This document shows, piece by piece, positions 1 to 64,000 of a stretch of DNA of 64,000 nucleotides. Source of the DNA: an uncultured Acidobacteriota bacterium (lineage in GTDB: Bacteria; Acidobacteriota; Thermoanaerobaculia; Multivoradales; UBA5704); NCBI GenBank assembly GCA_963700145.1, contig OY969474.1:3616001-3680000 (forward strand), given 5' to 3'. Within the stretch, counting starts at the first letter, position 1, and every line of letters begins with the position of its first letter. The position numbers and the translations under genes were made by a program. The notes beneath the pieces were generated by a model. It had not been told where the DNA came from, did not search any database, and worked only from the letters and a program-made list of their open reading frames with translations.

Positions 1-210
1 ATCGATCGCCTCGTCGAGATGGGTGTCCTGCCGCCCGATTTCGGCGCCCGCTTCCGCGGCATCGCCGGCTTCCGCAACGTCGTCGTCCACGGCTACCTGA
101 ACGTCGATGTCGCCCTCCTCCACCGCCTGCTCAACGAGCACCTCGACGACTTCGCGGAGTTCGCGCGGTGCGTGGGGTCGTACGTGGCGCAGCCAAGTGC
201 CGGTCTGTAG
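1..210 (+). CDS. HepT/DUF86-like HEPN ribonuclease toxin, 5'-truncated by window edge
   Basis: Frame open from base 1 (IDRLVEMGVLP...); HEPN Rx4H motif in GFRNVVVHGY followed by VD, typical of the DUF86 C-terminus. Confidence 0.8.
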   Translation: MDRLVEMGVLPPDFGARFRGIAGFRNVVVHGYLNVDVALLHRLLNEHLDDFAEFARCVGSYVAQPSAGL

Positions 211-261
211 GGCCACCAAGTTTCTGCCGCCCTTCGCGGTGACGAATCTACAATAGGGGTC

Positions 262-1893
262 GTGGCGAAGGGCGGCAGACGTGCCAGCGCGGACTCGGTG
301 CCACTGGGCCGAGCGAGAGAAATTCTCTCGTCTAAGAATCTCGACGCAGCTCTGCGAGTCTCCTGCGTTCTTTCCGCCTTCAACTGTTTTGCTCCCGAGC
401 CGTATTGTCTTCCAACCTATATCCACTACTCTGTAACCCGACTGCTGGTGCTGGCTCTTCTGACGAGTCGTGCTGGACACGAGACCCGAGGGATCTTCTT
501 CTTCGAAGACCTCGCCCCGCTACTCAACGACTGTAAGGAACACCTTCATGACCCCAACCTGATGGACCGTCTCGTGAGAGCAAATCGATCCACCAGAGCC
601 CGCTTGGAGTTTCACCGGTTCCTGGCTGTCCTCGGGAACGTCCAGATCGCCCATAGTGAGTCAGATATCAGGCTCTCGATGCCACGGATGGTTGCTCTAT
701 TCTCACGCCTTCCGAAAGAGGAGCGCGGGAAGATTCCGCCTGACCGCCTCGTCTTAGTCGACGCGATTCTTCCCGAAATTGTGACCAAGCTCGGAGCAAC
801 AGTTGAAAACCTAGGGCATCTGCACCGATTTCTCCTCGCCTACTACCAGGATTTTTTCGAGCGGCATTTGCTTCGGCACTTGACACCGCGGAGAGACCCG
901 GCGAATGCATTGGACCAAATTCGAGCGCTGTTTAGCGCTTCTCTCCATTTCTCAGATCAGGAACACCCACTAGAGATCAAGCTTAGTCGATTTGCGGATG
1001 GCATCCCTATTCGTGAATACCTGGTGCTCTTTGGGCGGACGGTAGAGGAGCTTAGGCTGATCGATAAGCAACCTGAGTACCAAGGCCACCCAAGCAGTCG
1101 GTTGGCAGCGCTGGATCGCTACCCGGTCGTCCGATCACCGCGAGAGTCATTTCTGGTGCCGGAGTTAACGGTGTTCGCAAAGTCGTTTCCTTTCGTTCTC
1201 GACTTCAGCTTGCTTGAGCTTCTGGATCGGCAGAAGTACGATGCGTTTCGCGGCGTAGTTCAGGAGTTGTATCTGAGGTGCCTCGCCGAGGATCGACTCC
1301 CTGAGTGTCTTGTTATACGGGAGAGAACGTACGGCAAGCCCGAGCGCGCGGGTCCGGATCTGGCGATTGGTGATGTGAGCGACCGGCAACTGATCCTTGT
1401 CGAATCGAAGGCACGGAGAATGAAGCCCGAAACCATCACTGGAATGACAGATGAAGCAATAGACGCGAACCTAACTGATGTCTATGCGGCGCTAGAAAGG
1501 GCACCGGCGAAGATCGAGCACCTCTATGCTGGACTTCCTGTCTATGGGGATGTCCAACGGTCGATCAATGTCACGAAAGGTAAGCAGCCGATCTGCGTGG
1601 TGGTTTTGAGCAACTCGGCACTTCTCCTCGCTGAGTTGGTGCGCCAGCGCATGAGGGACGTTGCATCACCTCTCCACGATTTTAGTCTGCCTTTCTGCAT
1701 TCTCTCTCTTGAGGCCTTCGAGAACGCGCTAGAGATCTCAAGGGCGGAGAGAATACCTCTTGGCGTACTCCTCATAGAGCACTGGGAGGCGGCCGAGAAG
1801 GGCGATCCAGGAACACCGATGGCCGACATGTGGGGCGGTAGACAACCACCAGCACTCTCTGAGCGGTTTGTCCATCGATATTACCCCGATTAG
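262..1893 (+). CDS. Low-GC hypothetical protein with C-terminal PD-(D/E)xK (NERD-like) nuclease motif
   Basis: 543 aa ORF with GC and codon usage clearly unlike the flanks; motif GPDLAIGD...LILVESKAR; start uncertain. Confidence 0.6.
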   Translation: MAKGGRRASADSVPLGRAREILSSKNLDAALRVSCVLSAFNCFAPEPYCLPTYIHYSVTRLLVLALLTSRAGHETRGIFFFEDLAPLLNDCKEHLHDPNLMDRLVRANRSTRARLEFHRFLAVLGNVQIAHSESDIRLSMPRMVALFSRLPKEERGKIPPDRLVLVDAILPEIVTKLGATVENLGHLHRFLLAYYQDFFERHLLRHLTPRRDPANALDQIRALFSASLHFSDQEHPLEIKLSRFADGIPIREYLVLFGRTVEELRLIDKQPEYQGHPSSRLAALDRYPVVRSPRESFLVPELTVFAKSFPFVLDFSLLELLDRQKYDAFRGVVQELYLRCLAEDRLPECLVIRERTYGKPERAGPDLAIGDVSDRQLILVESKARRMKPETITGMTDEAIDANLTDVYAALERAPAKIEHLYAGLPVYGDVQRSINVTKGKQPICVVVLSNSALLLAELVRQRMRDVASPLHDFSLPFCILSLEAFENALEISRAERIPLGVLLIEHWEAAEKGDPGTPMADMWGGRQPPALSERFVHRYYPD

Positions 1894-1928
1894 AGACCTT
1901 CGCCGGTCCGCTTGGTGACGGGTCCGGC

Positions 1929-1957
1929 GGGGCGCCCGCGATCGCCGCGGGCGCCCC
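1929..1957. terminator. GC-rich hairpin between convergent genes (possible terminator)
   Basis: ggggcgcccgcg-atcgc-cgcgggcgcccc, 12-bp perfect stem; no U-tract. Confidence 0.35.
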
Positions 1958-2002
1958 CAGCAGGAGGGCCGAGAGGAGGAGGGCCATGGCGGCCGCCTCA
2001 GC

Positions 2003-2911
2003 TCACAAGCTCGGCTTGTAGACCGCCACGATGTCCTGCATGCGGGTGTCCTGGCCGCCGGAGAACTCGAACATGCAGGGGTCGTCGGTGTAGTCCATGA
2101 AGTTGGTGATCGGATCGAGGCCGGCGGACGGGCAGGTGTCGCGGCCCACCGGGCAGCCGGAGGCCGGGCTCGCTTCGGCCGGCGTGTCGGCGACCAGGTC
2201 GCCCGGCTCGTTGCAGCCGCCGTCGAAGGTGTGGAGCAGCCCCAGGTAGTGGCCCACCTCGTGGGTGCCGGTGTCGCCCTCGTTGTACGGCACGGCACTG
2301 CCGCCCGGCAGGGTCGAGTAGAGGACGACGACGCCGTGCATGAAGCTGTCCTCGGGGAAGGACTGCGGCAGGTAGGCGAAGCCGAGGATGCCGCCCTTCG
2401 GCGCGCAGAGGTAGAAGTTGAGGGTGTGCGCCGGATCGACCGCCAACGCCCGCTTGATGTTGCGCTCGGCGCCGTAGCAGGAGCCGAACCAGGCGTTGTT
2501 GGCCACCCGGTTGACGACCGCCTTGGTGAAGGAGAAGCCGGCGGCGGCGAAGGCGTCGTTCATGACGTCGATCTGGGCGTCGAGCTGCTCCTCGGGGACG
2601 TTGCCGGTCTGCGTGCCGTCGCGCTCGGTGCGGTAGATGACGTGGAAGGCGACGGGCACATTCGTGCCGCGGCTCGGGCGCGCCTCGCCGAAGATGGCGC
2701 GGTACTGGCCGAGCGTGTGCTCGACGGCCGCGTTCTCGGCGGGGGTCGGGGTCGGGGTGGCGCAGCGGACGCCGCGCTGGATGGTGCCGTGCGGGCTCAG
2801 GAAGTGGATGTCCTGCGCGGGGAGCTGGCGGCGGCGCGGGAGCTCGTCGGCCGCGGCGGGCGCGGCGAGGACGAGCGCCAGCGCGATCGACACGAGAGCG
2901 CGATGGGCCAT
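2003..2911 (-). CDS. Secreted zinc metalloprotease, family M43 (ulilysin/pappalysin-like)
   Basis: Signal peptide MAHRALVSIALALVLAAPAAA; cysteine-switch-like RCAT; HEVGHYLGLLHTF zinc motif; Met-turn NFMDYTDD. Confidence 0.9.
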   Translation of the reverse strand: MAHRALVSIALALVLAAPAAADELPRRRQLPAQDIHFLSPHGTIQRGVRCATPTPTPAENAAVEHTLGQYRAIFGEARPSRGTNVPVAFHVIYRTERDGTQTGNVPEEQLDAQIDVMNDAFAAAGFSFTKAVVNRVANNAWFGSCYGAERNIKRALAVDPAHTLNFYLCAPKGGILGFAYLPQSFPEDSFMHGVVVLYSTLPGGSAVPYNEGDTGTHEVGHYLGLLHTFDGGCNEPGDLVADTPAEASPASGCPVGRDTCPSAGLDPITNFMDYTDDPCMFEFSGGQDTRMQDIVAVYKPSL

Positions 2912-2982
2912 GAGCAGTCTCTCCTCTCTGAAAGGGTGGGGTGCGGCGAGGATCCTACCCCCAACCGGGGGGTTGACGGCTA

Positions 2983-3023
2983 GATGCGACATCTGTAGCA
3001 TCCGTGATGCGACAAATGTAGCA
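2983..3023. promoter_or_regulatory. Tandem BlaI/MecI/CopY-type operators
   Basis: tgcGACAtcTGTAgca (2985-3000) and tgcGACAaaTGTAgca (3008-3023), each one mismatch from the TACAnnTGTA consensus, directly upstream of the blaI-like gene. Confidence 0.8.
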
Positions 3024-3044
3024 CCGAGCCTTGGAGGCCGCCGC

Positions 3045-3443
3045 ATGCCGCGATCGATCCAGCAGGAGCTGAGTCGCCGGGAGCGCCAGATCATGGACCT
3101 GCTCTTCGAGCTGGGCGACGCCCCGGCCGAGGAGGTGCGCCGGCGGCTGCCGGAGCCGCCGAGCTCCTCGGCGGTGCGGGTGATGCTGGCGCGGCTGGAG
3201 AAGAAGGGGTTCGTGCGCCACCGCGAGGAGGGGCAGCGCTTCCTCTACGCGCCGGCGGTCTCCAAGACGCGGGAGCGCCGCTCGGCGCTGTCGCGGCTGG
3301 TGCGCACGTTCTTCGACGGCTCGACTTCCCAGGCGCTCACCGCTCTCCTCGACGTCGCCGAGGACCTCTCCGACGAGGAGCTGGCGCGGCTGACGGCGGC
3401 CATCCACGAAGTCGACGCGAAACGGAAGGAGGAGGAGTCATGA
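3045..3443 (+). CDS. BlaI/MecI/CopY family transcriptional repressor
   Basis: LSRRERQIMDLLF...VRVMLARLEKKGFV...FLYAPAVS...LVRTFFDGS; RBS ggagg upstream. Confidence 0.92.
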   Translation: MPRSIQQELSRRERQIMDLLFELGDAPAEEVRRRLPEPPSSSAVRVMLARLEKKGFVRHREEGQRFLYAPAVSKTRERRSALSRLVRTFFDGSTSQALTALLDVAEDLSDEELARLTAAIHEVDAKRKEEES

Positions 3444-5128
3444 CGCCGGAGACTCTCACGGTCGATTTCGCCGCCATCGCCCTGGACGCCGCGGGGAAGG
3501 GCGCGCTGCTCGCGCTCGCCACTCTGCTGGCGCTCGGCGCGCTGCGCCGGGCCTCGGCGGCCAGCCGCCACCTGCTGCTCGCGCTCACCGCTGTGGCGCT
3601 GGTCCTGCTGCCCGCGCTCGCCTGGCTGCTGCCGGCGCGCGAGCTGCCGCTGCTGCCGGCGCCGGCCGCCGGCGCGGCGGCGGCCCCGCTCCCCGCTACC
3701 GGCGTTGCGCACGTCGCGATCGCGCCCGACACCGGCCTGCCGGCGGAGGCGGCGCGGTCCTGGCCGGCCGCCGCGAACGAGGCGGAGGCCTGGCGCGGCG
3801 CGCCGGTCGACTGGCGCGCGGCCGTGCTCGCGATCGGCCTCTTCTCGCTCGCCGTCTCGGCCCTCCTCTTGCTCCGCCTGGCGGTGGCGGTGCGGCGGCT
3901 CGCCGGGCTGCGCGCCGGCGCCGAGGCGGCGCCCGCGGCCTGGCAGGAGCTCTTCGCCGACTGCCGGCGGCGCCTCGGCGTGACGCAGGAGGTCGGCCTC
4001 GCCGTCTCGCCGGCGGTCGCGGTGCCCGTGACCTTCGGCCTGCGGCGGCCGCTGGTGCTGCTGCCCGAGAGCGCGAGCGCCTGGGAGGTGCCGTCGCTGC
4101 GCGAGGCGCTGCTCCACGAGCTGGCGCACGTCAAGCGGCGCGACTGGCCGGTGCAGCTCCTGGCGCGGGTCGCCTGTGTCCTCCACTGGTTCGACCCGCT
4201 GGCCTGGGCGCTCGAGCGCCGGCTCCTGCTCGAGGCCGAGCGGGCCTGCGACGACCAGGTGCTCGGCGCCGGCGCGGCGGCGACCGCCTACGCCGGGCGG
4301 CTGGTGACGCTGGCGCGGCAGACCCGGCGGCCCCGCTACGGCGACGCCGCGGCCGCCGTCGCCTTCGCCCGCCCGGCCGGGCTCGCCACGCGGGTGACGG
4401 CGATCCTGGACTCCGGCGTCAGCCGCTGCGCGCCCCGCCGCGCCGCCGTGGCGGCGGCCGTGACGGCGGCGGCGTTCGTTCTGCTCGCCGTGGCGCCGGC
4501 CCGCGTGGTGCGGGCCGAAGGAGCGCCCGAGCGGCCCCACCGGGAAACCGAGCGCGACCGCCACGACGAGAACGACGACTCCTGGCTCGACGCGATCGAG
4601 GACGGGATCCGGGACGGCCGGCGCGAGGCCCTGCTGGAGGCCGCGGCGGACGGTGAGGCCGACGCCGTGCGGTTCCTCCTCGACTGCGGCGCCGATCCCG
4701 ACGGCTTCGTCCCCGGCGACGGCACGCCGCTCCTGGTGGCCGCCGCGGAAGGGCACGAGGAGGTGGTCCAGGTCCTGCTCGCGGCGGGCGCCGATCCGAA
4801 CCTCCCGGCGCCCGGCGACGGCAGCGCCTTGATCGCCGCGGCGCACGAGGGGCAACTCGAGGTCGCGCGCCTGCTGCTCGCGGCCGGCGCGGAGGTGGAC
4901 CTCGTCGTCGACGGCGACGAGAACCCGCTGATCCAGGCGGCGTGGGAGGGCGAGCTGGAGATGGTGCGCCTGCTCCTCGACGCCGGCGCCGACCCCAACG
5001 TCCGCGTCGTCGTCAACCGCACCGACTACGACTCCGACGGCGAGGTGCGCACGCCGCTGCGCATGGCCCACCGCGGCGGCCACGAGGCGGTCGAGCGGCT
5101 GCTCCGCGAGCGCGGGGCCAGGTACTGA
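3440..5128 (+). CDS. BlaR1/M56 family membrane metallopeptidase with C-terminal ankyrin repeats
   Basis: TM helices, HELAHVKRRD, WFDPLAW, ERACDD; about four ankyrin repeats (GTPLLVAAAEGHEEVVQVLLAAGADPN etc.); ATGA overlap with blaI. Confidence 0.9.
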   Translation: MTPETLTVDFAAIALDAAGKGALLALATLLALGALRRASAASRHLLLALTAVALVLLPALAWLLPARELPLLPAPAAGAAAAPLPATGVAHVAIAPDTGLPAEAARSWPAAANEAEAWRGAPVDWRAAVLAIGLFSLAVSALLLLRLAVAVRRLAGLRAGAEAAPAAWQELFADCRRRLGVTQEVGLAVSPAVAVPVTFGLRRPLVLLPESASAWEVPSLREALLHELAHVKRRDWPVQLLARVACVLHWFDPLAWALERRLLLEAERACDDQVLGAGAAATAYAGRLVTLARQTRRPRYGDAAAAVAFARPAGLATRVTAILDSGVSRCAPRRAAVAAAVTAAAFVLLAVAPARVVRAEGAPERPHRETERDRHDENDDSWLDAIEDGIRDGRREALLEAAADGEADAVRFLLDCGADPDGFVPGDGTPLLVAAAEGHEEVVQVLLAAGADPNLPAPGDGSALIAAAHEGQLEVARLLLAAGAEVDLVVDGDENPLIQAAWEGELEMVRLLLDAGADPNVRVVVNRTDYDSDGEVRTPLRMAHRGGHEAVERLLRERGARY

Positions 5129-5133
5129 CCGCC

Positions 5134-7383
5134 GTGGCGCGGCGCTCCCGCTGGTGGGCGCTCGCCGCCCTCCTCGCCCTCGTTCCGCCCGCGGCGGGCG
5201 CGCAGACGGCGCCGGCCCCCGCGCCCGCCGTCCAGCAGACGCGCTTGGAGGTCGTCCGCACCGACGCGCCGGTGCGGATCGACGGCGTCCTCGACGAGCC
5301 GGCGTGGGCGGCGGCGACCGCCATCCCGCTGCCTTACGAATGGTTCCCCGGCGACAACACGCCGGCGCCGGTCGAGACGACGGTCCTCGTCACCTACGAC
5401 GCCGAGCGCCTCCTCGTCGCCTTCCGCGCCGCCGATCCGAAGCCGGCGGAGATCCGCGCCCGCTTCGCCGAGCGCGACGCCGCCCTCGAGGACGACCGCG
5501 TGGGCTTCATGATCGATCCGTTCCATGACGGCCGCCGCGCCTTCCAGTTCCAGATCAACCCGCTGGGCGTGCAGCTCGACGCCGTCAACTCCGACGTCGA
5601 GGACACCGAGGACTTCTCCTGGGACGCCATCTGGGAGTCGGCCGGCCGGATCGGCGGCGACGGCTACACGGTCGAGGCAGCGGTCCCCTTCCGCCAGCTC
5701 CGCTTCCCCGGCGCCGGCGCGCCGCAGAGCTGGGGCTTCCTCGCCTTCCGCGAGTGGCCGCGCTCGCTGCAGCACCGGCTGCGCTCGATCGTCACCGACC
5801 AGGACCGCGACTGCCTGGTCTGCCAGTTCCAGGAGCTGGCGGGCTTCACCGGCCAGGAGACCGGCCGCAACCTGGAGCTGACGCCGACCCTCACCGGCAG
5901 GCTCACCGAGGAGCGCGCGGACTTCCCCGACGGCCCCTTCGAGACCGCCGACGAGGAGCTGGAGCCGGGGCTCTCGGTGCGCTGGGGCGTCACTCCGAAC
6001 GTCTCGCTCAACGCCACGCTCAACCCGGACTTCTCGCAGGTCGAGGCCGACGCCGCGCAGCTCGACGTCAACGAGCGCTTCGCCCTCTTCTTCCCCGAGA
6101 AGCGCCCGTTCTTCCTCGAAGGCGCCGACCTCTTCGAGACGCAGCTCCCGCTGGTCTTCAGCCGCACCGTGGCGGACCCGGTGGCCGGTCTCAAGGTCTC
6201 CGGCAAGGAGGGCGCCCACGCCTTCGGCCTCTCGCTGGCGCGCGACCGGATCAACAACCTGATCCTGCCGGGCAGCCTGTCCTCGAGCCTCGCCACGCTC
6301 GACGAGGAGGTGACGAGCGGCGTCCTGCGCTACCGCCGCGACCTCGGCGAGACCTCGGCCGTCGGCGTGCTCTGGACCGGGCGGGAGGGGGCCGACTACG
6401 GCAGCCACGCGGCCGGCGTGGACGGCCTCTATCGCTTCACCGACAGCGACTCGGTGCGCTACCAATTCGCCGGCTCGACCACCCGCTACCCGGACGCCTT
6501 CGCCGCCGAGCAGGGGCAACCGGGCGGCGGCTTCGACGGCCACGCCCTGGCGCTCTCGTATATCCACGCCGACCGCGACTGGACCTGGAACGCCCGCTAC
6601 AACGAGCTCCACCCCGGCTTCCGCGCCGACAGCGGCTTCGTGCCGCGGGTCGGCGTGCGCAGCGGCTCGGCGGGAGCGGAGCGACGCATCCGCGGCGTCG
6701 AGGGAGGGTGGTTCTCGAACCTCTATCTCTTCCTGGGGGTCGACGGCACGCGGGAGTACGACGGCGCCTGGAACGAATGGGGCTCCGACCTGGTGTTCGT
6801 CTACGAGGGCCCGCGGCAGAGCGTGCTGGAGGCGGCGATCGCGCCCAACCAGGAGCACTTCGAGGGCGTGACCTACCACAACACCCGCTACAGCGTCGGC
6901 GCCTCGATCCAGCCGACCCGCGACTCGGAGCTGGAGCTGGAGGTGCGTTGGGGCGAGGCGATCGACTTCACCAACAGCCGCCAGGGCGAGTTCGTCCTCT
7001 TCGCGCCCGCCGTCGAGCTGCGGCTGGGGCGGCGCTTCCAGGGGGAGGTGAGCTGGACCCACCAGAGCTTCGACGTCGCCGGCGGGCGGCTCTTCGACGT
7101 CGACCTGGCGCAGACCCGCCTGCTCTACCACTTCGGCCGCCGCACCTACCTGCGCGCCATCCTGCAGTACGAGTGGCTGGACCGGGAGCCGGCGCTCTAC
7201 ACCGTGCCGGTCGACCGCAAGACCGAGGACCTGCTGACGCAGCTCCTCTTCTCCTACCGCCTCGACGCGCAGACGGTCCTGCTGGTGGGCTACTCCGACA
7301 GCCACCTGGGGATCGACGCGATCGACCTCACCCAGACCGACCGCACGGTGTTCCTGAAGCTCGGCTACGCCTGGCTGCTCTGA
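5134..7383 (+). CDS. CBM9/DUF5916 outer-membrane protein
   Basis: Signal peptide; IDGVLDEPAW CBM9 start; ATLNPDFSQVEAD and FPEKRPFFLEG motifs; C-terminal beta-strand FLKLGYAWLL. Confidence 0.85.
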   Translation: MARRSRWWALAALLALVPPAAGAQTAPAPAPAVQQTRLEVVRTDAPVRIDGVLDEPAWAAATAIPLPYEWFPGDNTPAPVETTVLVTYDAERLLVAFRAADPKPAEIRARFAERDAALEDDRVGFMIDPFHDGRRAFQFQINPLGVQLDAVNSDVEDTEDFSWDAIWESAGRIGGDGYTVEAAVPFRQLRFPGAGAPQSWGFLAFREWPRSLQHRLRSIVTDQDRDCLVCQFQELAGFTGQETGRNLELTPTLTGRLTEERADFPDGPFETADEELEPGLSVRWGVTPNVSLNATLNPDFSQVEADAAQLDVNERFALFFPEKRPFFLEGADLFETQLPLVFSRTVADPVAGLKVSGKEGAHAFGLSLARDRINNLILPGSLSSSLATLDEEVTSGVLRYRRDLGETSAVGVLWTGREGADYGSHAAGVDGLYRFTDSDSVRYQFAGSTTRYPDAFAAEQGQPGGGFDGHALALSYIHADRDWTWNARYNELHPGFRADSGFVPRVGVRSGSAGAERRIRGVEGGWFSNLYLFLGVDGTREYDGAWNEWGSDLVFVYEGPRQSVLEAAIAPNQEHFEGVTYHNTRYSVGASIQPTRDSELELEVRWGEAIDFTNSRQGEFVLFAPAVELRLGRRFQGEVSWTHQSFDVAGGRLFDVDLAQTRLLYHFGRRTYLRAILQYEWLDREPALYTVPVDRKTEDLLTQLLFSYRLDAQTVLLVGYSDSHLGIDAIDLTQTDRTVFLKLGYAWLL

Positions 7384-7424
7384 GGATCGGGCGCGGGGCT
7401 ACGGCTCTGCGGCCGCCGGCGCGC

Positions 7425-9545
7425 TCAGCGCGGCCGCGCCAGGAGCGACCAGACCTCCGCGAAGACCGGGTGGAGGTCGGCGGCGAGACCGAGCTCCAGC
7501 CGCTCGCAGGCGGAGCGGAAGGGGTCGGCGTCCGCCGCCGGCGGCGGCGGCCAGGCGACGTCGAGACGGTTGAGCCCCGGCCGCAGGCTCGCCGCCGGCA
7601 GGCGCAGCGTCCCGCGGGTCCAGGTCTCGCCCATCGGGAGGGCGCCGGCGGGCCGGCCGTTGACCGTGACGGCCGCGGGCGTGGCCGGGCCCGGGCGGCG
7701 CGCCGTCAGCTCCAGCTCCACGTCCTGCCGGCCGTCGCCGACGAGGCAGAACGATGACACCGGCCACGGCGCGCGGTAGGTCGCCCGGCGGTCGAGGTCG
7801 TCGTAGTCCATGACGTCGGGGAAGAAGCGCTCGAGCGGCTCCCAGAGGTAGAAGGGGTCGGCGAGGTCCGTTCCCTCCGCGCGCGGGGCGTGGTGCGCGA
7901 GGAGGAGCCGCGTCGCGAGCGCCCGCGCCGGCGTGCCGCGGCGCTCTAGCACCGCGACGGCCGCCGCGAGGAGGTCGGCGTCGAGGTGGTCCCAGCGCCA
8001 GCCGTGCTGGAGGGTAAGCCGGCAGGAGGAGGCGAGGTTGCGCCGCTGCGCCGGCGTCAGGACCGCCGGACAGGGAGCGCAGCGCGCCTCCAGCAGGTCG
8101 AGCAGCGCCACCTCGGCCCCCGGCGAGGCGTCCAGCGCCGCGTCCAGCCAGTGCTCCAGGATCGGCCCCTTGGCGCCGGCCGCGAGCAGGCGGTGGGCGG
8201 AGTGGATGGCGGCGCCGAGCATCGCGGCGGCGTCCGCCGCGGGCGCGACGGCGGGGGCCGGCAGGCGCGCGAGGAGCGACGGCCACTCCTCGTCGGTCGC
8301 CGCCATGCCCGAGAGGCGCAGCACCTCGGCGGCGGCCGCGGCCATCGCCACCTGCATCCCTTCGCGCGTCAGGTGGCAGTAGTCGAGGAAGAGGCGGCGC
8401 CCCGGCAGCGCCCCGTCGAGGTGGCGGGCGAAGACCTCGCGCAGGTCCACGCAGGCGAAGCCGTGCCGCGCGGCGAGCTCGCGCAGCAGCTCGCGCGCCG
8501 CGGTCGTGGCCTGCGGCGCGCCGAGGAACGCCATCGTCGCGTAGTGGGCGGCGTCCACCTCGGCCAGCAGGTCGGCGCGCGCCTCCGCGGCGGCGCCGAG
8601 CGCCGCCCGCGCCCGGCCGCGCAGCCGCCAGGAGGTTGGGCAGGCGCCGCCGTCGAGCGCGAGGAGACCTTCGGCCGCGTCGGCGGCCGCCGCAGGCTCG
8701 CCGCGCGCCAGGTGCGCGCCCGCCCGCCGGTAGAGGTCGTACCAGGCGGCCACGCCGTCGCCGGGGAGGTGGGTCACGGGCTGGCGCGTCTCCCAGTCCG
8801 CGAGGTTGACCTCCGGCACCACGACGACGACCGGGATGCCCACGGCGCGGGCGATCGTCGCGATCAGCTCGAAGGCCGCCTCGGCGGCGCGGCGCACCCC
8901 TTCCCGCGCCAGGTGGACCGGGCCGCCGAGCCCTTCGCCGCGTAGGCGCTCGGCGTAGCGCAGCCGGGCACGCACGGAGGGGGCGTATTGCGAGACCTCC
9001 GGGGTCTCGAGCAGGTTCCAGTTGTTGCCGGTGAAGAGCACGAGGACGTCGGGGTTGATCTGCAGCGCCGCCCGCACGGTGGCGGCGAGGCTGGGGAGCG
9101 TCTCGTCGGTGCGGGCGAGATCGACGACCTCGACGTCCGCGCTGCCGAGCGCCGCCCGGAGCTGCCCTTCGAGCACCTGCGCGGGGGTCAGGTGCGGGGC
9201 GTAGAGGTAGCCGGCGGCGACCGACTCGCCGAAGAGGCAGACGCGCAGCGGCAGCTCCGCCGTCTTCGGCCGCAGCACCTTGCGCGCCGCGTGGTGGTCG
9301 CCGAGCGGGTGAGGGTCGGGGCGGACGAAGAGCCGCCCGCGCTCGTCCTCCGCCGGCTGCCAGACGGCGATCGGCTCCGGCAGGCGCCGCCCCGGCGCCG
9401 GCGCTGCGCCCGGCGCTCCGGCGCTGGGGCCGGCACGGAAATCGTCGAGCCCGCCCGCGGCCTGGAGCCGCCGCGCCGCGCGCAGCCCCGCCGGTGTCGC
9501 CAGCCAGGCGGCGAGCCGGGCACTGAGCTCCTTGCCGCGGCTCAT
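7425..9545 (-). CDS. Large SGNH/GDSL-like hydrolase/acyltransferase with helical (TPR-like) insertion
   Basis: RVCLFGESVAAG (block I), LFTGNNW (block III), LFLDYCHLT (block V DxxH); overlaps the carbamoyltransferase stop. Confidence 0.6.
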   Translation of the reverse strand: MSRGKELSARLAAWLATPAGLRAARRLQAAGGLDDFRAGPSAGAPGAAPAPGRRLPEPIAVWQPAEDERGRLFVRPDPHPLGDHHAARKVLRPKTAELPLRVCLFGESVAAGYLYAPHLTPAQVLEGQLRAALGSADVEVVDLARTDETLPSLAATVRAALQINPDVLVLFTGNNWNLLETPEVSQYAPSVRARLRYAERLRGEGLGGPVHLAREGVRRAAEAAFELIATIARAVGIPVVVVVPEVNLADWETRQPVTHLPGDGVAAWYDLYRRAGAHLARGEPAAAADAAEGLLALDGGACPTSWRLRGRARAALGAAAEARADLLAEVDAAHYATMAFLGAPQATTAARELLRELAARHGFACVDLREVFARHLDGALPGRRLFLDYCHLTREGMQVAMAAAAAEVLRLSGMAATDEEWPSLLARLPAPAVAPAADAAAMLGAAIHSAHRLLAAGAKGPILEHWLDAALDASPGAEVALLDLLEARCAPCPAVLTPAQRRNLASSCRLTLQHGWRWDHLDADLLAAAVAVLERRGTPARALATRLLLAHHAPRAEGTDLADPFYLWEPLERFFPDVMDYDDLDRRATYRAPWPVSSFCLVGDGRQDVELELTARRPGPATPAAVTVNGRPAGALPMGETWTRGTLRLPAASLRPGLNRLDVAWPPPPAADADPFRSACERLELGLAADLHPVFAEVWSLLARPR

Positions 9546-11308
9546 ACGAAGGTGTAGAGGTCGCCGGGCATGCCGCCGCCGGCCGCGAAACCGCTCCGCC
9601 GCCGCTGCCGCCAGACCGGCAGCAGCTCCCGCCACTCCTCCGGGAGCGCCTCGCGGTCGAGCAGGAAGTCCTCGAGCGCCAGGCAGTCGATCTCGGCGTC
9701 GGCGAAGCAGTAGAGAGCGTCCACCGGCGAGCAGACGATCGGCTCGCCGCGCACGTTGAACGAGGTGTTGAGCAGCAGCGGACACCCGGTGCGGCGGTGG
9801 AACGCCGCGAGGAGAGCGGCGAAGCGCGGCGCGGTCGCCGGATCGACGGTCTGCGGCCGCGCCGAGCCATCGGCATGGGTGACGGCGGGGAGGTCGAGCG
9901 GCGAGGTCACGGCGCAGGTCTCGAGCATGAAGGGCGAGGGGTGCGCGAGCGCGAAGTGGCCGGCGGCGTGCGCCGCGAGGACGCTCGGCGCGAAGGGGCG
10001 GAAGCCCTCGCGTCGCTTGACCGCGCGGTTGAGGCGGTCGCGCATCCCGGGATCGCGCGGATCGGCCAGCAGGCTCCGCGCCCCGAGCGCGCGCGGCCCG
10101 AGCTCCATCGCTCCCTGGAACCAGGCCACGACCTTCCCGGCGACGAGCCGGTCGACCACCGCCTCGAGCAGCTCGGCTTCGCGGCCGCGGAAGTCGCGGG
10201 CCGCGAGGCCGGTCGCGGCGAGCAGGCCGGCGACCTCGTCCGCCGTCCAGCGCGGGCCCAGGAAGACGTGCCGCAGCGGCTCGGGCGGCCGGCCGCCGGC
10301 CAGCTCGACGTGGGCCAGCGCGGCGGCCCCGAGGCAGCCGCCGGCGTCGCCGGCGGCGGGCTGCACGAAGAGCTCCGCGAAGCCGCTCTCGCGCCGGATG
10401 CGGCCGTTGGCGGCGGCGTTGAGCGCCACGCCGCCGGCCATGCAGAGGTTGCGGGCGCCGGTCTCGGCGCGCAGCCAGCGGGCCTTCTCGAGCAGCACCT
10501 CCTCGAGGACGAGCTGGAGGCTCCGCGCCAGGTCGCGGTGGAAGCGGGTGAGCTCCGTGCCGGGGCGCCGGGGCGGCTCCCCCAGCAGGTCGCAGAGCGC
10601 GGCGGAGTACATCCGGCGCCCGCGCACGAAGTCGAAGTAGCGGAGGTCGAGCGCGAGCTCCCCGCCGGGTCCGCACTCGACGAGCGCCCGCAGTGCCGCG
10701 ACGTAACGCGGCTCGCCGCAGGCGGCGAGGCCCATGACCTTCCCCTCGCCGTCGTCGACCGCGAAGCCGAGGTAGGAGGTGAGCGTCGAGTAGAAGAGCC
10801 CCAGCGAGTGCGGGAAGTGGACCTCCGCGAAGAGGTCGAGACGGCCCGCCTCGCCGCGGCCGTAGGTCGTGGTGGCCCACTCGCCGACGCCGTCGACGGT
10901 CAGCAGGGCGGCCGCGGGGAAGCCCGAGAAGAGGAAGGCGCTGGCGGCGTGGGAGCGGTGGTGAGGGAACGAGACGATCGGCCCCTCGTAGCCCAACCCC
11001 TCGCGGATCGCGCGCTCCGGGCGGCCGGGGTCGAGCCAGGCGAGGTCCGGCGCGGGCCCTTCGGGCGGCCCCGCCCAGAGCTGGCGGGCGAGCTTGTCGA
11101 CCGGCTGCTCGTAGTAGGCGACGCAGTCGAGGTCGGCCACGCCCAAGCCGCCGGCGCGCAGGCAGGAGCGGAAGGCCGCGGCCGGCAGACGCGGGTCGTG
11201 CTTGAGGCGCGAGAACCGCTCCTCCGCGGCCGCCGCCACGAGCCGGCCGTCGCGGAGCAGGCAGCAGGCGGAGTCGTGGAAGAAGGCCGAGATGCCGGCG
11301 ACGTTCAA
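9542..11308 (-). CDS. Carbamoyltransferase, NodU/CmcH family
   Basis: GISAFFHDSA, EERFSRLKH, HHRSHAASAF, DGVGE, GGVALN, GPRALGARS, RPFAPS, LNTSFN; TTG start. Confidence 0.95.
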   Translation of the reverse strand: MNVAGISAFFHDSACCLLRDGRLVAAAAEERFSRLKHDPRLPAAAFRSCLRAGGLGVADLDCVAYYEQPVDKLARQLWAGPPEGPAPDLAWLDPGRPERAIREGLGYEGPIVSFPHHRSHAASAFLFSGFPAAALLTVDGVGEWATTTYGRGEAGRLDLFAEVHFPHSLGLFYSTLTSYLGFAVDDGEGKVMGLAACGEPRYVAALRALVECGPGGELALDLRYFDFVRGRRMYSAALCDLLGEPPRRPGTELTRFHRDLARSLQLVLEEVLLEKARWLRAETGARNLCMAGGVALNAAANGRIRRESGFAELFVQPAAGDAGGCLGAAALAHVELAGGRPPEPLRHVFLGPRWTADEVAGLLAATGLAARDFRGREAELLEAVVDRLVAGKVVAWFQGAMELGPRALGARSLLADPRDPGMRDRLNRAVKRREGFRPFAPSVLAAHAAGHFALAHPSPFMLETCAVTSPLDLPAVTHADGSARPQTVDPATAPRFAALLAAFHRRTGCPLLLNTSFNVRGEPIVCSPVDALYCFADAEIDCLALEDFLLDREALPEEWRELLPVWRQRRRSGFAAGGGMPGDLYTFV

Positions 11309-11319
11309 GCGGCTGCGGC

Positions 11320-11958
11320 CTAGCGCGCCGGACCGGCGATCAGCTCGGCGAGCGCGGCGAGGTCGCCGACCGCGTGCGTGGCGGGGCCGGGGCGTGCGTG
11401 CGGGCGCTCGACGTAGACGGTGGTGAGCCCGAGCGAGCGGGCGACGTCGAGGTCGTAGTCGGCGTAGGCCGAGACGTGCCACCAGGCCGCGGATGGCGGG
11501 ACCCCTAGCCGCGCCGCCACAGCGTGCCAAAACCGCGCGTCCGGTTTGTAGAGCTGCAGTTCCTCGGCGGTGATCCAGCCGGCGAGGTGGAAACCGAGCT
11601 GCTCCTGCGCCTGCTCGCCGTGCGCGCGGTCGCTGTTGGTCATGGCGACGCAGGGGGCGACGGCCTGGAGGCGGCGCAGCCCCTCGCGCGAGTCCGGGTA
11701 GAGCGGCCAGGTGCCGACGGCGGCGCCGATCCGGTCCGCCGCCTCGGGCGCGAGGCCGACCTCCTCGACGAGGCTGCGGGCGGTGATCTCGCGGTAGGGG
11801 CGAAACTCGCGCTCGAGGACGGCCTGGCGGTCGACGATGCGGTCGAAGTCGCCCGGCGCGACGGTGACTCCCTCCGCGCGCAGCGCTTCCTCCAAACCGC
11901 GGCGCCAGTCGATGACGGTGCCGAAGATGTCGAAGGTGAGGAGGGCGGGGCGGGGCAT
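11320..11958 (-). CDS. HAD-superfamily hydrolase (haloacid dehalogenase type II-like)
   Basis: TFDIFGTVIDW motif I, MTNSD, YKPD, HVSAYADYD. Confidence 0.88.
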   Translation of the reverse strand: MPRPALLTFDIFGTVIDWRRGLEEALRAEGVTVAPGDFDRIVDRQAVLEREFRPYREITARSLVEEVGLAPEAADRIGAAVGTWPLYPDSREGLRRLQAVAPCVAMTNSDRAHGEQAQEQLGFHLAGWITAEELQLYKPDARFWHAVAARLGVPPSAAWWHVSAYADYDLDVARSLGLTTVYVERPHARPGPATHAVGDLAALAELIAGPAR

Positions 11959-11982
11959 GGCGAGGCAGAATAACGCGTGCCT

Positions 11983-12072
11983 TGTCATTCCGAGCGCAGC
12001 GAGGAATCTGGGGGGCGGGTCCGGCCCGCTGAGCGTCCCCCGCCCAGATCCCTCGCTACGCTCGGGATGACA
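11983..12072. repeat. Palindromic REP-like element (GTCAT(T/C)CCGAGCG...GGATGAC family), copy 1
   Basis: tgtcattccgagcgcagcgaggaatctggg...cccagatccctcgctacgctcgggatgaca long hairpin; five related copies in the window. Confidence 0.9.
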
Positions 12073-14016
12073 AGTAGGGCGCTCGGCACGGCGTGTGGGG
12101 CGCTCCTCGCCGCCGTGCTCCTCGCGGCCTGCCGCGACGAGCCGCGGCCTGCCGCTCGCCCCGCCATACCGACAGTGCCCGAGCTCGCCGCCGCCGCGGA
12201 GGGCGGCCGGCCGGTCCTCTTCGTCGGCCTCGACGGCGCCGACTGGCAGCTCCTCGACCGTTACGCCGCGCGCGGGCTCATGCCGAACCTGGCGGCTCTC
12301 GTCCGCGAGGGGCGCGCCGGCGTGCTGCGCACGCAGCAGCCTCCGCTCTCGCCGCTGCTCTGGACGACGATGACGACCGGCGTCGGGCCGCTCGCCCACC
12401 GCATCCTCGACTTCACGCGGCGCGACCCGGCGACCGGCGCCGAGGAGCCGATCACCGCCGCCGAGCGGCGGGCGCCGGCGGTCTGGAACATGGCGAGCTG
12501 GGCCGGTCGGCGGGTGGCGGTCTTCGGTCTCTGGGCGACCTGGCCGGCCGAGCCGGTGAACGGCCTCCTCGTCGCCGACCGCCTCGCCTCGTTCACCGCG
12601 CGCGGCGGCGCGCCGGCGGCGGGGGTGGTCTTCCCGCCGGAGCGCGAGGCGTGGGCGCGCGCGGCGCTCGCCGCCGCCGAGCGCGAGGTGGATCACGCGG
12701 CGCTCCGCGCCTATCTCCCCTGGCTCGACCGCGCCGCCTACGACGCGGCGGCGGCGCACCCCGACCCCTATGCCGACCCGACCGCCGCGCTCCGCCGCAT
12801 CCTGGTCGAGACCCGGGCCTGGCACCGGCTGGCGAGCGAGTGGATCGCCCAGGAGCGCCCGGACCTGGCGCTCGTCTACCTCCAGGGCACCGACACGATC
12901 GGCCACGTCTTCGCGCCCTTCGCGGCGCCGCGGCAGCCCTCGGTCTCGGCCGACGACTTCGCGCGCTACTCGTTCGTGCCGGAGCGCTACTTCGCCGAGG
13001 TGGACCGCCTGCTCGGGGAGTACCGCCAGTTGGCGGAGCGGAACGGCGCGGTGCTGGTGCTCGCCTCCGACCACGGGTTCCTTTGGGGCGAGGGACGGCC
13101 GGAGCGGCTGGCCAGCGCGGCGGCGGCGACGGCGGGGCGGTGGCATCGCGAGGAGGGGATGTACCTGCTCTGGGGGCCGGGGATTCGGGCGGGGGAACGC
13201 GCGAACGGCTCGATCGACCAGGTGTGCGCCACGCTCCTCGCGCTGCTCGGCCTGCCGCCGGGCAAGGGGCTCGCGGGGCCGCCGCTCCCGGGCGCGCCCC
13301 CGACGCGCGAGGGGCCCTTCGACTACGCCGCGCACTTCCGGCCGGTGGAGCGGGCGGCGGTTCCGGCAGCGAGTGAGGAAGAGCTGGCGAAGCTCCGGGC
13401 GCTCGGCTATCTCCCGCGCACGAGCCGTTCTACCCAGCCCTCTTCCGCCGCCGACCCCACCCGCACCCCCGCCTCCTGGAACCACGAAGGGCTGCTCCTC
13501 CGCCAGGCCGGCCGCCCGCGCGAGGCGCGCGCCGCCTTCGAGCAGGCGCTGGCGCTCGACCCCGCGCACGCCTCCGCGCTCTGGAACCTCTCCGAGCTGC
13601 TCGCCGCGGCAGGCGAGCGGGACCGGGCGGACGAGCTGCTGCTGCAGGCCCTCGCCGCCGGCCTGCCGGAGGGCCCCGAGCGCGTCGCGGCGCGCGCCCT
13701 CGTCTACCGCCGCGGCGGCGAAACGGCGCGCGCCCTCGCCCTCCTCGACCGCGCCCTCGCCGCGCGACCCGACGCCCCGCGCCTCCTGCTCCTGCGCGGC
13801 CGCGAGCGCCTCGACCGCCGCGACTGCGCCGCCGCCCGCGGCGACTTCTCGCGCGCGGTCGCCCTGTCGCCGCGAGACCCCCTCGCCCACGCCTCCCTCG
13901 GCCTCGCCTACCTGTGTCTGGGAGACGAGAGCGCGGGCCGCGCCTCGCTCGAGCGCTCGCTCGCGCTCGACCCCGACCAACCGGAGATCCGGCGTTTCCT
14001 CGCGCCTGGAGGCTGA
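12067..14016 (+). CDS. Alkaline phosphatase/phosphodiesterase-family lipoprotein with C-terminal TPRs
   Basis: Lipobox LLAAC; VGLDGADW, PPLSPLLWTTMTTG, DTIGH, SDHGF, EELAKLRALGYL; TPR repeats. Confidence 0.85.
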   Translation: MTSRALGTACGALLAAVLLAACRDEPRPAARPAIPTVPELAAAAEGGRPVLFVGLDGADWQLLDRYAARGLMPNLAALVREGRAGVLRTQQPPLSPLLWTTMTTGVGPLAHRILDFTRRDPATGAEEPITAAERRAPAVWNMASWAGRRVAVFGLWATWPAEPVNGLLVADRLASFTARGGAPAAGVVFPPEREAWARAALAAAEREVDHAALRAYLPWLDRAAYDAAAAHPDPYADPTAALRRILVETRAWHRLASEWIAQERPDLALVYLQGTDTIGHVFAPFAAPRQPSVSADDFARYSFVPERYFAEVDRLLGEYRQLAERNGAVLVLASDHGFLWGEGRPERLASAAAATAGRWHREEGMYLLWGPGIRAGERANGSIDQVCATLLALLGLPPGKGLAGPPLPGAPPTREGPFDYAAHFRPVERAAVPAASEEELAKLRALGYLPRTSRSTQPSSAADPTRTPASWNHEGLLLRQAGRPREARAAFEQALALDPAHASALWNLSELLAAAGERDRADELLLQALAAGLPEGPERVAARALVYRRGGETARALALLDRALAARPDAPRLLLLRGRERLDRRDCAAARGDFSRAVALSPRDPLAHASLGLAYLCLGDESAGRASLERSLALDPDQPEIRRFLAPGG

Positions 14017-14018
14017 TC

Positions 14019-14112
14019 GCCCCCACCCAGATCCTTCGCTGCGCTCAGGATGACAGGGCGCCCATCGTCATCCTGAGCGCAGCGCAGCGGAGCGAAGGAT
14101 CTGGGCGGGGGC
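14019..14112. repeat. REP-like element, copy 2 (arms in the opposite arrangement)
   Basis: cccagatccttcgctgcgctcaggatgac...gtcatcctgagcgc...gcgaaggatctggg. Confidence 0.9.
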
Positions 14113-14170
14113 CTGTGTTACATTCGCTTTCGTCGATTCATCGCAGCTCTTACCGCTGAGGAGGTTCGCG

Positions 14171-16996
14171 ATGCACCAGCTTCGCCGCGCCTTCGTCCTT
14201 TCCACGCTGCTCGCCGCCGTCGCCGCGGCGGCCTTCGCCCAGACCACCGGCGGCATCGTCGGCCGCGTCACCGACGAGCAGGAGGGCGGCCTCCCCGGCG
14301 TCACCGTCGAGGCGCGCAGCCCGGCCCTCCAGGGGAGCCGCACCGCCACGACCGACGAGATCGGCTTCTACCGCCTGACGCTCCTGCCGCCCGGCGACTA
14401 CACCGTCAGCTTCACCCTCTCCGGCTTCGCCCCGGAGACCCGCTCCGGCGTTGCCGCGGCGCTCGCCAAGGACACCACCCTCAACGCGGTCCTGCGGCCG
14501 GCGGCTGCCGAGGAGATCACCGTCACCGCCGAAGTGCCGGTCGTCGACACCACCTCGACCAGCCTCGGCGCCAACCTCGACGCACGCGCCATCCAGACCC
14601 TGCCGACCGGCCGCAACTACTCGTCGGTCGTGCAGATCGCCCCCGGCGTCTCCTCCGACGCCCACCCCGAGAACACCGGCCAGTCCTCGATCACCGTCTA
14701 CGGCTCGACCGGCGCCGAGAACGTCTTCTACGTCGACGGCGTTAACACCACCGGCGTCGAGTACGGCTTCCAGGGCAAGGAGCTCAACTTCGAGTTCATC
14801 CAGGCGGTAGACGTCAAGACCGGCGGCTACGAGGCCGAGCTCGGACGCTCGACCGGCGGCATCATCAACGTCATCACCAAGAGCGGCGGCAACGAGTTCC
14901 ACGGCGACGTCTTCGCCTACCACGACGCCGACGGCCTGCAGACCAGCGCCAAGGAAGTGGTCTCGACCGGCGGCACCCAAGTGGGGTTCACACGCGAGGA
15001 CTACGGCTTCGACCTCGGCGGGTACCTGCTCAAGGACCGCCTCTGGTTCTTCGGCGCCTACGACAAGGTGGGCCACGACCTCGACAACTCGCTGCCGGCG
15101 CCGCGCGCAGGGCAGGTCGTGACCTCCGAGAGCGAGCGCGACCTGGCCGCCGCCAAGCTCACCTGGCGCGCCAGCGAGAACCACTCCTTCATCGGCAGCT
15201 TCTTCCAGGACCCGCGCGACGACACCGGTGCGATCAACGACGCCCAGCACACGCTCAACGGCGAGCCCTCGACCTTCACCGGCGTGCGCGGCTTCGGCGG
15301 CAAGGACTACGCGCTGCGCTACGAGGGCATCCTGGGCGGCGACTGGGTGCTCGCCGCGCAGGTGGCGCGGCACGAGGAGGAGAATTCGGTCGGGGGGACC
15401 GGCGCCGACGTCATCCAGTACCGCATCGTCGCCGAGGACTTCCTCCAGACCGGCGGCTTCGGCCTGGTGCAGACCAAGGACTTCCAGCGCGACTTCGCCG
15501 GGCTCTCGGCCACCCGCTTCCTCGGCCGGCACGAGCTCAAGGCCGGCTTCGAGACCGAGGACCAGGCCGCCGAGGTGGTGCGGCGCTTCTCCGGCGGCCA
15601 GCAGGTGGACGTCCACTCGGCCGGCGGCCGCAACGTCTACAGCCACTTCTACTGGACGACGCCCGACGCGACGATCACCAACGCCCCGATCTCAGCCCTC
15701 GTCGCCTCGCCCGAGCACGAGAACACCACCGTCTTCCTCCAGGACCGCTGGGCGGCGCGCCCGAACCTGACCTTCAACCTCGGCGTGCGCTGGGACCGCC
15801 AGGAGATCATCGACGCCTCGGGGGTCAAGCGGATCGACTTGAAGGACGACTACGCGCCGCGCCTGGGCTTCGTCTGGGACCCGAGCGGCGAGCACGCGAG
15901 CAAGCTCTTCGGCTCCTACGGCCGCTACTACGAGCAGCTCCCCATGGACCTGGTCATCCGCTCCTTCTCCTTCGAGCGGCAGGCGCGCATCTTCAACTTC
16001 GACCCGGTGGGGACGGCGCCCGACCCGGCGGCGGAGGCGGCGCTGCAGCGCGAGTCGGCGATCTTCGGCGGCTTCACCGAGCCGGTCCAGCCCGGCCTCG
16101 AGAACCAGTACATCAACGAGTACCTGCTCGGCTACGAGCGGCAGGTGCTGCCGGACGTGGCGGTGGGGATCAAGGGCATCTACCGCGACTACGGCCAGGT
16201 GGTCGAGGACTTCCTCTGCGCCGACGACGGCACCTACTGCATCGGCAACCCGGGCGAAGGGATCATGAGCCGAGTCTTCACCCTCGACTACGCGCAGACC
16301 TTCCCGGCGCCGGAGCCGAAGCGGGTCTTCAAGGGGGTGCAGCTCGACGCCACCAAGCGCTTCTCCAACAACTGGCAGGGGCTCGCCTCCTACCTCTACT
16401 CGAAGCTCGACGGGAACTTCGACGGCCTCTTCGCCCCCTTCACCAACATCGGCCCCGACCCCAACATCACCGCCGCCTACGACTACTTCGACTTCTTCAC
16501 CAACGGCAGCGACCTCTCGCGCATCACCAATGAAGGGCCGCTGTCAAACGACCGCCGGCACCAGTTCAAGGCCTCGGGCGTCTACTTCACCCCCTGGAAG
16601 CTCTCGGTCGGCGTCTCGGCCTACTACCGCACCGGCACCCCGGTCACCCGCTACGGCTACTCCGACATCTACGGCCGCTACGAGTTCTTCCTGACCAAGC
16701 GCGGCGCCGAGGGGCGGACCCCGGACACCTACGAGGCGGACGTCCACCTGGGCTACCCCTGGGAGGTGGGCCCGGTGACGGTGAACTTCCTCCTCGACGT
16801 CTTCAACATCCTCGACGCGCAGCGTCCGGTCCTGCTGGATCAAAGATGGGGCTTCGAGGAAGCCCACAACGACGACCCCACCCCGGCCAACCCGCCAGGC
16901 GATCCTGGGTCTGGGCCCCCTCGCCCACGCTACAAACAGCCGGTCCTGCGAACACCGCCGACCTCAGCGCGGATCGGGGTGCGGGTGAGCTTCTAG
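14171..16996 (+). CDS. TonB-dependent receptor, Oar-like, with carboxypeptidase-regulatory N-domain
   Basis: Signal peptide AFAQTTGGIVGRVTD; LPTGRNY; VKTGGYEAELGRSTGGIINVITKSGGNEFHG; C-terminal GVRVSF; RBS gaggagg. Confidence 0.92.
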   Translation: MHQLRRAFVLSTLLAAVAAAAFAQTTGGIVGRVTDEQEGGLPGVTVEARSPALQGSRTATTDEIGFYRLTLLPPGDYTVSFTLSGFAPETRSGVAAALAKDTTLNAVLRPAAAEEITVTAEVPVVDTTSTSLGANLDARAIQTLPTGRNYSSVVQIAPGVSSDAHPENTGQSSITVYGSTGAENVFYVDGVNTTGVEYGFQGKELNFEFIQAVDVKTGGYEAELGRSTGGIINVITKSGGNEFHGDVFAYHDADGLQTSAKEVVSTGGTQVGFTREDYGFDLGGYLLKDRLWFFGAYDKVGHDLDNSLPAPRAGQVVTSESERDLAAAKLTWRASENHSFIGSFFQDPRDDTGAINDAQHTLNGEPSTFTGVRGFGGKDYALRYEGILGGDWVLAAQVARHEEENSVGGTGADVIQYRIVAEDFLQTGGFGLVQTKDFQRDFAGLSATRFLGRHELKAGFETEDQAAEVVRRFSGGQQVDVHSAGGRNVYSHFYWTTPDATITNAPISALVASPEHENTTVFLQDRWAARPNLTFNLGVRWDRQEIIDASGVKRIDLKDDYAPRLGFVWDPSGEHASKLFGSYGRYYEQLPMDLVIRSFSFERQARIFNFDPVGTAPDPAAEAALQRESAIFGGFTEPVQPGLENQYINEYLLGYERQVLPDVAVGIKGIYRDYGQVVEDFLCADDGTYCIGNPGEGIMSRVFTLDYAQTFPAPEPKRVFKGVQLDATKRFSNNWQGLASYLYSKLDGNFDGLFAPFTNIGPDPNITAAYDYFDFFTNGSDLSRITNEGPLSNDRRHQFKASGVYFTPWKLSVGVSAYYRTGTPVTRYGYSDIYGRYEFFLTKRGAEGRTPDTYEADVHLGYPWEVGPVTVNFLLDVFNILDAQRPVLLDQRWGFEEAHNDDPTPANPPGDPGSGPPRPRYKQPVLRTPPTSARIGVRVSF

Positions 16997-17424
16997 TCGC
17001 CCAGCGGATTGCGCCAGCGCAAGCCTGGGAAGCGCGAGAAGTCGCCGTCAGTCGAGTGCAGCTCGCACTGATGTTCGATCGCCAGGGCGGCGAGATGAGC
17101 GTCGGTCGTGAGATTCCCTGCCGCGCCCAAGCTGCGTAGGAGGTCAAGTACGATGCCGGCGTGCCTCTCGCCGGGGTGCAGGATCGTCACTTGGGGACGC
17201 TCCAGCCAGGAGGCCACGATGTCGCAAGCCGCGGCAACGGGCAGCGGCTTGATGAGCACCTTGCGGTGCGTCGTGAGGCGAATGAAGCCCAGGACCACCG
17301 CCCACGCGAGGCTGACCGGCTCGTCGCCCGAGAGGAGCCCCTCCCACCAGAGCTTCGCCTCGGCATGCACCCGAGACTCGCGGTTGTAGGCGTGAATTAG
17401 GAGGCTGAGGTCCGGCAGGATCAC
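16993..17424 (-). CDS. vapC: VapC PIN-domain toxin
   Basis: MILPDLSLLIHAYN...GNLTTDAHLAALAIEH...STDGDFSRFPGLRWRNPL. Confidence 0.92.
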   Translation of the reverse strand: MILPDLSLLIHAYNRESRVHAEAKLWWEGLLSGDEPVSLAWAVVLGFIRLTTHRKVLIKPLPVAAACDIVASWLERPQVTILHPGERHAGIVLDLLRSLGAAGNLTTDAHLAALAIEHQCELHSTDGDFSRFPGLRWRNPLGD

Positions 17425-17681
17425 TGCTGGAGCTTGGCGGCGCTCTCGGCCGCTTCCAGCTCATCGACCAGTTGGTTCAGCTTGTCTGGATCGATGCCCG
17501 GACGAAACCTGAGGTCCTGCGCCTCGACGCGGAACGGCGGGGCAGAGCGCGGCTTGCCGGCCAGCCCCAGCCCCGAGCGCAGCGTCTCGTTGACCACCGC
17601 CGCGGCGCTCTTGCCGCGGCGTCGCACTTCCTGATCGACACGCTGCGCGACGTCCTCGTCGAGGGTGACGGTGGAGCGCAT
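17421..17681 (-). CDS. vapB: VapB-like antitoxin (RHH)
   Basis: MRSTVTLDEDVA...VVNETLRSGL...PGIDPDKLNQLVDELE; overlaps the vapC start. Confidence 0.88.
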   Translation of the reverse strand: MRSTVTLDEDVAQRVDQEVRRRGKSAAAVVNETLRSGLGLAGKPRSAPPFRVEAQDLRFRPGIDPDKLNQLVDELEAAESAAKLQQ

Positions 17682-17712
17682 GGCTACATGCTGAGGTCGA
17701 CCGCCAGTGAAG

Positions 17713-17922
17713 TCAAGGACTTACCCGCCGGATCCGGTACTCGCCGCCGGGGAAGGCCCAGACGAGGGCTTCGATCGTGCCGTCGGGTTTCGCCGCGACG
17801 TTGACCGGCGTGTAGTCCTGGGGGGAGAAGAAGGTGGTGTCGGAGGTGGGGAAGAGCAGCCACTCGCCGAGGAACGCCGCGTCGCCGTCAAAGCGCAGCT
17901 CCTCGATCTGGCCCACCGCCAC
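17713..17922 (-). pseudogene. Probable 3' remnant of a host-GC gene
   Basis: Protein-like 69-codon frame with host codon usage and no RBS, beginning immediately after the stop of the low-GC insert. Confidence 0.35.
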
Positions 17923-19812
17923 CTAGTCGCCACGCGATTGAAGTACGGCTGCCATTCTGGTGAGTCGTTCAAACTCCTCGGAGTTGGGTCGAGCCATAGG
18001 GATCACGGCTCGATAATCCACCAGAGAAATCGTATTTTCAGGTGGCAGTGTATGGGCGATGAACTTGAACCCTAGAATGATCGCTGCAACGCGCTCGTCA
18101 AATAGCTCTACCCAGAACGGTCCGTGCTGTTCACTGAATTCGTGGCTCTTGGCCTTGACGAAGCGCTCAATATCCCGCTCTGAACCTATCTGGAAGGCGT
18201 AGGGGGACCCTACTTCGTGAATTCGTTCAAGAGAAATGAAGATTAGTCCGCGTCCCCGGCCCCCAGGCTCAATTCGCCTCTCCGTTTGTTCCCACGCCTT
18301 CTGAAGATTGGCGCGGATACTCGACCCACTGAATGGTCGCTTGCACTGAATGAGGAACTCTGTTCCCTCGAAGGTGAATTTCACATCATCGAATCCAGAA
18401 ATCGCGATCTCATTTGAGAGCAATTCCGCGGCTATCTCGAGTTCCAAGCGGCGATTTCGAGCTTCGTTAGTATTGGGGTCCTCTTCCTGCGGGCAAAGGG
18501 GCGCATTCAACGCCTTGCGCAGTGCCTCGCGAGGCAACCGGTGAGATGGCATCCTACTGAACTGGCGATGGATCTGCGTTAAGATCGATCCTTCCGTTAG
18601 GCTGTAGTAGGTGTTTCTATTGTCCCACAGCCTGAGAAATGAAGCCGGCTCGAGCGATGCGACATCTCGAATTATTCCTTCGAGGTTTGCTTCAATCTCC
18701 TCTAGAACTGTTCCGGCAGTCTGATAGCCAACAATTTTCTCATACCAAGTTCGGGCGACCTTGACTCCTGCGAGGATCTCAGCAAATCCGCGGCGAGTGT
18801 AATTGTTTGGCTTGTCTTTGGCGTCCATTTGGAACATCCCGCGCTTGTAGGAATCTATCGCCCCAATGAACGGAATGAAGCCTGCTAGGGCGGGAAGGAG
18901 GTACCGGGTGGTGGTGAGGAGCCCGACGGCGGCCGCGGCGGGGGCGGCGAGCCAGGGGCGGTAGAGAGCGATGAGGGCGGCGTCGCGGGTGCCGAGGCCG
19001 GCGAAGGTCAGGGGGACCAGGCCGGCGAGGATGGCGAGGGGGGCGAGGGCGAGGTTGACGAGCGGCGGGGTCCAGGCGCGGACGGCCAGGATGAACAGCC
19101 ACACCTGCTGGAACTGAACCCACCACAGGAGCAAGGAGAGGGCGGCGATCTCCGCCGCGCGGCGGGGCTGCGTGCGGAAGTGCTCTCTCACTTCCTGCCA
19201 GGCGGCGGCGAGGCGCGCCGCGCGCTCCTCGAAGCGCTTGGGGATGAGCACGCGGGCGGCGGAGAAGAGCAGGTGGGCGAAGCCGCGTGAGCCGAGCGCC
19301 AGGAGCCCGGCGGCGACCGCACCCAGCACCCCCCACGTGAGCAGTTGCATCGGCTGGCTCTTCTCGGGCAGCCAGAGCAGTCCTACGGCGCACCAGGCGA
19401 GGAGAGCCAAGACGTCGCAGGCCTTCTCGAAGACGACGAGCGAAAAGGCGAGGGAGCCGGACAGCTCGGCCTTGCCTTTCATGAACCAGCTTTTCGCCAG
19501 GTCGCCGGTCTTCGAGGGGAGGACGAGGTTCATCACGTCGGCGAGGAAGATCAGCCGGAGGGCGAAGCGATAAGGAAAGCCCGCGGGCCGCGGCACGAGG
19601 CGCTTCAGGCGCCAGGCCTGGAGGAGCTTGATCGGAAAGATGGCGAGGACGGAGACGGCGAGGAGGCCGGGATGGGCCTGCGCGAAGACGCGGCCGAGGC
19701 CGCGCAGGTCGAGCGTCCAGTAGACAACACCGAGAAAGACGAGGCTGATGGCTAGCGAGAGGAGCTGGCGCCCCCGCCCAGATCCTTCGCTTCGCTCAGG
19801 ATGACGGGCCAT
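17923..19812 (-). CDS. Lysylphosphatidylglycerol-synthase-TM (UPF0104) flippase fused in frame to a low-GC PD-(D/E)xK-like domain
   Basis: N-part LVLPSKTGDLAK, FEKACD, VPLTFAGLGTRD; abrupt GC drop near 18890; C-part ELEIAA...FDDVKF...LIQCKRP; may also be translated separately from ATG at 18837 or 18828. Confidence 0.7.
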   Translation of the reverse strand: MARHPERSEGSGRGRQLLSLAISLVFLGVVYWTLDLRGLGRVFAQAHPGLLAVSVLAIFPIKLLQAWRLKRLVPRPAGFPYRFALRLIFLADVMNLVLPSKTGDLAKSWFMKGKAELSGSLAFSLVVFEKACDVLALLAWCAVGLLWLPEKSQPMQLLTWGVLGAVAAGLLALGSRGFAHLLFSAARVLIPKRFEERAARLAAAWQEVREHFRTQPRRAAEIAALSLLLWWVQFQQVWLFILAVRAWTPPLVNLALAPLAILAGLVPLTFAGLGTRDAALIALYRPWLAAPAAAAVGLLTTTRYLLPALAGFIPFIGAIDSYKRGMFQMDAKDKPNNYTRRGFAEILAGVKVARTWYEKIVGYQTAGTVLEEIEANLEGIIRDVASLEPASFLRLWDNRNTYYSLTEGSILTQIHRQFSRMPSHRLPREALRKALNAPLCPQEEDPNTNEARNRRLELEIAAELLSNEIAISGFDDVKFTFEGTEFLIQCKRPFSGSSIRANLQKAWEQTERRIEPGGRGRGLIFISLERIHEVGSPYAFQIGSERDIERFVKAKSHEFSEQHGPFWVELFDERVAAIILGFKFIAHTLPPENTISLVDYRAVIPMARPNSEEFERLTRMAAVLQSRGD

Positions 19813-19875
19813 GGCGCCCTACCCTTCGACGTCATCCTGAGCGGAGCGAAGCGCAGCGAAGGATCTGGGCGGGGG
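19771..19875. repeat. REP-like element, copy 3, overlapping the flippase start
   Basis: cccccgcccagatccttcgcttcgctcaggatgac...gtcatcctgagcg...gcgaaggatctgggcggggg. Confidence 0.9.
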
Positions 19876-19889
19876 ACGCCTCGACACAC

Positions 19890-20942
19890 TCACCCGCTGT
19901 AGGGGAACTGCGCGCCGTACCAGCTCGTGGCGATCAGCCGCTCGGCCGCCGGTTTGCCGGAGAAGCGGTACCAGAGGTGAGTGTTGTAGACCAGCGCCAG
20001 GCGCGCCAGCACCTGGATCAGCGGCGTGTCGAAGAGGAGCGGCTTGAGCGGCGAGGCGCGGAGCTTCTTGTGGACGAAGCCGACGGCGTTGGCGCGCGGG
20101 CGGGCGAAGCGCTCGGGCGCGACGTCGTCGCCCACCACCTCGCCGTCGATCGAGCCCAACCCCTCGCGCTCGGCGTTGGCGAGGTAGCCGATCTCGCGCG
20201 GCTCGAAGCCCATGTGGCGGGCGGCGGCGGCGTCGGCGGCCACCAGGTCGTGCGAGGCGAGCACCAGGTCGGCGACGCGGATCGTGCCGGTGCGCGGGCC
20301 CTTCCCCTCCTGGACGACGGTGCCGTCGATCACGGCGAAGCTCGGCGCCAGCGCGCGGTTGATGTCCACGATCACGCGGTGGAGGACGGGGTGGAAGTTG
20401 TGGCGGAAGGTCGGCAGGCACCCCCACTGGTTCTTGAGCGCGGCGGTGATGGTCGAGAGGTGGTGGCACTTCATGACCGGCAGCGAGACCAGCGAGTCGG
20501 CCTCGAGGATCGCGCGCGGGAAGGCGAGCTTGCGCACCGCCAGGCCGTCGACCTCGACGTCCACCAGCTCCTCTCGCGACAGGTCCACGTACTCGACGCC
20601 GTACTTCGCCGCCAGCCGGTCGTAGCCCCAGCGCGGCGCCGCGCGGCGCACGTTGTCGGCGCCGACGATCTGCGAGTCGCCCATGCGGATGACCGCGCCG
20701 GGGAGCCCTTCGCGCAGGGTCCGCAGCACCCCTTCGATCACCCACGGCGAGGTGTTGGTCCCCGGCACCAGTGGGAAGGAGAGGGTGTTGATCTTGAGGA
20801 AGATGCGCTTGCCGGCGACGTGCCGCCGCCAGTCGGCCAGCTCCATGGCGCGGCGGACGGCCGCCTGGACCCCCTCCTCGCGCCGCACCCGCACCCGGGC
20901 CACGCGCGGCAGGGCGGGCTCGGGTCGCGTCGCAGGCTGCAT
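19890..20942 (-). CDS. DUF362 domain protein
   Basis: KRIFLKIN, NTSPWV, LVSLPVMKCH, TAALKNQWG, VIDG...EGKGP, SHDLVAAD. Confidence 0.85.
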   Translation of the reverse strand: MQPATRPEPALPRVARVRVRREEGVQAAVRRAMELADWRRHVAGKRIFLKINTLSFPLVPGTNTSPWVIEGVLRTLREGLPGAVIRMGDSQIVGADNVRRAAPRWGYDRLAAKYGVEYVDLSREELVDVEVDGLAVRKLAFPRAILEADSLVSLPVMKCHHLSTITAALKNQWGCLPTFRHNFHPVLHRVIVDINRALAPSFAVIDGTVVQEGKGPRTGTIRVADLVLASHDLVAADAAAARHMGFEPREIGYLANAEREGLGSIDGEVVGDDVAPERFARPRANAVGFVHKKLRASPLKPLLFDTPLIQVLARLALVYNTHLWYRFSGKPAAERLIATSWYGAQFPYSG

Positions 20943-20983
20943 GGTCGTCGTAGCATAGCGCCCGCCACCCCCATGAACCCGCG

Positions 20984-21946
20984 ATGAAGCTGGTCATCCA
21001 GATCCCCTGCTACAACGAGGCGGAGAGCCTGCCGGCGACGCTCGCGGCGCTGCCGCGCCAAGTGCCGGGGATCGACCGCGTCGAGTGGCTGGTCGTCGAC
21101 GACGGCTCGACCGACGCGACCGCCGAGGTGGCGCGCGCGCACGGCGTCGATCACGTCGTCCGCTTGTCGTCGAACCAGGGCCTGGCGCGCGCCTTCATGG
21201 CCGGGCTCGAGGCCGCGGTGCGCGCCGGGGCGGACGTCATCGTCAACACCGACGCCGACAACCAGTACGACGCCGCCGACATCCCGAAGCTGATCGAGCC
21301 GATCCTGGCGGGTCGCGCCGAGATCGTCGTCGGCGCGCGCCCGATCGCCGAGATCGCCCACTTCTCGCCGGCCAAGAAGCTGCTGCAGAAGCTGGGCAGC
21401 GCGGTGGTGCGCCTGGCCAGCCGCACCGAGATCCCCGACAGCCCGAGCGGCTTCCGCGCCATCAGCCGGGCGGCGGCGCTGCAGATCAACGTCTTCTCCG
21501 AGTACACCTACACGCTCGAGATGGTCATCCAGGCCGGGCAGAAGAACATCCCGATCACCTGGGTGCCGGTGCGCACCAACCCCGACCTGCGGCCGTCGCG
21601 GCTGGTCAAGGGGCTCGGCGACTACGTCCGCCGCTCGATCTTCACCATCTTCCGCATCACCCTGCTCTACCGGCCGCTGCGCTCCTTCTTCTGGGCCGGC
21701 GCGGCGCTCGTTTTCCCGGGGTTCCTGCTCCTCGTGCGCTGGCTCGTCTTCTATCTCCAGGGCTCGGACCGGGTGCGCGCGCCGAGCCTCATCCTGGCGG
21801 CGATCCTGGTCCTCGCCGGCTGCCAGCTCTGGACGCTCGGCTTCCTCGCCGACCTCATGGCCGCCAACCGGCGCCTGCTCGAGGACGTGCAGCTCCGCCT
21901 GCGGCGGATGGAGGCGGGAACGGAGAAGAGCGGGGCGGGGGAGTGA
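20984..21946 (+). CDS. Glycosyltransferase family 2 (polyprenol-phosphate glycosyltransferase-like)
   Basis: [30 protein letters not shown], two C-terminal TM helices. Confidence 0.93.
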
Positions 21947-23361
21947 GCGCGGCGCCGGTCTGGGAGCGCTTCCGCCGCGAGGTGATCGACCCCGGCAACT
22001 GCATGCACTGCGGCGCCTGCGTCGGGCTGGCGCCTGAGCTGCTCGAATTCACCGAGACGGACCGCGGACCGCTGCCGCGGCCGCGCCGGGCGCTCGGCGC
22101 CGCGGATGACGAAGCGCTCCGCCTCGCCTGGGCGGTCTGCCCGGGCCGCGGCGTTCCCTACCCCGAGCTGTTCTCTTTTCTCGGCTACCCCGTGGACGGC
22201 CCCGCCCGGCTCCTCGGCCCGCACCTGAAGCTCTGGACCGGCCACGCCGCCGAGCCCGAGGTGCGGCGGCGCGGCGCCTCGGGCGGGGTGATCAGCCGCG
22301 TGCTGATCCATCTCCTGGAGTCGGGCGCCGTGCAAGGGGCGGTCGTGCTGCGGCAGGGGGCGCGCGGGCCGGAGGCGGCGGCGCCGGTCATCGCCACGAC
22401 GCGCGAGGAGGTGCTGGCGGCGGCGCAGAGCGTCTACGCGGTGACCCCGGTGCTCGACCTCCTCCCTGCGATGGCCGTCTTCCCCGGCCGGCTCGCCTTC
22501 GTCGGCCTCCCCGAGCAGGTGGCGGCGCTGCGCCTGCTGCAGGCGGCGGGGCACCCGGCGGTGCGCAAGGTGGACTTCGTCCTCGGACCCTACGTCGGCA
22601 CCAACATGTACCGCGGCGCGGTGCGCGCCTTCCTGCGCGCGCAGGGGATCCCGGACGAGGTGCCGATCACGCGGCTGGAGTGGCGGGCGGGGGAGTGGCC
22701 GGGGCACCTGCGCGTCGAGACCGCCGACGGCCGGGTGCTCACGGCGCAGAAGTTCTATTACAACTACCTCATCCCCTTCTACGCCTCGCGCAACTGCCAG
22801 ATCACTCCCGACTTCGCCAACGAGGCGACCGACCTCTCGGTCGGCGACGCCTGGTCGCCGGAGCTGGAGGCGGCCGGCGGCGGCTGGTCGGTCGTGGTCG
22901 GGCGGAGCGCGCGCGCGGTCGCGCTGGTCGAGGAGATGGCGGCGCGCGGGCTCCTCGTCCTCGAGCCCCTCGCTTTCGAGCGCGCCGCGGCGATGCACGG
23001 CCACATGATCGACTTCAAGAAGCGCGGCACCTTCGTGCGGCTCGACGCGCAGCGGCGGCGCGGGCTGCCGGTGCCGGAGTACGGCTACCGGCCGGCCTCG
23101 GTCCCGCGCGACCGGCGGCTCGTCGAAGGAGTGATCCGCGCCGCCTTCGCGGTCGGCCGCCGGCGCTGGGCGCGCCGGCTCGTCGAGGCGTTGCCGCTCG
23201 GCGTTGTCGGGCCCGCCTTCAACGCCCTGCGCAAGGGGTGGAAGCAGGCCTCGAAGCCGACCAAGCGGAAGGGGCTGGCGGAGGTCGAGTTCGTGGTGAC
23301 GCCGCAGCCGGAGCGCTGGCGCGAGGTGCTCTCGGCGGGACGCGAAGGGGCGGCGGCGTGA
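21943..23361 (+). CDS. FrhB/coenzyme F420 hydrogenase beta-subunit-like Fe-S protein
   Basis: CMHCGACV and VCPG ferredoxin-like N-terminus; RGASGGVIS; DLSVGDAW; GWSVVVGRS; GTG overlaps the GT2 stop. Confidence 0.8.
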
Positions 23362-24953
23362 CCGCGCGCGCGGCGCTCGCCGACTACGCGCGGCGGCAGC
23401 TCCCGCGCGTCCTGACGCAGATGGACCGCGACCCGGACTCCCCGACTTTCGGCTGCTTCGACCGCCACCACTGGCACTACAAGGTGCGCGACTTCCCGTC
23501 GGCCATCCTGCAGCAGGGGGCGTGGGCGGTCGAAGCGCTGCGGCGCGGCTGGTTGCCGCCGCCGGGGAACGGCGCGGCCGACGGCGCGACGGTCGAGCGC
23601 TGGGCGGTGGCGGCGGTCAACGCTCTCGGCCGCATGGTCGACCGGCGCGGCGGCGTCGACGAGTACTACCCCTTCGAGCGCAGCTTCCCCGCCGCCGCCT
23701 TCGGCCTCTGGACCGCGGCGCGGCTCGCCACCGACTGGCGTGCCGAGGCGCCGCACCTGCTCGACAGGATCGACTGGCCACCGCTGGCGCGCCTGGCGCG
23801 GGCGCTCGGCCGCCGCGCCGAGACCGAGGCCGCGAACCAGCAGGCGGCGGCGCTCGCCGGCCTGGCGCTGGCGGCGGGGGAGGAGCGCTTCGGCCTCGCG
23901 CGCGGCGCCGCCGAGCCGCACGCCGCGCGCCTCTTCGCCAGCCAGCACGCCGAAGGGTGGTTTCCCGAGTACGGCGGCCCCGACTTCGGCTACCTCACGG
24001 TCACCCTCGACGCCCTGGCCGACTACGAGGAGGCGACCGGCGACCCGCGCGCCGCCGCCGCGGCGGAGCGCGCGGTGGAGTTCCTCGCGGCGCTCGTCGG
24101 CGCCGACGGGCGCCTCCCCTCGACCCTCAACAGCCGCAACACCGACTACGTCGTCCCCTACGGCCTGGCCCGTGCTGCCGCCCGCTCGCCGCGCGCCGCC
24201 TGGCTGGTCGAGACCCTCTTCGCCGGCGCCGCCGACCCGGCGCACTTCCTCGCCGCGACCGACGACCGCTACCACGCGCACTACGTCGGCGCGAGCTGCC
24301 TGCGCGCGCTGCCGCACCTCGAAAGGCTGGCGCCGCCGGAGGCGCCGCCGCAACGGGGCGCCGTCTGGTTCCCCGGCTGCGGCCATCTCGCGCACCACGC
24401 GGCGGACGGGAGCTGGACCGCCTACGTGGCGGCGAAGAAGGGCGGCGTCGTGCGCGTCCACCGGCGCGGTGCGCCGCCGCTGGCCGAGCACGGCTGGCGG
24501 GTGGGCGAGGGAGAGAAGTTGTGGACGAGCAACTGGTGGTCGGACGACTGGCAGGTGGAGAAGGAGGACACCGCGGTGACGGTGCGCGGCCGGATGCACG
24601 CGGCGGGCTTTCTGGTGCCGACGCCGCCCAAGCACGCCGCCCTCCGCTTCCTCGCGTGGCTCTTCGGCCCGCGCCTCCTGCCCTGGCTGCGGCGGCGTCT
24701 GATCTTCCGCCCGCACGCCGCCACCGGCCCGCGGTTCGAGCGGCGCGTCGAGGTCTCGGACGCCGGAGTCGCGGTGCGCGACCGGATCGAAGGGGCGGCC
24801 GGTCTCACCCCGCGCCGCGCCCCCCGCCAGAACCTCCGCCACGTCGCCAGCGCCGACAGCTTCAGCCCCGAGGAATTGGCGGCGGGGCTCGTGGGGACGA
24901 TGGATTTGGATTCGGACGGGATCCTTCGGGCAACTTGGACGTGGACCAAGTAA
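23358..24953 (+). CDS. Hypothetical (alpha/alpha)-toroid protein, heparinase/lyase-like, in the glycosylation operon
   Basis: Host codon usage, GTGA coupling; [34 protein letters not shown] motifs. Confidence 0.6.
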
Positions 24954-25068
24954 GTCATCCCGAGCGAGAGCGAGGGATCTGGGCGGGGGGCGGTGCGTGA
25001 AAGGCGCGGGTCCAGAAGGTGTCCGCGCCACCCCTGCCCCCAGATCCCTCGCTCTCGCTCGGGATGAC
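24954..25068. repeat. REP-like element, copy 4
   Basis: gtcatcccgagcgagagcgagggatctggg...cccagatccctcgctctcgctcgggatgac, filling the whole intergenic space. Confidence 0.9.
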
Positions 25069-26841
25069 ATGCGAGGCGGGCCGCCGCGGCCCCGGCCCCG
25101 GCTTTTTTCCCACCCGATCTTCCTCGCCCTCCTCCTCGCCCTCCCCCTCTTCGCCTGGGGCATCTCCTGGGGTCTCCCCAGCCGCCTCGGCTGGGCGGGC
25201 GACGAGATCATGCCGCGCGCCGTCGAGCAGGCCGCGCGCCGCGGCTTCGCCGGCGGCTGGCACACCAAGTACCCGCCCGTCCACTACATGGTCCTCGCCG
25301 CCCTCCACGCGCCGGTCCGCGCGCTCGCCGGCGACGACGTCTCGCCCGCCGAGCTCAATCACCGCCTGATCCTCGCCAGCCGCTGGCTCTCGGTCCTGAT
25401 GGCCCTCGGCGCCGTCTGGGCCGTCTACCGCGCGGCGCGCGAGCTGACCGACCGCCGCGGCGCCGCCCTCGCCGCCCTCGCCGTCGCGCTCGCGCCGCCC
25501 TTCGTCTACTTCGCCAAGACCGCCAACCCCGAGATGCCGATGCTCTTCTGGCTGGCGCTCTCCCTTTGGCTCTACCTCCGCGTCCTCCGCCGCCACCGCC
25601 TGCGCGACTGGCTCCTCCTCGCCGCCACTGCCGCACTCGCCGTCGGCTCCAAAGACCAGGCCTACGGCTTCTACCTCCTTGCTCCCCTCGCCCTCCTCCC
25701 CTCCCTAGCCCGCCACCGCCGCGCCGAAGGCAAGCCCGGCGGCCCAAGCACCCTCCTCGACCGCCGCGTCCTCCTAGCCGTCGCCGCCGGCCTCGTCGCC
25801 TTCGCTCTAGCCTTCAATCTGCCGGCGAACTGGCAAGGCTTCCAGCGCCATCTCAACACCCTAACCGGCGCCGGCGCCGCCTCCGAAGAGGCCCAGGAGT
25901 ACCCAGCCACCGTAGCCGGCCACCTAGCCAACCTGACCCAGAACCTCCGCCACCTGGTTTTCTGCCTAGGTGGGCCCCTCTTCGTCCTGACCGTGGCAGG
26001 CGCCGCCTTCGCCCTAGCCCGCCCCCGCGACCCGAGTCACCGCCGTCTCCTAGCCCTCCTCCTCCTAAGCCTCTCCTACACCGCCACCTTCCTAGCCCCT
26101 ATCCTTTTCAGCCGCGACCGCTACACCCTCCCGCTAGCCCTAGTCCTAACCCCCTGCGCCGGCGCACTTCTCACGCGCCTCCTCGCCAAGTCCCGCGGCT
26201 CAACTCACTACCTCCTCGCCGCCGCCCTGACCATCGTCTTCGCCTGGAGCGCCCTCCGCGCTGTCTCCGTCAACCGCCGCATGACCCACGACTCCCGCTA
26301 CCAAGCCGAGACCTGGCTCTCCACCCACCCCGGCCGCCCCATCGCCATAGGCCGCCCCAAACACGTCCCCCGCATCGCCCGCGTCGATTGGCGCAAAGTC
26401 CACCGCGCAGAAAACGCCCGGCACGTAGGCCGGGCGCTACGCAACGCCGACTACATCGTCATCAACGTAACCGACCTCCGCACCCCAGCCGAGCGACGCG
26501 TCTACGAAGAACTCCTCTCCGGCAACCTCGGCTACCACCTAGCCCATCGCTTCCGTTGGACCTCGAAGTGGGACGTCCTCTCAACGCGATGTGTCCTCAG
26601 CACCCTCGACCTGGTGAACCCGCACCTAGCCGTTTTTTCCAGGCAGGAGAAAACGGTGCCGGGCGGTTCGCGGGGTGCTCCTCCGGGGAGCTCTTCGCAA
26701 GCGCCGGCAATGTTCCTCGCAGGCCGCAGTCGATCCGGCGCGCAGCGAAGCGCAGCCGCGCGCCTCCCCGCGGCAGTCCTCTTGGCGCGCGGCGGTCCCC
26801 GGAGGAGCACCCCGCGAACCGCCCTCTCGCTAACCCCTTAG
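25069..26841 (+). CDS. GT-C (GT39/ArnT-like) membrane glycosyltransferase with repeat-derived C-terminal tail
   Basis: WGLPS..WAGDE, KYPPVHY, multiple TM helices, SKDQAY; last ~60 codons run through the 26661-26824 element. Confidence 0.8.
   Translation: MRGGPPRPRPRLFSHPIFLALLLALPLFAWGISWGLPSRLGWAGDEIMPRAVEQAARRGFAGGWHTKYPPVHYMVLAALHAPVRALAGDDVSPAELNHRLILASRWLSVLMALGAVWAVYRAARELTDRRGAALAALAVALAPPFVYFAKTANPEMPMLFWLALSLWLYLRVLRRHRLRDWLLLAATAALAVGSKDQAYGFYLLAPLALLPSLARHRRAEGKPGGPSTLLDRRVLLAVAAGLVAFALAFNLPANWQGFQRHLNTLTGAGAASEEAQEYPATVAGHLANLTQNLRHLVFCLGGPLFVLTVAGAAFALARPRDPSHRRLLALLLLSLSYTATFLAPILFSRDRYTLPLALVLTPCAGALLTRLLAKSRGSTHYLLAAALTIVFAWSALRAVSVNRRMTHDSRYQAETWLSTHPGRPIAIGRPKHVPRIARVDWRKVHRAENARHVGRALRNADYIVINVTDLRTPAERRVYEELLSGNLGYHLAHRFRWTSKWDVLSTRCVLSTLDLVNPHLAVFSRQEKTVPGGSRGAPPGSSSQAPAMFLAGRSRSGAQRSAAARLPAAVLLARGGPRRSTPRTALSLTP
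26661..26824 (+). repeat. ~165 nt long-stem element A (MITE-like or structured RNA)
   Basis: 29-bp perfect inverted arms (26661-26689/26796-26824); interior homologous to element B. Confidence 0.8.
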
Positions 26842-27575
26842 AGGAAGAGCCCCTGAATGGTCCCTTGGATTTCTTTCGCTTTTTGGTAGGGATCAGAAGC
26901 CTTCCGAATCGGCCGCCCCACCACGATGTAATCCGCCCCCGACAAAAACGCCTCCTCCACGCTAACCACCCGCTTCTGGTCATCCACAGCCCGGTTCTCC
27001 ACCGGCCGAATCCCCGGCACAACAACCAGAAGCTTCTCCCCAAGCTCCTCCCGCAGAGCCCGAGCCTCCAACCCAGAAGCCACCACCCCATCACACCCGA
27101 TCGCCAACGCCCGCCGCGCCCGCGACAACACCAACTCCTCCACGTCCACCCGAAACCCCAGATCCTCCAGGTCCCCCCGATCCAAGCTAGTCAGCGCCGT
27201 AACCGCCAGCACCTTCAACCCCTCCCCCCGCTCCCGGCAAGCCGCCTCCAGCATCCCGTCGTTCCCGTGCACCGTCGTCAGCGCGATCCCCCGCCCCGCC
27301 AGCCGCCGCACCGCCGCCCCCACCGTCTCCGGCACGTCGAACAGCTTGAAATCCGCGAACACCTTCGCGCCGCGCCCGTGCAGCCAGTCGATCAGCGCGA
27401 ACGCCTCGCCCGTCATGAACAGCTCCAGCCCCACCTTGTAGAACGACACAGCCTCGCGCAACGTCTCGACGAGCCGCCGCGCCTCCGCCACTTCGGGCAC
27501 GTCGAGGGCGAAGATCAACCGCTCTTCGGGGGGGATCTCCTTGGTCGAGAGGAAGTGCGGATCGGGCGCGCTCAC
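26838..27575 (-). CDS. pyrF: Orotidine-5'-phosphate decarboxylase
   Basis: LIFALD, YKVGLEL, FADFKLFDVPETV, VTALTS, VPGIRP, DDQKR, ADYIVVGRPI. Confidence 0.97.
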   Translation of the reverse strand: MSAPDPHFLSTKEIPPEERLIFALDVPEVAEARRLVETLREAVSFYKVGLELFMTGEAFALIDWLHGRGAKVFADFKLFDVPETVGAAVRRLAGRGIALTTVHGNDGMLEAACRERGEGLKVLAVTALTSLDRGDLEDLGFRVDVEELVLSRARRALAIGCDGVVASGLEARALREELGEKLLVVVPGIRPVENRAVDDQKRVVSVEEAFLSGADYIVVGRPIRKASDPYQKAKEIQGTIQGLFL

Positions 27576-27581
27576 GGCCCG

Positions 27582-29393
27582 CTAGGCTAGCAGCCGCGCC
27601 AGGTGCCCGGGGTCCACCGGCTTCGTCAGGTGCAGGTCGAAGCCCGCCTCGCGCGAGCGGCGGCGGTCCTCGTCGCGGCCGTAGCCGGTCACCGCGATGA
27701 GCCGCGCGTCGCGCGTCGTCGGGTCGCGCCGCAGCTCCTTCGCCACCGCGAAGCCGTCCATGCCGGGGAGCCCGAGGTCGCAGAGCACCACCTCCGGATG
27801 GAAGCGGCGCGCCGCCTCGACCCCCGCCGAGCCGTCGTAGGCGAGCGCCACCTTGTGACCGGAGAGCACCAGGAAGTCGCGCAGCGTGGCCGCCGCGTCC
27901 GGGTTGTCCTCGACCACCAGGATCCGCCGCGCGTGCCGCTCCTGCTCGGCCGGCCGCTCCGCCGCCGCCGCCGGCTCCGCGGCTTCGACCGGCAGCAGCA
28001 TCGTGAACTCCGCGCCGCGCCCCAGGCCCTCGCTCCGCACATCGACCTCGCCGCCGTGCAGCTCGACGAGCCCCTTCGCCACCGCCAGCCCCACCCCGAG
28101 GCCGCCCTTCGTCCGCTCCAGGCTGTGGTCGGCCTGGGTGAACGGCTCGAAGACGTGCGGCAGGATCTCCGGTCCGATGCCCATGCCGGTGTCGCGCACC
28201 ACGACCGCGGCGCGCCGGCCGCCGCCGTCGCGCGCCACCCGCACCGTCACACGGCCGCCGGCGCCGGTGAACTTGGCGGCGTTGCGCAGCAGCTTTTCGA
28301 GCGCCTGGCCGAGCCGCGCCCGGTCGCCCTGCACACCCAGCCGCTCGCGCGGCAGGTCCAGCGAGACGGTCAGCCCGGCCGCCTCCAGCGCCGGCCGCTC
28401 CCGCTCGACCGCGGCGCGCACCAGCTCCACCAGCTCGAGCGGCTCGCAATGCAGCTCGACCTCGCCGCGCGTCACCCGCTCCACCTCGAGCAGGTCGTCC
28501 ACCAGGGCGGCCTGGTGGCGCACCTGCCGCTCGGCGGTCTCGAGCGCCCGCCGCCGGGTCGGGTCGCCTTCCGAGCCGCTCAGCCGCAGCACCTGCAGGG
28601 CGTTGCTGATCGTCCCCAGCGGGTTGCGCAGCTCGTGCGCCAGCATCGCCAGGAACTCCTCCTGCCGCCGCTCGGCGCGCGCCAGGGCCGCGCGGTGCTC
28701 GGCCAGCCGCTCCTTCACCTCCTCGAGCTTGCGCTCGATGGCGCCCGCCCGCTCGAGCTGCTCCAGCATCCAGGCGGCACCGTCCTCGGGCGCGGCGTTG
28801 CCAAGCACCATCTCCGCCGGCTCGTAGTAGAAGTTGGCGCAGAGGCGGCGGCCGATCAGCGCCAGCGGGTGGGTGCGGAGGGCGCCGGTCTGGGTCTCGG
28901 GGGGGAAGCGGGAGAGGTCGTACTGGCAAAGGACGATGGCGAGGCTGTGCTCGACGAAGCGGTGGAGCCGCGCCTCGTAGCCGAGGAGCGGCGCCGCCGC
29001 GCCGGCGTCGAGCGGCGCGCCCCCCGACGAGGCGCCGATCACCCAGGCCAGGTCGATCGCCAGCCGCAGGCCGGGACGGCCGTCCTCGACGGCCTGTTGC
29101 TCGCACTGCCGGAGGAGGTCGAGGAGGGCGCCCGGGTCGAACCGGCCGCGGCCCTGGAGGTCGGGGTGGCTGTGGAGCGGGACCCAGCTGCCGTCGGCGG
29201 AGCCGGCGAGCCCGAGCTCCTGCTCGACGCGCCGGCAGTCGGCCTCGGCGGCGAGCAGGACGCAGCGCTCGCCGGCCGCCAAGCCTCCCTTGAAGAAGGC
29301 CACCTGCGCCGCGCGCTGCTCGGCGGCGCGCCGGAACATCTGGCAGAGGTGATCGCCCCGGCGCAGCCGTGCGATCCTGGTCTCGAGGTCCAA
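27582..29393 (-). CDS. Hybrid sensor histidine kinase (MEDS-HisKA-HATPase-REC)
   Basis: MEDS GDHLC...LCQYDL...LRTHP; LAHELRNPL; NAAKFT; DTGMGI; GLGVGL; receiver LVVEDN, CDLGLPGMDG, LTKP; TTG start inferred. Confidence 0.9.
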   Translation of the reverse strand: MDLETRIARLRRGDHLCQMFRRAAEQRAAQVAFFKGGLAAGERCVLLAAEADCRRVEQELGLAGSADGSWVPLHSHPDLQGRGRFDPGALLDLLRQCEQQAVEDGRPGLRLAIDLAWVIGASSGGAPLDAGAAAPLLGYEARLHRFVEHSLAIVLCQYDLSRFPPETQTGALRTHPLALIGRRLCANFYYEPAEMVLGNAAPEDGAAWMLEQLERAGAIERKLEEVKERLAEHRAALARAERRQEEFLAMLAHELRNPLGTISNALQVLRLSGSEGDPTRRRALETAERQVRHQAALVDDLLEVERVTRGEVELHCEPLELVELVRAAVERERPALEAAGLTVSLDLPRERLGVQGDRARLGQALEKLLRNAAKFTGAGGRVTVRVARDGGGRRAAVVVRDTGMGIGPEILPHVFEPFTQADHSLERTKGGLGVGLAVAKGLVELHGGEVDVRSEGLGRGAEFTMLLPVEAAEPAAAAERPAEQERHARRILVVEDNPDAAATLRDFLVLSGHKVALAYDGSAGVEAARRFHPEVVLCDLGLPGMDGFAVAKELRRDPTTRDARLIAVTGYGRDEDRRRSREAGFDLHLTKPVDPGHLARLLA

Positions 29394-29597
29394 CGTCCAC
29401 CCCCCGTGAGGGAGGGGTTGCCTTGCGCCGCGGGACTTCGTAGTGGCAACCCCTGGTGCGTTCCCGCGACGCAGGGAGCCAGGGGTGCAAGAACTGTGCG
29501 CGCCGGAAGTCGCGCAGACAGCGTGCTTTGGGCGGCACGCGGCATGCGGTGCGCAGCGCCGGGGGCGGCCCAAGCCAAGTCCCGTCGCGTGAGCGAT

Positions 29598-29669
29598 TTG
29601 ACGGGGGGCGCCCTCGCGCCCTAGAACGCCATTTATTGCTTGACAGAGCGCTGCATCACTGGCTAGAGT
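29598..29669 (+). promoter_or_regulatory. Two tandem sigma70-like promoters
   Basis: TTGACG-18-TAGAAC (29598-29627) and TTGACA-18-TAGAGT (29640-29669), upstream of the 29688 ORF. Confidence 0.55.
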
Positions 29670-29687
29670 TGCCGCAGGTGACGACAA

Positions 29688-31040
29688 GTGACGCGTGAGC
29701 GGCACCCGCCGCGCGAGGACCTCGAGCGCTTCCTGCGCGGCGAGCTGACGGCGGCCGAGAGCAAGGGCCTGGTCCGCCACCTCCTCGCCGGCTGCGCCGA
29801 CTGCCTCGGCGAGACGCGGCGCCTCTGGGGCGGCCGGCGGGGCGCGGCCGGCGCACCGGAGAGCGCGGCGCCGCCCGCCGGAGTCTACGGCGAGCTCTTC
29901 CGCAAGCTCTTCGCGCAAGGCCCGGCGCGCGAGGCGGCGGTGGCGCGCGACCTCGAGCGGGCGCCGCGCCTCGCCGCGGACCTCCTCCGCCACCCGCACG
30001 CGCGGCGCCTGACGCTCGTCGCCAACGCCGAGCGCTTCCGCAGCGTCGGCCTCTGCGAGCACCTCCTGGAGTCGGCGGCCGCTCTCTGGCGGGAGGACCC
30101 GCCGGCCAGCGCCGAGCTCGCCGAGGTGGCCGGCGCCGTGGCGCGGCGCCTCGACCCGCGCTGCGCCGGGCCGTCGCTCGCCGCCAGCCTCGAGGGGCGG
30201 GCCTGGGCCTACCGCGGCAACGCCCTGCGCCTCGCAGGCGACTTCGCCGTCGCCGAGGAGGCGCTGGCCCGCGCCGAGCCGCTCGTCGAGCACGGCAGCG
30301 GCGACCCGCTGGAGCGCGCCGAGCTCCACGCCCTGCGCGCCGCCCTCGCCGCCGACCGCGGCCGCCCCGCCGCCGCCCTCGCCCTCTACGACCGCGCCGC
30401 CCAGCTCTACCGCGCCCTCGCCGAGCGCCACGCCCTCGGCCGCACCCTGCTCGAAAAGAGCGCCGTCCCCGCGCCCGCCCTCGCCGAGGCGGCGCGCCTC
30501 GCCCTCCTGCGCGAGGGTGTCGGCCTCCTCGACGACCGCCTAGAGCCCCACCTCGCCGCCGCCGCCCACCACCGCCTAGTCGCCGGCCTCTTAGACGCCG
30601 GCCACCCCGGCGAGGCCCTCCTCTACCTCCAGAAAGCCCGGCTCCTCGACCGCAAGCAGGGCGACCGCGCAGGCCTCCTCCGCCTCCTGCGCCTGGAAGG
30701 CAAGATCGCCGAATCCCTGGACCGCCCCGAAGACGCCGAGCGCCTCCTCCTAGAAGCCTGGATCGGCCTCGTCGGCCTCAAGCTCGGCCAAGACGCCGCC
30801 ACCGTCACCCTCGACCTCGCCCGCCTCTACGCCCGCAACGGCCGCATCGCCGAGGCCCGCGGCTTGGCCCTCAAACTCTCCCCCCTCTTCCACGCCGAGG
30901 GCCTAGACCGCGGCGCCATCGTCGGCCTAGTCGTCCTCCGCCGCCTCCTGGAGACCGAATCCGCCAGCCCCCAGTTCCTAGCCGAGCTAGTCGGTTACTT
31001 CCGCCGCCCAACCCCGGCGCAGCTCCGCCAAGCCAGCTAA
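29688..31040 (+). CDS. TPR-like helical protein with N-terminal zf-HC2-like motif
   Basis: HPPREDLERFLRGEL...VRHLLAGCADC; RAWAYRGNALRLAGDF TPR-like repeats. Confidence 0.7.
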   Translation: MTRERHPPREDLERFLRGELTAAESKGLVRHLLAGCADCLGETRRLWGGRRGAAGAPESAAPPAGVYGELFRKLFAQGPAREAAVARDLERAPRLAADLLRHPHARRLTLVANAERFRSVGLCEHLLESAAALWREDPPASAELAEVAGAVARRLDPRCAGPSLAASLEGRAWAYRGNALRLAGDFAVAEEALARAEPLVEHGSGDPLERAELHALRAALAADRGRPAAALALYDRAAQLYRALAERHALGRTLLEKSAVPAPALAEAARLALLREGVGLLDDRLEPHLAAAAHHRLVAGLLDAGHPGEALLYLQKARLLDRKQGDRAGLLRLLRLEGKIAESLDRPEDAERLLLEAWIGLVGLKLGQDAATVTLDLARLYARNGRIAEARGLALKLSPLFHAEGLDRGAIVGLVVLRRLLETESASPQFLAELVGYFRRPTPAQLRQAS

Positions 31041-31067
31041 CAGGTCTTTGGATGCTGGGTGGGGGAA

Positions 31068-31232
31068 GCCCGGGGGTCGGGTGCCCCCGGCGGGAACCTC
31101 TGAGCGAGCGCCGGGCAACGCCCGCTGCATTCGACATCGACCCCGGCGCAAAGCGAAGCGGAGGCGCGAGCCCACCCCCCGCAATCCACAAGGCTCGCGC
31201 CGGTTCCCGCCGGGGGCACCCGACCCCCGGGC
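31068..31232 (+). repeat. ~165 nt long-stem element B (homologue of element A)
   Basis: 31-bp perfect inverted arms (31068-31098/31202-31232) between convergent genes. Confidence 0.8.
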
Positions 31233-31258
31233 GGGGCGGGGGGTCTTAGTTCCTTATC

Positions 31259-34200
31259 TCAGCCGGCCTGCTTCTTCTCCCACTCCTCCTTAGTCATCCA
31301 CTCCACCACCCCCCGCTTCTTGAGCTCCTCCGCCCGCGCAAACCCCGCCTCCAACCGCCCCTCCAGCACCTCAGCAAGCTCCACCTGCGACTGCGTAGGC
31401 CTCCCCTCGTAACTGTTCACCGCCCCGTACAGCAACCCCAACTTCTCCCGCAACTGCTCCTCCCCCGACAACCACCCCCCCGCCGACGTCGCCACCAGCT
31501 CCTTCCGCAGCCCCTCCCAATCCGCCGCCAGCTTCGTCGCCTTCTTCTTGTCCGCCTGCTCCTTGGCGTCCGTCACCGCGTCCGCCAGGTACGTCAGCCG
31601 CCCGAGCATCTCGTAGAGCCGCCACACCAGCTTCTCCTGCTCCTTGCGGTCCGCGTCGGCGTGGCGTGACCGCGGGTCGGCCACCAGCTCCACCTTCCCC
31701 GGGTACGTCTGGTCCCCCTTGACCACCTTGAACGTGTAGGCGCCGAGCGGCACTCGCGGCCCCAGCATCGCGTAACTGTTGAGCACCAGCGAGTTCGCCG
31801 GCGGCATCTTCGGGGGCTTGGCGCGCATCGGCCAGGACACCCGGTTGATCCCCTTCCGCTTGCCGCCGGGGAGCGTCGTCACCAGCTTCCCGTCGGCGTC
31901 GTAGACCTCGACCTTGAGGTCGCCGAAGAGGTGCCGCTTCTTGAGGTAGTAGACGATCGTCGCCTCCTCCGGCGGGTTGAAGGCCACGAACTCGTCGTCG
32001 CCGCCGAAACGCTGCCCCACCGACGGGATCGGCGCCGCCGTCGGCCGCGCCGCCAGCACCGCCACCTCCGCCTCCAGCACCTCGCGGGTGAGCTGACGGA
32101 GCGGGGTGATGTCGTCGAGGATGTAGATGCCCCGCCCGTGGGTGGCGACGATCAGGTCCGAGTCCCGCGGATGGACGACCAGGTCGCGCACCGCCACCTG
32201 GTCGGGGAAGTTGCCGGTGAAGCGCACCCAGCGGGCGCCGCCGTCGACCGAGATGAAGAGCCCGGTCTCGGTGCCCAGGAAGAGGAGGTCGCGGTTGACC
32301 GGGTCCTCCTCGACGACGTGGGCGTACCCGGTGACCGCGTCGGTCGCCAGCCCCTGCCAGCTCTTGCCGCCGTCGGTCGTCTTGAAGAGGTAGCTCTTCA
32401 TGTCGCCGCGCGCGTGGCCGTCGAAGGTGGCGTAGGCGGTCGCCGCGTCGTGCGCCGAGGCCTCGACGTGCGACACCCAGGTCCCCTTCGGCACCCCCGG
32501 CACGGCGGGCGCCGTGTCGGTCCAGGTCTTGCCGCCGTCGCGGGTCACCTGCAGGCGCCCGTCGTCGGTCCCGGCCCAGATCGTCTGCGGGTCCTTCGGC
32601 GACTCGGCGATCGAGTAGATCGTGGTGTGGTTCTCGGCCGTCGAGTTGTCGCGGGTCAGGCCGCCGGACTCGCGCTGCTTCTGCTTGGCCAGGTCGTTGG
32701 TCGTCAGGTCCGGCGAGATGCGCTCCCAGCTGTCGCCGCGGTCGCGCGAGCGGAAGAGGAACTGCGAGCCGAGGTAGACCGTCCCCTTCTGGCTCGGCGA
32801 GAGGTGGATCGGCGTGTTCCAGTTGAAGCGGAAGTCGGGCTCCCCCTTGCGCGGCTGCGGCTTGATGTCGCGCGCCTCGCCGGTCGTCATGTGGACCCGG
32901 CCGATGTTGCCGCCCTGGAACTCGACGTAGACGTAGTCCGGCTCCGCCGCGTCGCGGAAGGCGTGGAAGCCGTCGCCGAAGTAGAGGTCCTTCCAGTCGC
33001 GGCTGGCGACGCCGCCGGAAGAGCTCGAGGGCCCGGTCCAGGTGCCGTTGTCCTGCAGCCCGCCGTAGACGTTGTAGGGGAAGTCGAGGTCGTAGCTGAC
33101 CTCGTAGAACTGCGACACCGGCAGCGTCTCGACGAAGCGCCAGTGGTGGGCGCGGTCGTGCGAGACGTAGACCCCGCCGTCGGTGCCGAGGAGCATCTCG
33201 TGCGGGTTCTTGGGGTTGATCCAGAGCGCGTGGTGGTCGCCGTGGACCCCGAGGCTGAAGCCGCCGCCGGCGAACGGCGAGTTGAAGCTCTTGCCGCCGT
33301 CGGTCGAGATGGTCAAGGTCAGCCCGGGCTTGTAGACGTAGTCGTGGTCGGTCGGGTCGACGACGATGTGCGAGAAGTAGAAGGGCCGCATCTGGATATT
33401 GAACGAGGAGTTGACCTCCTCCCAGGTGTGGCCGGTGTCGTCCGAGCGGTAGAGCGCGGTCTTCTCGGCCTCGACGGTGGCGTAGACGACGCTCGGCCGC
33501 GACGGCGCCACCGCCACCGCGATCCGCCCCTTCTCCCCCTTGGGCAGGCCGGTCTCGAGCTTCTTCCAGGTCTCGCCGCCGTCGCTCGACTTGTAGAGGC
33601 CGCTCCCCTTGCCGCCGGAGTCGAACGACCAGGGGAAGCGCCGGAACTGCCACATGCCGGCGTAGAGAATGCGCGGGTCCTGCGGGTCGACCGAGAGGTC
33701 GGAGCAGCCGGTCTTGGCGTCGACGTGGAGCACCCGCTTCCAGCTCTTGCCGCCGTCGGTCGTCTTGTAGACGCCGCGCTCGTCGTGGTCGTCCCAGAGG
33801 TGGCCGGTGGCGCACACCCAGACGGTCTTGCCGTCCTTCGGGTTGACCTCGATGTCGGCGATCCGCTCGGACTGCTCGAGCCCCAGCCGCTGCCAGCTCT
33901 CGCCGCCGTCGGTCGTCTTGTAGACGCCGTCGCCGACCGAGACGCTGTTGCGGGTGCAGGACTCGCCGGTCCCCACCCAGACGGTCTTGGGGTCGCTCGG
34001 GTCGACGCGCACCGCGCCGATCGACTGCGCGTGGTCGTCGAAGACCGGCTTGAAGGAGACGCCGCCGTCGATCGACTTCCAGACCCCACCCGAGGCGGCG
34101 CCGACGTAGACCGTCAGCGGCGCGGCGGCCACCGCGTCGATGGCGGCGATGCGGCCGCTCATGACCGCCGGTCCGAGGGCGCGGGCGTCGAGGCCGCCGA

Positions 34201-34375
34201 AGGTCGCGGAATCGACCTCGGTGGCAACCGGTGCCGGCGCCGCCGGCTCGTCGGGCGCGGCGGGGACGGGAACCGCGGTCGGCGGCGGCGCGGGCGTCTG
34301 GGCCGCGGCCGCCGCCGGCGCGAGGGCGGCGAGGCAGGCCGTCAGGGCGAGGCGGGCGAGCGGTCGCGGGCGCAT
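31259..34375 (-). CDS. VPS10/BNR (Asp-box) beta-propeller glycosyl-hydrolase-like secreted protein
   Basis: GPAVMSGRI, repeated S/TxDGGxTW Asp-boxes, YGGLQDNGTW, RFNWNTP, ATHGRGIYILDD. Confidence 0.9.
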   Translation of the reverse strand: MRPRPLARLALTACLAALAPAAAAAQTPAPPPTAVPVPAAPDEPAAPAPVATEVDSATFGGLDARALGPAVMSGRIAAIDAVAAAPLTVYVGAASGGVWKSIDGGVSFKPVFDDHAQSIGAVRVDPSDPKTVWVGTGESCTRNSVSVGDGVYKTTDGGESWQRLGLEQSERIADIEVNPKDGKTVWVCATGHLWDDHDERGVYKTTDGGKSWKRVLHVDAKTGCSDLSVDPQDPRILYAGMWQFRRFPWSFDSGGKGSGLYKSSDGGETWKKLETGLPKGEKGRIAVAVAPSRPSVVYATVEAEKTALYRSDDTGHTWEEVNSSFNIQMRPFYFSHIVVDPTDHDYVYKPGLTLTISTDGGKSFNSPFAGGGFSLGVHGDHHALWINPKNPHEMLLGTDGGVYVSHDRAHHWRFVETLPVSQFYEVSYDLDFPYNVYGGLQDNGTWTGPSSSSGGVASRDWKDLYFGDGFHAFRDAAEPDYVYVEFQGGNIGRVHMTTGEARDIKPQPRKGEPDFRFNWNTPIHLSPSQKGTVYLGSQFLFRSRDRGDSWERISPDLTTNDLAKQKQRESGGLTRDNSTAENHTTIYSIAESPKDPQTIWAGTDDGRLQVTRDGGKTWTDTAPAVPGVPKGTWVSHVEASAHDAATAYATFDGHARGDMKSYLFKTTDGGKSWQGLATDAVTGYAHVVEEDPVNRDLLFLGTETGLFISVDGGARWVRFTGNFPDQVAVRDLVVHPRDSDLIVATHGRGIYILDDITPLRQLTREVLEAEVAVLAARPTAAPIPSVGQRFGGDDEFVAFNPPEEATIVYYLKKRHLFGDLKVEVYDADGKLVTTLPGGKRKGINRVSWPMRAKPPKMPPANSLVLNSYAMLGPRVPLGAYTFKVVKGDQTYPGKVELVADPRSRHADADRKEQEKLVWRLYEMLGRLTYLADAVTDAKEQADKKKATKLAADWEGLRKELVATSAGGWLSGEEQLREKLGLLYGAVNSYEGRPTQSQVELAEVLEGRLEAGFARAEELKKRGVVEWMTKEEWEKKQAG

Positions 34376-34377
34376 GG

Positions 34378-35127
34378 TCAGCTCGGCTTGGCCGCTTCCT
34401 TCGCCGGCGGCATGGCGAAGCGGTCGGCGGCGATCTCGGGGTTGAGCTCCACCTTCTCGATCACGATCTGCTGCCCCTGCGGCATCCCCTTGGGCTTGAT
34501 CTCCAGCGAGTACGGCATGATGAACCCGCCGCCGGCGTCCTTGTAGTCGCCGTAGAAGGTCTCGAACTCCATCTCCTGGCCGCGGCGCACGCTCTTGCCC
34601 TCGGCCTTGAGCTCGAGGAAGGCGTCGGCGTCGAGGTAGATGGTGACGACGTCGCCGTTCTTCTTGGTCACCTTGAGCTTGTGCGCCGGGGTGCCCTCGA
34701 CGTCGCCCTTGCCCAGGTACTCGACCTGGTGCCCCTTCTCCTTGTAGTCGACGAGCGGGCCGTCGATGTCGGCCTGGTCCTCCATCTGCTTGAGGTCCTC
34801 GGGCGACATCTTCTCGGGCTCGGTCTTGCCGATGAAGGGCATCACCGCCCAGCCGGTCGTGCCGTCGTAGCCCTGGATGCCGGTCATGCCCTGGACGGTG
34901 AACTCCATGCGCATGCTGTTGGGGCGCTTGAACTCCAGCTGCATCGGCATGTCCATGCCGCCGCCGACGATCTTGCCGGTCATGCGCATGCTCTGGACGC
35001 CCTTGATCTTCTCGAGGCCGCCGTGGGCCTGGATGTTCTTCTGGATCAGCTCGTCGGCCGTCTGGGCCGAGGCGAGCGCAGCCACCGCGAAGGCGGCGAG
35101 CAGACAGACGAGGCTTCTACGCAACAT
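34378..35127 (-). CDS. Secreted LolA/lipoprotein-sorting-like protein
   Basis: Signal peptide then AQTADELIQKNIQAHGG; DGPLVDYKEKGH; YGDYK; RBS aaggag. Confidence 0.7.
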   Translation of the reverse strand: MLRRSLVCLLAAFAVAALASAQTADELIQKNIQAHGGLEKIKGVQSMRMTGKIVGGGMDMPMQLEFKRPNSMRMEFTVQGMTGIQGYDGTTGWAVMPFIGKTEPEKMSPEDLKQMEDQADIDGPLVDYKEKGHQVEYLGKGDVEGTPAHKLKVTKKNGDVVTIYLDADAFLELKAEGKSVRRGQEMEFETFYGDYKDAGGGFIMPYSLEIKPKGMPQGQQIVIEKVELNPEIAADRFAMPPAKEAAKPS

Positions 35128-35181
35128 CGTTGGGTCTCCTTGCGGTTTTTCGAACCGATGGGAACGACGGTTGTGCCGTCT

Positions 35182-37251
35182 CTACTGTATTACGCCGCGG
35201 GCCTCCGCGGGTTGCAGCGGGTGCTCTTCCACGTACCGCCGCGCCTCCCTGCTCCCGTGCCGGAAGAGCTGGTGCGGCACGAGCTCGGTGCGGAACGGCG
35301 CCGTGCGATCGCGCAGGGCCGCGAGGGCCGCCTCGACGGCCCGGAAGCCCATCTCGCGGGGCGTCTGCCCGGTCACGGCCTGCAGGACCTCGTCGGGGGC
35401 GAGGAGCATCTCGGCCAGACGCGGGCTGACGTCGGTCCCCCACACCCGGACGCGCCCCGCCCGCCCGCTCGCCCGCACGGCGCCGACCAAGTGCTCGGTG
35501 CCGCACTCGTTGGCGGACCAGAAGAGCTCGACCTCCGGATGCTCGCGCAGGAGCTCCTCCGCGGCCCGGGCGCACGACTCCCGCTCGCCCTTGGTGCGGT
35601 ACGCCGCCTCGGTCCAGGCGATCCCCGCCTCGTCGAGCCCGGCGCGGAAGCCCGCCACGCGCCAGTAGCACCCCTCGAAGTCGCAGGCCTTGAGGATGCC
35701 CACCCGGGCGGCGTCGCGCACGGCCTGCGGCTGGTGGAGCAGCCAACGGGCCAGCGCGCGCCCGCTTTCCTGACCGAGGGCGAGCTGGTCGCTCTCGTAG
35801 TTGGCCGCGACCAGGCGCTCGGCGTGGGCCGCGTCGAGGCAGTGGTCGTAGCAGACGACGACCACGCCCGCCGCGAAGGCCGCGCGGACGAGGGGCGCCG
35901 AGCGATGCTCGTCCTGCGGCACCATGACGATGGCGTCGACGCCGCGGTCCAGGTACTCGCGGACGATCGCGGCCTCGCGCTCGAGCTCGCTGCCCGCGCC
36001 CGCCGAGGCCATGCGCACGACGAGCCGCGCGTCGCGCCCCGCGGCCTCGCGGGCGCCGTCGAGGATCTCGCGGAAGAAGTGCTGCTCGTCGTCGACGATG
36101 ACGCCGAGCGTGAACGGGCGGGCGCCGGCGGCCGCCGGGGCGGGGGGGTCGAGCAGGGCGTGCTCCAGGCCGCGGGCGCTGCGCAGCTGCTCGCGCGAGG
36201 GCAGGAAGGCCTGCCGCAGGTCGGCGCCGCGCACCTCGGTCCCCTCGAACCGGGTGCGGCCGTCCAGGCGGGCCTTGCGCAGCAGGGCGCCGCCGAGCCG
36301 CGCGTGGAAGAGCTCGGCGCCGCGCAGGTCGGCGCGCGCCAGGTTGGCCTTCTCGAGGCCGGCGTAGGCGAGGACGGCGCCGCGCAGGTCGGCGCCGGTG
36401 AGCCGTGCGCCCGCCAGGCGGGCGTGCCAGAGATCGGCGCCGCGCAGGTCCGCTTCGTTGAGGTTGGCCCCCGAGAGGTCGGCCGCGCGCAGGCTCGCCC
36501 CCCGCAGGTCGGCGCGGAAGAGGTCGGCGCCGCGCAGGTCCGCGCCGGCCAGCGTCGCCGCCCCGAGCGACGCGCCGGCGAGGCGGGCCCGGGAGAGCCG
36601 CGCGTGCGACAGCTCGGCGCCCGGCAGGCGGGCCCGCGCGAGATCGGCGCCGTCCAGGCGGGCACCCGTCAGGTCGGCGCCCCGGCGCCGGAAGAGACCC
36701 GGGGCGAAGGAGCCCAAGAGGCTCCCGCCCGGCAGGCGGTAGCAGCGGTCGAGCCGCAGCCCGGCGAGCTGGCCCCCGGCCGCGTCGAGGCCTTCGAGAC
36801 TCAGGCAGTCCTTGTTGAGCCGCTCGAGGGCGTCGATGCGGGCGTGGCTGTAGCGCTGGCCCCGCGCCTGGTCCACCGTGTTCCAGGCCTCGTAGTCGCG
36901 CTGCTTGCGGCGCTCGGGGAGCTCGACGAAGAACGAGACGATGGCGAGCAGGATCGCCAGCCGGCCGACGTACTCGAGCAGCGAGAACAGCGACAGGTTC
37001 TGCAGCCACTCGACCACGCGCTCGGTGTAGTGCTCGAGCAGCCACCTCGGCGCCTTCCGCCGCGTCGAGAGCTCGAGCAGGCCGCCGTAGGTGTCGGCGC
37101 TCAACCCGAGACGCTCCGCCTCGCGCAGGAGCTTGATCTTGCGGCGGACCGGGTCGTCCTCGGCCAGCACCGCGGCGAAGCTCTGCAGGAGGTCCTGCAG
37201 CTCGACCTCGGCCTGCGGGTTCGCCGCAGGCGGACGTAGGGGGTTTTCCAT
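35182..37251 (-). CDS. Membrane-anchored pentapeptide-repeat protein fused to an RbsB/LacI-type ligand-binding domain
   Basis: Hydrophobic LSLFSLLEYVGRLAILLAIVSFFV; ~30 A(D/R/N)LxG repeats; C-terminal FFREILDGA...GVDAIVMVP...VCYD...QTPREMGFRAVE. Confidence 0.8.
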   Translation of the reverse strand: MENPLRPPAANPQAEVELQDLLQSFAAVLAEDDPVRRKIKLLREAERLGLSADTYGGLLELSTRRKAPRWLLEHYTERVVEWLQNLSLFSLLEYVGRLAILLAIVSFFVELPERRKQRDYEAWNTVDQARGQRYSHARIDALERLNKDCLSLEGLDAAGGQLAGLRLDRCYRLPGGSLLGSFAPGLFRRRGADLTGARLDGADLARARLPGAELSHARLSRARLAGASLGAATLAGADLRGADLFRADLRGASLRAADLSGANLNEADLRGADLWHARLAGARLTGADLRGAVLAYAGLEKANLARADLRGAELFHARLGGALLRKARLDGRTRFEGTEVRGADLRQAFLPSREQLRSARGLEHALLDPPAPAAAGARPFTLGVIVDDEQHFFREILDGAREAAGRDARLVVRMASAGAGSELEREAAIVREYLDRGVDAIVMVPQDEHRSAPLVRAAFAAGVVVVCYDHCLDAAHAERLVAANYESDQLALGQESGRALARWLLHQPQAVRDAARVGILKACDFEGCYWRVAGFRAGLDEAGIAWTEAAYRTKGERESCARAAEELLREHPEVELFWSANECGTEHLVGAVRASGRAGRVRVWGTDVSPRLAEMLLAPDEVLQAVTGQTPREMGFRAVEAALAALRDRTAPFRTELVPHQLFRHGSREARRYVEEHPLQPAEARGVIQ

Positions 37252-37293
37252 GCGCGGCGCTTGAGGGCTGCGGGAAGCTTACACTCTGCCGCC

Positions 37294-40200
37294 ATGATCG
37301 CGACCCCCTGCCGTCCTTTCCGTCCCGCCTTCGCCCTCGCCGCGCTCCTGCTTCCCCTGCCGGCCGCCGCGGCGGCCGGCGTCGATCCCGCGCTCCTCGC
37401 CGGCATGAAGGCGCGCGCGATCGGCCCCGCCGCGATGAGCGGCCGCGTCGCCGCCGTCGAAGGCGTCCCCGCCGATCCCGACCAGCTCTGGGTCGGGGCG
37501 TCGACCGGCGGGGTCTGGAAGTCGACCGACGGCGGCGTCACCTTCACGCCGGTCTTCGACGACCAGCCGGTGGCGGCGATCGGCGCGGTGGCGGTCTCGC
37601 CGGCCAACCCGTCCATCGTCTGGGTGGGGACCGGCGAGGGCAACCCGCGCAACAGCGCCTCGGTGGGCAACGGCGTTTACCGCTCCGAGGACGGCGGCCG
37701 CACCTGGCGGCATCGCGGCCTCGAGGAGACCGAGCGCATCCACCGCATCGTGCTGCATCCGACCGACCCCGACACCGCCTGGGTCGCCGCCCTCGGGCGC
37801 GCCTGGGGCGAGAACGCCGAGCGCGGCGTTTTCAAGACGACCGACGGCGGCGCCACCTGGCGCAAGGTCCTCTACGTCGACGAGCGCACCGGCGCCGCGG
37901 ATCTCGCGGCCGACCCGTCCAACCCGCAGAAGCTCTTCGCGGCGATGTGGCAGTACCGGCGCTGGCCCTGGTTCTTCCGCTCGGGAGGCCCGGGCTCGGG
38001 GCTCTACGTCACCCACGACGGCGGTACCTCTTGGCGGCGGGCGACGGCAGAGGACGGCATGCCGGCCGGCGACCTCGGGCGGATCGGCGTCGCCGTCTCG
38101 CGCTCCGATCCGCGCGTCGTCTACGCCCTGGTCGAGGCCGCGGAGAGCGCGTTCCTGCGCTCCGACGACGGCGGCCGCTCGTGGAAGAAGGTCAACACCC
38201 GGAAGGACGTCTCGCCGCGCCCCTTCTACTACGCCGACCTGCGCGTCGATCCCGACAACGCCAACCGCGTCTACCGGCTGTGGAGCCTCCTCGACGTCTC
38301 CAACGACGGCGGCAAGACCTGGGAGCCTCTCCTCGCCTGGGGCAAGGTCCACTCCGACCACCACGCGCTCTGGATCCACCCGGAGGACGGCAGCTTCATG
38401 GTCAACGGCAACGACGGCGGCGTCGCGGTGACGCGCGACCGCGGCGGCTCGTGGCGCTACGTCGGCAACCTGCCGCTCGCCCAGTTCTACCACGTGCGCG
38501 TCGACCAGGAGGTGCCCTACAACGTCTACGGCGGCCTGCAGGACAACGGCTCCTGGAAGGGCCCCGGCGCGGTGTGGGAGAACGGTGGGATCAGGAACCA
38601 CCACTGGCAGGAGGTGGGCTCCGGCGACGGCTTCGACACCGTCCCCGACCCGCGCGACGCGAGGCGCGGCTACTCCATGAGCCAGGAGGGGTACCTCGTC
38701 CGCTACGACCTCGCGACCGGTGAGCGGAAGAGCATCCGGCCGGCGGCCCCGCCGGGCGTGCCGCTGCGCTTCAACTGGAACGCCGGCATCGCCATCGACC
38801 CCTTCGCGCCGGACACGATCTACTACGGCAGCCAGTTCGTGCACCGCTCGACCGACCGCGGCGAGACCTGGACCACCATCAGCCCCGACCTGACGACCAA
38901 CAAGCCGGAGTGGCAGCGGCAGAAGCAGAGCGGCGGCCTGACGCCCGACGTCACCGGCGCCGAGAACTTCACCACCATCGTCGCGCTCGCGCCCTCGCCG
39001 CTCGAGCGCGGCCTCCTCTGGGCCGGCACCGACGACGGCCGCCTGCACGTCACCCGCGACGGCGGCGGCACCTGGACGAGCGTCGAGAAGCACGTCAAGG
39101 GCGTCCCGGCCAACACCTGGATCCCGCACGTCGTGCCGTCACTGCACGACGCCGGCACGGCGTTCGTCGTCTTCGACGACCACCGGCGCTCCAACTGGAC
39201 GCCCTACGTCTACAAGACGACCGACTACGGCCGCACCTGGACGAGCCTCGCGACCAAGGAGCTGCGCGGCTACGCCCTGGCGGTCGCGCAGGACGCGGTC
39301 GACCCCGACCTCCTTTTCCTCGGCACCGAGCTCGGGCTCTGGACCTCGCTCGACGGCGGCAGGAGCTGGCTGCCCTGGCGGCACGGCGTGCCGACGGTCT
39401 CGGTCATGGACCTGGCCGTCCATCCGCGCGACCACGACCTGATCGTGGCGACGCACGGCCGCGCCCTCTACGTCCTCGACGACCTGGCGCCGCTGCGCAC
39501 CCTCTCGGCCGAGACGATGAAGGCGCCGCTCCACCTCTTCCCGGCCTCGCCGGCGGTGCAGTACATGGTGCGGCAGACCGGCTCGTCGCGCTTTCCCGGG
39601 CACACCGAGTTCACGGGCGAGAACGAGCCGTACGGCGCGGTCCTGACCTACTCGCTCAACCTCCCCGGCCTGCCGCACCCGGACACCGAGCGCGAGCGGC
39701 AGAAGAAGGAGGAGGAGCGGGAGAAGGAGCTGGCGCGGCGGCGGAGCGAGGCGCCGGTGGGGGAGGCCGGGGAGGAGGTGCCGGCGGCGGTCGTCAAGGA
39801 GCCGCCGGCGGGCGCCGAAGCGGCGGCGGCGTACGGGCCGCCGGGCGAGGGGCCGCAGGCGACGATCGAGGTGCGCGACGCGGCGGGGACGCTGCTGCGC
39901 ACCTTCAAGGGCCCGGCGAAGCTCGGGGTCAACCGCGCCGTCTGGGACCTGGCGACCGATGCACCCAAGTACCCGGGCGATGCGCCGGTCTGGTGGGCCC
40001 CCGGCGGGCCGGAGGTGCCGCCGGGCACCTATCAGATCAAGGTCAAGCAGGGCGACCACGAGGCGACGGGGCAGGTGGAGGTCGTCCCCGATCCGCGGCG
40101 GCCGTTCGACGCCGAGGCGCGCCGCGCCAACTGGGAGGCGCAGCGCCGGCTCGGCCGGCTCCAGGACCGCACGGCGGAGGCGGTCGAGCGGGTGCGGCGG

Positions 40201-40626
40201 AGCGCGGCCGATATCGACACTTTGCTGGCGCGCACCAAGCCGCAGGAGAAGGAGGGCGAGAGCGCCGAGGCCAAGGCCAAGCACGACGCCCACAAGGAGC
40301 TGGCGAAGGAGGCCGGGAAGGTCAAGAAGGGGCTCGAGAAGCTCGAGGCGCGCCTCTGGCAGGGCGCCGACACCAAGGGCATCCCCCCGCCCGACGACGC
40401 CCTGTCGCAGATCCAGACCGTGCAGTGGCTCCTGAGCTCGACCTATGACCCGCCGACCGCGGCGCAGACCGCCTACCTGGCGGAGGCCGAGACGACCCTG
40501 CGGACGGCGCTGGCCGAGGTCAACAAGTTCCTCGCCGAAGACCTCGCCGCCTTCCGCAAGAAGCTCCAGGAGAGCGACTTGCGGCTGCTCCAGGAGCTGC
40601 CGCCGCTGGCGATCGAGGTGGAGTAG
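37294..40626 (+). CDS. VPS10/BNR beta-propeller glycosyl-hydrolase-like secreted protein (paralogue)
   Basis: GPAAMSGRV, Asp-boxes, YGGLQDNGSW, RFNWNAG, ATHGRALYVLDD. Confidence 0.9.
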   Translation: MIATPCRPFRPAFALAALLLPLPAAAAAGVDPALLAGMKARAIGPAAMSGRVAAVEGVPADPDQLWVGASTGGVWKSTDGGVTFTPVFDDQPVAAIGAVAVSPANPSIVWVGTGEGNPRNSASVGNGVYRSEDGGRTWRHRGLEETERIHRIVLHPTDPDTAWVAALGRAWGENAERGVFKTTDGGATWRKVLYVDERTGAADLAADPSNPQKLFAAMWQYRRWPWFFRSGGPGSGLYVTHDGGTSWRRATAEDGMPAGDLGRIGVAVSRSDPRVVYALVEAAESAFLRSDDGGRSWKKVNTRKDVSPRPFYYADLRVDPDNANRVYRLWSLLDVSNDGGKTWEPLLAWGKVHSDHHALWIHPEDGSFMVNGNDGGVAVTRDRGGSWRYVGNLPLAQFYHVRVDQEVPYNVYGGLQDNGSWKGPGAVWENGGIRNHHWQEVGSGDGFDTVPDPRDARRGYSMSQEGYLVRYDLATGERKSIRPAAPPGVPLRFNWNAGIAIDPFAPDTIYYGSQFVHRSTDRGETWTTISPDLTTNKPEWQRQKQSGGLTPDVTGAENFTTIVALAPSPLERGLLWAGTDDGRLHVTRDGGGTWTSVEKHVKGVPANTWIPHVVPSLHDAGTAFVVFDDHRRSNWTPYVYKTTDYGRTWTSLATKELRGYALAVAQDAVDPDLLFLGTELGLWTSLDGGRSWLPWRHGVPTVSVMDLAVHPRDHDLIVATHGRALYVLDDLAPLRTLSAETMKAPLHLFPASPAVQYMVRQTGSSRFPGHTEFTGENEPYGAVLTYSLNLPGLPHPDTERERQKKEEEREKELARRRSEAPVGEAGEEVPAAVVKEPPAGAEAAAAYGPPGEGPQATIEVRDAAGTLLRTFKGPAKLGVNRAVWDLATDAPKYPGDAPVWWAPGGPEVPPGTYQIKVKQGDHEATGQVEVVPDPRRPFDAEARRANWEAQRRLGRLQDRTAEAVERVRRSAADIDTLLARTKPQEKEGESAEAKAKHDAHKELAKEAGKVKKGLEKLEARLWQGADTKGIPPPDDALSQIQTVQWLLSSTYDPPTAAQTAYLAEAETTLRTALAEVNKFLAEDLAAFRKKLQESDLRLLQELPPLAIEVE

Positions 40627-41002
40627 GGGAAATGCACCATTCCGGCGCCGTTTTGCACCATCCGGAGGCCGGAAACGAGGGAACGGGCGCTCGGGAGGCC
40701 CCCTCGGCGCCCGCCGGAGGCGCCGCGGAGAGAGAAATGCACCCCGCGGAGCCTGCGGGGTGCACCGCGGGCGCTGAGGAAGGCGCCGCAGCACCATTTA
40801 TGCACCATTTTCCGCCGGCTTTGCACCATTTTGGTCCCGCGGCAGGCTCCCGAGGCCCCGCGGCGTCCTCCGGAGGTGTCGCGGCAGGCCGCTGAGCCCT
40901 CGTTTGGTGCATAGCGGGCGAAAAGTGGTGCACCTTTCCGTCTGAGGATATATCCTCAGGCGCCGGGGGGTGCATTCCTGGCCCCGCATGGTGCATTTTT
41001 CC
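40627..41002. repeat. Intergenic 21-nt-phased TGCACC/GGTGCA array with imperfect terminal inverted repeats
   Basis: Motifs start at 40633+21k (see findings); ends gaaatgcaccat / atggtgcatttt. Confidence 0.7.
40942..40959. promoter_or_regulatory. Perfect palindrome, candidate TA operator
   Basis: ctgaggatatatcctcag, about 60 bp upstream of vapB. Confidence 0.45.
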
Positions 41003-41019
41003 TCCGGAGGAGACATCCC

Positions 41020-41271
41020 ATGCCGACGCGCCGCGCCAACATCTACGTCGACGAAGACCTGATCGCCCGCTGCATGCGCTGCACGGGCCACCGAACGAAG
41101 AAGGCGGTGATCGAGGAGGGGCTCCGGGCCCTCCTCCGCCTCGACGGCCAGCGCCAGGTGCGCGACCTGCGCGGCCGGCTGGTCTGGGAGGACCCGGCGA
41201 CGCAGCCGGCGACCCCGCCGGAGCCCGCGCCGGCGGCGGCGGCAGGGGGCGGCGATGCGGACCCTCGTTGA
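41020..41271 (+). CDS. vapB: VapB antitoxin (DUF2191-like)
   Basis: RANIYVDEDLI...TKKAVIEEGLRALLR...LRGRLVWE; RBS ggagga. Confidence 0.85.
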   Translation: MPTRRANIYVDEDLIARCMRCTGHRTKKAVIEEGLRALLRLDGQRQVRDLRGRLVWEDPATQPATPPEPAPAAAAGGGDADPR

Positions 41272-41668
41272 CGCCTCGGTCTGGATCCCCTACTTCACCG
41301 GCCGCCGCTCGCCGCGCGCCGACTGGCTCGACGCCACCCTCGGCCGCGCCGCCCTCCTCGTCGCCGACCTGACTCTCCTAGAGGTCCTCCGCGGCCTCCC
41401 CGACGCCGCCGACCGCGAGAAGGCCCGCGCGGCCCTCCTAAAGTTCCCGGTGATCCCGACCGGCGGCCACGACGCGGCCCTCAAAGCCGCCGCCCACCTC
41501 CGCGCCCTCACCGCCGCCGGCGCCCCCCAGCCGCCTCTACCGCAGACCCTCATCGCCACCGCCTGCTTGGCGAACGACCTCCACCTCCTCCACGACGACC
41601 CGGCGTACGAGCCCTTCGAGCAGCACCTCGGGCTCGCAACGCCGGGGACGGTGGTGGAGATGTGGTGA
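41255..41668 (+). CDS. vapC: VapC PIN-domain toxin
   Basis: LVDASVWI, LLEVLRG, LIATACL, LLHDDPAYE; some acidic catalytic residues look degenerate. Confidence 0.8.
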   Translation: MRTLVDASVWIPYFTGRRSPRADWLDATLGRAALLVADLTLLEVLRGLPDAADREKARAALLKFPVIPTGGHDAALKAAAHLRALTAAGAPQPPLPQTLIATACLANDLHLLHDDPAYEPFEQHLGLATPGTVVEMW

Positions 41669-41669
41669 C

Positions 41670-42719
41670 TCAGGGCTTGAGCCGGGCCACCGGGCAGATG
41701 ACCGGCTCGTAGGAGCCGCGGGGGTCGCCGAGGCGGATGGCCTCCAGCAGCCGCGAGCTGAGCTCGTCGCGGTGCACGGCGGTCCAGCCGACGCGCTCGC
41801 TCCCCTCGATGAAGGGGACGGGGCGGAGCCGGTTGGGGGGCCGCATCTTGGCGAGCTCGTAATACATCTCGAAGTGCTTGCCGGCATCCGGCGCGGACGC
41901 GCTCGACTGCGCTTCCGCCGCGTGCGCGGCGTGTCCCTGCGGCACGTTGAGCAACGCCAGCTCGAGCGTGTTGCCGACGGGGCGCAGCGCCGCGGAGCGC
42001 CCCGCGCCGCCGTCCCAGCGCGACTCGCTCAGCTCCAGGACCTCGCCGCTCACGCGGATCTCGGCCGCGACCCAATCGGTGAGCGCCTGGCGGTAGCCGT
42101 TCGTCGGCTGCTCGGCCTTGAGGGACTGGAAGCCCAGCGGCGGCACCTCGTCCTGCAGGCCGACGAGGCGATAGCTCGAGATCTCGCCGGCGCGCAGCCG
42201 CAGGCGGGCGGCGATCAAGCCCTTCTCCGGGCGCGCCCGCAGGACGTCGGGGTCGGCGGCGCCGGCCGCGGGGTCGATCTTCTCCAACTCGGCGACCCAG
42301 CCGAAGTCCTTCCGCTCGGCCGCCGTTCGGGGCAGAGACTCGCCGGCCGACCGCTGGCCGCCGAGGATGGTGAGCGGCGGCGCGGCCAGCTCGCTGCGGC
42401 CCGCGCCGAAGAGCGCGAGGTCGGAGCCGTCGAGCCGCCAGGCGAGGCCGGCGTCGATCGCCTGTGCGAGCGCGTCGCCCGCCGCCTCCGGCGCGAGGTC
42501 GGGGAAGAGGAAGCTCGCCGCGCCGGCGTCGGCGCCGCAGCCGCCGCCGCAGCCCCCCGCCCGCGCCAGCAGCAGGGGCTCGTGCGGCGGCATGCGGGTG
42601 CCGTCCGAGACGGTGTAGCTCTCCGCGGCGTCGAGCAGCAGGACGGTCAGCTCCTTGCCGTCCTCGCTCGGCACGAACGCGATCAAGCCGACGAAGAAGA
42701 TGCGCACGATGAAGTCCAT
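41670..42719 (-). CDS. Hypothetical protein downstream of the CHAT protease
   Basis: 349 aa, host codon usage, strong RBS gaggaggg; starts MDFIVRIFFVGLIAFVP, ends VICPVARLKP. Confidence 0.7.
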   Translation of the reverse strand: MDFIVRIFFVGLIAFVPSEDGKELTVLLLDAAESYTVSDGTRMPPHEPLLLARAGGCGGGCGADAGAASFLFPDLAPEAAGDALAQAIDAGLAWRLDGSDLALFGAGRSELAAPPLTILGGQRSAGESLPRTAAERKDFGWVAELEKIDPAAGAADPDVLRARPEKGLIAARLRLRAGEISSYRLVGLQDEVPPLGFQSLKAEQPTNGYRQALTDWVAAEIRVSGEVLELSESRWDGGAGRSAALRPVGNTLELALLNVPQGHAAHAAEAQSSASAPDAGKHFEMYYELAKMRPPNRLRPVPFIEGSERVGWTAVHRDELSSRLLEAIRLGDPRGSYEPVICPVARLKP

Positions 42720-42740
42720 GGGATAGCCCTCCTCGAATGG

Positions 42741-45700
42741 TCAGTTGGGTGGAAACGGCGACGACGCGTGGCCGACGACCTGGAACGGGGCCCAGACAAG
42801 GACCAGCTCGCCTCTAGGGCTCTGCTTGCGAATCACCTCCAGCTGTGCCTCCCGCAGGGCCCTCGCAGCGTCCTCTCCGGCGGCCAGGTGCTCATGGAAC
42901 GACACCAGGAGGCTGGCGGAGGAGGAGTCGCTGACGTTCCAGAGCGTGCCGACCACCGCCGGCACGCCGCCGGCGAGGAACGGCCGCACCAGCGGCGCGA
43001 GGCCCGACGATCCGATCGACCGGCCGCCGGCCGAGCTGCAGGCCGAGAGCACGACGAGGCGCGTCTTCCGCAGCTCCAGCCGGCTCAGTAGCTCTTCGGC
43101 GGTGAGCGCTCCCGAATGGGTCGCCGACCGCGCGAGCAGGAGGACCGACCGCGAGGGGGCGTCGTCGTTGGCGATCGCGTGGCCGGCGAAGTGGACGACG
43201 GTCTTGGCCGCCGCCCGGCGGAGGAAGCTGTCCACCGTCGCCTGCTCCGGCGCGAGCCTCTCGGCCAGCGGCCCGTAAAAGCGCTCGATCCCGGCGACTT
43301 CGCGGCCGGCCCAGGCCAGCGGCTCGAGGTCGCGCGCGATCTCCAGCTCCTTGTCGAAGACCGGATCGCCCACGAGCAGCGCGCTGGCAGGCTCGCCGCG
43401 GAGCTCGCGGTCGCGCAGCAGCGAGAAGACGTAAAGCGTGGCGCTGGGCGCCACTTCGATCGGGAAGTCTTCGACCAAGTGCCGGTTGGTAACCGGGTCG
43501 CGCAGCGCCGCGAGCGGCAGGCCGTGGAGCGCTCGGTCCGGGACGAAAACGAGCCGCTCGACCTTCGAACGGTCGAGCCGGGCGAGCGGGGCTGCGAGCA
43601 GGGCGGCGAAAGCCCGCTCGAGAACCTCGACGACGCTCTCGGTGTCGCCCGTCTCCCTCGCGGCGCGCAGGTCCTCGACCCACTCCGCGATGGTCCGGTG
43701 ATCGATCTTCGGGCGCAGCGACTCGAACTGCTCGCGCCCGACGATCCAGATCACGAGCTGCGGCTCCTCCCCCGTCTCGTCGAGGAAGTAGAAGTCGAGA
43801 AGGAAGGTCCCGGCCGGGAGCTGCGCCTGGACTTCGGTGAGATCGAGCGGCTCGCGCTGCGCGATCAACCGCTCGAATCTTCGAGGCGCCGAGCGGAGCC
43901 GCAAGACGAGGTCCAGCGGCTCCACCGCCCGCGCACCTTCGACATGCGCGAAGGCTTCGGCATCCCGCCCTCGATCTATCAGCAGCCGGACGAGCTGCTG
44001 AGATGCCTCCCCGAAGCGAGAGAAATAAGGCCCCCAGCGCTCCTCGCTCTCCCCCGGCCGTCGGAGGTCCAGGACCCGCTTTTCTTCGGCAGCGACCTCC
44101 TCCATGCCGGCTTTGAGGGCCTCCTCCGCACCGGCCGAAACGCCCGTCCTCCGGTAGGCACGCGCCAGCTGGAAGTGGAGGTTGGCGCGATAGGTCCTGA
44201 ACTGCTCCGGCGGGTAGAGGGCGATGGCTTCGCGCAGGAGCCGGATCGCCGCCTGCGGATCGCTCGCGAGCAGGGCGCTCGCCTCCGCCTCCTTGGCGCG
44301 TGCCAGCAACGCGCTCCTCACACCCTCGTCCACGGCCCGCTCGAAAAACCGGAGGGCCTCCTGGACGTCCGCTCGCGCCTCCTCGTGGCGATCGAGAAAG
44401 GCGAGGAGCGTCGCGCGCCCGCGCAGTGCGATCCCGAGGTTTTGGCGCAGCCCGGGCGCCAGCGGATCGTCCGGCGGCAGCGGCGCCAGGTCCTGCCGGA
44501 GGCGGTCGATCGATTCGGTCTGCATCTGGAGGGCGGTCTCCGGCTCATCGAGGGCGAGGGCCGCCGAGGCGGCTTCGCCCAAGATGTAATGCTGGCGGTC
44601 TGTCTCGACGACGGAGCGGAGGTCGCGGAGCGTCTGCCAGGCCTGCTGCCACGCGAGCTCCCGATCCCCCAGCTCGCGGGCGGCTCCCGCCAGGCGTGCA
44701 CGGACGTTGGCGACGCCCTCGGGGTCGCGGACCCGCCGGTAGGTTGCGAGGGCCTCTTCGTAGACCTCGAGGGCCTCGGGGAAACGACCCTGCGCCACGA
44801 GGCAGAGCCCGCGCGACCAGAGGACCTTCGCCAGCAACGACCCGGAGCCGGAATGCCGCGCCGTCGCCTCGAGAGGCTCGAGCATGGCCAAGACTCGCGG
44901 GCAGTGCGCCTCTCGCAAGCGGCGGTAGAGAGCGGCGGCGGCGCCGATCTCCGCGCCGGTGCGCAGCGGGCTGCCCGCCGCCGCCAGCTCCGCGCCGGCT
45001 TGCCGATATCGTTTCTCCTCGTCCGGCGCGGTGACCTCCCGTGAGAGCTGCCGGGCCGCGCCGAACAGCGCGTGGCCCCTGGCGAGCGCGCGCAGCCTCG
45101 CGGCGTCGCGCCGCCGGTCGGCGTCGGCGACGACCTCGACGACGTCGCGGAGGTAGCGGTCGCCGGTTGCGCGCGCGACCGCGCCGGCGACCTCCCGCGC
45201 TTCGCTCAGACGCTGCGGCGCCTGCGGGTCGCCGGCTTCTGTCATCCGCGCCCAAGCCGGCAGCACCTGCTCTTCGACCCAGCGTTGCGCCGCGCCGGGG
45301 AAGGGCGCGACGAGCTGGGTGACGGCCTCACGATCGCCCAGTCGGACCGCTTCGGCGAGGCGCAGCCGGTTGAGCGGCCAGACCGTCGCGGCCATGCGCA
45401 GGTCCTGGCGCTCGAGCCGGTCGCGGTGGCTCCGCCCCGCCGCGGCCCACCGCGGATCGTCGGGGCGGCCGAGGTAGATCGCCCAGGTGCGGGCGGCTTG
45501 CCACGGCAGTTGGAGCAGCTCTTCGGCGAGCGCCAGGTTGAACAGCGCCTCGGGGGACGGGTCGGGCACCGCGACGGCCTCACGGGCCGCCGCCGCCGCG
45601 CGCAGCAGGTCCGAAGGGCCGTCCTGCCGCCGCGCCCGTACCAGGAAAGCGCCTGCCAGGTCGCTCCAGATGCGGGGATCGGGTGCCGGCTGATGGGCCA

Positions 45701-46058
45701 GTGCGGTCAAGGTCGTGATCGCCCCGTCCAGGTTCGACTGCCGCGCCACCTGCTCCAGCGCTTCGAGGTGTTGCCTTCCGGTCTCATCGCATGCCTCCGA
45801 GGACCTAGACACCGGCGGCGGCGGATTGTGGGAAATCGGACAGATCACCTCGCCGAGGAGCCGCTTGCCGCCGCGCCGCTCCTCGCACCGCTCCCAGGCG
45901 AACCCGCCGGAAAGGCGCGGCTCGACCCAACGCCTCTCGACGAGCTCGCCCAGCCCCTCCTCGAGACAGCGCGTCCGGGGATCGGGCTCCGCACCACACC
46001 CGGCGAGCACGGCAAGGCAACCGATCGCGGCGAGAACCTGCGGAAAAAGATTCGGCAT
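42741..46058 (-). CDS. TPR-CHAT (caspase-like clan CD) protease, predicted lipoprotein
   Basis: Lipobox LAVLAGC; TPRs; FVPDRALHGLP, VAPSA, VVHFAGHA (His), VVLSACSS (Cys), VVGTLWNVSD, WAPFQVVG. Confidence 0.92.
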   Translation of the reverse strand: MPNLFPQVLAAIGCLAVLAGCGAEPDPRTRCLEEGLGELVERRWVEPRLSGGFAWERCEERRGGKRLLGEVICPISHNPPPPVSRSSEACDETGRQHLEALEQVARQSNLDGAITTLTALAHQPAPDPRIWSDLAGAFLVRARRQDGPSDLLRAAAAAREAVAVPDPSPEALFNLALAEELLQLPWQAARTWAIYLGRPDDPRWAAAGRSHRDRLERQDLRMAATVWPLNRLRLAEAVRLGDREAVTQLVAPFPGAAQRWVEEQVLPAWARMTEAGDPQAPQRLSEAREVAGAVARATGDRYLRDVVEVVADADRRRDAARLRALARGHALFGAARQLSREVTAPDEEKRYRQAGAELAAAGSPLRTGAEIGAAAALYRRLREAHCPRVLAMLEPLEATARHSGSGSLLAKVLWSRGLCLVAQGRFPEALEVYEEALATYRRVRDPEGVANVRARLAGAARELGDRELAWQQAWQTLRDLRSVVETDRQHYILGEAASAALALDEPETALQMQTESIDRLRQDLAPLPPDDPLAPGLRQNLGIALRGRATLLAFLDRHEEARADVQEALRFFERAVDEGVRSALLARAKEAEASALLASDPQAAIRLLREAIALYPPEQFRTYRANLHFQLARAYRRTGVSAGAEEALKAGMEEVAAEEKRVLDLRRPGESEERWGPYFSRFGEASQQLVRLLIDRGRDAEAFAHVEGARAVEPLDLVLRLRSAPRRFERLIAQREPLDLTEVQAQLPAGTFLLDFYFLDETGEEPQLVIWIVGREQFESLRPKIDHRTIAEWVEDLRAARETGDTESVVEVLERAFAALLAAPLARLDRSKVERLVFVPDRALHGLPLAALRDPVTNRHLVEDFPIEVAPSATLYVFSLLRDRELRGEPASALLVGDPVFDKELEIARDLEPLAWAGREVAGIERFYGPLAERLAPEQATVDSFLRRAAAKTVVHFAGHAIANDDAPSRSVLLLARSATHSGALTAEELLSRLELRKTRLVVLSACSSAGGRSIGSSGLAPLVRPFLAGGVPAVVGTLWNVSDSSSASLLVSFHEHLAAGEDAARALREAQLEVIRKQSPRGELVLVWAPFQVVGHASSPFPPN

Positions 46059-46114
46059 AAGCCCTCCACGGACTCTCGCCCGCGTGCTCTAAACTGTTGC
46101 CGGTGAGTCGGCAA

Positions 46115-46702
46115 GTGAACGACGACTGGTTCGCGGATCTCTACCAACGTTTTTACAGCTCTATTTTCGCCTACTTCGTGCGCATCGGATTTCCGCGCGA
46201 GGACGCGAGAGACCTCGCACAAGAGACATTCTTGCGTGTCTATCGAGGCATGGAGCGCTATGAAGGCCGCGGCGACTTCGCCTTTCTGAAGAGGACGGCG
46301 GTCAACGTCGGCATCAACGCGATCCGCGACAGAAAGACCGCCAAGCGGCAGGCCGTCGTCGTCCCGCTCGACGAGCTGCCGCACATCGCCGCCGGCGCCG
46401 AGAACCCGGCCGGCGAAGCGCCGCCGACGCCCGAGGCGGATGCCGCGCAGCACGAGGAGGCCGTCGCGCGCCGAAGCTGGCTGAAACAGGCGATCGCCGC
46501 GCTGCCGGCCGCACAACGCGATTGCCTGCTGCTGCGGCTCGACGGCCTCAAGTACCGTGAGATCGCTCGCGTGATGGGCGTCCCGATCGATACAGTGAAG
46601 TCGCGGCTCCACGAGGCGCGCAGGACGCTGAGCGAGGGGTACCGCGCGGGTGCCGGAGGGCTCGAGTGGCCGCCGGAGCTCGAGGACGACGACCATGAGT
46701 AG
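46115..46702 (+). CDS. ECF RNA polymerase sigma factor
   Basis: DARDLAQETFLRVY (region 2); LPAAQRDCLLLRLDGLKYREIARVMGVPIDTVKSRLHEARR (region 4); start 46097 or 46115. Confidence 0.93.
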   Translation: MNDDWFADLYQRFYSSIFAYFVRIGFPREDARDLAQETFLRVYRGMERYEGRGDFAFLKRTAVNVGINAIRDRKTAKRQAVVVPLDELPHIAAGAENPAGEAPPTPEADAAQHEEAVARRSWLKQAIAALPAAQRDCLLLRLDGLKYREIARVMGVPIDTVKSRLHEARRTLSEGYRAGAGGLEWPPELEDDDHE

Positions 46703-47465
46703 GAAGAGCGACTGGGCCGCCGCTTACCGCGAGCTCCTCGCCGACGGCCGGCAGCGGCTCGGCGAGCCGCCGACGACCGAGGAGATCGTGGCCTACGCGC
46801 ACGGCGAGCTCCCGCCGGCCGAAGCGAGTCGCGTCCAGGAGTACCTGGCTCTTCATCCCGAGCTGGCGCGCGCTCTCGCCGAGCCGGTGCCGGAGTCGGA
46901 TCGAGGGGAGCCCGGCGCCCCCGACTTCCTGTCCGCCGAGGAGATCGCGAGCGACTGGACCGCCCTCCAGGCTCGGCTCGAGCCGGCGCGTCCGCGCCGG
47001 CCCGGCGTCTGGCGCCCCCTCGCCCTGGCGGCCTCGCTCCTCGCCATCGTCTCGAGCGGTCTGTACCTGCAGGCGCAGCGCGAAGTGAGCCGACTCGCGC
47101 GGGAGCTGCGGGAGCCGCGCGCCAACCCCGAGCATCGCATGCTCCTGCCCGACGGGGACCGCGGCGCCGCAGAGCCCGACATCCTGCTGCCGGCGGCGGC
47201 CGATCAATTCCTCCTCAAGCCGGCGCTCGTCGGACACCCGGACTTCGCTGACTATCGGCTCAAAATCATCGACATCAGCGGTCGTGAGCCGCGCGTGGTT
47301 TGGGACCGGACGGGGCTCCGGCGCCTCAGCGACGACACTTTCGAGCTCTGGGTGACGCGCGATTTTCTCTCGTCCAAGGAGTACCGGCTCGAGCTCTACG
47401 GCATCGACGAGAGCCGCAAGGAAACGCTGCTCGCCAAATACACCCTGCGCCTACCGCCGCGGTAG
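46695..47465 (+). CDS. Putative single-pass anti-sigma factor
   Basis: Overlaps the sigma gene; Cys-less ZAS-like PTTEEIVAYAHGELPPAEASRVQEYL; TM LALAASLLAIVSSGLYL; extracytoplasmic domain. Confidence 0.75.
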   Translation: MSRKSDWAAAYRELLADGRQRLGEPPTTEEIVAYAHGELPPAEASRVQEYLALHPELARALAEPVPESDRGEPGAPDFLSAEEIASDWTALQARLEPARPRRPGVWRPLALAASLLAIVSSGLYLQAQREVSRLARELREPRANPEHRMLLPDGDRGAAEPDILLPAAADQFLLKPALVGHPDFADYRLKIIDISGREPRVVWDRTGLRRLSDDTFELWVTRDFLSSKEYRLELYGIDESRKETLLAKYTLRLPPR

Positions 47466-47468
47466 AGC

Positions 47469-48044
47469 TCAAGGAGCTCCGGCCGCGGGCCGCGCTTCCC
47501 GCGCGTAGGCATCGAGCAGGGGGTCCAGCGGGCGCACATCGGCCTCCTGCGGTGGGACGGCCCGGTCGACGAACCGGCGGAAGAATTCGGCCGCTTCCTT
47601 CTGATAGCTCTCGGGCGAGCCGGGCGCCGGGGATCCGAGGCGGCGCAGCATCGCGCGCGCGTACGCCAGCGAGAAATCGCGTAGGTCGAACGCCGCGCCA
47701 GCCCGCGTCTGCGACCGCGCCTCCTCTTCGACGTACCGTCTCATCTCCGCCAAGTGCCAGAAGACGAGCCCCTCGTCATTGGCCGCCGAGAGCGCCTGAG
47801 TGCGCTCCAGTTGCTGCTGCAGCGTCGTGCGTTCGTTCTTCAATTGGGCGACTTCGTTGCGGAGCTGCTGCACGAGCGCCTGCTGCGTCTGCAGCTCGCT
47901 CTCCTTCTCGAACACCGGCTTCACGCTGTAGACGTACGCATAGACGCCGAAGGCGAGCGCCGCCATGGTGGCGGCCTTTTGGAAGATCTCGAGCCAGGAA
48001 TCCTCGCCGAGGAAGGTGCGCCGGAAGGGCTCTCGCGTCGCCAT
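47469..48044 (-). CDS. Hypothetical membrane-anchored coiled-coil protein
   Basis: TM ATMAALAFGVYAYVYSV then heptads ELQTQQALVQQLRNEVAQLKNERTTLQQQLE; start uncertain. Confidence 0.6.
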   Translation of the reverse strand: MATREPFRRTFLGEDSWLEIFQKAATMAALAFGVYAYVYSVKPVFEKESELQTQQALVQQLRNEVAQLKNERTTLQQQLERTQALSAANDEGLVFWHLAEMRRYVEEEARSQTRAGAAFDLRDFSLAYARAMLRRLGSPAPGSPESYQKEAAEFFRRFVDRAVPPQEADVRPLDPLLDAYAREARPAAGAP

Positions 48045-48135
48045 TCTTGCGCTTATAAGAACACGAGAACCGGAGCTCTGTTGGTCCTCCCCGGCGCTTT
48101 GACCCCTTCCGCCTCCGGGCGTGTCTTTCTTCCGC

Positions 48136-50469
48136 ATGAGGATCAACGGCCGGCGGAAGCTGTGCGTCCTGGTCGCCGCTTTGGGTCTGTTCGTGTGCGG
48201 GCGCGGCGACCCGCCCCTGACCGCGGCCGTCGTGAGCCCGCGGCGCCACGCATTCCTGGTCGGGATCGACGACTACGAGGGGCCGCCCGGGGACCGCCTC
48301 AAGGGCGCGGCGGACCGCGGCTGGCGCGACCTCGAAGGAGCAGTCAACGACGTGCACCTGCTGCGCGAGATGCTCGTCGCCCGCTACGGCTTCGCGGTGC
48401 GTGAGGTCGCGACCCTGACCGACCGCGCCGCCACCCGCGCGGCGATCCTGCGCGGGATCGAGACCCACCTCGTGCGGCAGGCCGGCCCCGGCGACGTCGT
48501 CCTCTTCTACTTCTCGGGTCACGGATCGCAGGTGCGCAACTCACGCTCCGACGAGCCGGACGGCCGGGACGAGACGCTGGTGCCGGCCGACTCCCGCGCC
48601 GGCGCGCCCGACATCCGGGACAAGGAGCTGCGGCGGCTGTTCAACCGCATCCTCGACCAGGGCGCCCGCCTGACCGTCGTCGTCGACACCTGTCACAGCG
48701 GCTCGGTCGCGCGCGGTCTGCCCAGCGGCGAGCTCCCCCGGGGCATCGACCTGGACCCGCGGGACGTCGCGGACGGCGCTCCGCACGGCCCGCGGCCGGA
48801 GGATCGTGGGGCGCTCGTCCTCGCAGCGGCCGAGGACTTCGACCGCGCCTGGGAGAGCTGGGACGAAGCGGGCAAGCCGCACGGCGCGTTCTCGCTGGCC
48901 CTGGTGCGGGCGATGCGGGACGCCCTCCCGGGGGAACCGGCGGAGGAGACCTTCCTCCGCGCGCGCGCCCGCCTCCAGGCCGAGCGACGCTTCCAGGAGC
49001 CCGTCCTGACCGGCAATCCGGCGGCGCGGCTCGCGCCGCTGCTGGGGTCGCGGCCGGGCGCGCGGAAAGACCGTGCCGTGGTCGCCGTCGAGCGCGTCGA
49101 GCGCAGCGGCACGGTGGTCCTCCAGGGAGGTTGGGCGCACGGGCTGGCGGTCGGCAGCCAGTTGCGGGTCAGCGTACCGGGGCAGGGCGAAGGGGTGCGG
49201 CTCGTCGTCACCGCAATGCAGGGGCTCGGCCGCTGCGAAGCCCGCGTCGCGCCGTCGCCGTCGCGGCGCGCGGCGCCGGCGGCCCCCCTGGCCGGGGCGC
49301 TGGCGGAAGTCGTCGGCTGGGAGGTGCCGCCGATGCCGCCGCTCCGCGTCTGGATGCCGCGCGCCGAGGGGGGCGCCTTCGACGCGGCCGTCCGGCTGGC
49401 CGGCGAGCTCGCCGCCGCGGCGCCGCGCCGCCGCATCGGCTGGGTGAGCGACCCGACCGAGGTGACGCCGACGCACCTCCTCCGCTGGCGCGCCGAAGGC
49501 TGGGAGCTTCTCGGGCCGCGAGGCCTGCCGGCGCGTCTCGGACCGGCGCCCGACGTCGCCTCGGTGCTGGCGCAGATCGACGCTCCCCGCTCCGCTCTCT
49601 TCGTGCAGCTGCCGGCGCCGGCGGACCTGCGGCTCGAGGTCGGCCCGGGCACGGGCCAGGAGGGGGTGGCGCCGGCGGCGGAGCCCGAGCAGGCCGACTA
49701 CGCCCTGGTCGGCCGGCTCGCGGGTCGCACGGCGGAGTACGCCTGGGTGCGTCCCGAAGTCGGAGCCGCCGACCGGCGGCGGAGCGGGCTGCCGTTGCGC
49801 AGCGACTGGGTCGAGCTCGCGCCCCGGCGCTCGGCCGAGGCGGCCCTCGATCTCGCACGGGCGGTGCTGCGGCTGCGCCGGGTCCAAGGGTGGTATCGCC
49901 TCGAGTCGCCGGTGACGGAGGCCTTCGCGTACCGCTTGGCGCTGGCGCGGCCCGACGACCTGCGCGAGGTGAGCGATGGCGTGCTGCGTGGAGGCGAAAG
50001 GCTCGGCCTCGCCTTGCGCTTGCGGGCGCCGCAGCCGGGCGCGGTGCGCCCCCGCTACGTCTACGCCTTCATGATCGACAGCCACGGCCGGAGCGTCTTG
50101 CTCTTCCCCGCCACAGGACCGCTCGAGAACCGCTTCCCGACGCACCGACCGGGAGCGGCCTCCGAGCCGCCCGCCACGATCCCGCTGGGATCGCCGGACC
50201 TCTTCACGGTGAGCGAGCCGTTCGGCGTGGACACCTATTTCCTGTTGACCAGCGAAGAGCAGCTCCCGTACCCGTGGGTGCTCGAGTGGGAGGGGGCGCG
50301 AACGCGGGAGCCGCGCACGCTGTCGCCGCTCGAGGAGCTGGTGTTCGCCACCAGCGGGGTCGCCCGCTCGGCCGCGGTGCAGGTGCCGTCGAGCTGGTCG
50401 CTCGAGCGCAGGGTCTTCGAATCGGTGCCCGCCCAAGCCGCCGGACGAGGAAGTCGAGATGGCGCGTAA
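48136..50469 (+). CDS. Caspase-family (peptidase C14) protein with C-terminal DUF4384-like domain, exported
   Basis: N-terminal signal; AFLVGIDDY, LEGAVND, FYFSGHGSQ (His), VVDTCHSG (Cys), HGAFS, FQEP; YVYAFMIDSHGRSVLLFP. Confidence 0.9.
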   Translation: MRINGRRKLCVLVAALGLFVCGRGDPPLTAAVVSPRRHAFLVGIDDYEGPPGDRLKGAADRGWRDLEGAVNDVHLLREMLVARYGFAVREVATLTDRAATRAAILRGIETHLVRQAGPGDVVLFYFSGHGSQVRNSRSDEPDGRDETLVPADSRAGAPDIRDKELRRLFNRILDQGARLTVVVDTCHSGSVARGLPSGELPRGIDLDPRDVADGAPHGPRPEDRGALVLAAAEDFDRAWESWDEAGKPHGAFSLALVRAMRDALPGEPAEETFLRARARLQAERRFQEPVLTGNPAARLAPLLGSRPGARKDRAVVAVERVERSGTVVLQGGWAHGLAVGSQLRVSVPGQGEGVRLVVTAMQGLGRCEARVAPSPSRRAAPAAPLAGALAEVVGWEVPPMPPLRVWMPRAEGGAFDAAVRLAGELAAAAPRRRIGWVSDPTEVTPTHLLRWRAEGWELLGPRGLPARLGPAPDVASVLAQIDAPRSALFVQLPAPADLRLEVGPGTGQEGVAPAAEPEQADYALVGRLAGRTAEYAWVRPEVGAADRRRSGLPLRSDWVELAPRRSAEAALDLARAVLRLRRVQGWYRLESPVTEAFAYRLALARPDDLREVSDGVLRGGERLGLALRLRAPQPGAVRPRYVYAFMIDSHGRSVLLFPATGPLENRFPTHRPGAASEPPATIPLGSPDLFTVSEPFGVDTYFLLTSEEQLPYPWVLEWEGARTREPRTLSPLEELVFATSGVARSAAVQVPSSWSLERRVFESVPAQAAGRGSRDGA

Positions 50470-52270
50470 CCGTGCGCTCGCGACGGTTGCCGTTTTGGCC
50501 TTCCTGCTCGGATCGGAAGCAAGCGCCCTGACCAGGGAGGGTCTGGACCTCGTGCTGCTCGTCGATCGATCGCAGAGCATGGCCAGGCAGGGCCTCGGGC
50601 CTTCCGGCGATCCTGACGACGTCCGCGACCTCCTGCTCTCTCTCGTCGTCGGCCTCGTGGGCCGGAGCTCCGATGTCAATCAGATGAGCCATCGCATCGC
50701 CGTGGTGAGCTTCGGGTCCAAGGCGCGCGTCGATCTCCCGCTGTCCGCAGTGCGAGGAGAGGACGTCCCAGGCTTGCGCCAGGCCATCGGGACGATCCGC
50801 TCGCCGGACAGCCTCGGCAACACCGACTTCCTCTCCGCCTTCCTGGCGGCGGCGGACGTGCTCGGCCCTTCGGCAGCCGCCACGCAGCGCAGGCGCGCGA
50901 TCCTGCTCATCACTGACGGTGTGCCTTACGGACGCCGACGCAATCCCGACGTGGACCTCCAGGAGCTTCGCAGCTCCCTGCCTTCCGTCGGCCCGTCCCC
51001 GCAGATCGCGCTCCACGTCCTCCTGACACCTTCTTCGGGACACACGCGGGAGCGTTACCGACGCATTTGGCGGGAGGTCGCCGAGGGGCGGGTCCACGAG
51101 CTTGCCGGCGACCGCACCGAAGTCCTGACCACGCTGCACGAGGCGGTGGCGCACGTCCTGGGGACCCGCTTCGAGGAGAGCCGTTCCGCGCCGGAGGGAG
51201 GAGGGATCGAGACCGTCGTCCTGCCGCCCTATCTCGAGCTCGTGGTCTTCGACGTCGTCGGTGGAGCATCGGGGAAGGAGGTGGAGATCTTCGCTCCCGG
51301 CACTCCCCACCGGCCGCTCCTCGCCGGCGCTCGGGGTGTCGAGGAGGTCCGTCTGGGCCGACTCATCCGCACGGTGGCCGTCCGCCGGCCCAGCATGGGC
51401 CGCTGGAGCTTCCACAAGCCGGCTGCGGAGGCGAGGGTGAAGGTTCTCTCTCAGCAGTTCTTCCCGCGCGGGATGCTGCTCGAGCCGGGGAGCGACCGGC
51501 GAATCCGGCAGCATGGACGAATCTCCCTCGCCTATCGCTTGATCGACCGGGGAGGCTCTCCCCTGCGAGAGATCCCCGGCTATCCCCTGTCGCTCAGCCT
51601 TTCGCTGGTGAGACCGGACGGACGACGTTCTGCCTTGCCGATGAGGCGTCGAACGTCCGGGGTGTTCAGGTCGCGGCAGGAAGCCGCGTGCGATCTCTCC
51701 GGCCGCTACTGGACCGAAGCGGAGGTCGTCACCCGGGATCTCGAGGACCGCAGGGTCGAGGTCTTCCGCGACCACTGGTCGGGTTTTGCGGTCCATCGCG
51801 CAAGGCGCATCGATTGCCGGGTGACGGCGCCCCGGCCGCGCCAGTTGGTGTCGTTCGGCAACCTGTTTCGCCGGCGCGTCGCGACCCGGCTCGAATGTCT
51901 CGACGATGCCGCGCGGCCGGTCGATCTCGAGGCGGTCGTGAGAGGGCCGCTCGATCGGCTCTTCGCGCCGGCCTTGTCGCGGGAGGGGCGGCGGACCGCG
52001 GCGGCGCTCGACCTCGCTTCTCTCGGCCAAGGCGTGCTCGCGGGCTCGCTGCGGGGCGCGGCGGCACCCGGCTCTTACCGGCTGGAGCTGAAGGTTGACG
52101 AGGCGCGGCTCGCCGGCGATTACAGCATCCGCGTCGTGCCGCCGGCCGTACACTTCGTGAGCTACCTGAGCTGGAGCGACTACGTGCAATTCAGCCTCTT
52201 GGGCGTCGGGCTCGTGCTGCCGCTTGCCAAGATCTCGAGGCGGTACACTCGAGGAGCCCGCCGAACGTGA
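50459..52270 (+). CDS. vWA-domain protein with signal peptide and C-terminal TM anchor
   Basis: MIDAS LLVDRSQSM, GNTD, LITDG; TM VQFSLLGVGLVLPLA followed by a basic tail. Confidence 0.8.
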   Translation: MARNRALATVAVLAFLLGSEASALTREGLDLVLLVDRSQSMARQGLGPSGDPDDVRDLLLSLVVGLVGRSSDVNQMSHRIAVVSFGSKARVDLPLSAVRGEDVPGLRQAIGTIRSPDSLGNTDFLSAFLAAADVLGPSAAATQRRRAILLITDGVPYGRRRNPDVDLQELRSSLPSVGPSPQIALHVLLTPSSGHTRERYRRIWREVAEGRVHELAGDRTEVLTTLHEAVAHVLGTRFEESRSAPEGGGIETVVLPPYLELVVFDVVGGASGKEVEIFAPGTPHRPLLAGARGVEEVRLGRLIRTVAVRRPSMGRWSFHKPAAEARVKVLSQQFFPRGMLLEPGSDRRIRQHGRISLAYRLIDRGGSPLREIPGYPLSLSLSLVRPDGRRSALPMRRRTSGVFRSRQEAACDLSGRYWTEAEVVTRDLEDRRVEVFRDHWSGFAVHRARRIDCRVTAPRPRQLVSFGNLFRRRVATRLECLDDAARPVDLEAVVRGPLDRLFAPALSREGRRTAAALDLASLGQGVLAGSLRGAAAPGSYRLELKVDEARLAGDYSIRVVPPAVHFVSYLSWSDYVQFSLLGVGLVLPLAKISRRYTRGARRT

Positions 52271-53511
52271 GAGCCATGCGACGATTCGGTCTCTGCGCGG
52301 GGATCGCCTGCGCGCTCCTTTCGATCCATTGCACCGCGATCGCCGGAGACCTCGCGTTCACTCCCTCGCCGGAGCTCTCGGCCGGTATCTTCATCGGCGT
52401 CGAAAAGTTCTCCTACGACTTCTCGCTGGCGGACGTCCGCTTTGCCACGAATGACGCGGTCGACCTCGCCTACTCGCTCTCCATCGAGCGCCAGCTTCTC
52501 GAACCCAAACGAGTGCTTCTGCTGCTTGCCGGGGAGCCGGGCCCCGCAGCGCAAGCGCGCCTCGCCGCGCTGACCTCGGCCGGCGCCACGAGACTGGAGG
52601 CGACGCAGGCTTACATCTATTCCCTCGTGAAACAGCAGGCCGAGTCGGTGAGGGAAGGCGGTGTTCTCGTGGTCTTCATCGCGACGCACGGCTTCGCCGA
52701 AGGCCCGGAGCACCTGCTGATGGCTGGAGATTCGATCCTGACCTTTCGGACCGGCATCACGGCCGAAAGGCTCCTGCAAGCCATGCAGTTGGAGCTGGGC
52801 GGCCAGCGTCTCCTCCTCATCGACGCGTGCCGTGAGGAACTGGAGAAGCCCTCCCGCCGTGGCTCTGGGGCTGGCGAAAAGCCGGATCGCCGATCGGCCA
52901 TGCGCAACGAGCTGCTCAACGCGGTGACGGCGAACAGAGGGTACACGGTGTTTTCGGCCGCAAGCCCTGGCGAATTCGCGTACCCTGAGGGGGTCGCGAA
53001 CCTTGATGGGAACGGATACTTTACGAAGAGCATCGTCGATGGTCTGGAATGCGGAGGCTTGCGTGCCAAAGGGCGCGCCGTGAGCTGGTCGACCCTTAGC
53101 ACCTCGGTGAAGGCGGAGGTCGCTGCCCGGACGAAAGGCCAGCAGCAGCCGGATCTCCGCGTCGGCGGCGGATTTCGCGACTTCCAGTTCCCTGCTTGTG
53201 GCGCATCGGCGCCACCGCGTCCAGTGAGCCCTTCGCTCAGCCCGGAGATGTTGCAGACGATCCGGGAGGCGCGGAACCTTGCGGCCACCGGCAGCGCCGA
53301 GAACGTCGAGAAGAGCTTCCGCATCTATCGACAGATCTTCGAGGAGCTGCCACCCGCGACTCTGGCCACCCTGAATCAAGCCCTGGTCGCGCGGGCGCAG
53401 CAACTGGAACCCGACAGTCGGGCAGACGCGGGCGTCCGGCTCTACGAGCAGCTCCTGGAGCCCTTGCTCGCGCTAGCCGACAAATCTCACCAGCGGGAGC
53501 GTTTCCCATGA
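52267..53511 (+). CDS. Second caspase-family (C14) protein, exported
   Basis: Signal peptide; IFIGVEKF, FATNDA, FIATHGF (His), LIDACRE (Cys), GNGYFT, QQP; lower GC. Confidence 0.85.
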   Translation: MRAMRRFGLCAGIACALLSIHCTAIAGDLAFTPSPELSAGIFIGVEKFSYDFSLADVRFATNDAVDLAYSLSIERQLLEPKRVLLLLAGEPGPAAQARLAALTSAGATRLEATQAYIYSLVKQQAESVREGGVLVVFIATHGFAEGPEHLLMAGDSILTFRTGITAERLLQAMQLELGGQRLLLIDACREELEKPSRRGSGAGEKPDRRSAMRNELLNAVTANRGYTVFSAASPGEFAYPEGVANLDGNGYFTKSIVDGLECGGLRAKGRAVSWSTLSTSVKAEVAARTKGQQQPDLRVGGGFRDFQFPACGASAPPRPVSPSLSPEMLQTIREARNLAATGSAENVEKSFRIYRQIFEELPPATLATLNQALVARAQQLEPDSRADAGVRLYEQLLEPLLALADKSHQRERFP

Positions 53512-53978
53512 TCTGGAAAGCTTCGGTCCCCGTCACCTGTCTTCTTGCCCTTGTCGGTGCAGTCGTGCCGGCAGGCAACCGCAGCGGCGAACCAGGCTGT
53601 CGCGTCGAGATCACGGAGCCACGAGTCGGACAGGAAGTGGCTGGCAGGATCTCTGTGAAGGGAACCGGCTCACGGCCTCCAGGCACCTACCTCTGGATCT
53701 TTCTGCGGCGGTGGGACTTCGAGCCCCGCTGGTGGCCTCAGGGCGAGGCACTGTGGGACGAGGAGAAGCAGGAATGGCGCGGGTTCGCGACCTTGGGCAA
53801 GCGGGTGGATATCGGATGGGAATTTGATCTGACCGTCGCCGGGGTCGGACCGGAAGATCATCTGCAACTCACCGATTACATGACCCGAGGGATGGAGACG
53901 GGAAGGTTTCGGCCTATCCCGCTGCCATCGGCTGTCTGTGCTTCTGCTCCGATTCGAGTCATGAAAGGGAGCAAATAG
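53508..53978 (+). CDS. Small secreted Ig-like hypothetical protein
   Basis: Coupled to the caspase stop (ATGA); signal peptide; VEITEP...ISVKGTG...WWPQG. Confidence 0.65.
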   Translation: MIWKASVPVTCLLALVGAVVPAGNRSGEPGCRVEITEPRVGQEVAGRISVKGTGSRPPGTYLWIFLRRWDFEPRWWPQGEALWDEEKQEWRGFATLGKRVDIGWEFDLTVAGVGPEDHLQLTDYMTRGMETGRFRPIPLPSAVCASAPIRVMKGSK

Positions 53979-54016
53979 TCCACCGGCGCTGGTTCGGCGT
54001 CCCCCGATGCGGGCTC

Positions 54017-54931
54017 TTGCTCCTTACGCTTGCGCCGCTGAGCGCCTGCGTCGATCACTATCTCGTCCACCCCCGCCGGCCGCCGGTGGGCGTGGTGGCG
54101 CACAGCGAGGCGATGGTGCGCGGGAAGCTGTTGATCCGGCTGGAGTGGGCGCGGCCGATCGGCGAGGGGCGATACCCGGCGGTGATCGTCCATCCGGAGG
54201 CGGGGCACCTGGCGCGAGAGATGCGCGGCGTGGTGCGCGACCTTGCGGCGCGTGGCTACGTGGCGGTGGCGGCGGATTACCGGCGGGCGGTCGGGAGCAC
54301 GTACCGCGACACGCTCTTCACCTGGCGCGACCCCGGCGACCCGCGCGCCGTCTTCGACCGCGTGCGCGGCGACCGCCGCGTCGACCCCGCGCGCATCGGC
54401 CTCCTCGGCTTCTCGCAAGGCGGCGTCTATAGCCTGGTCATCGCCGCCGAGACGGGCGGCGCGGCGGCGGTCGTCGCCTACTACCCAGTGACCGACTTCG
54501 AGCGCTGGCTCGACGACCCGTCGCGCCGCCGGCGCGAGCGGTGGGTGTTCCGCCTGATCCGCCGGCACTTAGTCCGCCAGTCGGGCGCCGCGACCGAAGA
54601 GGAGTTCCGCACCCTCCTCGCCCGCGCCTCGCCCCTCCGCCACGCCGACCGCATCCGCGCCCCGGTCCTCTTGGTGCACGGTACCCGCGACCGCTCCGCG
54701 AGCGTCGAGGAATCCCGCCGCCTAGCCGCCCGCCTCCGAGAGCTCGGCCGCCCCGTCGAGCTGCTGGAGGTCCCGGACGCCGGCCACGTCTTCAACTTCC
54801 GCAACCGCGAGAAGGCCGCGCTGGCCTGGGAGGCCACGGTCGCCTTCCTCGACCGGCACGTGAAGGTGAAGTTCGCCTACTCTCCGACCTCTCCCAGCGC
54901 GGCCCGGACCAATTGGCGCCGGGCCTGCTGA
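54017..54931 (+). CDS. Dienelactone hydrolase/S9-family alpha/beta hydrolase (lipoprotein)
   Basis: RIGLLGFSQGG nucleophile elbow, LLVHGTRD, AGHVF; lipobox LSAC; start uncertain. Confidence 0.85.
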   Translation: MLLTLAPLSACVDHYLVHPRRPPVGVVAHSEAMVRGKLLIRLEWARPIGEGRYPAVIVHPEAGHLAREMRGVVRDLAARGYVAVAADYRRAVGSTYRDTLFTWRDPGDPRAVFDRVRGDRRVDPARIGLLGFSQGGVYSLVIAAETGGAAAVVAYYPVTDFERWLDDPSRRRRERWVFRLIRRHLVRQSGAATEEEFRTLLARASPLRHADRIRAPVLLVHGTRDRSASVEESRRLAARLRELGRPVELLEVPDAGHVFNFRNREKAALAWEATVAFLDRHVKVKFAYSPTSPSAARTNWRRAC

Positions 54932-55233
54932 TCGTCCAACACCGCTTCGTACGAAGGCCGCCGGCGCGCCAGCGCCAGCACCTGGGCTTCGCCGGCTCCC
55001 AAGTCCCAGGCTGCGATCTCTTCCGGCAGCGGTACGTCCGGTTCTACGCGAAGCCAACTGGCCTCGCCGAGTGTCGTGAGCTCCGGATGAAGGTCCTTAC
55101 CGGCGAGCACCTCGCGGAGGACGGCCGCAGGGACGACCACCCCGGCAGCGAGCCCGGGCAGAAGGAAGAGCCGGTCGATGCGCGACAGGAAGATCAGCGG
55201 TGAGGCGTTGACGACGAGCGATCTCTCATCCAC
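54877..55233 (-). pseudogene. DUF3368-type PIN toxin with probable internal deletion
   Basis: VVNASPLIFL, VPAAVLRE, LGAGEAQVL, VLDDQQARR then directly a terminal-like LVRAALGEVGE; 118 aa versus the usual ~160. Confidence 0.6.
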
Positions 55234-55477
55234 GCCCGAGCTCCTCGCGGAGCTCCTCCACTGTGATCTGGATCGCGGGCACCTTGCGGCGGAACAGCTC
55301 GTCGAGGAAGCGGGCGCGGTCGAGCCCCGCGATCTCGGCGGCCTTGCCCTGCGAGATCAGGCCCTGCGAGTACCAGTGGATCGCGGCCGCGAGCCGCATC
55401 TCGTCGGCAAACTCCTCGGGAGATTTGCGCAGCGCCGAGAAGATGTCCGGCGGGAAATCGAAGACGACGCGAGCCAT
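55226..55477 (-). CDS. UPF0175 family antitoxin
   Basis: EMRLAAAIHWYSQGLISQGKAAEIAGLDRARFL; RBS gaggag. Confidence 0.9.
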   Translation of the reverse strand: MARVVFDFPPDIFSALRKSPEEFADEMRLAAAIHWYSQGLISQGKAAEIAGLDRARFLDELFRRKVPAIQITVEELREELGRG

Positions 55478-55529
55478 CAAGGCACTCCTCTCAGAGTGAT
55501 CATAGTCCTCTAGTAGCATGCCCGCGGCC

Positions 55530-56447
55530 ATGACCCCGACCCTCGAGCTGCGCGACGTGCGCAAGACGTATGGCGACGTCGCCGCGGTGCGCGGGGTCAC
55601 GTTCTCCGTGCCGGCGGGGACGATCTCCGGGCTCCTGGGGCCGAACGGGGCGGGGAAGACGACGACCATTCGGATGATCATGGACATCATCGCCCCGGAT
55701 ACGGGCGAGGTGCTGGTCTTCGGGCACCCGCGGACGCGGGAGGACTTGCGGCGGATCGGGTACCTGCCGGAGGAGCGGGGGCTCTACCGCAAGATGACGG
55801 TGGTGGACCAGCTCGTCTACCTGGGCGAGCTGCGCGGCATGAAGCGCCGAGAGTCGCTGCCGCGGATCGTCGAGTGGCTGGAGCGGGTGGGGCTCTCGGC
55901 GTGGGGGAAGAGGAAGATCGAGGAGCTGTCGAAGGGGATGCAGCAGAAGGTGCAGCTCGTCGGCACGGTGCTCCACGAGCCCGACCTCCTGGTCCTCGAC
56001 GAGCCCTTCGCCGGCCTCGACCCAATCAACCAGTCGCTCTTCCGCGACCTCCTGCTCGATTACCGGCGGCGCGGCAAGACGGTCGTCCTCTCGACCCACG
56101 GCATGCTCCTGGCCGAGAAGCTCTGCGACCACATCTGCCTGATCTCGGCCGGGGAGGTGGTGCTGGCCGGCGAGCTGCGCGCGATCCGCCGGCGGCTGGG
56201 CGGCAACGCCTACCGGCTGCGCGCCGCCAATCCCCAGCAGCTCGACCTCGACCGGCTCGCCGAGGTGCCGGGGATCGAGCGCGCGGCGGTCGCGGACGGC
56301 ATGGTCAAGCTCCTCCTCGCCCCCGGCGCCGACGGCGGCCGGGTGCTGCGCGACCTGGTCGGCTTCCTCGACGTCGAGGAGTTCCGCAGCGAGGAGCCGG
56401 ACCTCGAGGAGATCTTCATCAAGGCGGTGAGCGGTGCGGCCGTCTGA
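55530..56447 (+). CDS. ABC transporter ATP-binding protein (NatA/YhaQ-like)
   Basis: GPNGAGKTT, GYLPEERGLY, LSKGMQQK, LDEPFAGLDP. Confidence 0.95.
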   Translation: MTPTLELRDVRKTYGDVAAVRGVTFSVPAGTISGLLGPNGAGKTTTIRMIMDIIAPDTGEVLVFGHPRTREDLRRIGYLPEERGLYRKMTVVDQLVYLGELRGMKRRESLPRIVEWLERVGLSAWGKRKIEELSKGMQQKVQLVGTVLHEPDLLVLDEPFAGLDPINQSLFRDLLLDYRRRGKTVVLSTHGMLLAEKLCDHICLISAGEVVLAGELRAIRRRLGGNAYRLRAANPQQLDLDRLAEVPGIERAAVADGMVKLLLAPGADGGRVLRDLVGFLDVEEFRSEEPDLEEIFIKAVSGAAV

Positions 56448-57714
56448 CGCCTACGTCGTCGGCAAGCGCGAGTACCTGGTCCGCATCAAGGGCTGGGGGT
56501 TCTGGGTTGCCACCTTCGGCCTGCCGCTCTTCCTGGCGGCGCTGATGGCGGTGCCGGCGCTGCTGATGACCCGCGGCCGCGCGGCGCAGCGGCTGGCGCT
56601 GGTGGACACGACCGGCGAGCTGGCGGGTCCGCTGCGCGAGCGGCTGGCGAGCGCCGAGCGCGAGGGGACGAGGGTCGTCGACTTCGACCTCCGCGTGCTG
56701 CCGCCGGGGCCCGAAGCGGCCGCGCAGCGCGCCCGCCTCGACCGCATGGCGCTCGCCGACGAGATCGACGCCTGGATCTGGCTCGACGAGGAGGAGCTCG
56801 AGCGCGGCCGCTTCGAGTACCACTCCGAGAGCGTCTCGTCCTGGCTCACGCAGGAGGTGCTGGAGGGCGTGGTCTCCGAGGTGGTCGGGGCCTGGCGGCT
56901 GCGCCGCGCCGGCTTCGACACCGAGAAGATCGCCGAGCTGAGCCGCGGCGTCGACCTGCGGACGGTCAAGGTGTCGGAGGCCGGCAGCAGCGCCGAAGGC
57001 GGCTTCGGCGGCGTCGTCCTGGCGATCTTCCTCTTCACCATCCTCTACGCGGTGCTCATCCTCTACGGCACCCAGGTGATGCAGGGGGTGCTCGAGGAGA
57101 AGACCTCGCGCATCGTCGAGGTGGTGACCTCGGCGGTGCGGCCGCTGGAGCTGATGCTCGGCAAGCTCGTCGGGATCTGCTGCGTCGGGCTGACGCAGGT
57201 GGCGATCTGGCTCGCCGCCGCGACGCTCTTGACCGCGCCGGGGGTCTTCGCCTTGCGCGGCATGCTGCCCGAAGGGCTCAACGTGCCGTCCTTCACGCCG
57301 GGCCTCGTCCTCCACTTCCTGGCGCTCTTCCTGATCGGCTTCTTCCTCTTCGCCACCCTCTACGCCATGGTCGGCGCCGCCACCAACAACATGCAGGAGG
57401 CGCAGCACCTGGCGAGCTTCGCCATCGTCTTCCTGGTGGCGCCGATGTTCTTCTTCATGCAGGTCATCAACGACCCCGACGGGCGGCTCGCGGTGGTGAC
57501 CTCGATGATCCCGTTCTTCATGCCGCTGGTCATGATGCTGCGCATCGCGGTCAAGACGCCGCCGATGTGGCAGCTCGCCGTGGCCTACACGCTCGCCATC
57601 GTCACGGCCTGCGGCCTGGTCTGGGTCTGCGCCCGGGTTTACCGCGTCGGGATCCTGATGTACGGCAAGCGCCCGACGCTGGCGGAGCTCTGGCGCTGGG
57701 TGCGCTATGCCTGA
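56434..57714 (+). CDS. ABC-2 permease (NatB/YhaP-like)
   Basis: KREYL, VLEEKTSRIVEV, LMLGK, YRVGILMYGKRP. Confidence 0.92.
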   Translation: MRPSDAYVVGKREYLVRIKGWGFWVATFGLPLFLAALMAVPALLMTRGRAAQRLALVDTTGELAGPLRERLASAEREGTRVVDFDLRVLPPGPEAAAQRARLDRMALADEIDAWIWLDEEELERGRFEYHSESVSSWLTQEVLEGVVSEVVGAWRLRRAGFDTEKIAELSRGVDLRTVKVSEAGSSAEGGFGGVVLAIFLFTILYAVLILYGTQVMQGVLEEKTSRIVEVVTSAVRPLELMLGKLVGICCVGLTQVAIWLAAATLLTAPGVFALRGMLPEGLNVPSFTPGLVLHFLALFLIGFFLFATLYAMVGAATNNMQEAQHLASFAIVFLVAPMFFFMQVINDPDGRLAVVTSMIPFFMPLVMMLRIAVKTPPMWQLAVAYTLAIVTACGLVWVCARVYRVGILMYGKRPTLAELWRWVRYA

Positions 57715-58139
57715 TGGGGCGAGCCGACCGTAAGCCGCCGCCGCCGAGCGACCCGGACGCCGGCGTCTGGCGCGGGCGCTCGGTGGCGCGCCGCTTCGTC
57801 TCGCCGGACGGGATGACGGTGCTCGTCGGGCGCACCGCCGCCGACAACGACATCCTCACCCTCGAGCTCGCCGCGCCGCGCGACTTCTGGCTCCACGTCG
57901 CGGCCGACTCCGGCTCGCACGTCGTGGTGCGCAACCCCGAGGGGCTCGAGCGGATGCCGCGCGAGACCGCCCGCTACGCCGCGGCGCTCGCCGCCGGGTA
58001 CTCGAAGCTCGCCGCCGGCGGTCGCACCGCGGTCCACGTCACGACGCGCGCCGAGGTCAGCAAGCCGCGCGGCTATCCGGCCGGGATGGTGCTCCTCGGG
58101 CGGTACACGACGGTCTACGCGCAGCCGGTCAAGAGTTAG
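57714..58139 (+). CDS. Stand-alone NFACT-R (DUF814) RNA-binding protein
   Basis: VLVGRTAADNDILT, DFWLH, GSHVVVR, AAGYSK. Confidence 0.88.
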   Translation: MGRADRKPPPPSDPDAGVWRGRSVARRFVSPDGMTVLVGRTAADNDILTLELAAPRDFWLHVAADSGSHVVVRNPEGLERMPRETARYAAALAAGYSKLAAGGRTAVHVTTRAEVSKPRGYPAGMVLLGRYTTVYAQPVKS

Positions 58140-58149
58140 GCCTTCAGCT

Positions 58150-58241
58150 TGTCATCCCGAGCGCAGCCGAGGGATCTGGGCGGGGGGAACCGACGGCGCG
58201 CCACCCTGCCCCCAGATCCCTCGCTCACGCTCGGGATGACA
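58150..58241. repeat. REP-like element, copy 5, between convergent genes
   Basis: tgtcatcccgagcgcagccgagggatctggg...cccagatccctcgctcacgctcgggatgaca. Confidence 0.9.
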
Positions 58242-58245
58242 GCAT

Positions 58246-58833
58246 TCACCAGGTCGGAAAGTGCGGGTCGTCGCGCACCCGCTCGGCCTGGAGCAGGTGG
58301 CGCTGTTGGTGGACGACGAGGAGGACCAGCGACTCGCCCAGCCGCAGGCGGAGGAGGCGGGTGATCGGCGAGCCGACGTGGAGGCGGTTGAGCGGCAGCC
58401 CCTCGGCGTCGCGCAGCAGGCCCGCGGTCGTCGCCTGGCCGGCCAGGAAGTGGCGCCAGGACTTGGGCGGCGGCTTGTCCTCGGGACGGAAGACCTTCGG
58501 GGCGCGGGCGCGATAGGCGCTTCCCGGCCGCATGGCGGAGATCATCCGCCGGCCGATCCAGGACTTGGCGATCGGCTCCTCGGCGCCGCGGCTCTTGCCG
58601 CGCGCCCGCGCCCGCTCGATCACCGGCCGCACCCGCCAGGCGTAGAGGGCGTCGGCGATCCGCAGGTGCTCGAAGCAGTGGGCGATCGACCAGCTCTCGA
58701 GGTTGGTGCGCCAGGTGAGCTGGTCGTCGGAGAGGCCGGTGCAGAGTCGCTCGGTCGCGCGCGAGACCTCCTCGAGGTCGGCGGCGAGGCTGCGGAGGTC
58801 CGGGGGGCGCCGCGGCGGAGCGGGCTCGCTCAC
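58246..58833 (-). CDS. DinB family protein
   Basis: GLSDDQLTW...[10 protein letters not shown]...HQQRHLLQA. Confidence 0.85.
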
Positions 58834-60416
58834 GAGGTCCTCCGGCGCTCCTCGGGCAGCAGCACGCGCGCCGCCAAGTCCTCCCAGCCGCCGCGCCAGG
58901 CCTCCTCGGTCAGGTGCGCGCGCTGGAAGTGGACCTCCTCGCCGTCGCGGGCGAAGGAATCGGCGGCGAGGCGCACGAGGCCGGCGCGGTGGAGGCCGCC
59001 GAGGAGCCGGTCGCAGCGGGCGCGGTCGAGGCCGTCGCCGGCGAGGGCGCGGCCGAGCTGGCCGGGGGTCTGGCCGTCGGTCTCGCGCAGGGCGTCGAGC
59101 AGGCGGTGGAGGCCGCCGGCCTCGCGCGCCGTCGGCGGGCGGAAGCGGCGGACGGCGCAGCGCGCCGGGGCGCAGGCGTCGCAGAGGCCGCAGGAGGCGC
59201 CGGCGTCCTGCTCGTCGCCGAAGTGGCGCAGGAAAGCGAGCATGCGGCACTCCTGCCCCTCGGCGCAGCGCCCGATCGCGCCGAGCATGGCGCGGCGGTG
59301 GGCGCGCCGCTCGGGGTCGGGCGCGTCGCGCTCGAGGAGCGCCTCCTGGAGCCGCCGATCGGCGAAGGAGTGGAGCAGGACGGCGCGCGCCGGCAGGCCG
59401 TCGCGGCCGGCGCGGCCGATCTCCTGGTACCAGCCCTCGATCGACGCCGGCAGCGCCGTGTGCACGACGGTGCGCACGTCGGCCTTGTCGATCCCCATGC
59501 CGAAGGCGATGGTGGCGACGACGACGTCGAGCGCGCCGGCGAGGAAGGCGGTGCGGGCGCGCACGCGCTCGGCGGCGGCGAGCCCGGCGTGGTAGGGCGC
59601 GGCGGCGAGCCCGGCGGCGGCGAGGTCGGCGGCCAGCGCCGCCGCCTCCTTGCGCGTCGGGACGTAGACCAGGGCCGGCCGGCAGGCCGGATCGTCGAGG
59701 AGGCCGAGGACGGCGGCGCGCCGCGCCGACGGCGGCAGCTCCACGACCTCGATCGCCAGGTTGGTGCGGCGCAGGCCGAGCAGAAACCGCGCCGGGTCGG
59801 CGAGGCCGAGCTGCCGGGCGATGTCATCCTGGACCGCGGGCGTGGCGGTGGCGGTCAGGGCCACGACCGGCGCCGGGCGGAGGCCGGGCAGGCGCTCGCC
59901 CAGGAGCCGGTAGTCGGGGCGGAAGTCGTGCCCCCAGTGCGAGATGCAGTGTGCCTCGTCGATCGCCACCAGGACCGGGCGGCCGCGGGCCAGGAGCTCG
60001 GGGAAGCCGGGCGCCGCCAGCCGCTCGGGGGCGAGGAAGAGGAAGTCGAGGCGGCCGTCGAGGTAGTCGCGGCAAGCGGCGGCGGCCTCGGCGCGCCCGC
60101 GCCCGGAGTGCACCCGCGCGGCGCGCAGGCCGAGGGCGTCGAGGCGCGCGACCTGGTCCTCCATGAGCGCGATGAGCGGCGAGACGACGAGCGTCGTACC
60201 GCCCCGCGCCAGTCCCGGGAGCTGGTAGCAGAGCGACTTGCCGGCCCCGGTCGGCATGACGAGGAGGACGTCGCGACCTTCGGCGGCGGCGCGGCACACC
60301 GCCTCCTGCCCCGGCCGGAAATCGGCCAGGCCGAAGACGGCATGGAGGAGCCCGCGCAAGCGGTCGGCAGGCGCGGCGGCGGCCGAAGGGCCGAAGAGGA
60401 GCGGGAGCGACGACAT
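58830..60416 (-). CDS. recQ: RecQ family ATP-dependent DNA helicase (short, no HRDC)
   Basis: [57 protein letters not shown], Zn site CR...CGLCDAC. Confidence 0.93.
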
Positions 60417-60440
60417 CGAGCGGCTCGGAGGAAGCCGAGG

Positions 60441-61478
60441 TTATCGCACCTTGCGCATCGAGGTCCGCAGCTCGAGAGTAGCGAGGGCGGGGAGGCCGAC
60501 GGCCAGGACGACGGCGTAGTGGAGGCCGCGGTAGAGGAGGGTGCCGGCGGCGGCGTCGACGCGATCGACGCCGAGGGCGGCGAAGGAGGCGACCATCGCG
60601 GCTTCGGTGGCGCCGATGCCGCCGGGGACGCCGGTGAGCATGCCGGCGGCGAGGCCGAGGGAGACCGCGCCGACGACCACCGCCATCGGCACTTCGGCGC
60701 CGAAGCCGCGGAAGACCAGCCACTGCGCGAAGGCGTTGAGGAGGAAGAAGCCGGCGCCGAGCCCCACCACCTGCCAGCGCAGGCGTTGGTCGGCGAGGAG
60801 GCGCGCGAAGACCTCCACCGCCTCGTGGCTGTGGGAGAGGAGCTTCCCCATGCGGCCGGTCGCCGCCGCCGCGCGCCGCGCCAGGACGGCCGCCAGCCGC
60901 CCGCCGCTCCCCTCGCCGCTCCGCCGGCTCCAGACGAAGAGCGCGACGCCGGCGGCGACGAAGGCCGCGAGGGCCGCCCAGCCGAGCCGCCAGCGGCCCA
61001 GCGCGAAGGCCATGACGATGAGCGCCGCCCAGGAGAGCGCCGTCATCACCGCGTTGTGGGCGAGCTGGTCGAAGAGGACGACACCGTAGGCGCGGCCGAA
61101 GCCGCCGGCGCCGCCGCGCGCGGTGTAGCGGGCGCGCAGCAGGCCGCCGGCCAGGCGGATGGTCGGCGTCACCATGTTGACCGCCGCCGAGGCGAGGAGG
61201 GCGAAGAAGCCGGTCGCGAGGCTCGGCGCGCGCTCCACCCGGCGCATCGCCAGGTACCAGCGCACGTCCCAGATCGCGAAGCGGGCGAGGAGGCAGAGCG
61301 TGGCGAGCGCCAGGATCGGCCAGCTTGCGCTCTCGAGGCGGCCGGCAACCTCCGCCCAGCGCACGCCGGCGAGGAGCCGCACCGCGAGCCACACCGCCAG
61401 GACGACGATCGCGACTTTGGCGAGCGTCGAGACCCAGGGGAGCCAGCGCGAGCGCTTGCGGGGTGGGTCCTGAGGCAT
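60441..61478 (-). CDS. UPF0104/lysylphosphatidylglycerol synthase TM flippase
   Basis: Multiple TM helices; NMVTPT...AGG; VPGGIGATEAAM; LLYRGLHY. Confidence 0.85.
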   Translation of the reverse strand: MPQDPPRKRSRWLPWVSTLAKVAIVVLAVWLAVRLLAGVRWAEVAGRLESASWPILALATLCLLARFAIWDVRWYLAMRRVERAPSLATGFFALLASAAVNMVTPTIRLAGGLLRARYTARGGAGGFGRAYGVVLFDQLAHNAVMTALSWAALIVMAFALGRWRLGWAALAAFVAAGVALFVWSRRSGEGSGGRLAAVLARRAAAATGRMGKLLSHSHEAVEVFARLLADQRLRWQVVGLGAGFFLLNAFAQWLVFRGFGAEVPMAVVVGAVSLGLAAGMLTGVPGGIGATEAAMVASFAALGVDRVDAAAGTLLYRGLHYAVVLAVGLPALATLELRTSMRKVR

Positions 61479-61512
61479 GATTCGAGGATAACGCGCGGGG
61501 CGAGGAGGCGTG

Positions 61513-62963
<1,451 letters not shown>

Positions 62964-62967
<4 letters not shown>

Positions 62968-63197
62968 GCGAAACCAAAGTGACCGTGCTGCGCAACGGCC
63001 CCCTGCGCATCGAGGGGGACTTCGAGATCCTCGACCCGGCGGGGAGCGCCTACGGGCTGGCCGGGCGGACCGTGCTGTCCCTCTGCCGCTGCGGCCAATC
63101 GCAGAACAAGCCGTTCTGCGACGGCAGCCACAACCACCACGGCTTCCAGGACGAGCCCCAGGCGCGCGAGCTGCCGCCGAAGAAGCCGGTTGCATAG
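62964..63197 (+). CDS. CDGSH iron-sulfur domain protein
   Basis: NGPLRIEG...LCRCGQSQNKPFCDGSH; ATGA coupling. Confidence 0.93.
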
Positions 63198-64000
63198 GGC
63201 CCTAGTCCTCTTCCTGCTCGCCCTGGCCGTCATCGCGCCGGCCGCGGCGCAGGGGCCGGCAGCCGACTGGCGGACGCTCGAGACCGCGCACTTTCGCTTC
63301 CACTACCCGGCGGAGTCCGAGGCCTGGGTGCGGCGGGCGGCGGCGCGGGTCGAGTCGATCCGGGAGCGGGTGGCGGCGGAGGTTGGCTACGCGCCGCCGC
63401 AGCGGGTGGAGGTGCTGGTCTCCGATCCGCTGGCGGTGCCGAACGGCGCGGCGCTTCCGTTTCTCGGCCGCCCGCGCCTCGTGCTGTGGACCAGCCCGCC
63501 GCCGCCGGGGTCGGTCATCGGCCACTACCGCGACTGGTCCGAGGTCCTCTTGGTGCACGAGGAGGCGCACCTCGCGCACCTCCTCCGACCCTCGCGCAAC
63601 CCGCTGCGTCGCAACCTCGACTGGCTGCTGCCGGTTGGGCCGATCTCGCTGGCGGCGCCGCGCTGGGCGATCGAGGGGTACGCGACGCTGGTCGAAGGGC
63701 GGCTGACCGGCGCCGGCCGGCCGCACGGCGATTTGCGCGCGGCGGTGCTGCGGCGCTGGGCGCTCGCCGGGCGCCTGCCGAGCTACGCCGGGCTCTCCAG
63801 CGACGACCGCTGGCTCGGGCTGTCGATGGCCTACCTCGCTGGCTCGGCCTACCTGGAGTGGCTGGAGGCGCGGGCCGAGCCCGGGAGCCTGCCGAAGCTC
63901 TGGGCGCGGCTCAGCGCGCGCCGCAGCCGCAGCTTCGACGAGGCCTTCCGCGGCGTCTTCGGCGACGACCCCGCCGACCTCTACGGCCGCTTCACCGCCG
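63190..64000 (+). CDS. Secreted gluzincin-like protein, 3'-truncated by window edge
   Basis: TTG start; signal then DWRTLETAHFRFHYP; HEEAH and WAIEGYAT; frame open to the end. Confidence 0.75.
   Translation, partial: MHRALVLFLLALAVIAPAAAQGPAADWRTLETAHFRFHYPAESEAWVRRAAARVESIRERVAAEVGYAPPQRVEVLVSDPLAVPNGAALPFLGRPRLVLWTSPPPPGSVIGHYRDWSEVLLVHEEAHLAHLLRPSRNPLRRNLDWLLPVGPISLAAPRWAIEGYATLVEGRLTGAGRPHGDLRAAVLRRWALAGRLPSYAGLSSDDRWLGLSMAYLAGSAYLEWLEARAEPGSLPKLWARLSARRSRSFDEAFRGVFGDDPADLYGRFTA

Follow-up and report, generated by a model that had tools for sequence, protein, structure and literature searches.

In the genome of a soil bacterium (5.46 Mb), we have found that the DNA on both sides of a family of hairpin repeats is poor in G on one strand, and that the strand affected follows the orientation of the repeat. 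Two of the ~30 halos of this kind lie in the 64,000-nucleotide stretch analysed here (the window), around two long-stem elements, A and B. We read these two tracts as mutational footprints of strand exposure at hairpin-repeat sites, probably by way of gaps in one strand, and we give this reading a probability of about 0.5. The features concerned are the following (window coordinates):

24997..26841, + strand: PMT_2-type glycosyltransferase gene (Pfam PF13231, E 1.6e-16), its open frame continuing through element A
25000..26660, no strand: left halo of A, in the + strand PMT_2-type gene; + strand G-poor and C/A-rich, skew −0.22 to −0.45 (400-nt windows)
26661..26824, + strand: long-stem element A (family 1), a 28-31-bp outer stem around a conserved asymmetric core
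26825..27600, no strand: right halo of A, over the 3' part of the − strand pyrF; + strand likewise G-poor, skew −0.39 to −0.43 at 26800-27400
26838..27575, − strand: pyrF, orotidine 5'-phosphate (OMP) decarboxylase (Pfam PF00215, E 3.4e-44)
29688..31040, + strand: TPR-repeat protein gene (Pfam TPR_12 and TPR_2, each under the curated cut-off)
30200..31067, no strand: left halo of B, within the + strand TPR gene; skew −0.17 to −0.28
31068..31232, + strand: long-stem element B (family 1), with 31-nt arms that are 100% complementary, in the same orientation as A (nhmmer copy 3647059-3647225)
31233..31800, no strand: right halo of B, over the 3' end of the − strand Sortilin-Vps10/BNR gene; skew −0.24 to −0.33
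31259..34375, − strand: Sortilin-Vps10/BNR repeat protein gene (Pfam PF15902, E 1.4e-37)

Composition and codon use around elements A and B

In 600-nt windows the GC skew is −0.28 to −0.39 over window positions 25201-27400 (tract A) and −0.17 to −0.33 over 30001-31800 (tract B), and their peak values in a scan along the genome are −0.42 (2500 nt) and −0.34 (1600 nt). The mean skew over the genome is 0.002 (SD 0.077, 0.1% quantile −0.30), which places both tracts 4-5 SDs off the mean and bears out the G-poverty of the + strand that a preliminary description of this DNA had reported. Its hand counts of CTA codons (16 and 7) were also exact on recount: CTA makes up 16 of the 51 leucine codons in 25702-26641 and occurs 7 times in 30351-31040, and genome-wide it accounts for 1.27% of 159,307 leucine codons (crude gene calls). 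The tetranucleotide CTAG reaches 7.8 per kb in the left flank of A and 10.1 in that of B, the genome value being 0.49. In the − strand genes, TTG represents 5 of 17 leucine codons in the last 400 nt of the Sortilin-Vps10/BNR gene against 1 of 58 in the remainder, and the third codon positions of the pyrF coding strand change from C 0.33, G 0.62 and T 0.03 in the first 300 nt to C 0.13, G 0.61 and T 0.21 in the last 300 nt. The weaker tracts mentioned earlier at 13.4-14.0, 41.3-41.6 and 54.1-54.8 kb do have a skew of −0.12 to −0.16, but this is mostly unremarkable (genome percentiles 1-5), and no copy of either element family was found in them.

The proposal that proteins stay intact and that host genes are locally re-coded has also stood, as pyrF is re-coded in place. 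The same halo is present at the pyrF site in four other assemblies of the genus (G002, G003 and G004 among them), and in 10 other genera of the family the 3' end of pyrF has normal codon use, with C at 0.39-0.65 of third positions, so that the re-coding of this gene is confined to this genus. A covariance-model screen of three of those 10 genera gave no element, and element-like DNA was found in G001-G004 only.

The hairpin repeats and the orientation of their halos

Family 1 is a hairpin repeat of ~165-190 nt with 41 copies genome-wide (nhmmer), 16 in + and 25 in − orientation, intermingled along the chromosome. Element A (nhmmer copy 3642643-3642837; covariance-model match 3642661-3642824, 154.7 bits) has a predicted fold of −76.5 kcal/mol as single-stranded DNA (z −9.7), and the opposite strand folds equally well (−77.6 kcal/mol), so the polarity of the element must be read from the sequence of its core. 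This enclosed core is conserved while the outer-stem arms vary freely among copies, with 26 of 47 pairs changed on both sides and G-U type pairs nearly absent. A second family of similar build has 20 copies and, where halos occur, an identical sign rule. Rfam gave no match for elements A or B at E values up to 1; with a neighbouring palindrome it returned chance microRNA-like matches only. At copy 2996070, G000 and G004 differ by a clean 215-nt presence/absence with a repeat of at most 2 nt at the joints; three further copies checked for target duplication were messy or unalignable across the site. The place of element B is taken in G004 by 1.9 kb of DNA that includes a Peptidase_M10-like gene.

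The anchoring of the bias on the long-stem elements, already suggested in the preliminary description, extends to the whole genome and follows their orientation. When the two 800-nt flanks of each copy were scored on the element-sense strand with a skew threshold of −0.15, both were below it in 25 of the 41 family-1 copies and the pattern was reversed in none; as a control, comparable skew was found at 1 of 868 element-free gene junctions (Fisher p 6e-37). Convergent gene ends lacking the element, where equal skew would have spoken against it, are skewed in 0 of 137 cases, and another palindromic repeat has a halo at 0 of 76 loci. Of 53 strong tracts (|skew|>0.25), 33 lie no more than 600 nt from an element, as do 19 of the 20 tracts of at least 1000 nt, and the sign matches the element orientation in 33/33, which is the orientation dependence that was to be checked. 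The skew profile is a symmetric bell that peaks 200-400 nt off the element (−0.30 left, −0.35 right) and fades out by about −1000 and +1300. A halo is missing from ~8-11 of the 41 copies in family 1 and from at least 14 of the 20 in family 2.

As the earlier account held, gene direction makes no difference to the skew: in genes read in the sense of the element, G drops from 0.40 to 0.20 of the sense-strand third positions, in genes of opposite sense the drop is from 0.53 to 0.28, and the skew of positions 1+2 moves by only ~0.1. The 41 copies (E) occur in the gene arrangements <E< (15), >E> (14), >E< (9) and <E> (3), and halos are found in all four. Transcription-associated asymmetry can thus be rejected, as genes of both classes shift in the same direction and to an equal extent. 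Replication-associated skew is rejected too: copies 2318235(+) and 2321898(−), only 3.5 kb apart, have halos of opposite sign, and element orientation follows neither candidate replichore map. The cumulative GC skew of the genome is nearly flat, its replication skew being almost nil. Rolling-circle copying and R-loops were among the causes offered previously; rolling-circle copying, lagging-strand exposure at the fork and R-loops from transcription of the flanking genes all predict one-sided or direction-dependent patterns, and none was seen.

From these data we infer that the halo results from the element itself, or from its repeated arrival and loss, and that the element is not a passenger. 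The earlier idea of the element as a source of mutation is only partly sustained, the bias being anchored on it while cause and site marker are less well separated, given the three element-less halos of G002 and several resident copies without halo. The order of events could in fact be the opposite, certain sites being prone to strand-specific single-stranded DNA and elements inserting there in fixed orientation, as single-strand transposons do, so that the halo precedes the element. We consider this unlikely, although several observations are in its favour. G002 has only 8 element copies (covariance model) and yet, of 6 orthologous sites that were scored, it keeps a halo without an element at 3, namely the pyrF site, 2318235 (−0.20/−0.26) and the family-2 site 5152100 (−0.28/−0.15); we read these as element losses, one gain being equally parsimonious. 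Several long-resident copies are halo-less, and half of the copies lie within roughly 1% of the genome, as a strong target preference would give. However, no other feature is central to the halos, the pyrF site of G002 being just a junction at which the glycosyltransferase gene and pyrF converge with ~14 nt between their ends, and in G000 an element sits in 19 of the 20 tracts that are both long and strong. Moreover, sites 5146287 and 1644489 have both element and halo in G000 and neither in G002 (at 5146287, G003 has element and halo and G002 is flat), which under the hot-site explanation needs two successive events. The absence of the pyrF halo from the 10 other genera, three of them screened and lacking the element, also argues against it. 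Age alone does not explain the missing halos, because the halo-less copy 2996070 is present in G003 and not in G002, the same distribution as the halo-bearing 5146287. In other families of the order, both flanks were below −0.15 at 0 of 19 loci from 19 genomes, one of these loci being common to two genomes at 82% identity.

Substitutions in the halos and a proposed exposed strand

Substitutions were polarised on the G000 and G004 branches for 10 halos and counted on the element-sense strand. Within 750 nt of the element, G>A (141/6208) exceeds C>T (140/10768; odds ratio 1.76), G>C (130/6208) exceeds C>G (114/10768; 2.0) and C>A (99/10768) exceeds G>T (23/6208; 2.5), all three pairs being symmetric at 2500 nt or more (p 0.16-0.68); these comparisons are partly circular, as the halo copies were picked by skew and a stationary skew yields per-base rate asymmetry whatever its cause. 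Just three findings do not hinge on how the copies were picked: the equal counts, the raised total rate and the excess of C>A. At position 3 near elements, G>C and C>G are equally frequent (65 vs 68), and therefore the skew is stationary and not decaying, and C>A clearly exceeds G>T (56 vs 2). C>A is up 2.7-fold near elements, A>G and A>C are also up, and C>G is below its far rate (odds ratio 0.73, p 0.003). With all sites within 750 nt taken together the substitution rate is up 1.3-fold, and in the left 400 nt it is doubled; exchange between G/C and A/T at position 3 is ~1.6-1.7 times faster, and the identity between G000 and G004 is 0.909 in halos A and B vs 0.954 outside. With such a modest rise, the term mutator used in the preliminary description was overstated; it is the length of time that accounts for the large shift in composition. 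At present rates, half of the equilibrium skew is predicted after ~8 terminal-branch units, and the split from G002 lies ~3.9 units back; site 5146287 nevertheless reached −0.3 to −0.4 since that split. In six of the halo-less copies the recent-branch spectrum is weakly asymmetric, with 25 G>A vs 14 C>T on the G004 branches without the element and 52 vs 33 on branches with it, that is, alike in both and with no element-specific spectrum.

The excess of G>A agrees with the deamination proposed earlier, but deamination alone does not fit, because at third codon positions the main net change in the halos replaces G by C, and on recent branches G>C and C>A are in excess as well. These classes could be explained if the hairpin repeats mark sites at which the complement of the element-sense strand becomes repeatedly single-stranded for a few hundred bases on each side. 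The most likely form would be a gap in the sense strand, or its excision and resynthesis, during a strand-specific transaction of the element such as nicking, insertion and excision, or repair of the extruded hairpin, which would be triggered by a factor reading the asymmetric core. Damaged C and G on the exposed antisense strand would then be copied and show on the sense strand as G>A, G>C and C>A; with the proteins preserved by purifying selection, such changes would accumulate at silent positions. In a period about as long as the diversification of the genus, flanking genes would in this way be re-coded, with codons ending in C or A on one strand and in G or T on the other. The exposure, the gap and the reading factor are all inferred from sequence comparison. 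We would propose more tentatively that the asymmetric core of this mobile hairpin family serves as an address for a host or element factor that nicks or opens one of the strands over and over. Each copy, or each favoured site at which elements insert and excise again and again, would thereby become a natural site-anchored, strand-specific source of mutation that in the course of evolution re-codes ~2 kb of neighbouring essential genes.

Selection on composition could also keep the sense flanks poor in G, if they are functional, for example as unstructured RNA or single-stranded DNA that allows hairpin folding or as targets of a factor binding C-rich, G-poor RNA. The stationary skew speaks for this, the lowered C>G rate is what a fixation bias predicts, and arithmetic on the counts places the G>C and C>G rates between the expectations of pure mutation bias and pure fixation bias. 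Nevertheless, this seems improbable to us: the total rate is up and not down, the increases in C>A, A>G and A>C are not predicted by selection against G, the shift at positions 1+2 implies a cost to the proteins, the flanks are transcribed from either strand so that no single RNA benefits, and halo-less resident copies persist. An origin in R-loops is in our opinion decidedly improbable. A leftward antisense RNA would hybridise to the C-rich sense strand and displace the G-rich antisense strand, which would lose C, the growing skew promoting further R-loops. A G-rich displaced strand does favour R-loops, as summarised for CpG islands in PMC10030826, and the damage classes fit an exposed antisense strand; but both flanking genes are sense-directed in 14 of the 41 copies, with equally strong halos, the required transcript would need to begin within a gene ~1 kb on the right and stop ~1 kb on the left, and the profile is a symmetric bell centred on the element instead of a block with defined limits. 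Finally, an artefact of assembly or polishing, or a foreign origin of the flanks, for which no supporting point was found, can be dismissed, as other assemblies of the genus (G002, G003, G004) reproduce the pyrF-site halo, short-read contigs of run X1 (which may be the source sample) are identical over 25512-25861, 27226-27563 and 30482-31013, and the flanks are syntenic host genes with 76-92% identity in four congeners.

Comparison with known mutational and mobile systems

Literature searches gave us no description of a local strand-specific mutation process of this kind. The halos share traits with several known ones. Like kataegis, they involve C>T and C>G on one strand across ~1 kb; unlike it, they lack a strict context, G>T is raised on that strand too, and they represent a slow evolutionary steady state that recurs at the same sites in several species instead of a single burst. 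Clusters made by context-bound deaminases (APOBEC/AID-like or DddA-like) were rejected, as antisense C>T is raised whichever base precedes the C (1.8 times for A[C], 1.35 for C[C], 1.5 for G[C] and 2.8 for T[C]; small counts, confounded with codon structure). Hot spots of 5-methylcytosine of the Dcm type were rejected as well, with 0 matches to the C5 methyltransferase PF00145 and to Vsr PF03852; CCTGG>CCTAG is in 13-fold excess because it turns CTG into the otherwise rare leucine codon CTA. A diversity-generating retroelement does not fit either: the changes hit G and C, not adenine, and the three RT genes (0.47, 1.96 and 4.15 Mb) are away from halos.

Replication asymmetry, as in bacterial GC skew and vertebrate mitochondrial strands, gives G+T-rich and C+A-rich strands mainly at silent sites and has been attributed to damage of the strand that is longer single-stranded (see the review PMC10030826). 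The halos resemble it in being independent of gene direction and mostly silent, but they are local (~2 kb), centred on a 165-190-nt repeat, of the same sign on both sides and oriented by the repeat. The skew of transcription and R-loops at CpG-island promoters and immunoglobulin switch regions is likewise local, of kilobase scale and tied to exposure of one strand, and mutual reinforcement is possible; in our case, however, the sign is independent of the direction of the flanking genes and the tract is two-sided around a hairpin.

Among mobile elements, the repeats are similar to REPINs/RAYT and to the 'peel and paste' elements of IS200/IS605 in being small, multi-copy, mostly intergenic, hairpin-forming and strand-polar, and the one clean presence/absence case has no evident long target duplication. 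In literature listings and abstracts we found no report of flanking halos for either group. Assignment to REPIN/RAYT was rejected: no Y1 HUH transposase (RAYT) was detected, PF01797 having 0 matches in G000 (6 of 14 control genomes were positive), and the arms are variable and the core conserved, the opposite of REP doublets with their conserved inverted arms. The orientation tied to replication that is expected of IS200/IS605 was not seen, with splits of 9:18 and 7:7 (candidate map, dnaA at 3.47 Mb). Quasipalindrome template-switch mutagenesis is confined to the palindrome and makes no prediction about the flanks; it would, however, account for the paired co-change of the outer-stem arms, which remain perfectly matched.

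Skewed tracts around the long-stem elements

The genome that carries the window (G000) is a single contig of 5,455,767 bp with 71.5% G+C, the window being its positions 3,616,001-3,680,000, and its GC skew has a mean of 0.002 and an SD of 0.077. The + strand skew runs from -0.28 to -0.39 at 25.2-27.4 kb of the window and from -0.17 to -0.33 at 30.0-31.8 kb (600-nt windows), with peaks of -0.42 and -0.34. The features concerned, in window coordinates, are the following.

24954-25068: separate palindromic repeat, 37-nt arms, 92% complementary, 109 loci in G000
26661..26824, + strand: element A, family-1 long-stem hairpin repeat
31068..31232, + strand: element B, family-1 long-stem hairpin repeat
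Tract gene: PMT_2-type glycosyltransferase
Tract gene: pyrF
Tract gene: TPR protein
Tract gene: Sortilin-Vps10/BNR protein

We call halo the G-poor, C/A-rich tract that lies on both sides of an element on its sense strand. The hand counts of CTA codons in the preliminary description were reproduced exactly, with CTA making up 16 of the 51 Leu codons in 25702-26641 and occurring seven times in 30351-31040, and the genome-wide CTA value is 1.27%. The tetranucleotide CTAG reaches 7.8 and 10.1 per kb in the two tracts vs 0.49 in the genome, and short contigs from a soil short-read run (X1) reproduced three halo pieces of the window. The weaker tracts reported elsewhere in the window lie at the 1st to 5th genome percentiles and hold no element copy. 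A further element-free stretch, 16401-17000, missing from that list, has a skew of -0.19, slightly past the 1% genome quantile. The frame of the PMT_2-type gene continues through element A (26641-26841), gaining roughly 65 codons; in G002, a species of the same genus without the element there, this gene stops at the pyrF junction.

A profile search found 41 family-1 copies in G000, 16 on the + strand and 25 on the - strand. When all of them were oriented alike, the sense-strand skew averaged -0.15 to -0.26 between about -1000 and +1000 and was zero past ±1500. Both 800-nt flanks were below -0.15 in 25/41 copies and above +0.15 in none (0/41), while only 1/868 of the control gene junctions, all located 3 kb or more from the nearest element, had skew of equal sign exceeding 0.15 in magnitude on both sides. 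Convergent gene ends, which had been considered as a possible source of equal skew, showed it at 0/137 element-free junctions. The mean profile of the 30 copies classed as halo-bearing (100-nt steps) is a symmetric bell, with minima of -0.30 at 300-400 nt on the left and -0.35 at 200-300 nt on the right, and has faded by about -1000 and +1300.

Starting from the skew itself, an element lies within 600 nt of 33 of the 53 tracts with |skew|>0.25, and in all 33 the sign agrees with element orientation. Elements are present in 19 of the 20 such tracts of at least 1000 nt. The remaining one (G000 2347701-2348800) has a skew of +0.47 and 81% G+C. With the laxer threshold of |skew|>0.20, elements occupy 42/158 tracts and 32/50 long ones, and the sign rule holds in 40/42; the 18/50 long tracts without either element family may hold further families or lost copies. 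The palindromic repeat, whose loci were counted by a BLAST search (two regular expressions gave just 10 and 15 sites), lies within 400 nt of a long-stem element at 28/109 loci, and none of its 76 loci far from elements has a halo.

The skew had been described as independent of gene direction, and halos are in fact present in all four gene arrangements around an element E (<E< 15, >E> 14, >E< 9, <E> 3). According to crude gene calls (3199 genes, 77% of the genome, with some missed, such as the TPR gene), the third-position baseline of the coding strand is G 0.40 and C 0.52. In halos, with the element-sense strand as reference, third positions of same-sense genes are G 0.20, C 0.62-0.74 and A up to 0.13, and those of opposite-sense genes change from G 0.53 and C 0.39 to G 0.28 and C 0.65; the change at positions 1+2 is only about 0.1. 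Furthermore, two opposed copies 3.5 kb apart bear opposite halos, and copy orientation showed no replichore pattern with the origin placed either by gene-strand bias or at dnaA.

Build and distribution of the element families

Elements A and B have a core of about 150 nt in common. In the aligned family-1 copies, the core inside the stem is conserved and asymmetric, and it is enclosed by a 28-bp outer stem whose sequence varies freely between copies while pairing is kept. Both-sided changes were found in 26/47 predicted pairs and G-U type pairs are almost absent, which points to pairing being maintained at the DNA level. No Rfam family matches A or B. A covariance model finds family 1 in 27/151 genomes of the class (G000 included), all belonging to four families (f5, f8, f9 and f10) of one order, and in none of three sampled other genera of G000's own family. 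In one genus (g18 of family f8, DNA pieces L123-L137) the model finds 1-5 copies per genome; the core is well conserved between species, the loci are mostly different, and the best loci are all halo-free.

A second hairpin family of about 185-200 nt, found at the centre of two halos without a family-1 copy, has 20 copies that are 80-89% alike. Its build resembles that of family 1, a conserved core being enclosed by an outer stem that varies (for example, G000 4624720-4624990 and 5152100-5380). Only about 4-6 of the 20 copies have halos, with the same sign rule.

Substitutions near the elements

Substitutions were polarised between G000 and G004, a species of the same genus, using G001 or else G003 (two further congeners) as outgroup, over six regions with 10 halo-bearing copies. 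The analysis left out the elements themselves, the distance range of 750-2500 nt where stated, and the flanks of 11 halo-less or paired copies.

Substitution rates per ancestral base on the sense strand, at 750 nt or less from an element; copies were chosen by skew, and a stationary skewed composition forces a per-base rate asymmetry whatever the cause
Class pair; rates; odds ratio; p
G>A vs C>T; 0.0227 vs 0.0130; 1.76; 3e-6
G>C vs C>G; 0.0209 vs 0.0106; 2.0; 1e-7
C>A vs G>T; 0.0092 vs 0.0037; 2.5; 3e-5

At 2500 nt or more from the elements all three class pairs are symmetric (p 0.16 to 0.68). At third positions near elements we counted G>A 51/1316 vs C>T 65/3978, G>C 65/1316 vs C>G 68/3978, and C>A 56 vs G>T 2. 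Several observations are free of the choice of copies by skew: the equal G>C and C>G counts, the near-to-far rises of C>A (2.7 times) and G>A (1.8 times), the total substitution rate per branch-site (0.034 near vs 0.026 far, and 0.052 in the 400 nt left of the element) and the G000-G004 divergence, which is 9.1% in halos A and B vs 4.6% outside. The equality of the G>C and C>G counts indicates that the skew is maintained now rather than being a relic in decay. On the antisense strand the raised classes correspond to C>T, C>G and G>T, the ones expected from damaged C and G in single-stranded DNA. No strict sequence context was apparent for the raised substitutions. In six halo-less copies, with few events, the asymmetry is weak and does not differ between branches that have the element and branches that lack it.

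Age of the halos and possible causes

Identity outside halos gives the genus tree ((((G000,G004),G001),G003),G002). The proposal that host genes are locally re-coded rather than foreign is supported by pyrF, the last 300 nt of which have third positions of C 0.13 and T 0.21 in G000; in 10 other genera of the family they are normal, with C 0.39-0.65 and T at most 0.05 (0.15 in one genome), so the re-coding arose within this genus lineage. The pyrF site has element and halo in G003 and G004. In G002 the element is absent and the genes meet within 14 nt, but the halo is present, with skew down to -0.39. At site B, G004 has the element replaced by a 1.9-kb stretch of ordinary composition (L024 3830-5720, orthologous to window 31040-31250) with a 575-aa Peptidase_M10-like gene, between flanks that share 96-97% identity with G000. 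In G002 the covariance model detects only 8 copies, and their halos are weak. For 19 genomes from other families of the order, no best locus (0/19) had both flanks below -0.15; one of these loci is common to two genomes at 82% identity.

Element and halo in G002 at sites named by G000 coordinate (skew left/right)
2318235; element no; halo -0.20 / -0.26
1639695; element yes; halo weak, -0.10 / -0.10
1644489; element no; halo none
5146287; element no; halo none (from composition tables only)
5152100 (family 2); element no; halo -0.28 / -0.15

In G003, site 5146287 has the element and a halo of 0.24-0.275, also from composition tables only. When the near-element rates are put into a four-state projection, half of the equilibrium skew is attained after about 8 terminal-branch units, the G002 split lying about 3.9 back, which fits with the halos being old in this model; the projection under-predicts site 5146287, where -0.3 to -0.4 was reached after that split.

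Judging from their distribution among relatives, halo-less copies tend to be young: 1050730 is found in G000 only, 815913 is common to G000 and G001 only (with a remnant in G004), 955588 is 95% like the G004 ortholog of another copy, and G002 lacks these three and 2996070. However, the halo-less copies 2996070 and 1429189 are both present in G003. Age as the sole determinant of the halo was rejected because 2996070 and 5146287 share the same distribution among relatives. Copy 1429189 adjoins 2.1 kb of lower G+C (0.65; G000 1427040-1429184) absent from all four congeners.

Several candidate causes were searched for in G000. CCTAG is enriched 11-fold in halos vs only 2-fold for its mirror CTAGG, an excess that we attribute to CTG>CTA codon changes; 5-methylcytosine hot spots were discarded, with neither a C5 methylase nor a Vsr gene found. 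The search for a Y1 transposase was also negative, and none of the three reverse-transcriptase genes (474447, 1963756 and 4151947; open frames of 531-558 aa) has an element copy beside it. Cargo or a transposase between paired copies was also dismissed, since the open frames there resemble, by eye, ordinary host genes; one of them starts like an SMC protein.

The two-sided, same-sign and bell-shaped profile excludes a series of models. Resection of a two-ended break would expose opposite strands on each side, and with a bidirectional origin the sign would change from one side of the element to the other. Rolling-circle copying, suggested in the preliminary description, predicts one side only, as does transfer from a nick. 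Lagging-strand exposure and transcription of the flanking genes should depend on replication and gene direction, of which the halo sign is independent. A less likely explanation is that pre-existing hot sites attract oriented insertion of the element. We favour a strand-specific transaction centred on the element that would expose the antisense strand on both sides, such as a sense-strand nick or excision widened both ways and refilled or, alternatively, long-patch repair of the extruded hairpin. Some factor would read polarity from the asymmetric core; a strand difference in hairpin stability was ruled out by the near-equal single-stranded folding energies (-76.5 vs -77.6 kcal/mol), and because both strands fold equally well polarity must come from that core. 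The element-free halos of G002 and the old halo-less copies do not fit with a model in which the element causes the halo simply by residing at the site. Both would be reconciled if the scar came from recurrent cycles of insertion into, and excision from, preferred sites, present occupancy being incidental.

In the portions of texts returned by a full-text literature search, we found no description of repeat-anchored flanking skew in bacteria. The accessible parts of a 2023 review on strand asymmetry cover replication, transcription, deaminase clusters and orientation preferences of repeats, and do not treat it (PMC10030826). Should the cause be the repeat or the chemistry of its transposition, the halos would provide a natural model for targeted, strand-specific mutagenesis and reveal a new cost, or a new function, of selfish hairpin repeats, as well as giving a caution for the detection of horizontal transfer by codon usage, because native halo genes look foreign. 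Moreover, as putative records of long-term single-stranded sites, they could allow the DNA transactions of an uncultured lineage to be read from nothing more than its sequence. Replication, transcription and sequence context are the usual explanations for local variation of the mutation rate in bacteria. In this genome, strand-specific footprints of kilobase scale are marked by a small repeat, and they rewrite silent sites, and in part also amino acids, in pyrF and other housekeeping genes.
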